DNA of 61,398 nucleotides, the filler included, from Choristocarpus tenellus KU-1152 (lineage: Eukaryota; Protista; Phaeophyceae), in NCBI GenBank assembly GCA_964200185.2. It is 15 parts of 15 records of this genome, joined end to end, with 100 filler letters (N's around TTAATTAATTAA, not from the genome) between each part and the next. Parts side by side here need not be neighbours in the genome. Positions count along the whole stretch, not along the records: positions 39,653 to 42,641 come from CAXNAD020023108.1; 14 more parts are not named here. One strand, given 5' to 3'. Positions 1 to 61,398 of the stretch are shown here, one piece after another. How positions within the stretch are numbered: position 1 is the stretch's first letter; each line of letters starts with the position of its first letter. Below the pieces are notes generated by a model that was given only the letters and a program-made list of their open reading frames with translations, was not told the DNA's origin and searched no databases. The position numbers and the translations under genes are program-made.

Positions 1-154
1 GTGTTGCTCATATTCCATTTGAAACTTGTCTCTTACTCTGTAGGTGCAACATGGCCATTGAGGCAGGGGGGTGAGGGTGGAGGGAAGATGGTGGGGGAAG
101 CTCAAGGTGAACATGAACTTTGAGAGGGATGCGTTTGAGTGGACACTCTCTTAC

Positions 155-3022
155 CATCCTTGTCAAAAGGTGTTGACAACATGGTTGCACCAGATCATAA
201 AATTGAGCAAACTCTTAATTGATTGAGATGTTCTGCTCAAGCATTCTCGCCTCCCACCTGTCCAAACATGTATGAACAAACGACTGGTAACCTGCCATGA
301 TCAAATAGACTTATGTATGATGGACCCCTCCCTCAACTTATTATGAGCACCCTGTTTCTGTAGCCAGGATGAACAATCCACAAGCAATAGTACATGTCGC
401 AGGAAAGAAGATGGTGACAAAAAAACATGATGCTCTACCAGCTAGAACCACCTGTCTGCAGTCACATATATATGTATATTGTCCAATTCTAACCTAGCTG
501 GGCATGTGTATTCTCAGACAGAGCAAAGTCTTCAGTTGCTGACCCATGTCATTGGCGCACAATCCCAGCTATTTGAGTTAAGCACCTCTTACCTTTTGTT
601 CGTACTTACGTGTGAAGTAGTGTAGTTGGAAGTGGCTGAACCTCAACCCAATCCTCAACCCTCTACTACTTTACCATCACTTAGAGAGAGAGAGTACATC
701 AGAACATGTTCACTATTTTGTACCTAACCCGAACAAGAAGAGCCTCAGCATTGCCAATAAAAACCGCTGCACTGGAAATACCTCATTCGCTGCCCCTTTG
801 TTCTCCCCTTATCCTGCCCCCGCCCTAAATCACCCCTCACCATGTTGGTTCTCTGCACCAATGAATGGATGGCATGAACAAACCGGAGGGGATTGCAGGA
901 GTTGGTAGGACTGATAGAGAAAGAATTGAGTATGGCGCAGGAAGAGAAACAGCACTTGTAGAAAACAATATTTCAATCAGACAACATACCACTGACTGCC
1001 GTCCATGGGTATGCATGATGTGGACACATGATACCGTTCTTGCCACTAACTTAGTGTGCTGAGCTTCTCTCTGCTCTTGAGGGTCGAAATAGCAGATACA
1101 AGAGAGCACAAGGATATATTCTACAACTATAACTAGCTCTCAAGAAGTAATTTTGTCAAATTGACTTCAGGCTCCATATAGTGAACGTATACCCAAATAT
1201 TTGGGGGTATCGAATGTTAGATTCAACAATACTGGAATTGTTGGTTCACGGCCATGAAGTAGTGGTGAAACAGGGTGCCTTTCCTTCCATCCTATGACCC
1301 CAAGGAATCAACAGCAGCACAGAGCATACAAACACAAAAAAAACACACTATAAAAACCTGGGACTCAGGCCCGCAGATATGCATCTCCTACATTGTCAAA
1401 GAGCAGACTGGCTACTGAAGAAGTTCTTCAACCTCCATCCTTTCTGGATACATGCCCAAACCGATACTTAAAGAGCTTGTGCCGCAAGCAAGGTCCTCAC
1501 CCACCTGAAAGCACGATTGGATTTGAATACAACTGGAACACGACTCTCTTGCCCATGATCAAAGACGGGGAAATGAATGGAGTTGTTTGGGTGAATAGAC
1601 AATAGCATGCTTTCACTATTTTAGAGACATGAAAAACAGTCCATCCAGGAGATGAGACTTGACACACCCTTGCACCCCAACTTCATGCTGATTAGATTTC
1701 CAGTGCATAATTTTCCTGTAAATTAAGATATTTCAAAGTACAGCACGCAAACTACTTTTACTGCTGCCACTACTACTTCTACACACACTCCAAACATATT
1801 TCAATCCGTTGGAAATGCTACCTTACATCCTTTCTGGAATCACCTTCGCAATCAATGTCCTACATACAGAAGTGCTGTCCAGTTGGCGACTTTCCTTTTA
1901 GCGATGTGTTTCACACACAAAAAAAGGTTGAAGTAGCGTGAAGCATCCTGAGCTCAACTTAATACACAAAATAAGCCTCAACTCCGGCAAAACATACAAG
2001 GTATGTGAAATACTGCGAGGTACTCAAATCACATCAGTTTCCCGTCAAAATGAAGAGGGTAAGAAATGTGTGACACACACATATATCCTGCTGTTAAGAA
2101 ACAACAATCTTGATCCGTGCCAGACCTTGTTGTGCATGGTGGTGTTCAAGAGGCATACGACCTCCCCTGCATCCACTACAAAACTTCGAAACACTTCAGC
2201 TGAATCTCCGCTACAGTGGTTACATTTCTAGCTCGTAATAGAGAGACCCTGTATTCAAGCCACAAGTTACCTTCCCCCTGTTGGATTATTGCACCGGATC
2301 CCCATGCGATGATGCTCTCTACTACACCCATCGATATGCTGTTGGTACACCAGCGCCGACGATCTGAATCTTTGATGCTTTCTAGACGCATGACAAAATT
2401 GAGAGGGTACACAATGCGGACACTGTTGAGCAAGCACATCCCTATCAGATCCATACCACAAGGTGAATACCACTAGAAATAGAAACTCACTCCTTAGTAT
2501 CCCCCATCAGGGTATGTACACCTTCAATCTCACTATCATCGATAAACTAAAGCAGTCTTAAGCAGCATACTATTCAGAGGACAAAAATTCTTTGAGCATG
2601 TCAACAGCTAGGCTGTGTGCCGCCTTCCGCCCAATCCGATAGCTAACAACATCCACCAGGCGTCGGTCCACTGTGCCCTTGCCTTTCCCCTTGCAAAACC
2701 TGCAAGCGGAAGGGGGAGTGCAAAACGCAGAATGATTTTGGATGATAGAAAAAAAGGACAACAGAGCGTTGTAACACAGACATTGGGAGAAGGGTTACTG
2801 ACCACGATGATCATCAAGAAGCCACAACTTCAAGAGCAAGAACTTAGTTTGAACCCCTCCCTGCAGTCATGTTGTGCACATGTACTAGTACCTCTGGCAA
2901 GTGCTTGTCAGAGGCATCAGTAAGACACGCAAGAGCCTGAGTGCGACCTCGCCAGACGTGTTCGAGCCAATGTGGTGGATGCTGTTAGCTACTGCCACGG
3001 TGCCAACCTTCCCTTCTTCTAC
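155..3022 (-). CDS. Multi-exon gene of unknown function (internal part)
   Basis: Phase-consistent GT-AG exon chain (~3022-2892, 2699-2571, ~2376-2271, ~2167-2127, ~1858-1826, ~1504-1416, ~910-841, 451-439, 213-155). It gives VEEGKVGTVAVANSIHH...RFCKGKGKGTVDRRLVDVVSYRIG...YIKDSDRRRWC...VVCLLNTTMHNKDIDCEGDSRKDVGEDL...HPTNSCNPLRFVHAIHSLVQRTNMVVLAEFAQFYDLVQPCCQHLLTRM. Some splice sites are weak and no family was recognised. Confidence 0.55.
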
Positions 3023-3598
3023 CTCTCACAGGTATTTGAAAACATTGGAAAAAAATAAAAAATAAACTAGGATATCTAAAATTAAAAAAAAGAGAAGAAG
3101 AACGGTTCCACCCCCAAGTATTTCTTAAATAGAAAACTGGCTTTCTTTCTGGCAGACTGCAGGACAAATTTAGAAATTTCCAATTTTCTTCCCACTTGGA
3201 AATCATTAGTCGGCAGAGCAGTACAGACTTCGAGAATTTAACCAAAAGGGTTAAAAGCAGTTCCATACATCCTGTCAAGAACCTTTTTCTTACTCCAAAT
3301 TATCATGCTGCTGACTAAATCCAACTATAAAACACTACCTTCTACCTGTAGATTTAATAAGAGATTGCACAGCTTAGAGCCATGTGATACAGGGATCAAT
3401 AAACATCACACCCACCCTGAGATCTGCCTACCTGAACAGGGACACCAAAAAATTCCAAAGTCCCTCTGGCTGCAAGCCTAAAAAAACTTATGAAAAAAAT
3501 AGTGGAAACAGGGTTCTTGCCCCCCCCCCAAAAAAAAAAAGAAAAAGAAGCTATCTTCACACAACCTCAATAACTTCTCTTTTTTTTAAAAAAAAAAA

Positions 3599-3698
3599 NN
3601 NNNNNNNNNNNNNNNNNNNNNNNNNNNNNNNNNNNNNNNNNNTTAATTAATTAANNNNNNNNNNNNNNNNNNNNNNNNNNNNNNNNNNNNNNNNNNNN
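3599..3698. other. Artificial contig linker N44-TTAATTAATTAA-N44 (first of 14)
   Basis: The same 100-nt spacer with six-frame stops also starts at 8027, 10631, 14335, 17863, 24382, 27095, 31572, 39553, 42642, 45976, 49722, 54461 and 58256. Confidence 0.98.
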
Positions 3699-3765
3699 CG
3701 TCTGTCTACTTCACTTCCCCCCTCCCCCTCCCCCCGGTACCCCATGATTACATATCATGAATCAG

Positions 3766-6700
3766 GTAAACGCTCTGCTTAGTATCTGTGACAATCCCAT
3801 TCATCGCCTGTCGGTGGAGCTGGGTCACAGGTTATGTGAGACCCTACGCCAATGTGTTGGAGGTGCACTCACAGAGTTGAAGGAGGTGCTCTGCCTGTCT
3901 TTTGAGGTGTGATGGAAGTGTTCTGTTCTCAGTTTTCGTTACTGATAGTGACAAATTCACCTTATTGTTGTCTCCTTAGCTTTGACCATGGTTTATCCCT
4001 GTCATCCAGATCTTTGAACATACTGTTGTAGGCAGAACCTCAACTATATATAAAGGTTCAACTTTATAACAACAGACATGTATATAACGTGTAGCCAATA
4101 ACAAAAAAAAAGAAAAGTGTGTGCTTCTTGTATTTGTATCTTACTTCCAATTCCCTTCACATGTATATTATGTTATGGTGTACTTGGTGGTCTTGTGCAG
4201 TACTGACAGAAGAAGGAAGTAGACTCTTTGACACATTGACAGAGACCCTTGGAAGACATTTTCCTGGTCATTTTCAATTCCGCTGCAGTAGTTAGCTAAT
4301 AGGCCAACACAAGAAACTGTGCTTGAGTAGTGTGGCATTGTTGGCATGTGTGTGTATGTGTGTGTGCGTGTTGTTACAAAGCCATTTTTATTTGTTTCAA
4401 TGGCTCAATTTGTTACTAACCCTAACCCTAACTCAATTTGTTACTGACAGACACGCAACCTCCGAGAAATGAGTGCACTTAGTGTTTTGGATGAGGGGGA
4501 TCTCATGGCACTACCTTCACAGCTTCCTGTCAGTCAGAGGTCCTCAACGGTGAGCTAGATTGTTGTGAAGGTACAACAAATTCATGGACAGTTGAACTTG
4601 AATTTGTACCTGTTATTGATTGCATAAATATCCCTCTTTGTGTAGAGGGATGTATTTGCCTAGTTGGAAACATCTCCTAATGATTATTGATATTATAATG
4701 CAATGCACTGCAGAGATGTGATACAATAGTAAGAACAATATTTGTAGCTAGAAATAGAAAGGAAATGAAATTACTGTGGAGGCAGTTTGTTGACCCAAGC
4801 AGGGACGGATATCATGAGGGACAAACTTGACCATCTCACATACTAGGGTCGGATTGTAACATGTCGGTTCATTTGCATGAGACAACCCAATTGCTGAACT
4901 ACTGTGCAACACTGCACACAGTTGAAGTAATTTGTATCATTGTAGTACAATGCACAATTGCCTGATTGAAGCAACTTGTTTTCAGTCAAATTTGTTTTTT
5001 TCTATGATCTGGTTTTGGACTTGAGTAACAATACAAATTTACACGTCTGTTCCTTTTTTTGTACAATTCAAGTACAGGTACAGGTACAAGTTCACACAAT
5101 GCATTCATGGACCAACCCTTGGACCATGCAACTGCCCTAACATTTTGCCATCATTCAATACACACATCGCCCTCTGCAAAGTAAACCACCGCCATGTAAG
5201 GTACTAGTACCCTTGCGGTCCACATCAGTTCCAGTAAGCTGACCATACTATCATTAGTGGAGTTCAGGTCCTGTTAATATTGATATTCTATTAGAATTAC
5301 ATTTAACAACCCTAGTACCTTTTTGGCACACTCTCCACGATGTGTTGTGTGTGTGTTAGGTAATGCTCCACAGTGAACTATCCCGTTGTGACCAGTATGG
5401 GATATGGGTGTGCCTTATGGGTTTGGTGATGCCTGGTACTGTCCTGTGTCAGTCGGAGCTGCTTGAGCTGTGGACAACAGTGTGTAAGGAGTATCTCCTT
5501 GTGCCGGTAAAGCTGATGTGGTGTAGTGTTTGATGATAACACTATTGCTATTGTGGTTTAGTGTTAGGTGATAACAAGCTATAGCTGGTAGTTTTGTGAG
5601 TGTGTGTGTGTGTGTGTGTATGTTTTGTAAGTGGCAAGCTGATTGAACACAAGCTATGTTAATACCGGAGAATATACCTTAATTTGATTGTCAGCCCCTG
5701 AGAAAGAAATGATGTACCATTAATGTTAGCAGTACTCAATACCAAGTGAGAAATGTGTAGTAGGGTAGATTGGGTGATGATGAACAGGTATAAGCCATGT
5801 GTTACAGCTCTGTAGCTTCTCTGTGACTACCTTCTGTGCAAATCGCCCTTATAGCCAGCCCTCGAGACCACTCAAGACCACCCAGAATAGCCTGGAGCGC
5901 TTGCACGTATGTTTTTGGAGCCTTCAGTAGCTTCCAATAGTGGTATGATACCTCTCCATGATTATTCATACCCCATTTCCTTTCCTTTTTATCAAAATTT
6001 GACAAAATTTGGCATGTAGTACAAGCTTATATTTTTGTTTGTTTTCTATGCTAGAAGAACCAAAATTTTACATAGCACATCAAGATGAAATCAACGAAAA
6101 TTGCTGCATACCAAGTCCGACCTGGTTAAGAGCAAAATTAGAAAATCAACTATTAGTATTATTATCATTTTATTTTATTTTTATTTTTAATAATAAGACA
6201 AGACTGAGAGAGTGTATGTTGCAAGCAATGAACTTAGTGCAGTTTTAAAAGAATGGGAATGGGAGGCCCCTTTGTCAGCAATGGCAGTCTATTGTACACA
6301 TCTGGGCCTAACCGTAAGTGTATGAGTATCACTATTACTATCATTATTACTATCACCATCACTATCACTATCGATAAGCCTTGACTTTACTTTCTCATTC
6401 TGTATAGTCCAGACACTGACTCCACGGAGCAAGTCCTATGTGCATGAAACATGAAACATGAAATATGAAACATGAAACACGAAACTGTCAATAGATTTTT
6501 GACTCGTTTTGCTGGGTGTGTTCACTTCCTCCCAAATTAGTCTGTTGGCAGGTTGCTGTTAATATTATGTTATTGTTATTATTAGTAGTAGTAGTAGTAG
6601 TAGTAATGGTAATAGTATTAGTATTATTCTGTTTACCTCCACCATTCTCGTGTGCACCTCCTTTACCTCCTTTACCTCCACCTTCAGCTCTTGTATCTGA

Positions 6701-7340
6701 TGGTGTTTCTGATCTTTCAACACAGATCTTCCGAGACACAACTCTCAATCTGCACTCAGAGGTGGAGAAGATGCTGACTTGGTTCCCTCCAAAGGGTGTA
6801 ACTTGTGAGTCTAAGTTGGGAATTGGAAATTGGTCAATAAACTGTGTGTGGTGGGTACATGACACTTGGGAGTACAATACAACGATGTTGATCTCATATG
6901 AAACATGAAGGAGAGGGCTATCTAAGTTCCTCTTGCAGGGAAGGTTGCTATTGAAATGTTGTAAGATCTGACGCAAGATGGTTATCAAGACACATTACAC
7001 ACTTGTAGGTGAAGGGTAAGATGAAGCCCAAATTTGGGAGTCAGCAGGAAGCCCTAACCCTAAACCCAGATGTTTATATTTCATACTTTTGAGTATGTCT
7101 TGATAAACATGTATCCATGTTATTTGTTGAATAGTGTCACATTATTTTTAACTGCAACAAGCAGTGGCACTCCCAGAAGACATGAGGCTAAAGAAGTATG
7201 TCAAGCAGCTATCAAGGGATGCTGCTACACAATGTGGACTAAGGCACCGTGAGAGGAGGGCCTACTTGAGGGAAGAGCTACGGAATATCCTAGCTCTTGT
7301 TAGGGCCAGTCCTGGCATGCTTGGGCCCAAGTTGCCTATG
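3766..7340 (+). CDS. NCKAP1: Nck-associated protein 1 (NAP1/NCKAP1/Hem, SCAR/WAVE complex), five internal exons
   Basis: Exons 3766-3906, 4451-4549, 5360-5506, 6726-6804 and 7165-7340 have AG/GT boundaries and consistent phases. The spliced protein ...LLVPIFRDTTLNLHSEVEK...CGLRHRERRAYLREELRNILALVRASPGMLGPKLPM matches the Nap1 signatures (L/I)FRD and HRERRxxLRxxL...PGxLGPK. Confidence 0.88.
6442..6484 (+). repeat. (CATGAAA)n minisatellite in an NCKAP1 intron
   Basis: About six tandem CATGAAA/TATGAAA/CACGAAA units. Confidence 0.9.
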
Positions 7341-8126
7341 GTGAGCTGGTGTGTTAGTTGTTTGTGGTGTATTGGATGTGCTGGATTTGTCAAGTTGTTA
7401 AGTTATATGGAGATGGGGAGGTGTAGCTATGTTACATTGTCCTTGAGAAAATATGTGATGCCAAGTTCAAAGGAGTTTTCGGAAAGTCTGGGTTGTGAGG
7501 ACTTTTTTGCATCATAGAACTAGAATTGTGCATCAAACCCAGAGGGAAACAATACCAGTAATAATTAAAAAGATGTGTCCCCAGAGGTAGGTTTGTCCTT
7601 GACCTAATTTACCCCTGCAGCAGACTTGTACCTTTTTTGTACCCTATCAAGTCAACCAAGATTATTATGATAACATTGACCTTGTCAGCCGACTGAGATG
7701 ATTAAGGTAATTGTGATACAATTAGTATTGTCAGCCAACTAAGATAATCAAGATAATTATTGAGTCTTGTCCTGCTTTTGTTTTGTGCCTTCATGTGGTC
7801 TGTCTCCCTTTCGGTGCAGAGTTGCCCTTATCCCCACATGTTAGGTATTTTTTGTATTTAGTTATTTTTATTCTTCTAACTGTACACACCTATTTCTAGA
7901 GTTGTGAAATAAAATAAAAAAGATTTCATAGTTTAAATCAAGTAATTACATTTTAAATCGGATAGGAAGTGTGTTATTTGCCAAGTGCCATGCAGCACCA
8001 CGTAGTACCATGAGGCAAAAGCCCCCNNNNNNNNNNNNNNNNNNNNNNNNNNNNNNNNNNNNNNNNNNNNTTAATTAATTAANNNNNNNNNNNNNNNNNN
8101 NNNNNNNNNNNNNNNNNNNNNNNNNN

Positions 8127-8900
8127 ATCGTGCAGTAAATGGATTGGATAACCAGTAAAAATTCTTGTCCCTCGTGTTGGTGACTTGAGAATTCGTGTTT
8201 ACTGTTATCATACTCCTTTGCATAGTCTGTATATCATGCATTGCTATCGTGTCATAACCTATCGTGTCAGTAAAGAGATTATCGTGGGTATGTGTGGTAC
8301 AGATCATGGCCAATTTTATTATTATGTTTTTTTTGTTACTGTTTTTTTTCTTCTTCTGTTTCTTCTTTCCTTTTTTAGTTGTTTGATTGTGTGTTGGCAT
8401 ACTTGTTTTAAGTCTAGTGTCTTTTGGCCAGATCTCGTTGTACCCACATACTATAATCATTTACATAGGTTGTCCATCTAATTTAGACAAATCGTGTTTG
8501 TGTCATTTTGTCATAGATGGGTATAGTCTATCGTTTTGTGAAGTGATGAGATAACTGGTAACAGATGTCAGTTAACCTGTTCACGTCTAGCTCTGACTTG
8601 GCATCTCGTGTTTACCAGGTTCATCAATCCTTGCAAATAGACTATACATAAATGTTGGTGGATTAGATAAATTAATATACAATTAATTTTATCTCTCAAC
8701 TCTCCTCGTTTGCATGAGTGGACACATGCGGTGGTGAAGAGACCGTTATCACCGGGCACATTATATTAGCTCGTGTATGCTAAAGGTGGCTGTTCATTAC
8801 ATCATGTCACGTTTTCATTAAATTGATTTCTTGATCATCATGAAATGACTAATCCCATCCTAAAACAGAAATAAATAAAAGAATTGAAGAATCAAGTCTA
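8127..8900 (+). mobile_element. Gypsy-associated non-coding repeat (3' region or LTR-like)
   Basis: Reverse-complement homolog of ~46830-47830, which lies directly downstream of the Gypsy integrase at 47840-48680 (shared ATCGTGCxGTAAATGGATTGGATAAC...). Confidence 0.6.
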
Positions 8901-9172
8901 CCTCCAGGTAAGAGATGGAGACTTCAGGTGAGCCATACATGTTATTTATTTATTTATTTTTCTTATGGCATGATTCCCCCGACATGATGTAATGACCGTA
9001 CAGTCACCTCGTATCGTCTTAGGAGAGTTTAGCCACCAACATCGTATGTCCGAGTTGTCCACTTGGAATATTGTAGTCTTCGTGAACAATATTCCAATCG
9101 ATATCAGAATTGAGGAAGGAGAGTGGGTGCACACATTTGATCTCATCGTTTGCTGTGTTGATTTGGTCATGT

Positions 9173-9428
9173 AAGCCAAAGTATCTTAGAGGGCAGAGCC
9201 GCGTCCACTCGGGGGCCAAAATCCAATGTTGCGATTTTGATGTAATTTTGGCCATCGTGTTTGGTAGGAAGTGTCAATATCCTTGTTCCGGACACACCTT
9301 TTCATAACATACACATTTTTCCTACTCTGAAACTTTTTGAGTAGAAAAATGTAATAAAAACACCGAGGGAAGTCAAGCCCCAAATGGACAAACAGGCCAA
9401 AACTCGTACCTCTAAGATACTTTCACTC
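9173..9428. mobile_element. MITE family A (~256 bp)
   Basis: TIR AAAGTATCTTAGAGG...CCTCTAAGATACTTT, flanked by a TGT/TGT duplication; five more copies in the window. Confidence 0.9.
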
Positions 9429-10549
9429 TGTAACATGCAATGTTGTTTTCATGCATCAGAGTGGTGATCAAATCGTCGTATAACACCCGTATAGCAATGT
9501 CCAATCACAAACACTAGTCAAACTGTTTGTTGACATCGTATACAGTGTTTGCTTCTCGTATCCCCATTGAGTGTATCCTCTGTTTTATACAAGATAATAG
9601 AGACCCTATATGCTGGCCACATATACCTCTAGCCTCGTCGTTAGGCAGATTGATATGCTGATACCATACTCTCAGACCTCGTAAACTTGATTGGTGTGCT
9701 GACCACACACCATCGACCTTAGGCTAATGTTATCCCCTGATCAGATATTCATTATGTACCTCGTTTATATAATACACTTCATTTTGTATTAATGGAGTCG
9801 TGTAATACAATGGTGCAATAGTATACTAACAGTCACACATGTTTCCCATTTCGCTCCCAGAGCTCACTTTTTGGTTGACCTTGAATCAAGTTTACATGGC
9901 TTCAAGCCCGATCAGAAGGGAGGGTGATGTGGAAAGCATGGTTGCCTGTTGTTATGCCGTTATTGTCGTATGCCATATACCGTTATATCATTGTACCGAT
10001 TGAGGTTCCTTGTCAAGCATCCATGATTCCACTGGCGCACCTCCCGTCAGAATGAAACCATGGAATCTCTTCACGTGACCAATCCCACAGGCTTGAGACA
10101 GATCGTCAGAGTTGTCACACGCGGAAGATCCACTTTGTTCTCACGTCTTGACTTGTTGAAGCCCCATCTTTGATGATGCTCATCACTCCTCAATTTGCAC
10201 TTGTCCAACCTTAACCTCGTACCCTCGGTTACGTTTGTCTTTGTTCGTCCGGTCTGTCTTGCCCGGTGATTCTCTGCACCACCCTTGCCTGAGTGAACCA
10301 CGCCGCCACAGAATTCACACGATTCACAATTATTTGGTTTTAAATATTTTCCCTAACATTATTTATGTAGATGTGCGTTGTTACACTTTTATATTTTGTC
10401 TTGATTATTTCATTATTATTGATATTTTCAAATTGTGTATTCTACGATTCTTTGAGGAACATAACTGGTATCTGCCATTTTTATTCAGGGTTAATAGAAC
10501 TTCAAAATCTGAATTTAATTTGCGTAGGTGTTTTACAATAGAAGTTCTT

Positions 10550-10630
10550 AGTTCAAAGTATCCGGGTGGCGGCTGTCCATTTGGGGTCAATTTTTTCATG
10601 TCGCGATTTTTGGGTGATTTGGTTGCATAC
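10550..10630. mobile_element. MITE family B, truncated at contig end
   Basis: GTTCAAAGTATCCGGG followed by internal sequence matching 15019-15197. Confidence 0.8.
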
Positions 10631-12039
10631 NNNNNNNNNNNNNNNNNNNNNNNNNNNNNNNNNNNNNNNNNNNNTTAATTAATTAANNNNNNNNNNNNNN
10701 NNNNNNNNNNNNNNNNNNNNNNNNNNNNNNCTCCTGTTGATCCCCCTCCCCCCCAGGTACTTTGGAACTGCTCGCAATATACTTACTTTGTGAGCTGAAA
10801 TGGATTGGACTGAGATCAGCTCCCAACGGGACCTTTCCGTCACATCAACCTTCCCCCCATGTGGGCTCTGTCTGCACACGAGAAAAAAAACCCTGTCTGA
10901 TCGGCACATCATGGCAGATAGTCCCTTGGGAGAAAATAAAATGAGTTTTATCTGAGTATCCCAAGAATGTTCATTTGGCCAATTTGAGGAAATTCCTTTA
11001 AAGATTGTCCTGTACAGAGTTGAACTCCAAAGTTGTTCATAGTGAAGTTACCAGGTATGCCATAAAAACAAAAACAAATATGAATCATCTGCGTATCCCA
11101 TAAATTTCCAGTGGCCAATTTGGAGGAGTCCCTTGAAAGGTTGTCCTGAGCAGGGTTGGAATCCCAAACTTTTTTCCATGATGGAAAATATACTATTGTA
11201 CCTTGACTCAGGGGTTATGAATATTAGGTCCAAGGAATTTTGGTAATAAAGAACGGTGCTTGGGTCATTGTGGTGATCAAGGTTCAAAATATCTCAAGAG
11301 GGACTGCTCTGAGGCGGATGGTTTTCAAGGAATTGAATCAGTGGCCACCTTTTTTTTTTCAGGGGTGGATCTTTGCCTTGGATTTTATTATCGTACTCCT
11401 CAAGCCCGAAGGATTCAAGCCTAGAAATTATCATCCTGAGTATTCACATCAATTACTCTTTTTCCAGGTAGGGTGGAAGCAATCTTGGGGATGAAAGATG
11501 AGGTGGATGGGGATCTTCTTCCATTCGTGCTCGACCAAAAAGGGTAAAAAGTCCTGACCCCCCATTACACGTATGGACCTATCAAAATATTCATTTGAGT
11601 GTGGTTAAAAAAGTATGCGTGCACAAAGTAGGCGAAAACGTTATTAAACTAGCGGAGAAGTCGTCAACGAGTTCATGTTGAAAGAGGATTTGAAAAAATC
11701 ATCTCTACTTCTTTTAGTGGAGTTTGGTACTGTATCGGGTCGGCAACCCACATTGTGAGCAGTAGATGTAGTCACAGGGATGTTGCCTTGATAGCTTGAA
11801 GCAAAAGCTTGTTGAATGCTTTCGACAACAATGATGGCAATTGATCGAGCCATGCGTTTCTGGAAAGATTGCGATGGTTCTGCAACTATTGTGGCAAAGG
11901 TTGGCGGAGAGGATTGTAAATACTCTGGCATCGGTACCACTTTGGTCTCAAGGAGATTTTGAATGCTCTAGCATTAGTGCACTTTTGTCAGGAGAAGCAT
12001 CCCGATTTCATCGCAATATGTATGGTTCAATCATTTTCG

Positions 12040-12860
12040 TACACTGACCTGGTTTTATTTTTCTTTCCGCCAGACATCACTAACTGGTGGCGCAAAACCT
12101 CTAAAACTAAGCCAGTGTGAATAATTTTGTTGGGATTAATAACCCACTCCAGGTTTATAGTCTGCAATGCCCTCAACAAAAAGTATGACCCTAAAGTTGG
12201 TTGAGCGCTCAAACCTCGTTCAATATCTGGTTCAGGTACTATTCTGACTAAAAATAAGGTATTGAGAGAATCAATATCTGGTTCAGGAGGGTGGCCTTCT
12301 TTGTGGGGCGTAGGACATGGTATATGCACAGCTATTTCTCGATTGTTAGCTTGCGCCTTCAAGCGGTAGACTACCAGAGCTGTTATCTCTTTTACTTTAT
12401 ATGGTCCTCTCCACGGGGACAATAACTTGGAGTTAGGAGTGTCTGCCGAAGTGTGGGGTTTGTGTAGCAACACCTTAGTACACCACCTATATAAAGAGGA
12501 AGTGTACGTCCAATGGCCTTGGACTCGTTGCGCAAAGTCACTTCACCAATTTCTGTCTAGCTAGTTCATATGCTAGTTGTGAATTATCCCCTGTTTTACT
12601 GTACTCTTGTGTAGAGATAGGGATGGCTTCTGGCTCTCCCAAAGTGATATCAATCGGTAATAAGGGACGTTCTCCCAAACATAAAGTGTTTTTCTTTTAT
12701 GGGGGCGTTATGTACAGTATTTTGGACCAGTTGCACAAAAGACAATAATGATGACCAATCCGATTGCTTCATATTTAAGTACATAGCTAACATGCCACTC
12801 ATTTTATTATAAACCCTTCCAAGAATGCCATTCCTTTGAGGACTATACAGTGTGTTGTTT
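12040..12860 (-). mobile_element. Ty3/Gypsy integrase C-terminal relic
   Basis: VLLHKPHTSADTPNSKLLSPWRGPYKV (GPY/F motif), with a degenerate YHPQGNG-like motif upstream; homologous to 47840-48680. Confidence 0.8.
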
Positions 12861-12959
12861 TTTATTGTCTTGTTTTGCTCATGAATTCTGGATTATTAGT
12901 ATTTTATTCTACGTTTGTATTCCTCCCTATTCCCTTTTCTCCCCACATTCTAACAACCC

Positions 12960-13170
12960 TTGTGACCAACCAGTGCCACCTCTGCGCCACTGTTTTCCAG
13001 CCACTGTCCACCTCTAATGACCAACCAGAGCGAACCCCTGTTCGCCCCTGATTTCCAATCACCCCTACAACCAATGACCAACCAGGGCGAACCCTTCACC
13101 ACTGATTTCTAGTCACCCCCCCTATCCGATGACTAACCAGTGTGACCCCTTTCGCCACTGATTTCCGGTC
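12960..13170 (+). repeat. Degenerate ~56-bp tandem repeat (3-4 copies)
   Basis: Recurring TGACCAACCAG...CCACTGATTT units. Confidence 0.7.
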
Positions 13171-13679
13171 TCTACCACCCCTTTCACCCCTATTCAACCC
13201 CACACCAGTTACCACTCCAGTCAACCCCACCACACTTACCACTCTACCACACCATTCAACACCATTCAACACCACTCCACAATCATCCAAGAACCCCCCT
13301 TCATCATCACCTTCATACCGTGCCTTTGAGCTACAAGACATCTACCCTGCCCGAACTTGACCTCCCCTCCCACCCTAAGATCCAAGTCGGTCGTGAGCAA
13401 GCGACAGGGCGGGTGGGCAGGAAAGCTTGCTAGGGGGTCCTCTTGATCTAGCCCTCCTCGTCTTGTTACCCCAGCCTCAGATTACCTCTTCAATTCAATA
13501 CTGTTCATTCCTTCTCCCCTTGTGCCTCCGTCTGCCACCTATTTTCTTACCCACTCAATCTTTAACTCTTTGTTCCCTCCTTGATGCTTTTATTTCTTCC
13601 TGTCCCCTTCCTTGCCTTGTGCCTCCAACCAACCAGAATTCTTCCACCCACAAAACTCAGATTACTTCATAAACTTTCC

Positions 13680-13860
13680 GATCTACGAATCTTTCGTAGT
13701 TCCAACACAAATTCATTTTCGAGTTCCTTAGCTTGGTCTGAGTGTAAGATTTCAGGGGCAACGTGTTGCTGACATATGCGTTGGAGGATTAGATAGGGTA
13801 GAAGGTGATGTTTTTTGGCTTTTGCTTACTCGTTAGATTCTTGTTGTTGTGGTAATACAG
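13680..13860 (-). mobile_element. Gypsy integrase core relic
   Basis: QHVAPEILHSDQAKELENEFVLEL corresponds to the rve-type P..LHSDQG.EF motif. Confidence 0.7.
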
Positions 13861-14014
13861 GTTTGCCGTAGATTCCAGAGACAGGAACATATTCGCATTG
13901 GAGTCTGCAGTTTCAGGCGTTCAAGCTCGCCTACCAGGATTTTCCAGTACACTGACAGTGCGTGAGGGATCAAGGCACTTTAATGGCCTGTGTGAGCTTC
14001 TGAGGGGGATACGT

Positions 14015-14334
14015 TCTGTTACAGGCGAATAGCGCGAGCATTTCTTCCTGTATTTCAACAAAGTTTGAGCATTTGTTACCCGCGAATAGCGCGAGCATTT
14101 TCTCTTCATGTGTTAGGAAATACGAACATTTGTAACAGACATATAGTGCGAAGATTGTCTCTCGAGTTCTGACAAGTGCGAACTATATACGATATTAGTA
14201 ACACATAGGTAACCTTAAAGAATAAGTGATTATTTTAAGGAGACGCAGAGTAAGATTCGGAATACCTACGTAACATTACAGAGGAAAATGTCAAAGTCAC
14301 TAAGAAGTTCAAGAATAGAGGCTTATGGTTGGAG
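14015..14334. repeat. Dispersed repeat, second copy at 22645-22960
   Basis: Highly similar ~310-bp blocks, each with an internal duplication of GCGAATAGCGCGAGCATTT. Confidence 0.85.
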
Positions 14335-14434
14335 NNNNNNNNNNNNNNNNNNNNNNNNNNNNNNNNNNNNNNNNNNNNTTAATTAATTAANNNNNNNNNN
14401 NNNNNNNNNNNNNNNNNNNNNNNNNNNNNNNNNN

Positions 14435-14499
14435 TCGTGACATGAAAAACATGCCCCCAAATGGACAGCCACCACCCCCCCCCCTAGATACTTTGAGCC
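14435..14499. mobile_element. MITE family B end at contig start
   Basis: CCCCAAATGGACAGCC...poly-C...AGATACTTTGAGCC. Confidence 0.8.
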
Positions 14500-14589
14500 T
14501 GATGTGGACTTCATCAGGCACACTAAATTATTCTCTATAAAGCAAACATAATTTCCTCCTATACTGCTACTGATTCTGTAAACAGGTAA

Positions 14590-14930
14590 GTACTATACCA
14601 TCTCCTATCGGCTGGAGACAAACTGGTGCAGACTGATTGTGAGAGCATTGAAACGGGATTACGAAAAATATATAGTATAAGGTCTCTTTTCCGTGGGATA
14701 TGTTGTGCTACTGGATGATGAGCGACTCGCTAAGATCTTGATGTTCAGGGAGTCTGCAGGCCAGAAACGAAAAGCCTGGTGATCAGGAGAAGAATGGCTA
14801 GAGATACCTCACTAGTAACTTTACAAGGCGATTCTGATGGAAGGTCGATGTGGATATGTGGCAAATCAATCGCAATGAAAAAATTGTGTGGTAGGCTGCC
14901 GAAGCCAAGCATTTGGAGGGACTACTTCCA
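14590..14930 (+). mobile_element. RTE-like LINE, 3' relic
   Basis: Degenerate GYVVLLDDERLAKILMFRE resembles the RTE C-terminal GHV.RM...RLPK..MFGE motif. Confidence 0.55.
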
Positions 14931-15018
14931 GAAAGTTGAAAAATGCCAAGATCACCTGAAAATGTGTAAAAATATATACTTCAAAGTATATCAGTAGCCA
15001 ATATGGAAGAGTGGACAA

Positions 15019-15197
15019 GGCTCAAAGTATCTGGGCGGGGGGGGGGGTCTACACCAGAGTGTCCATTAGGGCCCTGATCAGGAAAAGTGTACTTACATTA
15101 TCCATCCGATGCACGGAACCAATCACCAAAAAATCGCGACATGTAAAAAATTGGCCCAGATTGGACAGCCGCCACACCCCCCCAGATACTTTGAGCC
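15019..15197. mobile_element. MITE family B, complete (179 bp)
   Basis: TIR GGCTCAAAGTATCTGGG...CCCAGATACTTTGAGCC with an ACAA/ACAA target-site duplication. Confidence 0.92.
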
Positions 15198-17785
15198 ACA
15201 AAGTTACCATTGCAAAATTGTGAAAGCGGTGCTTACCAAGCAGATACTTGGGTTTGGAATATGATGTCATAATTTAAGGACTGGATGAGCAGACATTATT
15301 CCCGTGAATTTGGTGATGGTGCAATTTTGCCATTGCTAAAGCTGGGGCATATGGAGATGTGTGTTCTGAACTGGTTTCGTTCCCCCCCCCCCATTTTTCT
15401 TCCGCCTTTGTTCTACTTAACCATGATGATATGTCTTATATTGATGAAATGACAAATATCTCCTTTCTAGTTGGACCCCTCTGGACGGAGAATGTGTGTA
15501 ATACAGTGTTGGTGATTATGTCGTTGAACTCTCAAGATAATTTTTTGGCAAATTCAAGGTATTGGTCCAGAGGTCCAAAAAGAAATTGATCTTCAGGAAA
15601 TGAAAAACCACACAACCACAGGAAAAAAAAAAAGTTGACATTTTGGCATCCACACCATTGACTTCTCTCACCCCGGCATCATTGGGGTTATCCCCAAGGG
15701 GAGAGCTGTAGTGATTTGGGCAACCAGATGTACTTTCCACAGTGCGCTGCTGGGTAGTTCCAGACCCACTGAATTTTTAGCAAACAAACGTAAGTAGAGA
15801 TTGCCCGGATTGAGGTTGGGTGCAGAAACAAGCGGTGCATCCAGATGGGGTTGGTGAGGAGCTTGGTTCGAGAGGACGGAGATGAGGAATGTAGGCGGTG
15901 GAGGGGGTCAAATATGCAGAACAGTAATATTGCTAGTCTCTAGGTCGTCTCTCCAGCAACGATCCTATCGAATTGTAGTACCCTAAGCAGCACTTGTCCC
16001 GATATACTGTGGAAGGTTTGTTTTGATATATTCCAAAAAGAAGACTGAAATAAGTCACCAAACGATCTAGATGCAAGAAAAATGCAGCCTTGCAATAACA
16101 ACAACAACGGTCCTAACCCTACTTGAATTATATACCTGGTGACGCATACCTAATATAATACATACCTGGCGCAAGATGTAGGTTGGCATTTGAAGTACAA
16201 GACAACAGCATACATCAAGCAGGGAAGGAACTTATTGTTCGTGTGTGTTTGCATATACATAGTCCCAATAGAATGCTACAACTACCATTCTATTTCCTCG
16301 CTTGTGCAGGTCCCTCTCTTCTTTTATTTTTTGTCCATAATATGCTGAGAACTTGGTGGTTTGGGATATGTGTCCATGCCTTTCTACAGCCAAATAAAGA
16401 CAGATATAGATATGGTAGTACCTTGAAAGTACCACAGGGATACAATAGAGTCCTGCAAGCATCATTTGGAACTAAGACGGTTGCTTGAAACAGGGGAACG
16501 GCTTAGTGTACTGATCTTCTAACTGAAAGGGAAATTGAGCGCTGTGAATTAAAGCAATTGAGTCAGCTCAATGATGACGAGGTACCATTCCGTCTGATTT
16601 TATGACAACGGCAGGGGAAATAGTGACAGGGAGGCAAATGATGAAATTATTTCCACGTGCCTTTGGGATCACGTGGGACATATTTTCAGTGGGCCAGCCC
16701 AACCATCTTGACCAGGTTGGTCTGCTTAAATTATCTTTTCGTCCGTGGCTGTCAAATCTTCATTGTGATTAGTGTGAGAGTCGATTCGATACCGAGATGT
16801 TGTGACAGGACTGGTCATTGACTGCAAATTCGACATGGCCAGCTCATGGGCTAGCCTGTGGCCGATATATTCATTCTAACAGGGACAATCCATGACCATC
16901 AACTGCTTAAACTTGCCCGAGTGACCATCCAACCTGCAGGCATGGCCTGGGTCCCAGCCGTACTAACTGTCCAGACTGATAAATTGCCTGCAATATTTCG
17001 ATTTTGGACTCAGCAAAGATTCTAGCACCTCCCCAACACCTCTGTCACCATGAGTGCACCCTAAGACTCCTGAAGATATTGAGGGTGAGGACCTAGATGA
17101 ATATGTGTAAGCAAGTGTGGGCCCCTAGCTATGTATGCCTTGTGAGTAAAAAAATTAAGGTTGATACGCAGAACACTGTTCAGTGATCCCTGGATGATGG
17201 TGATGCAACAAGAGCATGTTTGGTTTGATGATGTACATAGTTCAGAGCTTGTGCATTTGTGCTGGTGTTGTGATCTCTACATTGAAAAGAATAGCAAAGC
17301 ACAAGGGGATGCAAGCAGGGGTGCATATACTCCACGATCATTGCACGCATACATCCACTTACTCCAATGTGTACCTAAGGGATTCCTTGAACAGACAAGC
17401 AATAATAGTAGGATTAAACTGATGGAGCTATAATACGACCATCGGTTTATTCCTAGGAGGTGATTGGTTAGCTGCTTCAAATAATCCCCTCAAACTCCAC
17501 TGGTGCTGTCTACGTGTATTGAAGCACCTGATCTGAACGGGCAGCGTAGGCAGCCACAGGGTACACGTGGGAGCAGCTACTGGGTATGTATGTGTGCACC
17601 AGGACCCAGATACGGAATAAAATTCTACCCCCCGGCCTGCAGCAAGCTTAATGGATATAGAGATGGAAATTATTGCCACTCTGGAGGGTGAGCACAGAGT
17701 GCAGGAAATGATAGGCACATCTGACATGATACAGTGCCATTCACACACTGCTCATTCTGCGGTGGGGCAGGCCCACCACAAGAGA

Positions 17786-17862
17786 GGCCCAAAGTATCTG
17801 GGGGGGGGGGGGGGCTGTCCATTTTGGGTCCATTTTTTCATTTCACCATTTTTGGGTGTTTT
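17786..17862. mobile_element. MITE family B, truncated
   Basis: GGCCCAAAGTATCT followed by poly-G at the contig end. Confidence 0.8.
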
Positions 17863-17975
17863 NNNNNNNNNNNNNNNNNNNNNNNNNNNNNNNNNNNNNN
17901 NNNNNNTTAATTAATTAANNNNNNNNNNNNNNNNNNNNNNNNNNNNNNNNNNNNNNNNNNNNGGGAATGACTCAC

Positions 17976-18331
17976 GTTACCAGCCATACTGCATTATCCT
18001 TGAACTTTGACGACGTACTAACAACCCCAGTGTAGAGCCCATGTCCCTCAAAGTTTTTCGCTGCCAAGCTTCCATCCCTCACCACCTCCTTAACCTGGTC
18101 CTTGACCTTACTCACTCGGCCCTTGCTCTTCTTTGTGGGTGGCTCTTTCGAGAGAAGGACGGGAGGCATTGTCCTCTTTCCTGCCTCGCCGGGGCTTCTC
18201 TTGCAGGAGGCGTTGCCCCTTCCACTCGATGGAGTTGAGGGCGCAGAGCGCCTGGTGTTTGGTGTGCCCCCCGCCTCACGAGAACCCTTCTGCTTCTTGG
18301 GCGTGGAAGAGCATGACTTCGCTTCAGACAT
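17976..18331 (-). CDS. Exon with basic low-complexity N-terminus and Tudor-like (PTM/DIR17-type) domain
   Basis: MSEAKS...GSLAAKNFEGHGLYTGVV...VWLVT then a GTGAGT donor; resembles the vAKxFxGxGxyxGxV Tudor-like motif. Confidence 0.55.
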
Positions 18332-18414
18332 CGTACTGCCCTTGCCCTGGGTGAGAAGAAGGGCTCGCACACAGCACACGATTGGGTGTTGTCACGCTTT
18401 GGCAGGGACCTCAC

Positions 18415-18765
18415 TTTTTTGGGAGGGGGGGGGGGGTGGGATGGTGGCAGTCCGTTTGGAGCTAAATTTTTCATATTGCGATTTTTTGTGTGATTTGGTT
18501 CCATACGTTCGATGGATAATAAAAGCGCACTTTTCATGCTGTTGGTCCAAATGGACACTTTGGTGAAGACCCCCCCCCCTCCCCCCCCCCCCCCCCCCCC
18601 CCCACCTGGCCGCCCGTCCCCCCCCCCCGGCCCGCCTGACCGCAGCACTCCACNNNNNNNNNNTTTTTATGAGAAAAAGACGCCGTGTTTTTTGTCTTTT
18701 CGCCATTGTGTCCCTTTTGGTGCGCCCCCCCCCCCCCCCCCCCCCCCCCCAGATACTTTGGGTTG
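18415..18765. mobile_element. Degenerate MITE family B pieces
   Basis: Poly-G/poly-C tracts, B-like internal sequence and a CCCAGATACTTTGGG end. Confidence 0.65.
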
Positions 18766-21102
18766 GGGGCGCGCGCACGACTGTGACCTTACGTGTAAGA
18801 CTTATAATTAGCAGCGTGCACACATCGAAACAAATCTAAAAAGGTCAAAGCGGGGTATCGAAACCTGCATCTTGAAAAAAAAAAAGATAAAATCAACAAC
18901 CATCGAGACACCTCTCTTCCGCCGGGGCGAGGAAACAACAAAGAGAGTGAGAGAAAAAAAAAAGGANNNNNNNNNNATAAAATCAACAACCATCGAGACA
19001 CCTCTCTTCCGCCGGGGCGTGACAGTTACGATCGGTTTGCGAGTGTCACGTTCCAACAGTGGCATCTCAATGACGTATCGTAATGCTACACTAAATCAAG
19101 GATACATAAAAAAAAAGTGGGCGTTCGACGGGAGTCGGGATTCGAGACACAGTTCCTTCCTGTAGTTGAAGTGCGAACTGCGGCATCGACCAATCAAAGA
19201 TACTGTCTCCGCCCCCCACAAATTTAAATCTGTACGTACATAAACACATGTTCTCGTATCCTGCAGCATATTCTTTTAAAATATTATATTTAGTTTTTTG
19301 CTTGCGTGGGCAGGGTCATCGCCCAGGATAACTCAGACAACATCCTAAACCATAGATCAGATGGTGAATACACCAAGTTTTGGATTACCATCGCCTACTA
19401 CTGTAGCATTGTACAGACATGAAGGTAAAAGTTATTACGCCACAAGCAGGGTATTCACTTGTGAGCTATGGTACAAGCTGCCACGAACGTGAACAGAGTA
19501 TAGCACATAACATAGTAAGGAGGTTTAACAAAACACTTTGAGAATGTGTTACCTCTGTCCTGGTAATAAACGCCTTACAATAAATTTATACGGACATGGG
19601 AGTATCGAGGCAGTCAGGAGGGGGGAGCGGTCACAAACGGGGGGCATGACGTGCCTGGGTACCCTGGGGGGAAAAAGACGAAGCACTAAGGGAATGCTAT
19701 GAATTTTTATTTTTGTAGTATGTCGTACTGGCTCATCTTCCAGGGTGAAAATAACTTCAACCAGCTGGTTCAAGACGCCTGCAAAATTTAGGCAGAACGT
19801 ATATTGGAGAACAATCGGTACGGAGGGAAATGGGAAAAGGTATCATACCCTACATAATATATCCAGGGGAACTAAGCCCACAAAGAAGAGAGCAACTGGG
19901 AAGGAGGGATGGAAAGGTCGGATTTTCCTATTTGTTCTTATTCGTATTGCTCTCCATGCCATAACAAGCGGTTGGGTTTGGGGCAATTTCCTCCTTCAAA
20001 ATTCTTAGTGGGCCTAGCTTGCCTAGGAGAGGTTAGATCTTATCAATCCCTCCAATCTCCTTGCTTGACAGTGGTAATGTAGGGACTACAGGCACATCGA
20101 TATACCAACATTCACATCGCAAAAATGGACACAGAAAAGAACGCAACCATTTTTGTCCAGTTTGGGATATTGATACTCACACAGGGAAGAAACGTGTAAG
20201 TAGTATGTGTGCTTTGTAAGTAATTCTGCCTCTCATTGCATCTGTTCTAAAAAAGGCTCAACAACACAGAAAAAATATGGGGGGAGATGGCGAGAGCATT
20301 TTCGTGCTAACAAGTATGTGGCAACATCGTTTGATTTTTTGATCTCATCAAAAGATGAGATACTTTGCAGCACTGCCATAATTTCTAAACAGGAAAAGAG
20401 AGGATTGACCCATTGTGCAACTGGGTAGTGCAAACTCAGCTACATAGGTGCATATTCCCTGGAGGAATGTTGTCCCAGAAAGGAGACACTTGTGGATATA
20501 AGGAGGGAAACTAATGAAAGGAGAGGAGTGGCGTGAACATATTACCGCCACCTTTTCTCACTGCCTTCTTTCCAATTGCTTTTAGCAGAGGCTCCTGTCT
20601 GGGGTGCCCTTTGACATGGTGGTGATGGCGACGTATTTCTCGTCTCACTCTTACAAAATAAAAAACAGAAATGTCTTGGGGTGGATATTGGAGAACAACA
20701 CAAGGCAATTGTGGAGTTAGGGCCCATAGCTGCGAACTGAAAAAGAAGATAAAGCAGTGGCGAGAGGGCACCAATGCTACGAGGGAGAGAGAGAGAGAGA
20801 GAGATGCGGAATGAGTAATACCAGGCGAGAAGTATTGTCGATTTAATTTGGTTAGTGATATCCAAGTGTAAATAGGGGTGCCGACCTTCCGTAGCTTGGT
20901 CATCCTTAGGGATGGTAAACTTTACCAAATATCCTATAGAATCGCCCTTTACGATGTTGAAGCACAAGGGATGATCTCGATGTGGTTGCTGTTGTTTAAA
21001 AAAACATTTGGTTTTTAGGGGAGGAACGAGCCCGGATGTGTGCAAATGAACATTACACCTGCTGAGCAAGTGAAATCCCCAACAACCTCTTTCAAGGTGC
21101 AC

Positions 21103-21294
21103 CTGGAGATTAATGGCTTTGTTGAGGGCTTCTTCCTCAAAAAACTGACTCGGTTCCCCAACAAACTCCACCTCCCACTGTTTTGGACTGGAATCTGTTG
21201 TGGGCAGAAATTTCTTGACCAACCCGTCGTATATCTTCCCTTTGGTCTCTTTCGCCACTCGTCGTCCGACGTACCTCTCCTTGAAGGTTGGCAT
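21103..21294 (-). CDS. Tudor-like (PTM/DIR17-type) domain ORF
   Basis: MPTFKERYVGRRVAKETKGKIYDGLVKKF...QWEVEFVGEPSQFFEEEALNKAI, inside ORF 20542-21363. Confidence 0.6.
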
Positions 21295-21989
21295 AGTCGG
21301 CGAAGGGGTGCAAGCAATCAGCGAAGGAGCGCAGCAACAGAAGGGTGAAAACCGGTGGGCCATCGCTATCCGGATCTTGGATGTCCCTTACAGATCCGCG
21401 AAACGTTAACCCTCGTAGATTCTTCCAAACTCGGTATATCAAATCTATCAACGCTCGAAGGTGACGTCTCACCTCGGAAGCCATACTGCACATGGGCCTT
21501 CTGCTCCTTCTCGTTCGCCTTACGAGTACAAGTAAGGTAAGGTCCCACTCCCTTGAATTTGATCTTTCGATTTATTACCAACTTCATATTGGTTGAACGT
21601 GCATTTCCTGTCACCTACAACAAATTTCAATATTTTTGTTTTTTGTAGTGAAATCCCTACTCTATGATTCATACACTTTCGAGATTTCGAATTCGAGTGA
21701 GATACCCACCAAAATGGCTAGGAAGGGGTCCCAAACGTCGCCATTTTTTGAAATGCGTATGGCAAGTAAAAGTATGCATAGACACACAGAAAGAGGAAGC
21801 GCCCTGATGGATTCAGAGAGGTTGCGATCATGGATTTTCTTGTAGGCAGTAGGAGGAAAGACATTATGGGCAAGAAGGGGACTTGAAACGAGTTGGTGGC
21901 ATGTTCAGAGTCTCCTAAAATAACATCAAGAGGCTATCATTATGGAGGCGTTACAGGCAGAAGAAGAAGGACTAGGGCATTGTTGGTGC

Positions 21990-22250
21990 TGACCTCAACT
22001 CACTACAGAAGAAGAAGGGGAATAGCGACCAGAAAGGCATAATATGACCGAACGTCAGGAGGCTGTGAAAGCTATCCCAATCAGGAATAACATAGGACAC
22101 TGTGTTCATTGTCGATGCAGTTAGTTGGGCATCCATAGAGTCACATTTCACATAAATCTCAAGCAGCTTGGTCTAAGGAGCTGCTTGACTCACATTAAGC
22201 CGCTGTTCAGAGATAAGACTAAACAATGAACAGGTGAGGCTGGATTGGGC
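21990..22250 (+). mobile_element. Tc1/mariner transposase N-terminal relic
   Basis: Frameshifted AVKAIP...LGI.RVTFHINLKQLGLRSCLTHIKPLF resembles the HTH-IKPLL region of plant/oomycete mariner transposases. Confidence 0.55.
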
Positions 22251-22644
22251 TACAGATCAGGCACACAGGAAATCCAATAGGTCCAAGAGCTTATACATGC
22301 TAGAAGGTTTCCATGAAACCCAGTCGCTTGACAACCAGCCCAAGATACTCTTGGAAGTGTAAAGGGAGTGTTCAACTCAAAAAAATTTTTTTTAACAGGT
22401 TCCAATGGGCTGAAGCAGTTATCATCAATCTTACATTGTGATACATTCTTATCAACCTTATATATATATATATTGAGACAAAGGTAGTAGTAGATCTGCA
22501 ACAATAGTATAATAGTAGTAGTGTAATACCTCTGGTGTAAACTCCAGAATAGTTAGTAGTAGTACCTGGTACTACGAATACTACTATCTTAAGTGCTTGA
22601 AACATGAAGAAACAAAGCTTGGCCAACATGGAATTGGGTGTCAT

Positions 22645-22960
22645 TGTTCCAGGCGAATAGCTCGAGCGTTTCTTCTTGTGTTCCAACGAAGTGCGAGCAT
22701 TTGTTACACGCGAATAGCGCGAGCATTTTCTCCTCATGTTTTAGGAAATACGAACATTTGTGACAGACGTAGAGTGTGAGGATTGTTTCTCGTGTTCTAA
22801 CAAGTACGAACTATATACGATATTAGTAACACATAGGTAGCCTTACAGAAAAATGATTTCGTAGAAGATGTAGAGTAAGATTTCGGAATACCTACGTAAC
22901 ATTACAGAAGAAAATGTCAAAGTCACTAAGAAGTTGAAGAATAAAGGTTTAAGATTGGAG
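22645..22960. repeat. Dispersed repeat, copy of 14015-14334
   Basis: Direct sequence similarity to 14015-14334. Confidence 0.85.
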
Positions 22961-23289
22961 TACCTATAGAGCAGTTGATAGAAGACCAAAGAAATTGGGT
23001 GGATGATGAAAATAAATAGAGGGGTTTTGGTAAGAACACCTTGACCCCACTTATGACCAGTCCTTAATCTTTTTACCTTGAACGAAACTTTGAGTCGAGC
23101 TTTGAGCTAAGCACTGAGTGGAATATCAAGAAGAGAAGGACATCTGACACCCAACAAACTGTTGTAAAGGGCAACGACCTCATAGCGTCGTTTTAAGGTC
23201 GTTGGATTTGAGTTGTACATCCTGTGGAGTTGAGTTCTGAGGGGCGCCTGTAACATCATATCTAAGGGGTTTCAAAATCTGACACCAAT

Positions 23290-23549
23290 GAGTGAAAGTA
23301 TCTTAGAGGGTACGAGTTTTGCCCTGTTTGTCCGTTTGAGAGTTGCCTTCCCATGGGGTTTTTTATGACATTATCGTACTCCAAATTTTTCCGAAGTAGG
23401 TAGAATGTATGTGCTATGAAAATGTGTGACAGGAACAAGGACATTGACACTTCCTAACAAATACGATAGCCAAAATTACATCGAAATCGCAACGTTGGAA
23501 TTTGTTCCTCAAATGGACGCGGCTCTACCCTCTTAAGATACTTTGGCTC
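23290..23549. mobile_element. MITE family A
   Basis: GAGTGAAAGTATCTTAGAGGG...AAGATACTTTGGCTC, flanks CAAT/CAAA. Confidence 0.9.
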
Positions 23550-24340
23550 CAAAACAGAGCAGGAAAAGCGTAGGATAAGAGTACTTATCGCAACCGCTAC
23601 ACAAAATCTACATCTCTAGAGCTAATTTTTTTCTTTTCAGTTTACCCCTATCTGTTGGTGTACCACGTAGAAACGTGTGGGAAACCCCAAAACGAGATGG
23701 TGAGGCTCATTTTGACAATATATGCCACAGGGGTTCCAGCGCAAGATTCGACAATTGGCGGGATGGCTGGACCAGATGCCCGAGAAGCAAGGGATAAACT
23801 GAAGTAGTGCAATCACTCATACTGCAATAGTTAGTTTCAGAGGTAGGTACTATGGCAAGTTTAAAGTAGTGAAGTGTGCCATGTGTCTAGCGATGGACCT
23901 GGATGACCTTGGAGCTATAAAGCGACAAAAAGTAACAAAATTAAAATTCATCTATAATTTATCCTGGAGCTAGGGACCAAGCTCAACCCTACCTAACCCT
24001 GGCCCATGATCAGAGGCACTACACACTGCGCTTCATTAATGACATTAACAACAAGCCAGCTGTTGAATTACAATTGTTGATTGCACTACCTACACTGTGC
24101 ACGCCTTGCATTTTTTCTTGGGGGTTAAGCCATCTCACTGGTCATCGCTCCACCCCCTCTCTTGAATCTTGTCCAATGCTTGCCTTGTTGCAATGAAGCC
24201 TTGCCACAATGACTCAGGTTTTAAACTTTCGTTTCAATGTGCTACAATTGTGGTTCATCAAAGAAATAAAACTTCTCTGAAAGGAAAAGCTGAACTCGAC
24301 AGGGCTTGAACCTGTTAAAAAAAAATTCGAAAGCTGATCA

Positions 24341-24574
24341 GGCTCAAAGTATCTGGGGGGGGTGTGGGGGGTCTACATCAGNNNNNNNNNNNNNNNNNNN
24401 NNNNNNNNNNNNNNNNNNNNNNNNNTTAATTAATTAANNNNNNNNNNNNNNNNNNNNNNNNNNNNNNNNNNNNNNNNNNNNACGTGCGGGAGTTGAAATA
24501 ACAGAAAAAAAAATAGTTGTTTGACCCAAATGGATGCCCCCTCACACCCCCCCCCCCCCCAGATACTTCGACCC
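24341..24574. mobile_element. MITE B-type ends on both sides of a linker
   Basis: GGCTCAAAGTATCTGGGG at 24341-24381 and ...CCCAGATACTTCGACCC at 24482-24574; the two ends are on different contigs. Confidence 0.75.
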
Positions 24575-24579
24575 ATCTC

Positions 24580-24714
24580 TTGGTGTGTGGAAAGGGAGAA
24601 TAACTTTTTTGCATTCACTATTACGCACATAAAGTAGTGAAATAGAGTGCATTGCACAGGGTAAGAATGATGGCTTAGGGTGCAAAGGGGTCCAAACTTG
24701 CCTACCTCTCAATT
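24580..24714 (+). repeat. Repeat family D (putative hAT-type non-autonomous element)
   Basis: Homologous to 56650-56783 and to the reverse of 29250-29430. Confidence 0.65.
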
Positions 24715-26673
24715 GATTTGGCTCAGATGAAATTTGGAGATCTGCACTTTGTGGTTGCCATCTTCTTTTCCACTCTTCGAAGGCCTCCAAGAAACTTGTT
24801 TGGGCTTGGTTACTTGCTCATTGCCCCAATGACAACACGTTTCATGTCGGAGATGGCACCGGTTCCAATATAAAATATAAATTCTAACGAATGGACTGTA
24901 TGAAGCTGCCATATTGTTGGCAAACTCAGCCATTTTAATACCTGCTTCATTGTTTATAGCTCCATCTGACGATTGGAGTTTATATGAGACATATATTTGC
25001 CGGTCCAATCTTCAATAGCGGTAAATCGGGCACCAGGGCTAGTGCAGAAGGTTAGGCTCCTACCTAAAGCAGAAGTGTTCCAAAACGCTCCTCAACTTAC
25101 CTTCCACGACATGTTTACCTTCAATCTGCGAGCCTGTAGATGACGTTGCACATACAAGGCACCCGTGATGTATCAACAACCTGATTACCAGTGGAGATGA
25201 TGGTTGCCAGGTTAACAGATGAAGGTATAGTTACTCTCAGGGCAAGTATCATGACAATGAATCAGAACTGACAACGTGGGTGGATGTTATCCACAAAAAA
25301 AAATCTGAAAAGGTCCAGCTTTCAGCAATCGTAATTCAACTGAAAAATATTGCTTTATTCCTAAGTTGCAGATTTTCCACTGCAACTATATAGTGAATCG
25401 AACATTCCCTTTTGGGTTGCCTGTGTAAATACTTTCTGCTTGCACTGACCAGAGCTTGAGAAGCAGTAGATATGCTAATCGCCTGTAACAGAAGAGGGAT
25501 TGACAACTCCCAATTCGGAATAAACTGATCAAGGAGGCGGTCTGACACTAATATGATGGGACGGTTTGACTTGGTTGGTGTAAATAGTAGTGTGTGGGTG
25601 CACCCTCATACTTCACTAGTTGAAAAGTGATTGGAAAGCATAAGAGGACATAATCATGAGGGGGGCATCCATTCACCCCCTGGGTGTCCATCACGCCATT
25701 ACTCAAGGGAATATTTTCCCTTGGGGAACACTGAAGAACAAGTTGAGTAGGGTAAGTCTACTCATATCTGAAAATATCAGTAGACCCTGGTTGTTGTTTA
25801 AGTCATGATGGTCATTGCTTTGAGCACCTTGTTGCCGCAATTCCCTCCTCTTCCGCCTTCCCTTCCAGTACATTCGTATCCATCAAAACGACAATTTTAT
25901 CCTGATGAGTATCTGTTGCAACAGGGTGTGCCGTGTCTCCGAGAAAATGCCTCTTCTTATCTCCGTGAAACCTTTCTGTGGGGCAAAGAATGTAATTGCC
26001 CTAGAATTAATTCCCTGCCATGAGATACCAATACTCATAACCAAATCTTGTATGTTCTCCCTCTCTCTCTCTCGCAGGCTGTCCACTGTTTCAAGATCGA
26101 CTAATTCACCAACAATCCCATTGTGAGAGTGCAATCGGTACCTTGACTTCCGCTAAAAAAAAGCTGTATTTCTACAGCTGATGGCGTCCCAATAAAAAGT
26201 GCTATTGGTCTAAAATCGTCCCAGAACGTTCGAGGGCATATTCTCCATCTTGCCTTTTTTGGAGGCCAATAACTCCCACCCACAAGCTCAAGCCCCCTTT
26301 GATATTACGTTGGACCTACCCCGTTTTTGCCGTTTCTTCCATGATTAGCATATTTCAGGTAGCCACCTTCATTTCTCCGTTTCGAGATTTTTGGTGTCTC
26401 TATCACCTTGCGCCCCGTAAGTTGTATGGCGTTTGGGATGATTCCCCCTTCCTTATGGAGATTTCTCTAGTTTCTTCCACGCTTTGCCTGTGCCAGATCT
26501 GTGAATGTCTTATTTCCCACGTCATACACACTACCATCCACAAAAAACGGTCAACGACCGGTCCTTCTTTCGTTTATCCAGGGGTCGTTTTCTAGAAGGA
26601 CTGGAAGAACCAGACTCATGTCAGGGTATCAAAACAGAATTCTGTGGTTCCAACGCCAGACTTCTTTTCAGCG

Positions 26674-26990
26674 AAATTTGGTTCTCCATAGATAGTCCAT
26701 AGTCCATCTGGCCACCAGAACCAATCGAAATTGTACACCTCTATCAATATAAAGATATATAGCATGAGGTCAAATCTGATTTTCCATAGATACTCTATAG
26801 TCTGTGTGACCAGCATTACGGATCGGAATTGTGTTGTTTGTATTAACGATCAGTATATAGGTATGTAGTATGAGACCAAATCTGGTTTCCATCGATAGTC
26901 CAAAGTCTGTCTAATCACCACAATCGATCGGAATTGTACAACTGTATTTTTTGTCCTTTCGGTCAATATAGAGATATGTAGTATGATTTC
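26674..26990 (+). repeat. Three degenerate ~100-bp tandem units
   Basis: AAAT(C/T)TG..TTCCATAGATA...ATCG(G/A)AATTGT...TAG(T/C)ATGA recurs three times. Confidence 0.75.
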
Positions 26991-27839
26991 TTTCTTGAGA
27001 TAAATAACCAAAGTCAATGATCTGTGGTAGTTATAACCTCAACACCTTTGCGGTGGAAAGTTTTGGGCGCCTCGGCAAGCAAGCGGAAAGCTTCNNNNNN
27101 NNNNNNNNNNNNNNNNNNNNNNNNNNNNNNNNNNNNNNTTAATTAATTAANNNNNNNNNNNNNNNNNNNNNNNNNNNNNNNNNNNNNNNNNNNNCAAATC
27201 TAGAACTTCAATGTCATAATGGTGTTTATGAAACCGCCATCAAGACATATCACCTGTGACCTAACTCTCCCGACCTCAATATCATGGACCTGTGTGCTTC
27301 TTCAGGTCTTTGAAATGCCGAGGAGATGTGAAGGTCATTAAGAAAACCGTATAAGGAGTATGATGAAAACATAATACTCGAAAGGGCTTGGCAGCTCCGT
27401 TTTGTGGTGTATTTTAAATTACTTAGATACAAAGGGGAAAATGGCTTCAGTGTGGAGCACACCGGGGTAAGGAAAAGGCAGTTGTTTGGTGAGCTTGAAA
27501 ACACGCTGAAGGTAGACATAGAGGTTTTGTCCGTGGCTGATAAAATTATGATGGACGGGGAGTAGTAACAATACAAAGAGCTGGCCCTAACCAGAAATTC
27601 GTCAAGGATTCCAAATATTTCAGAAATGAGTTTCAACATCTTCAAACGTTATGGACAACGCGGCACAGACTTATGGCACGGAGGTACTAGTAGTGTGAAA
27701 CAACGCATAGATTAGAAATGGTAAGACTTTGAATGGGTGTTTTCTTAATTTCTTTCAACGTTCACGATATCATATTGCAAACCAATCCACATTTTTTTAT
27801 ACCACGAGAAAATATTGTTCCATAGCAATTACCATTTAG

Positions 27840-28500
27840 AAGAAAATGAGCGTGACTAACCCATCTGGACACGACGGGCAAACTGTTGGCACTCCATCAA
27901 CAAAGCTGGCACTCAACACCTCGAAGTCTTCCTCGACAAAGACCACCTCATCGCCAACACCGAACATTCCTCCATAGTGGGAATGGTCCCTGGTGTTCCG
28001 TTCAACCGTGTCCTTCTGGTGCACAGTGAACGGCAGGAACTCCAACCCATTGTACTCCGATGACTCCATTCGCATAATGTATATATTCCACACCACAAGC
28101 TGCCTCTTCTTCCTGGAGAGGTGACTCCTCAGGTACATGTTGCCCATCTGATCCTCTGCGGAAAATCCGAGGTCTATCTACATCAATGCAGGCATGTAGG
28201 TGCCTTGCCACTTACAGTTGGCGAGGTTACCAATGGAACAGTTGGTGCAGTAGCACAACATCTCGGTGTAAATCAACTATGAAGAGTTGCCGTTGGTCTG
28301 TCGACCAGTGAAGAACCCGTGCATGGACTTCATGCCACTGAACTTGGGGACACGGTGATCCTGTCGTCCCTCCCGGTCGATCTTGTAAGTCGGAAGATGA
28401 ACAATCTCTTGGCTTCTGAATGTATCATTCTGGAGAAGATTCGCGAACGTGTTACTGTGCAGTCTGCCCTGGCTATCTCTCCCGTCCTTTTTGGGGGCCG
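27840..28500 (-). mobile_element. Sola2-like transposase C-terminal relic
   Basis: One frame with two stops: KFSGMKSMHGFF...*LIYTEMLCYCTNCSIGNLANC..., like the GTR.LH...L..R..SCFC..C..G....C tail of Sola2-type transposases. Confidence 0.55.
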
Positions 28501-28584
28501 AGGCTATTGTGATGAGGTTAAGTGTGACACAAAAATGTGTAGTGTACCTCAGCGAATTTGTATGAGAAAGGTGTGTTTGGTTTG

Positions 28585-28845
28585 GAGTGAAAGTATCGTA
28601 GAGGGTACAAGTTTTGTCCTCTTTGTCCATTTGGGGCTTGACTTCCTGTGCTTTTTTAAATATCATTTTCCTACTCCAAAATGTTTCAGATAGTAGGTAC
28701 ACTGTATACTTTATGAAAAGGTGTGTCCGGAACATGGATATTGACACTTCCTAACAAACACAATAGCCAAAATTACATCAAAATCGCAACATTGGAGTTT
28801 GGCCCCCTAATGGACGCAGTTCTACCCTCAAAGATACTTTGGTTC
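28585..28845. mobile_element. MITE family A
   Basis: TIRs present with a TTG/TTG duplication. Confidence 0.9.
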
Positions 28846-29249
28846 TTGTGTAGAAATCGTGGATCTCAGTTGCTCTTCTGTTTGCAGTAGACTGGAGTTG
28901 TATTGTTTTATTGATACAGAATACATTGACTCCAACTCAATGCATCATGCTTTCTTTTTTTTTCTTGTGGCCAAAAATGATATCTTGCTGCTCTTACACC
29001 TTGGAGAGATGGTAGCGCAAAAATGTTGTCTGGAGTTTTTGAGTTCCTTTACTGCTAGCACAAAATTCAAGATATTTGTCGACACGGACTTGTTTATCAG
29101 GTGTCCCCCCACAGCACAGGAAGATGGTGATTGTATCAACCTCAGGTAATGTTATTTCGCTGTGGCTTCTATCAGGGAAAAGTGCACTGACCGGTTCTCC
29201 TGCTGTACCCTGAGTATGGACAGTCGGACCTGGTGCAGAGGTTTAATGG

Positions 29250-30560
29250 GGGAGATTTTTTCGCAGAGTATCTGGCGCACACATTTGCGCACAATAGTGT
29301 ACGCAAAAATGATATTCCCCTTCCCAAACACAAAGTGATACTACAATTCAGCAAGGCTCTCTCTGCAATTGTACAAAATGGCAACCATTTTGTCCTTTCT
29401 CGAGATCCTCAAAATGCAACCCTGCAAACCTCTGAGTTGGTTTGACTCACAACTATACAACAAGGACTAATATAGATACAACAGTTGTCGTCAATGCTGA
29501 GATACCTCCGAAAATATGTACTATAGAGGGTACCAAATACTACGTAGTATAGATTGCCAGCGTTGGCCGAATGGGCAGCTGATTCACTGATTCACTTGAA
29601 AGTTGTTGAAAAATCCACAGCTATTATCCGAACGCTACAGAAAACAATTGCCTGTGTGCGTATTTTCTGTATGTTGATACCATCAGTGTTGCATGTAGAA
29701 TATTCTTTGTTACACACTTTCAATGCTTGCTGCAATGTTCATGTGTCTGAGCGTAGGGTGTAGTAGTACTACTGCTTCTTCTACTGCCATATGTGTAATA
29801 GCTATAATCAATAGTGATGCACAGAGTGTGAGTCAAAGTAAGCGAGAGGTATCCAGGGTTGCATTTTTCGGATATTGACACTTCCGTGCAAATGTTGGCA
29901 TTTTGTATAATTGTGTGTGGGGAAATTTCTATATTCTGTCGAATAGAGAAATCAGCACTCTCAAATCAATTTGAGTGCTTCATTATAGAAATATGGCGAA
30001 TTGTTGAATGAAAAGTGGCTTAAAATGCAAAACGGACAAAACCTGGGTACCTCTCGTTTACTTTGGCTCGGTAGTCTGTACTTCCTGTGCATACGCTGTT
30101 CTATATATTATTATTTGCAGGAAGCACGCAATGTATTTTATTACTGTGTGTTATTCGTGTCCCACACATCATCGCATACACATAAACATAGTACTACCAC
30201 TGCTGCACGCATTCAACTCATTTGCCTTGTGAGATGCATGATGATGCACAAAATCTATTTATGAAAAAATTAAATTCGTACTCATAGTCGGTGTAGGTCC
30301 TGGATCTGATGCCTCCTCTCTCATCCCGTCACCAATTTCTATTCTTTGTTCTTATTACCATTATAATCTTTATACCTTTTCCTGTTTTTGTAGTTCAGCC
30401 CAAGTAACTAAGCAGCAGACTAGGTTGCAATTTAGGATCCCTAGAAATGGCCAAAAGACGCCTTTTCGGTCAATTTTGCAAAGGGCCTTTCCTGAACTGT
30501 AGAGTCATGGGTTACAACAAAAGTTTGCAATGCAAGGAGGTCAAAACCTGTTACCGTGGA
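29250..30560. repeat. Cluster of family D repeats (putative hAT-like ends)
   Basis: AGG(G)TTGCA-type starts at ~29423 (-), ~29853 (+) and ~30421 (+), each followed by related sequence. Confidence 0.5.
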
Positions 30561-30956
30561 CTAAATTACTTTTCCTCATTTTTAGTAGTGGGAGTAGCAC
30601 TAGACCATTGTTACCACGCTTTACAATTGTCGTTTGCGAGAGAAAACACGAAGGTATTACAAATCGAACAATAAACAAAAAAAACCCCACACACAATGTC
30701 CCAGAGTGGGGATAAATACACTACAACAACGCAGTGCTCACTATCGACCTTAAAATGTAAACAGAGCACACACAAGCTCATGATACGGCACTTAATCCTT
30801 ATGCCAACAAGCTTCTCACCAGCAACAAGCTACATTATTGATGGGAAAATCCCAATTTTGTTCCCTCTCACAGAACAGAATGGCCAAAAAATCAATTTCG
30901 AGGAATATCACTCTGGGTTTTATCTAGTTACCTTGGGATCAGAAGACCTTGTGTCA

Positions 30957-31214
30957 GAGTGAATGTATCTCAGAGGGTACGAAATTTACCCTATTTGTCC
31001 CTTTGGGACCTGGCTTCCCACGGGTTTTTAATGACATTTTACCTACTCAAAAATGTTTCTGAGTAGGTAAAATGTATATGTTATGAAAAGGTGTGTTCGG
31101 AACAAAGATATTGACACTTCCTAACAAACACAATAGCCAAAATCACATCAAAATCGCAGCATTAAATTTTGGCCCCCAAATGGACGCGACTCTGCCCTTA
31201 AGATACATTGAATC
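30957..31214. mobile_element. MITE family A
   Basis: TIRs present with a TCA/TCA duplication. Confidence 0.88.
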
Positions 31215-31485
31215 TCAATGATGAAGATTAGGAAGGAGACAAACCAGCACACACAAGACAAAAAACAGAAAGAACAATCGGACTGCTACACAAAAAAAAA
31301 TACTACGACGAACTAATCGTAAGAGCACACACAACAGCGACAACAAGATACAGACAGTGCAAAAGGGGAGTATGGTCACACAACGTAGGGCTTGAAACAC
31401 CATGTTATGCGTGCATGTGTGGTGTGAAAGAAATTGATGTTCACGGGATTTGTGTATGTGAATTACTCGATAATTTAATTATTGT

Positions 31486-31571
31486 GGGTCAAAGTATCTG
31501 GGGGGGGGTGTCGGCATCCGTTTTTCACCCTTTTTTCGATTTTCACTTTTGTGGTGTGGTTTGGTCGCCCG
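31486..31571. mobile_element. MITE B-type end, truncated
   Basis: GGGTCAAAGTATCTGGGG; related to 58212-58255. Confidence 0.75.
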
Positions 31572-31899
31572 NNNNNNNNNNNNNNNNNNNNNNNNNNNNN
31601 NNNNNNNNNNNNNNNTTAATTAATTAANNNNNNNNNNNNNNNNNNNNNNNNNNNNNNNNNNNNNNNNNNNNCCCCCCCCCCCCCCCCCCCCGTAAATTAT
31701 CCATAGCAGAATGTGTGATTTTGATGCTGTACTACCGAACGAATTGTATCATATATCCGTAGCACTATCGACGTTTTGAGTGTTTCCTAAACAAAAAACA
31801 TTTTCTTAAAAATAAACCGGAATCTTTTCAAGAAATCTGTTCCCTTTGTGTGTAGCTCTCAATAGTCCTACTATCTGCATCACCACCACCACCAATTTA

Positions 31900-34800
31900 C
31901 AAATTTCATCTTGTTTCCTAAGGAGACATTCCACCACATCATAAATTACTGTTGGCGACAGCATCACTGGTGTGTCTTCCTTCCTCCCTCTATCTCTGAG
32001 TTGACAAGTGCACAACACCAATCTGATTCAAGCTGAACCATACTAGTCATACTCTCCAGTGCCAGAATACAAAAACAAAAACATGCTGTACCCTGCCAAT
32101 CCCATTATCAGTAAATGTTCGTGAGTATCTCTTGGTGAGATAGACCACATGACCCATTGCCAGCTATCAGGAATAACACCACTACTTCAGAACTACATGC
32201 AAGTGACCTCACACACTACACAAACTTCAGGCATTGACCCACAGAGTGCCACAGAGTGGTCCCACAAATAACACCGAACTCCTTAAGCCCCAAACCCAAC
32301 CCTAACCCTGACAACCTGTACCTGCAGTAGTACAAGTACCGGTAGCGATTGCCCCAACAGTACTCACACAAGTCCTACAGATACATCAATACCCCTGAGA
32401 GAGTATTGCCGAGTACAGGTATTTCACAGCAAAAATGTCATGTTCCATTGTGACGAGGGGAGGGGGGGGGACTTACGTAGCATCTTCTGGTAAGAAGGCT
32501 GATATGGCAGACAATGCCTTAATGGACCTGCACAGAGGAAATAAAAGAATCAGAGTATGACACAGAGGGCATCAGGACAAGGAGAAAAGATAAGAATGTT
32601 TCAAGGAAGTGTCACACAATTGTCCATTGACCATACATTTATTGGACCTGCATAATTCTCAACTCAATGTTCGAGGGAAACCTATAGGACTCCTCCAATG
32701 CTTCAGTCTTCAGTATTGTACGATCTGTACCAGGCAGAATTCCTCCCCTCACTCTTACTAATATTATAGTGCCCTTGTTCCGGTTGATGATAATTGATGA
32801 AACCATACAAAGTTGAAAACAATACTTCAAAGTTGGTATGCTATTAATAGAGAAAGCAATAACGCCTTACGGGTGCAATCAAACCAACCAACCGACAAGT
32901 ACAAGAGGACATATTAGCACTACATACTACTAGTACATACTAGTAGTACATACTACTACTACATACTAGTACATACTAGTACATACTAGTACTACATACT
33001 AGTAGTACATACTAGTAGTACATACTACTAGTATGTACTACTACATACTAGTACATACTACTAGTACATACTAGTACATACTACTACTACATACTACTAG
33101 TACATACTACTAGTACATACTACTACTACATACTAGTACATACTACTACTACTACATACTACTACATACTAGTACATACTACTACTACATACTACTACTA
33201 CATACTAGTACATACTACTACTACATACTAGTACATACTACTAGTACATACGCTGAACACACCGCAATTGATTCCTCAAATGATTAAAAAATAATACAAT
33301 ACCGACATCATTTTCTGGAACTTTACAGAATTTTTCTGGAAACATTTTGGTAGCCATTTTCTTTAAAGTTGTTTGAACTAGTAAGAAAGGGGAGGGGGTA
33401 TGATGTTGCTTCTAAGGAAAAAGATAGTAATAAAAAAGATAGTAATTTCATTCCCGAGTTAGAGATAGTAACAGATAGTAACAGATAGTACTGTTGGTGA
33501 AGTACTGTCAGCGATGATAATCTCGGAATGTAACAGAAGTAGGGTCTATCAACAGAGAGAATGATGACTGATTCATTGTCAATTGCCATAGTCATTTGAT
33601 GGTGATGTATACAATCCATAATGAAAGCCAGATATGCCCTCATTACTGTTGAGGCGCATTACCAGAGGTCAGAATGTGAAGACCATTTAACTCTCATCCT
33701 CCCTTCGTGTTTCCATCTTAGAACACAGTGAGAAAGGTTTTTTTTAACTTCCACCTGTCCTTGCCCCCATTGAGTGATCACTGCACGTTATCAGAATGGT
33801 CGATTTGGAGTGAAATAAATCAGTTCGATCATTGCCCTAGCGAATTCTCAATTTGGACTATAAATAATCCCAACAACAGCGGATCTATGCTGATCTTCAA
33901 CTCTATCATTGATTAAATTAGTAACATCCACATAATTGCATTTTGGTATCTTTAGTATATAGGATGTATATCTTTAGTATATAGGATCCAAGATGCTGAA
34001 TGCTTTCAAAGAGTGCACAATCTCAATCAAAGTCAAAGTTGAGATACATTCCTCTGTAACGCTAACTGATCCAAGTATCCCACGTCTCAACCCAATACAC
34101 ACCCGGTGGATATCGAATGGAGATAGAGTGTTCAACAAAAAGGATAGGGAGCTTGATGCAATCTACCCTCAAAATAGGCCTTCCTGTCGAAGAGATCGGA
34201 AGGTGTGCCTGTGGTCTGCTGCGTCTGATTTGTTGGTGGTTTGAGTCTCACGGAAGTGCCCTTCTCTTCAGACAGACTTGACTCAAATACAGATTGGGGT
34301 TGATTAGTCGGAATATGAATGGAGCCTGAAACACGGTGTAGTAGAGGGCTGGGTCAATCATATTCAATATGATATTATTTTTTATTATTTTTTTTTATCT
34401 CCTTCGGCTTCAATTTTTTTATTTACTGTTTTAGCTCTCATAAATATAAAACTCTTTATTTATTGATAATATTAATGAAAAAGCTAGAAGAATAAAAAGA
34501 ATCATTAAAAAAGACCATACTAATCCAATTTGTTGAAAAATACAATTGAATAAAATCTATTGGTCTTGATTTTCATGACAAAAATAAGTTTTTCATTCAG
34601 AATAATTTTCTCAGGCTTTTCTTAGTTTCTTTATATACTTTTTGCATGAGAAAAATTATCAAAAATTTTGGTAATTTTAGAGATGCAATTACTGTGAACC
34701 TGACCTGGAACATTCTAAACTATTTTCACCTAAATGTAGCTTTTTTGAACTAAAATACATCGTAAAAATATTTTGGATCTTTTTATTTGATGTGTTATTG

Positions 34801-37800
34801 AAAAATACTCAAGTTTTTTAAACTTCAAGCTTTTCATATTTTTTCAATAAAAAATAATAATTTTAAAATAAAGTTTAATGGAAAATAAATCTGAGAAGAG
34901 ATTGAAAATTTTAAGGCTTGGCAATATTAGAACTAAAATGTTTTTCAATATCTTCAAATTCTTCCTTAGCTCTAAGCTGAGGTGCACTAGTTGAGATTTA
35001 ATCTGACAGTGTTATAATAAAATAATAAAAAAAATCTTCAAATTCTTTGAAAAATAATTCATTTGGAGCATTCTTTAATTTGATTTTGATAATAGTCATA
35101 AGTGCTCATACTTTGTTTTAGTGTAAAAAGAGACTCCTCTTCATAATGACTTGAATGTTTTGAAGAAAAATGAGGTAAACAGTTTCTTTAACTCTATTTC
35201 TAATTGCTCATCTTGATGCGAATACGTTTGAAAAGAAAAAGGTAGATTTTCTACTAATAATACAGTCATGCTGATTAAATATAAAGATCATTCAACTAAT
35301 TCCAAATGATGATCAGTGTCCTTAATTTTACTTTTAAGGACATCCGTTCGTTTCTTGATAATCCTATGATCTTGTTCCATGATATTAGCAAAAAGAGAAG
35401 AATTTTTAATCATAGAATTGAGAATGACATTATTTTTTCTCCCCTTTCGCATCCAAGCTCTTTATACTTTTTAAGCTCTATATGCTATATATAATATATA
35501 CAGCTTAAAAAATAAAAAAATGGTATATTTGGACTTGATTTACCGTTACAACGTTATAAGAGTTGTGGGTATTATCCTTAGTAATACAGAATTAGATTTT
35601 AATAATGTTGAAGTTTATAATAAGATTGGGTCTATTTTTTCTTACTCAACGAATTCTATCGCTCTAGGGCGGATTTACTTATGATACTATTTTTAAACGT
35701 TACACAAAAAAGATGAGCTTGTAAATAATTGGGAATAGTTGACATCCACTCCCCCCTAAAGGAGGAAGATTCCTAAGATCTAAAATAAGTAAATAAAAAA
35801 GTTTTTCAGAAAGATTACTACTTAATTCAGGTGATGTTGCTTTGAATGTCCAAAGTATGCTGACCAGATGAATGCAATAAGAGATGCATTCAATAATCAA
35901 GGGGAAACAGGATTCAAATAAAACTGACCGATTACTAGAAACGCTAATAAACTCAAGAGAGTGCCTCAAACCTTAAATAAACGAAAGCTGGATTGGTTCT
36001 ATTATTTTTTCCAGTAATTTCGTCAATTCAGCCATTCACCTTCAAAATCCTTTTCATTACATTTTTTTCATCTTTAAAATCAATCGTAAAAAAATTATTT
36101 TTCATTTCTGGATTAAATCCAGGAAGTGGTTGCAAAATATATCTGTGTATAGGTCAGACTTATATGAGGAAAGGAATCAATGAACCATATTTTGTATTTA
36201 ATCTTTTTAACTTTCCATTTTCCAATATAAATTTTTGTTCCTGACTTTTTATAAAAGATGTTGGAACTTTTTCAGATGTAAAATTTCTTTTCTTATTCTT
36301 TAGAAAATTTATGTTTTGGTAAATATAATCCACATTTGGGAAAATATGTTTTTTTTAATAATAAAAGTCCAAAAAAAATTCTAAAAAATTGCTCATTTAA
36401 TCGTTCTACTAAAATCTTTGGTGGCAATTTATCCGACACTAACTACTCCTAAAATATTTATTATTAAATATTTCAAGGAGTATATTATCCTGGAATTGAT
36501 CTGTCTAATTGTAATTCCTTCAACTCACTCATTAGTATTACATCATCAGGAGCTCTACCAAAAACACTAAAAGAAAAAATTAAATTAAAAAAATTAAATG
36601 AATTTATTTGATAATATCATATAAATAAAATCACAAATTTCAAGTATATTTTGGGATATTTCTGACATTAAATTTTTTTATTACAGAGGTATAGCTTATA
36701 CTTGGAATTGATTTCTAAACAAAATGTCTGCCCTCTTCAGCAATTCTGTTTGGGGTAGGGCTCAAGTGAAATTCCCAGTGTTGTGTCTTGTTTCTGATGG
36801 TACCCACATGAACAGTACCAACAAACATACCAACCAACCAAAATATACATTATTGCAGAACAAATGTACACACCATGGGGAGGGTTGTGGGGGGGGGGAT
36901 TGATCTCATACCTGCATGAGAAGCGCCTAATGCTTCGGTCATATGCCATCTGAGCTAAGAGCCATTGCGAATGGCTGCAGTCATACACAATATTTGTGGA
37001 AGCAGACACAGTTCCACCATGTTTCACCTGAAGAGATTTGAATAAGCAAGAGAGAAGAGACATTCACAACATTGTCACATGAGGACAGAGGGGATGCTTT
37101 CTTACCCAGTATTGACATGTGAACTGTCAGCAACCCACTGTTCCCAGAGCAGGGCAATGCAGGCATAATTCTGCCCACAGTACCAAACAGTATAAAGCCT
37201 AATCAGGCATGCTAATGCTGTATACCTATCACATCCAACACAGGCTTCAAGGCACAGCTCCACAAACTGCAGCAAAGGATTGAATACTATTCCAACACCA
37301 TAGCAAAGTATCTGATCCAAACATCATGGAGCACCACTTTGTGACTATTTTTGTTCTGTGCCAATCTGTGGCAACTTCCCGAACACCATCGCCCCTGACC
37401 AGATAGCTGACTGGTAGGGCCTTGTTTATCTCAACTTTTTGTGTGCTGTCTTTGTTGCTGAAGGTGACTGACTGGGTCATACTTTTTTTTCTTTTTTTTT
37501 ACAGTGGCGGTGTCTGGCGACAGCTACATCTATCTACATTTTTGAGTCTGACAATGGCTATAAAATCTTCAGAACTGAACAGTCTGTAGATGTTCACATA
37601 TTCACACCATGTTTACAGTCTGCATGTAGTCCCTTCCTCACAACACACACATATCAACTGAACATAGATCTTGCTGGGAGTAAGGGTTCAGTATGTGGAC
37701 CTGCAACTTTAAAGGGAAATTTAAGCTTCCTAACCCTAAAAAAAGTAGATAATAGAAGACTGCTATGGCTGTACTTCCTATTGTGAAGGAACGTACCCTA

Positions 37801-39228
37801 CACCTCCATACTGTCCTGCCTCACCCAACTAACAAACCCTTCGACTTCAGATGGAGTGACACATTTTAACAAATGGTAAATCCAAGCACCATCCCAACAG
37901 CACTAAGAAACTTGGGGTGGTGGGTTGGATTTTTCTGTGAAGTCTGTTTGAACTTGTGTGGTAGCACCTTGCTACACCCTCCCACCTGCGATAGGGGAAG
38001 ATGTCTCTTGCAAGGATATTGATTGAACCTTGTACCTCCAAGCATTTTTTTATGAGTAGTTTATCTTGTGTCAAAGATTTTATACATTTTTCGGTGCGGG
38101 TCAGGTGCAGGCGACCGAACCTAACCTTTCTCTCAAGTTTCGAGGCTAACCATCTTCTTGGAGGCTAGATACCTTGCATGCACAAAACAACACTACAACC
38201 GTGTACGAGAAGCAGAGGGAGTCACTGTTCTTTAGCACTATGAAATGAACATGGAACTGCCGTGCACAAAGTGTGTGGGACGGCCTGCTGGCAGTTATGT
38301 GTCAACCAAGCACACACACAACACACAATTTCGAAAGAAAGTACTACCTGTGTATCAAATTCGATGAGCCCATACATTGCAAATACACCAACAGTTTGTG
38401 ACGCCCTGAAAATACCTTTCCAGGATTCTATTGATACATAGGGCATACAGGACATTCACCTGAGTGATGATGCCCCCAAAAATGTCGAGCTTTGTTGTGT
38501 CCAGGTCCATTTCCATTTCATAATCCTCAGTCTGAGGAGTGTGCGAGTGCTAGACTTTTCATAGGACTTCTCAAGGACATACATTTCTGAGGGAGAGCAC
38601 ATTCATTCTAAAATTTCTTGAGCTGCGACTAAACACGGGGGGGGGGGAGGTCGGCCGAAGGCTGGACATACCCATCCAAGGGGATCAGAAAGTTGTCAAA
38701 CAATTTGGGGAGGTTTATCCTCTCGAAAGCTTCCCGCAAGAGTGTCGTGGACAATAAGCCGCACAGTGCACCGCACGCATTCAATAAAAAATAAAAATGA
38801 CACCATGAGTCACTTAAGCTGCACGGCCAGGCAAGACAGTAACTGGAGCCTCTATGTGATAGGAGTATCATCAGTGTGTCAATGTTTGAAATGTCGACCT
38901 CGTCCATACCACGAGAAAGTCAGGAGCTGAGCAAACAAACCTCCTCAGCAGCCATCTGTAATCTCCACGGCATTGTTCTCTTCCCCGAGCGATACGATGA
39001 TAGGCTCCCTTTTGTCGAACTCGACCGATCATGCCTTTCCACAACCGCATAACCGCGATAGGTCCCAAAGATCCCGCTGTTGACTGCATTGCTCCTGATG
39101 AGCGGTGCCATGGGTACAACATATGAGATCGAAGATGTTAGTGCGACAGTAAACAATGCTGCCACAGAGGCTTGAGGTCTAGCCCATTGCCCTCGAGTCA
39201 TTGCCACAGGTTCTGGTTCTGGATTCAT
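31900..39228 (-). CDS. Multi-exon gene of unknown function, possible N-terminal targeting peptide
   Basis: First exon MNPEPEP...SVAALFTVALTSSISYVVPMA...MAAEE. Downstream phase-consistent exons ~36974-36912, 36793-36732, 32724-32682, 32527-32477 and 31995 onward give HSQWLLAQMAYDRSIRRFSCRNKTQHWEFHLSPTPNRIAEEDRTILKTEALEESYRSIKALSAISAFLPEDATDRGRKEDTPVML. The middle exons are uncertain. Confidence 0.5.
32921..33250 (+). repeat. Compound TACA/TAC/TAG satellite
   Basis: About 330 bp built almost only from TACATAC plus variable TAC/TAG triplets. Confidence 0.95.
33323..34361 (-). pseudogene. Decayed intronless ORF of unknown, possibly foreign, origin
   Basis: ATG 34361 to TAA 33323 reads as one frame of 339 codons with 7 internal stops once a 22-nt tandem duplication (33947-33987) is removed. 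Confidence 0.45.
34380..36725 (-). pseudogene. Very AT-rich insertion with decayed ORF remnants (organelle/plasmid/virus-like)
   Basis: Abrupt compositional shift. Minus-strand stretches, e.g. 35452-35075 (126 codons), are interrupted only by TGA. Confidence 0.55.
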
Positions 39229-40839
39229 GTCTTTCCTTCCCTCAATCTACACTGACTCTTTCTGCGCGCGATTTAATTAGCAACATGACTCACGCGCGCC
39301 TAACATATATTTATTTGGATATGTGATGGAGGTAGGCGATGACGGTACACGAGACAGGCAAGGGCAAGGACCGAATATAAGTGGAAGGATTAACCCAGCT
39401 CCAGGAATAGATACCCAGGTCTCGATTTCGAAGAATGGAGAAGGATGGATAGAGAACGGAATAGGCCCACATGGGGATGAGGTGGAGGCGATCAAGGATG
39501 GGAATGGAGGCTCATGAGACAGGCGCGGGCAAGGGGGGAACATAAGCAGAGTNNNNNNNNNNNNNNNNNNNNNNNNNNNNNNNNNNNNNNNNNNNNTTAA
39601 TTAATTAANNNNNNNNNNNNNNNNNNNNNNNNNNNNNNNNNNNNNNNNNNNNCAGTGGTGTCTGCATTTCCTAATCTAACTCCACCGATGGTGTCTATAG
39701 TGTACCAGCAGCACTATCTACGAACAGGAGACTGCGCCGTCACCATCTTCAAGGCCTGCACCCACTTCGATGGATTCGTCGGACGCTTCCTTGCCACCTA
39801 TCACCATGCAGGTTTTGCCTGTACCGAGTGCTGACTTTCAGTTCCCGTCTCTGCTCTAGATTTAGTATGCGAGACAGCACTCGAGCCTTCGTCGCTAGAG
39901 GAAGTCCCGCCTTTTTGTTCAGCTAGGGGTGTTGACGACCCCGACCCCGAGCCTTCATCGCTCGAGGGAGCCATATCATTGCGCCCTGTCAGAAGATGAT
40001 GCTTGACTTCTATAAGGGAATACTGCCAAAGAGAATTAAGGTGGTAAAAATGCCTACGTAGCTCAGGGGCAGGACCCGAGCGCCTAATTTATTTAATATG
40101 CCCAGCTACGGCTGTTGACGCTCAGGCACCCGAGGCTTCGTTGTTCAAGGAATCCACAGTCTCGCCTCCGTTGTTGCCACCTTATTTGACGGCCGCCCAG
40201 CTGGAGACGTGGCTTCGCGATCAGCGCGCTGCAACACTCCAGACTGTGGAGACGAGGCACGGATCGAGGCCCGTTTGGAGGCTCGCCAGCACTACAAATA
40301 GACTTTTTTCAGAACTTCGTGCCGAAGTTTCCGGCCTCACGGGCTCGGCCTCTTCACCGCCTAGTGTCGGACCCTCTGTCCTCCCATGTCACGGACTCAC
40401 AAAGTCAAACCGACGACGACGAAGTCTTAACGCAATACTAATAGGAAAAAACAATTCAAACTTCACACTTGTTTCTTATTTTACTGTAATAGTTCCAATT
40501 CACCATCACTCCAAATACCATAAGCGACTTTGCCCCCACAAATCCCCTCAATAAATGAGGATGACTTCATAAATATTATTATTCTTCTCTTTGATTTCAT
40601 CCAATGGAAAAAGGAGGGAATGTTCTGGTATCGTACGAAGAACGGCCTATATATTCGAAAAATATAGATGATCACCATTTTTTAACCCATGGTCTACCTC
40701 TGTTCCAGAAACTCCTCTAAGACATACAAGGACAACAATAAATACGAGAATAGCAACGATATTAAACCATCCCAAACAATTTCCTCCTCTACAGTAAGGG
40801 TTCTTTCAACCTGATGATAATACCATTACCTCGGAGAAG

Positions 40840-42200
40840 ATGGGGAATGTGAACGCAGTGCCAGTTATTTCCCAAGTCAAATCTGCAGTCCAGGCGATCA
40901 GTGGTGACACCAAGGGAGCCCAAGAAACTCAGAAACAGTTCTCGTAACGGAGCCCCGTGGTCTTGCAGGTGTGTTCCGCCGTGGAAGTGACCTACGATAC
41001 GGATGCCGCACGTCGCACGCAGCTGTCATTCTTGGACAACCTGGAGAGCGTAGCAGACGGTACTCCCGTTGTGGGGCACATGAAGGGCGTTGTTCACATT
41101 CTCACGAACGACAAAGAGAAAGGAGTAGCCTGCATGAAAGAGGCCTCTCGAACCACGGCAGTTGTTGCGGCAAGTGTGGCTACTGGAGGCACGGGTTTTG
41201 CAGCAGCGGCTGCAGCCGGAGTCACGGCCGGATTGTTGGCCGATCTTACCACCACAGGCATAGACTCGACTGTGCACAATGAGTACAGGCCCAATGGGGT
41301 GTTGGTACTGGTGAGTGTTTTGTTAGCGTGCATATACTTGGCAGTGACCGCGTCTGCTTGAACATTCCATAATTGTACCCAAGCCCTTCACCGAATTTTC
41401 TGTAGCGAATAAATATAGTTTTGAGTGTTAGGACCCAGTTCAATCAAATTCACCACTACGATGTCAACTCGTTTGTTGGCACTCTTTTGCGCCTTTAATA
41501 CCCATCTTTCTCTCCGACTCTCTTCATGCCCTCCTCTCCTGAGTCGTGTCCCCACTCTCCACCCTCGGGTCCTCTGGTGCAGGGAGAGAAGGCCGCCAAG
41601 TCAGGCAAGGCGGGTGAGTACTTCGATCTGATGGCGACCCCAATAATGGACAGTCTGACGGCTAAGGGCGCTGCAAAGACGGCCAAGACAACTTCTGCGG
41701 CAAAGACAACAATCAACAGAATAGACGGTGCCAAGCAGTTGGTTCAGCACCTTCCTGAGGGTACGGTGCTCACCAAAATGTATGGTGAAAATGGAAACAT
41801 CACCACTGGGGTGCAGTCCACATCCAGGCAGGTTTTGATGAGACAGCAATTCGACCTCACAAGAAGGCAAGCGAAGCAGCACTCCAAGAATATGCCGTCT
41901 GCATTACGCGAGTTGCATCCCAACCCCCCACTTCCTCGGCTGGGTGGCGTGTGTGCCGAGCACCATGCCTTCAACCACCTGGCGAGGGTCAATGACGTAC
42001 CTGGTCAGACCTACACAGTGACAAAAGGGAGAAATGGGAAAGTCAGTACCATGAGGCGCTGTGAAAATTGCCGCGGGTACGGTACTTACATGGGCGCAGT
42101 GATGACAGACGGAGCTTTTCCGAGAGTTACAGCAGTGGCATCAGCAATACCTTGGGCAGCTGGGACGACAATGATCGCCAGTAGAAAAGGCGAGGAGGAG
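40840..42200 (+). CDS. Polymorphic-toxin-like protein with C-terminal zinc-dependent deaminase-like domain; one in-frame TAA (possible pseudogene)
   Basis: Exon 1 is 40840-41310 (GTGAGT donor). Exon 2 is 41583-42200 (TGCAG acceptor, GTGAGT donor; or reads through to the stop at 42275). Both junctions are phase 0. Motifs: three PV(I/V)xx(V/M)xxxV repeats, Gly/Ala hydrophobic tract, GVCAEHHAF (41952) and RRCENC (42060). TAA at 40945-40947. Confidence 0.72.
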
Positions 42201-44989
42201 GTGAGTATCCCTTGGGTAGGCTGCGTGGTATTCCTTTTCAGATATGTTTACAATTTGTACCTGCTGGATTGCTGACCAGTGTCGGATGTCAGTGATGATT
42301 GTTAAAAGTGTACCCTCCAGCCCTTCCTTGGTGTGAGCACAAGTAGTTTGAGATTGCCCCTACAAAACCCCAGCAATATTTAGACTTTAAACATCTACTG
42401 AAGTGCTTGTAACCCATGTTGGTAAGTTATGGCTGAGGTGCTGGTAACATATAGGATGTGTTGTGTCACCGAAATGGTTGAGCATGTCAACTCGGCCACA
42501 GCACATTACAGTGCAATGCTTCAGTGGAGCCTCTTACTTAGTGGACCACCCCCCACCCCCCTCCCTTGCCTGCAGTTTAGGCTAGGGTCTCAAGGATAGG
42601 GTTAGAGTTAATGCTAGAGCCCCTTCCCTGCCAAGCCACTCNNNNNNNNNNNNNNNNNNNNNNNNNNNNNNNNNNNNNNNNNNNNTTAATTAATTAANNN
42701 NNNNNNNNNNNNNNNNNNNNNNNNNNNNNNNNNNNNNNNNNCACGGTATAACGTTATATGGCATACGAGCAATACGGTATAATAACAGACAAACATGCTT
42801 TCCACAGTTTTAATAAATACAAAATATTTCCTGTACTACTACTACTATACTTACTAATAATAATAATGCTGCTTCTACTACTACTACTATGGTGTATCCT
42901 TGTTGAGAGACGATACAAGAAACACACGAAGGCTTGGTTTTATACTGGTCCGAGGTGTTTATCCTGAAAGTGCAACTTTGGAGTTCGCAAGAAACTTACT
43001 CATAGCCTCAGGTTTGATCCATTCGAAACACAAGGGGTAGTAGGTGTATGCTATATATATTACACATAGTACATGCTACTTACTATACAACTACTCTCTG
43101 TGCACTCTCTCTTAAAATATGATACCTTCTGTCGCCCATCCAAGTTGTGGTCCATGTTCACTTCTCTGATTCCATTGCCATTTTATGAGGTGCAGTGAAC
43201 TCCCACATCTACCTGCATGGTACACTGCCACATATGGACAGAAACCATGGATGAAGTCCACGTCCACCTTAAGGAGTCTTCATACTTATATAGCAGCCTT
43301 GATACTCTTGTATGCCGTACTGTTGAAGGTAGTCAGCCATGCCTCAATCCGATCCCTGAAAATCGAAAACACTCTTCTTCTTTTGAGAGAGATCTCCATG
43401 CGAGACAATTCCCTGACTGAGTATCAACTCGTAACAAAATCAAAAAGAAATATGTTGAAGGATTGAGCAATTCCAGTTATTGAAATATCATCTTTGCTAC
43501 CTGCTGGCATTCTAAGCCAGGCATACTTTTGTGGTGTCACACCCACCCTTGTCACCATCCGGCTGGCGAGGGCTAGTGCCTTATGTAAAATTTCATACAT
43601 TACATTACACCAACCAATTTTTTATATTATGTTGTGAAGCGCTAGACGCTTCTGCATCTGGGATCACGGTGGAGTCAGTCAATATAACGTTCACATACAG
43701 ATCAGGAGAGCTTTGGGGGAGGGGGGGGAATTTCAAAAATTAGCAAGTGATTTGTGTAACTGCACACCACATGAGAGAGAGTGAAATGGCATTACCAGTG
43801 CAGGTGGCTGCATTGCAAAAGCGTTGCATATCATGAATGAACAGAAAACCCAATACCATGACAAATTATTTACTCCAGATTACTTTGGAAGGGTTCCATG
43901 TGTACCACAGATGGTGGAGAACAAGTTCATCCAAACAGGAATCCAAACACGACAGAAAATATTAGCAAGAAAAATCCTTAACTCCAGAAATTGCACACGG
44001 CATTCCTCGCCTAATGGGCGGTCTGGAGATGAGGTGGGGTGGACGTCATTGTCTCCATATCTATACCAGTTTCCAAAGCCCCTTGCTAGACAAGACCAAA
44101 GGTTTTCAGGGAGTTTGTTGCGAAAACTAAGCATTAGATCCACCCTCTCACAGAGAAAATGGAAAATGATCCCATCAACTTTTTCAAGCATAACAATTGG
44201 TTGAAAACAATGCATTGAGATTACAAGGTCACACAAGGTCTGTAAGGGCACGAGGTGGCCATACTCACACGTGCAAGAGTGTATAACACTGCCGCACGCA
44301 AACTTCAACATAGAGAAAAAATATAATAGGGGAAGATCTAATCGGTACTAGCGACTCTGAGCTGAGCCACCTTCTAGGTGTGATACTACAGTTTTAACTG
44401 ATTGTGTGCCTGCAAATTGATAATTCCACAATGGATTATCGAAAGAAAAATATCTCTGCTTATTTCATCATCCGTTAAGAATATATACGAGTATATAACA
44501 TGGCACATTGCACTCAAAAAGTGGAGCAAAGCACACATTTGCCCTTGGTTTAATTAGTTTGATATTATACCTCTTTCTGTGAATTCTTCCTGCTCCTCCC
44601 ATTTATTGAATTATTCTTGACAGGCCATTTTCCTAATAAAATTAGACAAATATACTTTGTCCAGAATACCCAAAACTACAGTGAGGATGTATCCTGTCAT
44701 GGCGCACCTTTGATGAATAGTATTGATTGGGTACTCTAACCACAAACACGGGTACATTGTTGGGGGTCCATTCAGTTTTCTAACCTGGTCTAAGCCCTCA
44801 TGGACAAATGATTCGTAAAAAGTACTCCGGACTATGTTGTTGTGTACCCTACTTCGGTCTCCTACGTGTGACAATCCGAGGACTCCAGCGATTTCCGTTT
44901 CATTCACTTCCATAAACTAATAAGTTACTGGAACACATAGTTCCTAGGACCGTTACTGTACTTATTAATACTATGTATTGTTTATTAGT

Positions 44990-45060
44990 ATGCCCTCTGA
45001 CATTTTGTAGATATGTAAGGGGGGAAACCAATGAGAACTATTCACATGTCAGTATAAGCC
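44990..45060 (+). repeat. Repeat family C (ATGCCCTCTGACATTTTG motif)
   Basis: Same motif at ~60663, ~61284 and ~61356, and inverted at ~48990, ~49280 and ~61185. Confidence 0.8.
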
Positions 45061-45134
45061 CTAAAGAAATAAAATATGTCACAAATGTGTGAAAAACATT
45101 AATCTATTTGTTATTTCACTACTGTCCATGTTAT

Positions 45135-45460
45135 AACACTACCTTCCTGCGCCTCCAATCTACCTATTCCTGTGCCTCAGGGTGAGGAGGTAGGGAGGCA
45201 TCCCAAGAACCCAACAAACCCCTCCGTGTTCATCTCCCTGGTGACTCCAGCTTTAAAAGCATGACACGTCTAGACAGTGCCACTTGCGTAGTTACTGAGA
45301 CAATTTGGCGTAGCCAGGATTTAACTACTCCTTTCCTGCTATATCCTCCAGTTCCTCTCCCCCCCACCATGTGCGTCCCCCACCATGTGCGTAGCCAGCT
45401 TATCCAGGAAGTATTCCGCTTGGTTGCCGAGGCGCCCAAAAAATTCCACCTCGAAGGTGT
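45135..45460 (-). mobile_element. 3' fragment of RLE-type non-LTR retrotransposon
   Basis: Homologous to 54705-55025 (RQIVSVTTQVALSRRV). Confidence 0.75.
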
Positions 45461-45803
45461 TATATTATTTATTCACTCTAACATTATTTTTTCTTATTAG
45501 TATTAGTTTCCGTGTCCATTCATTACTATATTGGTTGGCATTGGTTGACATCATTTCGGATCCTCACATCCTCACATCCTCACATCGTGCAGGTGTTCGG
45601 TTTTTAGTCGTGGCACACTACTAAGAAAAAACTGTTGATATATGTGTGGAAATACTTGTACCGTTTGGGGGTAAATTCATTCAAGTATATTGTATTATTC
45701 CTCGGATATTTCCTTAGCTCCTCACCCGGGGTGCAGGAATAGGTAGGTACAACATATGTGGTATTAAAATAGCAAATAGGTAGATGTTTTCACATTTGTG
45801 ACA

Positions 45804-46116
45804 GGTTCAAAGTATCTGGGGGGGGGGGTGGCGACTGTCCGTTTAGGGTCAATTTTTTGATGTCGCGATTTTTGGTGATTTGGTTGCATACGTCGGATGG
45901 ATAGTGCAAATGCACTTTTCCTGGTTTTGGCCCGAATGGACACCCTGGTGTAGACCACCCCGCCCCCCCAGATACNNNNNNNNNNNNNNNNNNNNNNNNN
46001 NNNNNNNNNNNNNNNNNNNTTAATTAATTAANNNNNNNNNNNNNNNNNNNNNNNNNNNNNNNNNNNNNNNNNNNNCCAAATGGACAGCCGCCACCCCCTC
46101 CCAGATACTTTGAGCC
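45804..46116. mobile_element. MITE family B copies either side of a linker
   Basis: Nearly complete copy at 45804-45975 and an end fragment at 46076-46116. Confidence 0.85.
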
Positions 46117-46829
46117 ATACCCACAACATGTTGTTACTAAATAACCCTCTGACCATGCACATCGTGTCAGTAGGTTCACCAGCATGAATTCACCTGCGCT
46201 TCATTGCATTATGACACTCCTTTGCCTCAACCAACCTGGCACCATACAAGAGCACGATAATTTAAATCCCAGGTTTCAACACAGCATGCCAATCAAACTT
46301 ACCCGGTCTGAGAATATGGGATCAGCGCATCAATCAGCCTAAATATCAGGCGAGAGGTTATGTGGCCAGGATGCAGGTTTCCTGTATCTTGTATAAACAA
46401 ATATATACTCAGAATGAGGATGCAAGGAGCAAACGCTATACGCTGTCAATAAACTGTTTGACTAGCGTTTGTGGTCTGAAATTGCTGTATGAACGTTACA
46501 CGATTTTGGTCAACACTCCGATGCGTGAAAATACAATTGCAGGTTACATGATCAATATCAACACAGCAGACATCGCGATCACATGTGCGCCCATGTTCTC
46601 CTTCCTCACATTCTGACATCGATTGAAATATTGCTCACAACGACTACAATATTCCAAGTGGACAACTCAGACGTACGGTATTGGTGACTCACCTCTCCAA
46701 AACGATACGGGGTTATTGTACAGTCATAATATCATGTCGGGGGGGAATCATGCCACTCGAAAAAAACAAGGAACAAATATTCCGCACCTGAGCCTTCTAT
46801 CACTTATCTAGTGGTACTAGAATCTTTGT

Positions 46830-48680
46830 ATAAAATGAGGTTAGTCATTTCATCATGATCGTTAAATCCCTTTCATAAATCATGACACGATGTATTGAAA
46901 ATCCATCTCTAGCACACAGTTGCTAATGTGCCCAGTGATACGGTCTGTTCATCACCGCATGTGTCCACTTGTGCAAATGAGGAGGGCTGAAAGATAAGTT
47001 AATTGTATTTTTAATTTATCTAAACGCTACCAACATACATGTGTATTCTATTTGCAAGGACTTTTAACCTGGTACACAGGAGATGTCAAGTCAGAGCTTG
47101 ACTTGAACAGGTTAACCGACATCTGTTACCAGTTATCAAACCTCTTTACAAAACGATGGACTTAACCCATCTATGACAAAATGACACACAAACGATCTTC
47201 TAAGCTAGATGGTCAACCTATGTAAGGGATTGCAGTATGTGGGTAACACGAGATCCAGGCCAAGACACGCAAGTAAAAAAAACACACACACACACAAACA
47301 CACAATAAAAAAAAAGACCAAGATCTGTACCGCACATAGATAAAATAGTTGTTACAGGCGATATGTCTTGATGGCGGTTTTATAAACACCATTATGACAT
47401 TGAAGTTCTAGATTTTATATATTTGTACTTGACTATTTATTTATTATTTGGTCATTATGGTCCCCGATTGTGATAAGACATCGTAGACCAGTTCCGTTTT
47501 ATACGATGGCATTGATGATAATCAAAGCGAGAGATCCAGCATACTTGACGACTTNNNNNNNNNNACGACTTGTGCATCAGGAGTCCAATACGTGCATAAG
47601 TATCATCTATAGGCCCGTAGATTGGAACTATACATCCTGTGGAGGTAAGCTTCCTGGGGCGCGCTGTAACATATTCTCTTTACTGAAACGATGATAGGTT
47701 ACAATGTTACAGCAATGCATGGCATACAGACTATGCACAGGAATATGGTAACAGTAAATAAGAATTCTCGAGTCGGCACTGTATGAGACTAGAATATTAC
47801 CTGTTATCCAATCCATTTACGGCACGATAGGCTGCAATTAGTGCACAGCATTGTGGGATCTGTACTGCTCTTTTGTGAAGGTCACAAGATGGTCCGTAGC
47901 CACAAGGACTAGGCGATCGATAACATTTGTGGATGAACGACGACTAGGTCCAGGTATATGTCCAACAATGCCATCAATAGTGTATTGGCCAATAACTGGT
48001 TGAGAGAGTTGCTGGTCTACAACCGATAGTGGTAATAATGATTTTCCCAGAAACAAATAATCCAGTTCATTCAAGTCTGGTTTGGGAGACTGGATTTGAC
48101 TTGAGGATAGTATCGCTTCATTCTACCCCGATGGACGGAAAATTGACATGGGTTTCCAGGTAATACTACCTTGTAAACGATGGGTGATATCTTACAATGT
48201 ACTTCATACGACCCCTCCAAGGTTGAAGGAACCTCGGATTCGGATCATCAGTGCTCTCATGTGGCCTATGGACTAGAACTTGATCACCAGGTACGAAAAA
48301 CGGGGAACACGAGACGTTGGTTGGCACACTTCTGAATTTTACTGTGTTCACAACGTGCCAACTCAAATGCAAGCTATAAGTTATCTTTGGTTTACTGAGT
48401 AAACTCTTCAGTAGGGAAATCTGAATCAGCATTAGACGAACTAAGGATAATATCAGCAGGTAAGCGAGCTTGTCTTCCAAACAGAAGTAAAAACGGGATT
48501 TCATGCAACTTTGCACCGAAAGCTGTGTTATGGGCTAACCGTATGTATGAAAGGTGATATCGGTGCCCAGTTATCTTCAGAAACAGAGATATACATGGCT
48601 AGCATAGAATGCAACGTAGCATGTACTCGCTCTAACACAGGATTTCCTTGGGGGTGGTATGGTGTGGTTTTGGTATTCAA
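46830..48680 (-). mobile_element. Ty3/Gypsy relic: integrase plus 3' non-coding region
   Basis: TTPYHPQGNPVLERVHATLHSMLAMY and GDQVLVHRPHESTDDPNPRFLQPWRG; the downstream region is shared with 8127-8900. Confidence 0.82.
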
Positions 48681-48726
48681 GACAGATTACCAGTTCATAC
48701 TGACAGTTGGTTCGCACATTGACAAT

Positions 48727-48898
48727 GGCTCAAAGTATCTGGGGGGGGTGGCGGCTATCCATTTGGGGCCAATTCTTTCATGTCTCGATTTTTGGGTGAT
48801 TTGGTTCATTACGTTGGATGGATAATGAAATTGCACTTTTCCTGGTTTTGGTACACGTGGACACTCTGGTGTAGACCCCCCCCGAGATACTTTGGGTC
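48727..48898. mobile_element. MITE family B, complete
   Basis: GGCTCAAAGTATCTGGGG...GAGATACTTTGGGTC with an AAT/AAT duplication. Confidence 0.9.
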
Positions 48899-49821
48899 AA
48901 TGGTCGATACTCACAGGTGTTACTTTTCAGGCAGGGGTTGTTCTGATATTGAATTGATTTTTCATCGGTTTTTCCCCTGACACATCTGCAAATGTCAGAG
49001 GGCAAAATAATAATTTACTACTCACATTTACATCTCTGGTAGCTCATCTTAGGAAAACCAATTACCGTTACAACCCCATGGTGCATACCAAGTATGGAAC
49101 AGTCGAGATCTATCAAACATAGAAACGATAGTACATGCCATATGAGGTGTCCCAGATATTGTTTTCAGTTTTTTCTTTGTTTTATAATCTTCACATCAGA
49201 ACCACCGAAGAACAAACCGGCTTTCCACATACACTGAATAACATATGATTGAATTGACTTTTTCTCTGACACATACGCAAAATGTCAGAGGGCATAATAA
49301 TATAAAAAAATAAAGTACATGTTTGCAACTAAAAAAAGTTTGGGGATCCCAACTAGGCACACTAGATACGTCATGTCACCTAGGACCCCACTAGGGCTTC
49401 TATAACGTGCTAGTTTAGAAGGGGCAGATGCATTATTTTTGCTACATAGTGTCATCATGGAACAACAATGGAACCAAGCATTGACTGTATCTAATGACAG
49501 TAGTAGCAGTAACCGAAGACTTGTATTCATTTTGTTTTGCCCTGCATACTTTCGAGAAATAAAATGAGTACACACTTTTTCTTTCCCATCAAAATCACAA
49601 CCTAAAACAGTGGATTATAAAAATTGAGGATGGAGCGTACTATTGAGGATGGTTTTGAACGAAAAAAAAAAAAAAAAAGTGCCGATATGTTTTTTTTGTA
49701 AATGTTGTGGCACTTTTTAAGNNNNNNNNNNNNNNNNNNNNNNNNNNNNNNNNNNNNNNNNNNNNTTAATTAATTAANNNNNNNNNNNNNNNNNNNNNNN
49801 NNNNNNNNNNNNNNNNNNNNN

Positions 49822-52800
49822 CTTCAATGTAGTGTTCCGTCCCTCTCTCACAAAACCCCCCCTTTCCCTTGCCTCGATAGCAGACCGTAGAACTGCTAAG
49901 ACCTTGGTAGGAATCTTCTTGCCGTTCCCAACAAGTTTATCGCAAGTCCAAACAATACCCGCCACGGGTTCCCAGCTAACGTCTTTAACTCGCTTCTGTT
50001 TCCCACCTCGCACGGATCTATCACCAGCATGCACCCAGCCTTCTACAAAACTACTTTTGCCATACTTCTCAAGGGACATTAGCGCGGCGTTGTCACGTGT
50101 GTGATCACTGGTCGGCCGAAGCCAGTGAAGATCCACCCCACGCTCCCCTTCCTCGCCGACGCGATCCGCTAGGATCTTGCCGACCAAGAGCGGCGCCTCC
50201 ATTGCCACAAAAAAGGCAAACCTGCCTTCCTGCACTGAAACGAGGTTTCCATGGTTCCCCGATGTCAACGTAGTACGAGGCCAACCCCGTCGACAGGAGC
50301 CAGGTTCTTCCTTGTCACTGTCCGATGAGGAAGAGTGTGTTTCCTTGAGCCCGCCGAGATCATTGTCGCTATCAACGAGATTATCCCCCCCACCCAAATG
50401 TTCGCCCTGGTCGTTGTCATTGACGTCGCCGGTGCTAGTTCCAGCGTCATTGTCATCGGTGGGAATCCAATGGACTGGGAGGTCGAAATCTCGTTCCCCT
50501 GTCTTTTGGAGAAGTCGCACAGACTCGCTTTGATCATGTTTCACTCTCTGAACGGCTTCATCGTCTGCGAAGGTGGAATACATGAGCAAGAGGACATCAA
50601 CGGTATGGATGCATGAATTTTACTTTGTCACCAGGCGTGAGGTTTCACGAATGCACTCGGGGAGCATGCGGTGAGAGGGAGGGTGCATATTTCGTCGGAA
50701 TCGTCTCTGTTGAGTACAAGACCAGTACCCTCAAAACAGCTATGGGGAGTAATCTATGGTAATTTTTATTGTAACATGCGACGATCACTACACATGAGAA
50801 TGCAATATTTTTCAAGATTTTTTTTCCAAAGACTGTAAAGGCTGCCTCGTACGAAAGTTGCACTTGATTTTTTTGGCTGCTACCGAATACAAAAACTAGC
50901 TATCAACTCCCCTCACGAAAAAATCGACTTACCCAGTGGGTACGCAGCAGGGAGGCGCTCGTGCGACGCCTGGTACCGCTGCTCCACCTTCAGGATGACG
51001 TCTTTGGGAACGCTCTTGAGCTGGTAGGGTGGTGCATCTTGGATATGAGGCGGGTGGCCGATGAAGAGGTCGTGCGGAGGGGCGTTGGGGTCCATAGCAA
51101 GATCTCCGCCTATCCCACTCTATTCGGTGCTGTGCATGTATTACTTTACGCTAACCTTCACCCGCCCATCACCACCTTTTTCAACGCGAAAAGCCCTGTA
51201 GCTCGTGATGTTGGGGACACGGTTGACGCGACCGCAAAGGAGTCCTTTGAAATTGCCCTCATTCCGCAGGGTCTTCTAGTGTACTGGAACCTCCATGTAA
51301 GAGGCCTGCAGATCTTCACACAGCTGTGTTCTTGTGAATATGTTTTTGCCTTTTATTCCACGTGAGAACCTGAACGTGAAATGCAAGCAAGTTAATTTCG
51401 AGGCAGGGCGAAAGAAGCGAAGTGGATAGCAGGATATATATGCAGTATGCAGGCACATGCTCTGATGCATGTATATGGAAGTATAGATATATAAAGGGGT
51501 GATGCGTAATTTTTTTTTCATTGTTTTGTTTCGAGAGTATGTTACGAAACAGTTTGGGCAGCTGCTCTTATCGTTCAATTTTGTTGTGGGGAAATCAAAA
51601 GCCAATCGATCAATTACAGCGTATGACCATAAACCTTCCAGGAATGCAACTAGCGTGAGCTGCAAGCCTTGAGGCAGTATCTGTCCGTATAAAAACACTA
51701 TGTGGCTATCGAACTTGCATATCTTGCCTAATTACCTGGAGAAGATCTGACCGGTTTTGATGTGCGTGTGCCCCACCATCATAAAATGTATCTCGACCAC
51801 AAGAATGACACTTGCCGCAACCAACAGTCCCGCCTATCCGAGAAAGAAATTGTTCTTGTTCTCTGAGACGCAGTTGTCGACCTGGCCAGTTTGGGGAGTT
51901 GGGAGCGAGGGAGGGATAGGCGTGAGGCCGATATGTCAGCCCATTTCGCCGCGTTTCGTGAAGGAACAGGGCATGTTTCCAGTACTGCTAGAGCGCAATC
52001 TCTACATCACCGCCATAATACATGCAGGTTGCAACACACAAACCAAAACTAAAGACCGTGCAGTTGGTTACTTGGTGACTGGTATTCAGCGAGTATGTGT
52101 TGAGTAGGTCGTGTCAAGATGAAACCTTCTTACCTGCCAATGCGCGTGCTGGATGATGCAATTCCCCGCATGATCGAGGCTGTTGTGGTACTTGTCGATA
52201 AGCCTTGTGAGGGCAAGGTGGGTGGCTGTGTAGACAAGGTTACAACCTGCGCGAACAATGATGTCCAAGAATGTTGGCAAAAAGTACTCTGCTTACTTAC
52301 GCATTGTTTATTTGGAGCTAAAAAGAGGGGTAATGTAATTTGTTTATGCAATGTAGAGGACATACACCCATACGGCTGATGTATATGTCTGTGATCTCCA
52401 TCACCCGTTGATTACCTCTTTCGCCCTAACCCTATGGTGAGGCGTAGGAGGGCAGGGGAGCACAGCGCATCATCAGTTAATCGACTGTTCACTAGGCCTG
52501 CGGTATCTGTAGGCACATCATGTAAGGATGTACTTGTCCTTACGGATTTACCCTACGGCAGGTCCATTCGCCGCGACAGTAAATCAAGTGGTGCGTGCGC
52601 AACCAGCATCTATTCGGTCATGTGATTGTTCGCCATGACCCACAATACGTACCTCCTCCAAGATTGATAGGAGTGAAGAACACCTCCGCGAACTGGCTTT
52701 CGACTTGTGCGGCCATGATCTTCTGGGATAGGTAGTGGAATTATGTGCGTTTGTTTTGGCGGTTATTTCTTGGGACTTTGCACTCATTTGTAGAATAAAA

Positions 52801-53760
52801 CATGGTCGTCTATTCTGTTCCGCGTGCAGCTGCAAAATTCTTGTCGAATGGACTGTGCGTGTGTGTGGTTAACTGTCACCGCCGTGGGTAGGTGGGTAAA
52901 GTGCTGGGAGGGCGTGTGCTGTCTGATTCGCGGCGTCTACGGACATGAACACGAAGCCGAGAGGTTTGTCGTCGGCTTAGCCCGCATGGTGCTGCTGGTG
53001 CTGTTGGTGATGACCAGCCGATCCGCTTGGATAATCTGGCGAATGGGGGACAGCAACATCACGTGAATTAATCAAATAAATCTGCTCAGAGCTAAAAAAC
53101 AAAATTGCCGCTTGTTAACACGTATCAGGTTAGTTAGTAACAAAAATGTAGTCTGGGTATCAATAGATGTTTGTATTGGGATATGTTTTTTATTGCTGCG
53201 TTCAAGACAAACATAGGGTTATCGGGATGGTAGGAAGTATGCACGTACCGGGCCGGAAGACCGCTACATGACCTGTCCCTCCCACAGCACGTTGTACACT
53301 ATCAGGAAGCAGTCTGTCTTACAAGGTGTTTGGGCAGCTAATAACAGCAAGTTTTGCGGTGAGTGAGGCTACTGTTGCTGTCATAAACACCTACGTGGGA
53401 GTCTTCATTCGCAAAAGGACACAGATTTACTTCAAAACGGAGGGCAATGACGGCGACAGGTTGTCACTCTACCCTTGTTGCAAAATTAACGCTGGACACC
53501 TACCTGTCGATGGTCTGACAGCTCCTTATCGATGGACTCGAGGACGGTGGAGTCGTTGGTGGGTTTTACACCAGGCGCACTGTGCCGTTTCTCTTTTAAC
53601 TTGACACATATGTCACATTTCATAAACTCGCCTCCTACCCTCACCTGGATGTTGGGCCTGTCCTCTCTGAGCAATCGGAGGAAGTACTCCTTGCCTACCC
53701 GCTTGGAAGGGTCGTCAGGATACACCCGTATTGCCTCTTTGCAAAATCCTTGTATAGCTC
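49822..53760 (-). mobile_element. Intron-rich DDE transposase pseudogene, DUF7869/Sola1-like
   Basis: Exons encode YFLRLLRE...FMKCDIC; FMSVDAANQ..HALP; GCNLV...HWQ|VDNCVSENKNNFFLG*...FMMVGHTHIKTGQIFSR (51881-51736); RFSRGIKGKNIFT...; and the C-terminal ORF 49822-50589. It contains stops and frameshifts. Confidence 0.8.
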
Positions 53761-54560
53761 CTAATTAAAAATTTTGGTTGTGTGGGCAAGTGAGGAGTTA
53801 TTGAGAAGGAACACTCGAAGAACACCCCTGCAACATATCTCAAAGGCGGGCTGACCAATAAATTTACTGAGAACGCGGAAGACAGGATCAAGCAAGCTTA
53901 CATCCTGCGCTATGAAAGAGCAAATGCAATGATCTAAATAAATCTGCCATGAGCGTCATTCGGTTCGGGCCTCACTGCCGTTTGCAGAGGCGACAAAGGA
54001 GGTGAATCTACCATCATCATCATCATCGCGAGGCGCTTTAGACATACGAAGTACACACTTTTCCTACCAATGTCAGACCGGGCCCGGGGCCGCAGAGTAT
54101 GTGTGCTCGGCGTTGAAATAACATTTATTGTGTCTTCCTTCGTAAAATCGACAAAGGGTATCATCATGAATATTGATATATCGACAGAGCAAACGAAAAA
54201 GATAGCACTTTGTATGAATCTTGACATGTTCTTTTAACCATAATATCAGACCGGTCAAGGTAACGAACATCCACTACTCGAAATACTACTTAGATCCACC
54301 TTTTCTACGTACTGCCGAGTCACACGGTTTGCATCTAACTCCAACACAGGGTGCAGCCAACCTCTCCACAACCAAGGGGAAAACCGACCTGTTTGTTCGT
54401 GGCGTAGATCACAATTGTTGACTTGTGAGGCATGAACTGCCCATATGTATCAGCCCAGTANNNNNNNNNNNNNNNNNNNNNNNNNNNNNNNNNNNNNNNN
54501 NNNNTTAATTAATTAANNNNNNNNNNNNNNNNNNNNNNNNNNNNNNNNNNNNNNNNNNNN

Positions 54561-54630
54561 AAAAAAAAGAGTTGTTTGACCGAAACGGACGCCCCCTCAC
54601 AAACCACCCCCCCCTCAGATACTTTGACCC
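54561..54630. mobile_element. MITE B-type end
   Basis: ...CAGATACTTTGACCC; related to 24482-24574. Confidence 0.75.
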
Positions 54631-54699
54631 AAAGTAACAGTTGTCGTAGATGTTAAAGACATATTTCTATCTACTATTTACTATTTTACTAACAGCTAT

Positions 54700-56555
54700 G
54701 CTACACCACTGCCCTCCTGTGGCTCCAACCTAGCTTAGTCCTGCACGCAAGGGTGAGGAGCTAGGGAAGCATCCCGAGAATCTAACAAGCCTTCCCTTGC
54801 CCATTTCCCTGGTGGTGTCTCCAGCTTAAAACGTATGACACGTCTAGATAGAGCTACTTGTGTTGTGACAGATACTATCTGTTGTAGACGGGATTTGACA
54901 GCCCCTTTCTTGCTTTAGCCTCCTGCCCCTCTCCCCCCTACTCCCTATCGCATGCGTAGTCAACGCGTCCAGAAAACCTTCCGCTTGCTTACCGAGCTAC
55001 CCAAACTCGCCGCTGTGAAGGTGTTGAGGTTATTACTACAAGGGTCAAAAGAGCTCTCGTCGTGTGTGAGTTTTCGTGTCTCAGCTGCAGCAGCAGCTAC
55101 ACCATTGCTGGTGGATGAGTGGGGCAGGTGAGATACTGCTTGTACTTCTGCAAGAGGAACATCTAGAAGGAGGATTTTATCCCAGTAGGGATCTGATCCA
55201 GCATCCGTAAGTGCCCCAGTATGGAAGACCAGATCCATGCGGAAATTCCGATCCACGGTGAAAGGGCTACCGTCCTCCATATTGCAAGGGATGTCCATCC
55301 CCTTGGAGATTTAACCTAGACGCTTCACCATCGGTGTGTATTGGCGAACCTGTCCTCCAGCCCAAGGGCAGGTACGTACATGTCTCGGATCAACATTTTA
55401 CCTCCTACATGCTGCCGCCGACCACCTGCTCGATAGGACTTCCTCCCTGGGGATCTGCTGGCAGTTAATCTAAACTCTATGGAAGGGATCTGGCATGCTG
55501 GTTACAGGGGTTGTGTGGAAGCCCATGCATTCGCTCCTTGTCCACTGGCTGCAGTGGTGGGCCAAGGCTAGCGAGGAATCTTCCTTCCCTTGTTCCGCTC
55601 CATCAGGTAAGGCAGCCAATTGCGTCCGGAAAGAGTTGAAGCGGATCCTGTTGGCGATCTCGTGTTGTGACCTCCTTGTGATCCTGGCATCATGGGCTGC
55701 CATATTATGGATCTCTGGGGCAGGTGTGGGGGTTGTTGTTTCCCCCCAGGCTACCCAGCCTTGGCCAATAATTTCCATCAAGTTTTCTAAAGGGACTCCT
55801 GTAGAGAGGAAGGTGTGGATGGATGATCCAAAGGCCCTTACTCTGGGGCTTATACAGATTGCTTGTGAGAAAGACTCTCCATGAGACCCTTATTGTTGCC
55901 TTGCTAAAAGGATGAGGAGAGTAGCAACCAGTGATCCTACGAAGGCTGCATGCTGGCGATGCTTCATAGAGGATAGGCCCAACCCTCCCGAACTTGTGGG
56001 CATCTGTGCCTGTACTTGTTAGTGTGTCTCCAGGCGGAGAGACCCATTGTCACACACCCCTTCAAAGACGTCAGTGGCTCCTGCTGAGTCTGCTAGCTCC
56101 ATTATCTTCTCCAGCGTCCACAGTGAGGTATTGTCTGCTTGCTCTATGGTGGAGCGTGCCAGGTGGGAGGGAATGACCCTTTCCAAATAGCCTAAATGGA
56201 AGGAGAGAGACCAGGAGTTGAGGAGTCAGGTAACTTGTTTGTCCTCCATCTCACTGAGGTGCGTGGCCAGTGTTCGTGACCTAGAGCTTTCGATCACCTC
56301 ATTCATGTGGGCTTGGATGAACCCATCTGTTCCCACCGGGGTCCTCAATGTAACAAACCCATTTGGGTTCGGGGCAGGTTGATTCCCGCTGTTGCCAGAA
56401 GTTTCTAGTTCTGAGGGTCTGGGTTGGTGGCCCTGAGGAGATGCAGCCAATATCGTGTCCGTGTTGAAGGCAATGCCTACCTCGTGTAGATCAGTTTTTA
56501 GCTGCTCGAAAGCAGCTATTGTGTTGTGGTTGAAGTCGAACGAACCAAGAGGTAG
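54700..56555 (-). mobile_element. Degenerate RLE-type (CRE/NeSL-like) non-LTR retrotransposon, RT C-terminus plus endonuclease
   Basis: L.TPVGTDGFI, GGLGL-like ...AAFVGS, and RMDLVF...LLLDV...AAAAETRK...FDP (restriction-like endonuclease). Confidence 0.8.
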
Positions 56556-56783
56556 GCAAGGTAGCATTTTAAGGATCCCGAGAAAGGACGAAAAATGTGT
56601 CATTTTGTACAATTGCAGAAGGGGCCTTTTCCTGAATTGTGGTGTGACTTAGTGTGTGGAAAGGGGGAATATCAATTTTGCGTGTAATATTCTGAACATA
56701 AAGCAAAGAAACAGCGAGTATCGCACAGGGTGAAAAAGATGGCTTAGAACGCAGAACGATCCAAACTTGCCTAGCGCTCAATT
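56556..56783 (+). repeat. Repeat family D
   Basis: Homologous to 24580-24714 and to the reverse of 29250-29430. Confidence 0.7.
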
Positions 56784-56836
56784 GCTATGACTCTCATTTA
56801 CTTCTATGCTCTTCTTCCGACTGCTAGATACAATTT

Positions 56837-57097
56837 GAATGAAAGTATCTTAGAGTGTACAAGTTTTCACCTGTTTGTCCATTTGGGGCTTGACTTCTCA
56901 CGGGTTTTAAATAACATATTACATACTCCAAAATGTTTCAGAGATTAGGTAAAATGTGTATGTTATGAAAAAGTGTGTCTGGAACAAGGGTATTGACATC
57001 TCCTAACAAACACGATAGCCGAAATTTCATCATAATTGCAACATTGGATTTTGGACCTTAAATGGACGCGGCTCTACCCTCTAAGATGCTTTGACTC
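56837..57097. mobile_element. MITE family A
   Basis: TIRs present with an ATTT/ATTT duplication. Confidence 0.9.
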
Positions 57098-57169
57098 ATT
57101 TGATGTGATGCCTGAGAGACTTCTTTTAACACATATATTTGAAGAGAAAACAAGGGGACTGAAGAGTTG

Positions 57170-57725
57170 TTAAGAGGACATCGTAGGATGAGATGTTTTG
57201 AGGTCGCCATATTCCCAAGTGTTGAAAATACGGGCTCTAGGTCTGATTGTGTAACAGGAACGCCCAAAATGCGGAGGGTAAGTTGGCCAGGCACGGAAAT
57301 TTTGACATCCTTTCCCGTCACCATTTGGGCGATTTTTTGTAAGCTCCACAGCCCAATATCGACTATTGAGAATCCTCATTCAACCCGGAAGGGTCAACCT
57401 CTACATGCGCTACTTCTTCAATGTACTCCCTCACCGCATGTTCCAATATCCCACCAGCAGCAGCTGAACTCCTCCCAAACATTGCAAGGGAAGCTCCTAC
57501 GAGCACCTTGTGTATATTACGGCGGGAAGCTGCCTCTATTTAAAGTGGGCAGTACATGGATGCGGGCTTGATTTTACCACTAATGGAATATTTCTCCCAC
57601 CATTGCCTTCTCCACAATGTCTAGAAATTCTAACATTAATCTACTCTACATATCGCCATTGGACAAGTTTGTAATCCCTTTGAATGATTTTGGTTATGGG
57701 ATCCAGACAAGTGAACAAGGCCTGC
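57170..57725 (-). mobile_element. hAT transposase C-terminal (dimerisation domain) relic
   Basis: ALFTCLDPITK (LDPRFK-like) and KFPCLANL/LRILGVPVTQSDLEPVFSTLGNMATSK (P.S...ER.FS motif). Confidence 0.75.
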
Positions 57726-58211
57726 TTTGGGCTGCCTGTCCTCACTGTTGGAGCACTGGCAATATTACTGTACTAAAGGTGTTCATAAATTAGATAACAT
57801 TGTGCTTGTACACTGCTGGTATACACACAACCTCTTTATCACTTCTACCTGTTTAGAAGTGATGTCTTTGAAGCGCTGCAGGCTTGCATCACATTCTCCA
57901 GCTCCACTCGTTCATCAGTGATAGTAGAGATTACTAGAGACACTCTCGCATATGCGTCACCCTCAAAGGTCTTTTGAGGTTTTATGACGATCTCAAGGAT
58001 TATTTTGATAGACCCACCACCTGAGTATAGCAAAAGAAAAAACAAAAAAGAGACAAGAGGGAGACGGGGAAGAGAGGTTAATAATTAGAGAGGTATAAAA
58101 CAGAAAATCAACAAGAAATGACAAGAAATGACACAACGTAGTTCGTGACTTCTACACAATGAAAAATAGTGTGAAATAAGAAGGAATGGGGCGATAGATA
58201 TCCATATAAAA

Positions 58212-58486
58212 GGGTCAAAGTATCTGGGGGGGGGGGGTCGGCGTCCGTTTTTCACNNNNNNNNNNNNNNNNNNNNNNNNNNNNNNNNNNNNNNNNNNNNT
58301 TAATTAATTAANNNNNNNNNNNNNNNNNNNNNNNNNNNNNNNNNNNNNNNNNNNNGCCCGAAACATGGATATTGACACTTCCTACAAAAAAATAACAAAC
58401 ACGATCGACAAAATTTCATCGAAATCGCAACATTGGATTTTTGCCCCCTAATGGACGCGGCTCTACCCTCTAAGATACTTTGACTC
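58212..58486. mobile_element. MITE B-type end (58212-58255) and MITE A end (58356-58486) flanking a linker
   Basis: Both carry the characteristic TIRs. Confidence 0.8.
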
Positions 58487-58489
58487 TAA

Positions 58490-59545
58490 GGTGCTCCTGG
58501 AAACGGGAAATGGGAAGGGCATGGGTCCTGACAAGCTCCTAAAGCTTGGCTTCCAGGAGGATGTGGCTACCCTCCAGAGTTTCTATAATGTGGTGTTGGC
58601 TGTGTGGAAGCTGGAAGTCGTGCCATAGGTCTGGAGGGATGCAGTCATCACAGTGCTCTTCCAAAAGAAGAATCACACAGATTGTGCCAACTACAGGGGC
58701 ACCTAATTGGTGGCACATACTGGTAAAGTCCTCCTCAAGGTGTTTCCGGGAACGGGAGAACATACTCATGAGAAACAGTGTGACTTCCGTCCCTGACGCT
58801 CGATAGTGGAAATGATGTACTCTGTATGTGCCGTCCAAGAGCTTGGTCGGAAAAAGAATGTGCCCCTCTTCATGTGTTCTATCGGTGTAGAGAAAGTAAT
58901 GACTCTTTTTGTGATATCCTGTGGGTTGCGTTGCCCAGATTTGGCATACCTCCAAAGGTGATCTTTGTTTTCTGTAATTTTATTATGGTATGAGGGCAAG
59001 TGCTCACATAGACGATGGTGAGTGCACAGACTGGTTCGAGGTTGGACAGGGCCTTCAGCAGGAATGTGTTCTTGCTTCGATTCTCTTCAGCACCTTCTTC
59101 ACTGTGGTGCTGCTAAGTGTAGCAGTAGAGCGGTCTACCTCTGACCTGGCCATCTCCAAGGACATTGTTGTCATCAAGAGAGGGACCAAAAGCAACCCGA
59201 TCAGAGGAGGAGAAGCACCAAGGAGTGGGACAGCACTTGAATGGCTTTTGGCAGGCAAGCTTTATCCTGAAGATATGGGTGTTGTCTCCGAGACCCAAGA
59301 AGATTTGGTAAGGGTAATGACGACAGGCTTGTGAAGGTGGCCATATCATTTGATCTGACTCTATCGGCATTAAAGGTACAGACTATGAGTCTTTGCTCTC
59401 CTGATAAAAAAAACTTTGCAGATCCGGGCAGTGGATCAGACCCAGAAGAAGACTGATAAGTTTGATTACCTTGAGGGAACTATCAATGATGTTGCGGCTA
59501 TACTACTGAGATCGGCTGGAGGATTCAGAAAGCCTGGAGTTGTTC
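58490..59545 (+). mobile_element. RTE-like LINE reverse transcriptase relic
   Basis: WRDAVITVLFQKKNHTDCANYRG.*LVAHTGKVLLKV; QCDFRP; WFEVGQGLQQECVLASILF; LYPED (degenerate YADD). Confidence 0.88.
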
Positions 59546-60629
59546 TGACATAACATAGTGTTTTTTATTACCAAATGTTACGAAATTTCTCATTTCTAGT
59601 TGGAAATAATAAATAATGAAAACCATTATGGCCTCGGTAAGACCCTCGGGGCAACACTCAAAGGTTTGGTGATCTCATAGAGGAATATCCAATCGAAGCG
59701 ACTAATTCGCATTTGTTTTAGCCAACCAAAATGCTACAAAAGCTGCATTGTACAAGGACAACACTCACAATGGTTTGGGTACAATGGGAGATGCGCGTGT
59801 TATGTTTTGCTAGCATGTCATACCCTTTCGCTGCCTCAGCCGAAACCCTGATCGTTAGGCAGGAACTAGAACTACCTCGCCAGAATTGGACGTCCATGCA
59901 CGATTAGGTATCAAGCCAAGCTTCACTCCACACCAAGAATGTATTGGTAACCCTTGCACCAATGCTTCAACCCGTTTTAACCCTCAATTTCTCGCCCGCT
60001 GTCTGTGCTGCCTTGAACAAATAACCTGCTTCGGTTCCTGCGAAATACGGACCTCGTTCATTCCAAAAAGTAATGTATCAAAACCCGTTCGACCAGTCAC
60101 ATCTGTTCCCCAGCCTGTGCTTCAATCCCCACTTGCTTTAGCTACAGACAGGGCGAGTGATAGAAGTCGACACCATTCGGACAAAGACCTACGTCCATCG
60201 CTCAATCTACTGAGGAATGTCCAGTAAAGGGTCGAAATAGACGGAAGGTAACACGGGCTTCGGTAGACTGCTCTTTCGTCAAGGGACGCTTACAAATTGT
60301 GCGGAAGATGGTTTGAATTTGCTAGTCACCTTCGGCTGGCGTTTCTTGTTTTTTATTGTTTCTTTTTAACAGTGAATTTCATTTTGTGCAATCTGATTTT
60401 CGTAGTGGATTTTCTTATTGTTGTTAGCCAAAATACCATAAAATAATGTGTTTAATTTTACGCGAACACTCTGCTTCCAAAAATTCTTACGTTCACATAC
60501 ATCACGTTCATAATCTTCCACCCTTTTTTTTTCCCCTTTAGATCTGGTCTTCTTTTTCTTCCACGCATGTATTTCTCTCTTGTTTACCTTGTTCATTTTC
60601 GACCATCACTTTTTTAGTTTAATTTGATA

Positions 60630-61398
60630 GTAACTGTACAGATTACTATTATTTTTATTATGATGCCCTCTGACATTTTGCAGATGTGTGATGGGGAAAC
60701 CAATGAAAACTATATACATATGTGTATATAAAATGTCCTAAACATAAAAATACTATATACAGATTACTATCATTATTCTGCACTCATACAGTCTAAGGCG
60801 TTTTTAGATCTGTGGTCAAAAGGGAGAAGTGAAACGTCGTCAAATGAAAACAACAGAATGAGAAGTACACATATACACAAACAGATACAATGGAAGCAAA
60901 AAAGAACAAGGCACTGAAGAGAATATAGAAAAAGAAAAGAAAAAGAAAAATGAGGAACCAATTTAACGAAGAGAACCCAAATCGATATTATTTTTCGAAA
61001 ATGTTAAACAACCCAACCAACAGATTCGTTATACAGTAAGGATATAGATCCTCGTATTTCTATACTTATTTATTTTACATTTTCCATATGTCTGAGTTTT
61101 AATATCCATGAAAAATCCATAATACATCATATATTTGATTACTATACACTACCTCCAAAATGTCAAAGTAGAAAATATATACAATATCAGAGGGCATAAT
61201 ATAAAAAATATATTATTGAGGTTTTCATTTTTTTTATGGCACATCTCAAGAATATTAGAAGGTAGAATAATATAAATATTATTATGCCCTCTGACATTTT
61301 GTAGATGCGTCAGGGATCTATTTTTTACTTCACCACTATCAATATTATTATTATTATGCCCTCTGACATTTTGCAGATGTGTCAGGGGGGAAACCAGT
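60630..61398. repeat. Cluster of family C repeats
   Basis: Three direct copies and one inverted copy of the ATGCCCTCTGA motif. Confidence 0.75.

Follow-up and report, generated by a model that had tools for sequence, protein, structure and literature searches.

Toxin-type deaminases have moved from bacteria into eukaryotes repeatedly, where they became editors or immune mutators (AID/APOBEC, DYW). In bacterial polymorphic toxins, the N-terminal part stays constant, a short conserved linker precedes the toxin, and the C-terminal heads are exchanged (Zhang et al. 2012, PMC3482391). One clade of their deaminase heads, YwqJ (PF14431), has Gx[CH]xE in helix 2 as a clade feature (Iyer 2011, Table 1, PMC3239186), and its eukaryotic members reported in 2011 came from basidiomycete fungi only (Iyer et al. 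2011, PMC3239186). YwqJ of Bacillus subtilis is delivered by the LXG/T7SSb route and deaminates cytidine in ssDNA without sequence-context preference (Oliver et al. 2026 preprint, PMC13648612). The AID/APOBEC-like and secreted SNAD enzymes of animals are thought to derive from bacterial toxin deaminases and have proposed immune roles (Krishnan et al. 2018, PMC5889660).

Here, we analyzed a 61,398-nt stretch of DNA from Choristocarpus tenellus KU-1152 (the window, meaning that whole stretch), in which one 3-kb piece carries a gene of at least two exons. We think it probable that this gene joins a eukaryotic carrier to a YwqJ-type deaminase head within a family of effectors with exchangeable heads, the window holding a damaged copy and the intact version being expressed. 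The family has the N-terminal part, linker and head logic of bacterial polymorphic toxins and draws on the same pool of heads (deaminase, Scabin/pierisin-type ART, HicA-like RNase). Unlike those toxins, it is eukaryotic, lacks a secretion-system domain, has no known immunity genes or cassette arrays, and has some heads that are eukaryotic signalling modules (VPS9, RING, ZZ). It also differs from the AID/APOBEC-like and SNAD deaminases, which belong to another division (helix-4), use HxE rather than CAE and have no glycine-zipper carrier. A literature search of incomplete coverage found no earlier paper on this animal family.

A spliced and transcribed gene with a damaged copy in the window

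The gene model is as follows, with positions counted along the window.

40715..40839, + strand: 5' UTR (minimum), from the start of the X3 spliced contig at 40715; in-frame stop at 40795
40840..41310, + strand: coding part of exon 1, 157 codons, N-terminal carrier domain (translation and N-domain profile)
40945..40947, + strand: in-frame TAA at codon 36, between repeats 1 and 2, only in the window's copy
41311..41582, + strand: intron 1, 272 nt, GT..AG, phase 0 (joint in the X3 contig)
41583..42200, + strand: exon 2, 206 codons, with linker, deaminase domain and hydrophobic tail (translation and X3 contig)
42201..42641, + strand: start of intron 2, with a GTGAGT donor; the X3 contig departs from the window at 42200

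The ATG at 40840 opens with MGN, has A at -3 and G at +4, and is preceded in frame by the stop at 40795, the nearest one upstream. The last letter of exon 1 is at 41310, with GTGAGT next to it; intron 1 closes with CAG, and the two exons join in phase 0 where the carrier domain gives way to the linker and head. Exon 2 is likewise followed directly by a GTGAGT donor, at 42201. Of the three public runs (X1, X2 and X3), X3 yields a contig of 1242 nt at depth 636 that joins 41309/10 to 41582/3 with GT..AG ends, and splicing of intron 1 is therefore seen directly, beyond prediction. Intron 1 is present in contigs of X1 and X2. The exon 2 of the window and that of the X3 transcript contig show 0 differences. 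Past 42200, the X3 contig carries 28 further letters, which we looked for in the window and which are absent from the piece; the gene extends beyond 42200, with at least one more exon outside the piece. The sequence-only reading had proposed two exons joined in phase 0, and both the translation and the spliced contig bear this out. Its exons stand, but its gene end at 42200 does not, because the X3 contig continues. The MGN start, three repeats, Gly/Ala tract and K/A/T-rich linker that it described are all in place, as is CAEH...RCENC...MGAVMTD, which is kept in relatives. Retention of the repeats, the tract, the linker and the deaminase motifs in relatives goes far beyond chance. A search of Rfam matched no RNA family, and we saw no convincing second gene in the 3-kb piece. 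The locus is a spliceosomal, transcribed eukaryotic gene encoding a two-module protein.

These data bear on whether the locus could be bacterial contamination, or a very recent and unexpressed horizontal transfer mis-assembled into a eukaryotic contig. The nearest relatives of the head by predicted structure are indeed bacterial toxins. However, the gene has two GT..AG-type introns, its N-domain is spread over molluscs, fish, flatworms, rotifers, nematodes, sponges and arthropods, the homologue in the limpet Lottia is flanked by ordinary animal genes (ribosomal L27A, C1 peptidase and an ammonium transporter), and a metagenome scan with exon 2 found no relative. The splice seen directly in X3 refutes contamination for practical purposes, and we consider its probability close to nil.

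The window carries a damaged copy of the gene, either an allele or a paralogue. In addition to the stop at codon 36, this copy bears six missense changes at positions where the allele of the runs agrees with the family consensus, and the full protein cannot be made from it. All three runs have a sense codon at the stop site, and the species expresses an intact version. We considered reading the 25-nt GT..AG stretch at 40944-40968 as a mini-intron, but taking it out would put what follows into a nonsense frame, and in the X3 contig it is left unspliced. We likewise dropped the idea that the window allele bears a mutation signature of deaminase type, given the tiny sample; 3/4 of the T-for-C differences fall at CpG sites of the other allele, which points to ordinary CpG decay and not to a deaminase signature.

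A harsher reading makes the locus a dead pseudogene without present function in this organism. The stop and the missense changes speak for this, as does a second copy, about 7% diverged and with frame-breaking gaps in exon 2, found in X1 and X2. Such a reading has to contend with the sense codon in the three runs, with the high-depth spliced contig of X3, whose exon 2 is identical to that of the window, and with an exon 2 in the window whose frame is open and which has lost none of the conserved residues. The gene as such is not dead, although this allele may be, and we regard a pseudogene as a lesser possibility, though one to be taken seriously.

A deaminase fold with features of the YwqJ clade

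Exon 2 encodes the following elements.

41670..42110, + strand: deaminase-fold domain, exon-2 residues about 30-176 (AF2, Foldseek and VIA-align)
41952..41963, + strand: CAEH at the start of helix 2, with predicted zinc ligand Cys124, predicted catalytic Glu126, and His127
42057..42071, + strand: RCENC at the start of helix 3, with predicted zinc ligands Cys160 and Cys163
42090..42110, + strand: MGAVMTD, the last conserved motif, in strand 4 (conservation and model)
42123..42182, + strand: second, weaker hydrophobic Gly/Ala-type stretch (KD mean 1.0-1.24)

The AF2 model of exon 2 has pLDDT values of 87-96 over residues 40-175 and below 50 from residue 180. It runs from a long helix through two strands, a helical insert, the CAEH helix, a strand, a hairpin insert and the CxxC helix to a final strand. 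CAEH lies at the start of helix 125-135 and CxxC at the start of helix 161-164, and CAE (124-126) and CENC (160-163) are 36 residues apart, in keeping with the spacing of about 25-40 in zinc-dependent deaminases. Foldseek places blasticidin S deaminase first (E 1.7e-4, prob 1.0), and the best 49 listed rows are blasticidin S or cytidine deaminases throughout. VIA-align, which is independent of Foldseek and covered 48,161 chains, returns deaminase-fold enzymes in all of rows 1-22, led by blasticidin S deaminase (Z 9.8) and a tetrameric cytidine deaminase (Z 8.5). Further down come a toxin of the T6SS, also a cytidine deaminase (Z 5.6), and DddA-type toxins (only Z 3.3-3.7), and no AID/APOBEC structure is among the VIA-align matches listed. 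As modeled, the exon 2 domain has the three-layer alpha/beta fold of zinc-dependent deaminases (CDA), and the deaminase-like tip first proposed from motifs is thus predicted by AF2 and supported by both structural searches.

Sequence comparison gave no link to any deaminase family (Pfam, NCBIfam and PDB, E up to 10). A PDB profile search and the exon searches returned chance-level helical matches, such as Sec2, and nothing meaningful. The family itself was recovered by an exhaustive phmmer search; exon 2 alone and a C-domain-only alignment gave no new homologues in a search limited by its length window and word index.

Across distinct relatives, the motifs are nearly invariant. In CAEH, the counts are 47/47 for C, 46/47 for A, 46/47 for E and 44/47 for H; in RCxNC they are 46/46 for R, 46/46 and 46/46 for the two Cys and 43/46 for N; and in MGAVMTD they are 45/46 for M, 45/46 for G and 46/46 for D. 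A129, like the CAEH, RCxNC and MG..D positions, is kept in 43-47 of 46-47 distinct relatives. The active site is kept across molluscs, fish, flatworms and rotifers, and the four residues on which the proposal leaned, C/E/C/C, are conserved in 46-47 of 47 homologues. Gly/Ala-rich stretches follow the deaminase domain in some relatives, similarly to the hydrophobic tail seen here.

Conservation also bears on the idea of a pseudo-enzyme that keeps the deaminase fold and zinc site, is non-catalytic, and binds nucleic acid or protein. Many deaminase-fold domains are inactive, ADAT3 and the APOBEC pseudo-domains among them. One relative, P0006, lacks the Glu, and earlier screens saw no activity for other members of the YwqJ family. 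P0006 is the lone exception, however, and looks like a decaying fragment. Retention of Glu126 (46/47), His127 (44/47) and all three Cys is the pattern of an active site under selection, and we give the pseudo-enzyme little probability. In an active enzyme of this fold, zinc would be bound by Cys124, Cys160 and Cys163, with Glu126 as the proton shuttle.

Several structural features place the domain near YwqJ. Like that clade, it has a [CH]xE motif, a long helix at its N-terminus and, from strand 2 to the catalytic helix, an insert of extra helices; this insert comprises three helices (residues 79-111) and matches the "two additional central helices" of YwqJ. Two further features are shared. Strand 3 (140-148) and CxxC (from C160) are separated by an insert, residues 149-159, which holds a short additional strand (154-156), and the domain is cut short beyond strand 4; MG.V.TD at residues 170-176 is its last conserved motif. 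Again as in the clade, the protein is modular, and the domain forms its C-terminal end, after an N-terminal part that stays constant and a short linker with a motif of TG type. The full Gx[CH]xE motif reads GVCAE in the window and GACAE or GPCAE in close kin. Two details of the clade are not kept across the whole family: Gly122 is found in 8/47, and the His of the strand-2/helix-2 insert (His112 in the window) in 11/47, next to a Pro113 kept in 41/46.

In the ESM Atlas, the query was the domain of the Lottia homologue (P0039, residues 235-385) and not the window's protein. Its nearest predicted structures are bacterial PF14431 YwqJ-deaminase and RHS-YwqJ clusters (TM 0.58/0.68). Structure rows 1, 3, 5 and 8 carry PF14431 (TM 0.56-0.61 by query), and by features a PF14431 cluster ranks 2 (score 0.93, 190 shared). 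UniRef, by its own label, names the Huso huso homologue a "YwqJ-like deaminase". PF14431 itself matches neither the window exon 2 nor 44 relatives at E up to 10, although HMMER filters remove most matches above E 0.1 and a very weak match could escape. The earlier assignment as YwqJ-like is thus supported by the clade-specific features of the model (PMC3239186, PMC13648612) and by the nearest predicted structures of the homologue, but not by the Pfam model. The family further departs from the clade in its eukaryotic host and introns, in lacking LXG, RHS, another secretion domain or PT-TG (Pfam), in having no known adjacent immunity gene, and in its carrier, a eukaryote-wide helical/glycine-zipper domain, often with a myristoylation-type start.

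Among solved structures, the best matches act on free nucleosides or an antibiotic (blasticidin S deaminase and CDA) and not on nucleic acids. The domain could then be a true deaminase of small molecules (cytidine, deoxycytidine or blasticidin S), serving salvage or detoxification, with its toxin likeness due to shared ancestry. The blasticidin S and tetrameric cytidine deaminases (PDB 3oj6, 2z3j and 3b8f) have the same type of zinc site, Cys-x-Glu plus CxxC, and the CxE motif type is common to the two top matches. Nevertheless, their sequence identity to the window domain is 14-17%, and they lack the helical insert and the long N-terminal helix and keep the complete C-terminal hairpin. Our model, in contrast, lacks the full strand-4/strand-5 hairpin core of CDA and has YwqJ-type inserts. 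These enzymes are soluble homotetramers without a carrier domain, and their substrates are free nucleosides; a position behind a glycine-zipper carrier that elsewhere bears a Scabin-like ART is not where a housekeeping enzyme would be expected. The PDB contains no YwqJ-clade structure to compete with them, and among predicted structures the homologue lies nearest to YwqJ and RHS toxin clusters. A patchy animal distribution and stop-bearing, diverged copies are also unlike a housekeeping enzyme, and we think a small-molecule deaminase unlikely. Under the preferred reading, a toxin-type deaminase, the most likely substrate would be cytosine in ssDNA or another nucleic acid, by analogy with YwqJ of B. 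subtilis.

A conserved carrier with exchangeable heads

The carrier domain and linker contain the following.

40858..40941, + strand: helical repeat 1 (PVISQ...QFS; family consensus, helical hairpin in the homologue model)
40954..41043, + strand: helical repeat 2 (PVVLQ...; family consensus and homologue model)
41065..41157, + strand: helical repeat 3 (PVVGH...ASRTT), the best conserved part of the N-domain (consensus and model)
41158..41241, + strand: Gly/Ala hydrophobic tract (glycine zipper), about 28 residues (Kyte-Doolittle scan)
41248..41298, + strand: conserved end of the N-domain (TTGIDS..H.EYRP.G; family consensus)
41616..41669, + strand: conserved linker motif (FD..P..D..[TG]), common to members with any C-terminal head

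The repeats form three helical hairpins of about 33 residues each, and in repeat 3 the residues P, G, H, K, G, H, Y, G, M, K, S and R are nearly invariant in the family consensus. The Kyte-Doolittle 19-residue mean of the Gly/Ala tract peaks at 1.2-1.5, lower than in a classic transmembrane helix. Weak matches to glycine-zipper families recur among 34 members: C19orf12 (21/34), Microcin V (13/34) and DUF456 (7/34). Both C19orf12-type proteins and the glycine-zipper translocation motifs of T6SS effectors (PMC10240207) are similarly Gly-x-x-x-Gly-rich and moderately hydrophobic, though all C19orf12 matches lie below the Pfam cutoff and the likeness may be compositional only. This gene and about 40% of its relatives begin with MG...S/A, an N-myristoylation-type start; among 96 complete N-termini, 41 start with MG, and Ser is at position 6 in 38/41 of these. 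The carrier thus appears to be a conserved, all-helical domain of three hairpin repeats and a glycine-zipper stretch, which most likely holds the protein on a membrane or inserts it into one.

Comparisons of the carrier with other proteins gave less. Four of five AF2 models of the N-domain are of low confidence, and a fold search found no solved relative, returning weak TPR-like rows (E >0.1, TM about 0.18). The ESM Atlas offers leads only for the N-domain, all below 0.9, among them PT-TG (score 0.82, rank 26). Pfam searches of 78 members matched none of LXG, RHS, PAAR, haemagglutinin repeats and PT-TG.

Behind this domain, the heads are exchanged. The N-domain profile matches 131 proteins, 49 of them with the deaminase; among the homologues of the N-terminal part, about 90 have other tails or none. 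Swappable C-termini had been suggested from the single gene; tabulated for the N-domain homologues, the tails do not share one form, and those other than the deaminase fall into about 25 unrelated groups. They include a Scabin-like ART, above the Pfam cutoff, as well as a HicA-like match, VPS9 with zf-A20, RING, and ZZ/C1. The proposal of a carrier N-terminus fused to a toxin-type deaminase is in this way supported by fold, conservation and head swapping. Exon shuffling at the module boundary was rejected as a general mechanism of the swaps, as the Lottia and ENA homologues are intronless. The neighbors of both are unrelated ordinary genes or short ORFs.

The family would thus combine one unchanging carrier or adaptor of membrane type with effector heads that are exchanged. 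Heads of the deaminase, ADP-ribosyltransferase and RNase-like kinds would most plausibly serve in biological conflict, whether in immunity to invaders inside the cell, in cell death or in attacks on other organisms, and a part in defense, cell death or mutation is what we infer. VPS9 and RING heads are ordinary signalling modules and weaken a purely "toxin" reading. Given the non-toxin partners (VPS9, RING and ZZ/C1), the N-domain seems to be a carrier or adaptor of membrane type for general use, and not one dedicated to toxins.

Implications for the family

It is quite possible, although we would stop short of calling it probable, that animals and some other eukaryotes have a polymorphic-effector system of their own, in which an often myristoylated glycine-zipper carrier has been recombined with toxin heads from the bacterial pool. 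If so, the conserved carrier would dock on or cross a membrane and bear YwqJ-type DNA deaminase, Scabin/pierisin-type DNA ADP-ribosyltransferase or HicA-like RNase heads, and the system would be an innate-immune, cell-death or inter-organism weapon. In that case, its deaminase branch would add to AID/APOBEC and ADAR/ADAT a third, independent lineage of nucleic-acid mutators in animals, and could become a new source of base-editing enzymes. These deaminases are compact, at about 140 residues, and may have practical use, as the ssDNA activity of YwqJ would suggest (PMC13648612). A carrier domain with many heads also allows function to be predicted by association. Here, a YwqJ-clade deaminase, as the model places it, is spliced, expressed and set on a shared membrane-type carrier, which makes the family a testable candidate for a new animal DNA/RNA mutator or immune effector.

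Gene structure and transcription

The sequence-only reading had placed two exons, joined in phase 0 behind an MGN start, on the piece of the window spanning 39653-42641. Features of the gene and its upstream region are as follows.

Features of the gene and its upstream region
40840, plus strand: ATG start codon opening MGNVNAV, with A at -3 and G at +4
41310, plus strand: end of the exon 1 frame, with GTGAGT directly after it
41580-41582, plus strand: CAG acceptor of intron 1, leading to exon 2
41583-42200, plus strand: exon 2, 206 open codons, with a second GTGAGT at its end
Starts at 39882, 39948, 40131 and at 39920, 40103: upstream repeat units of 23 and 54 nt
39801-39974, minus strand: Ser/Asp/Glu/Gly-rich open reading frame of 57 codons over the upstream repeat

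Splicing was checked by aligning contigs of three public sequencing runs from one study (X1, X2, and X3) to the window. A 1242-nt contig of X3, at a depth of 636, joins 41309/10 to 41582/3 with GT..AG ends. It begins at 40715 and departs from the window exactly at 42200, and its last 28 letters beyond that point have no match anywhere in the window. The contig thus gives direct evidence, beyond prediction, for intron 1 and its phase, for the start region, and for a second intron, and the two proposed exons stand. The gene is transcribed, and at least one further exon lies outside this piece. Going upstream from the ATG, an in-frame stop is reached after 45 nt. The X1 and X2 contigs retain intron 1, and X3 has zero depth across it. 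The run type of X3 is not on record, and its joined form might be read as a processed DNA copy; this is unlikely because the unspliced form is entirely absent from X3.

X3, which otherwise shows the spliced form alone, has a separate contig of 566 nt over 42286-42641, in what is presumed to be intron 2. Its depth is 64, roughly one-tenth of the 636 of the spliced contig, and it might stem from intron retention, from an unrelated transcript, or from a repeat. The same presumed intron contains a C-rich tract (42546-42565). Upstream of the gene, 39882-40156 holds a degenerate direct repeat whose units are 72-87% alike. The repeat and its minus-strand frame may be coding, a neighbor's low-complexity exon, or a decayed repeat.

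The sole break in the exon 1 frame is a TAA at 40945-40947 (codon 36), where all three runs have a sense codon. Exon 1 of the window shows seven further differences from the runs, one silent and six codon-changing (codons 37, 38, 42, 45, 50, and 112). At each of these six codons it is the runs, not the window, that match the family consensus or have the zipper glycine in place; exon 2 is identical in the window and the X3 contig. Therefore, the window holds a damaged allele or paralogue with a decaying N-terminal module, and the species also expresses an intact version. Furthermore, X1 and X2 contain a second copy over 41468-41921 (the end of intron 1 and the start of exon 2). It is ~7% diverged, with 21-30 differences and small gaps of 3 and 1 nt at 41764/41769 that would break the exon 2 frame; it is a diverged allele or paralogue, possibly likewise broken. 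The locus is thus polymorphic or present in several copies, and more than one version is broken.

Within the coding part, every fixed difference separating the window from the three runs lies in 40945-41173, 230 nt of exon 1. This mosaic of clustered exon 1 differences and an exon 2 identical to the X3 contig is suggestive of recombination or gene conversion among the versions. At three sites where the window has T for C, the other allele has a CpG.

The predicted deaminase head

Exon 2 had been read as ending in a CAE...CxxC deaminase-like tip. Searches and fold predictions took each exon on its own. Pfam, NCBIfam, and PDB sequence searches with exon 2 returned no match. Relatives were sought by exhaustive phmmer search of 1.84 billion representatives and thereafter by profile search. 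The phmmer search with exon 2 found 15 relatives, six of them at 49-63% identity, including P0004, a full-length protein of 354 residues with an MGN start and no internal stop; the profile search brought the family to 134 proteins. Cys124, Ala125, Glu126, His127, Ala129, Arg159, Cys160, Asn162, Cys163, Met170, Gly171, and Asp176 (exon 2 numbering) are kept in 43-47 of 46-47 distinct C-terminal domains, the four motif residues C/E/C/C among them. Gly76 and Arg82 are also conserved (47 distinct domains), and the Glu is lost in one fragment, P0006.

The AlphaFold2 model of exon 2, built from a 16-sequence alignment, has a pLDDT of 87-96 over residues 40-175 and disordered ends. The predicted domain opens with a helix of 26 residues and two strands; three inserted helices then lead to the CAEH helix, and after it come a long strand, a small insert in the form of a hairpin, the CxxC helix, and a short closing strand. 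The top Foldseek rows against the PDB are exclusively blasticidin S and cytidine deaminases (best E value 1.7e-4, probability 1.0). VIA-align, which is independent of Foldseek, gives Z scores of 9.8 for blasticidin S deaminase and 8.5 for a cytidine deaminase, both above the tool background of 7-8; its rows 1-22 are all of the deaminase fold, including dCMP, guanine, and tRNA deaminases and a T6SS cytidine deaminase toxin. Taken with the conserved residues, these matches make a predicted deaminase fold with an intact zinc/Glu site well supported, and the fold itself is very probable.

The tip had also been called YwqJ-like. The YwqJ clade is defined by four features, including Gx[CH]xE in helix 2, an insert between strand 3 and CxxC, and a domain that often stops after helix 3 or strand 4 (Iyer et al. 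2011, Table 1; PMC3239186). The window protein taken singly has a counterpart to each of the four: GVCAE, an insert of three helices that includes His112, an insert at residues 149-159, and conservation that stops at Asp176. Across the whole family, the Gly of GVCAE and His112 are not conserved. Bacillus subtilis YwqJ (LXG, PT-TG, then PF14431) is a Glu-dependent cytidine deaminase on single-stranded DNA with no flanking-base preference (PMC13648612, 2026 preprint), and its structural extras are also present in our model. For the domain of the Lottia (limpet) homologue P0039, the nearest predicted structures in the ESM Atlas are bacterial PF14431 and RHS-YwqJ clusters, and by features a PF14431 cluster ranks second. 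A sturgeon homologue carries the database's own label "YwqJ-like deaminase" in UniRef. The clade features and these neighbors favor the YwqJ assignment, and the Pfam model PF14431, which matched neither exon 2 nor any of 44 relatives at E values up to 10, speaks against it. The domain is at least a divergent sister of the YwqJ clade and is probably closest to that clade.

Some relatives are of unusual build. P0014 (337 aa, Logan) lacks the carrier domain and starts instead with a hydrophobic stretch resembling a signal peptide, so the same head may also occur in secreted form. P0025 and P0027 (553 aa, ENA; carrier plus deaminase) have a partial second copy of the deaminase first half close to the C-terminus, at residues ~483-544.

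The carrier and its exchangeable heads

The family consensus of the N-terminal domain has three units of ~33 residues. Two follow PV.SQ.KS.VQ...GD.EGA..TQ..F, and the third, better conserved, reads PVVGH.KG..HY..GD..GG..AMK.ASR. A Gly-rich hydrophobic stretch (hydropathy maximum 1.5) and a conserved end, TTGIDS..H.EYRP.G, follow. The model of a short family member, from 77 sequences, is all-helical (mean pLDDT 82.6): it forms three hairpins, and one long helix spans the glycine zipper. The remaining four models were much poorer. A fold search against solved structures found no relative of the domain, only weak TPR-like rows. The ESM Atlas gave leads only, to glycine-zipper proteins and PT-TG (score 0.82), and weak glycine-zipper Pfam matches recur (C19orf12 in 21/34 members, Microcin V in 13/34, DUF456 in 7/34). 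An MG start with Ser at position 6 is the N-myristoylation pattern; 41 of 96 complete N-termini start with MG, 38 of these 41 have the Ser, and the others begin MDA, MADW, or MDW. We infer, with modest confidence, that the carrier associates with a membrane. In P0095 (Dermatophagoides farinae, 379 aa), the carrier domain occurs twice in tandem, and no head is recognizable.

The C-termini had been suspected to be swappable, and they are: the deaminase is carried by 49 of the 131 N-domain proteins, and the other tails, trimmed 50 residues past the N-domain to remove the shared linker, form ~25 unrelated groups. Most tails behind the carrier belong to no known family.

Other heads matched in Pfam
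Scabin-like ADP-ribosyltransferase (29.1 bits, cutoff 27)
VPS9 with A20 finger
RING finger
ZZ/C1 fingers
HicA-toxin (weak match)

The largest non-YwqJ group (P0063, P0069, P0079, P0080, P0090, and kin) has a Cys-Ala-Glu motif, GGRCAER, and no match in Pfam; judged by this motif, it might be another divergent deaminase-like head.

The constant front, conserved linker, and variable head follow the logic of polymorphic toxins. However, the family also carries ordinary signaling modules, has no secretion domain, and shows no visible immunity partner; for this reason we call the front part a carrier or adaptor and not a device for toxin delivery.

Named sources of carrier plus deaminase are oyster, limpet, sturgeon, a teleost, a flatworm, and bdelloid rotifers; the carrier alone or with another head occurs in nematodes, a sponge, krill, a mite, a glomeromycete fungus, and others. 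Together with the introns, the relatives hint at an animal as the source of the window gene. The Lottia gene (KB201656.1, 6001-7254) is a single uninterrupted frame with ordinary animal genes on both sides. Homologues on a 362-kb ENA contig (6001-7257) and a Logan contig (606-1670) are likewise intronless single frames, whereas the window gene has at least two introns. Thus, its phase-0 intron at the module boundary is not general to the family. On several ENA contigs, at least two family members occur together (P0040 and P0043, P0041 and P0046, P0079 and P0135).

Proposed mechanism

YwqJ-type deaminases and the polymorphic-toxin principle are already known. As of 2011, eukaryotic members of the YwqJ clade had been reported from basidiomycetes only (PMC3239186). 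The literature searched contained no published description of the animal family or its carrier, and automatic annotation has reached the family with one database name.

In the mechanism that we propose, the N-terminal module would keep the intact protein at a membrane, and the C-terminal domain would act as a cytosine deaminase on single-stranded DNA or on some other nucleic acid. Cys124, Cys160, and Cys163 are its predicted zinc ligands, and Glu126 would serve in catalysis. The rivals in view are a small-molecule deaminase, a pseudo-enzyme, a dead pseudogene, and contamination. Intact copies are likely to be active enzymes, and a nucleic acid is the somewhat favored substrate. We lean slightly toward the mechanism as a whole, a membrane-held cytosine deaminase of nucleic acids acting in conflict. 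The conflict role itself, about an even call, would lie in immunity, cell death, or attack.
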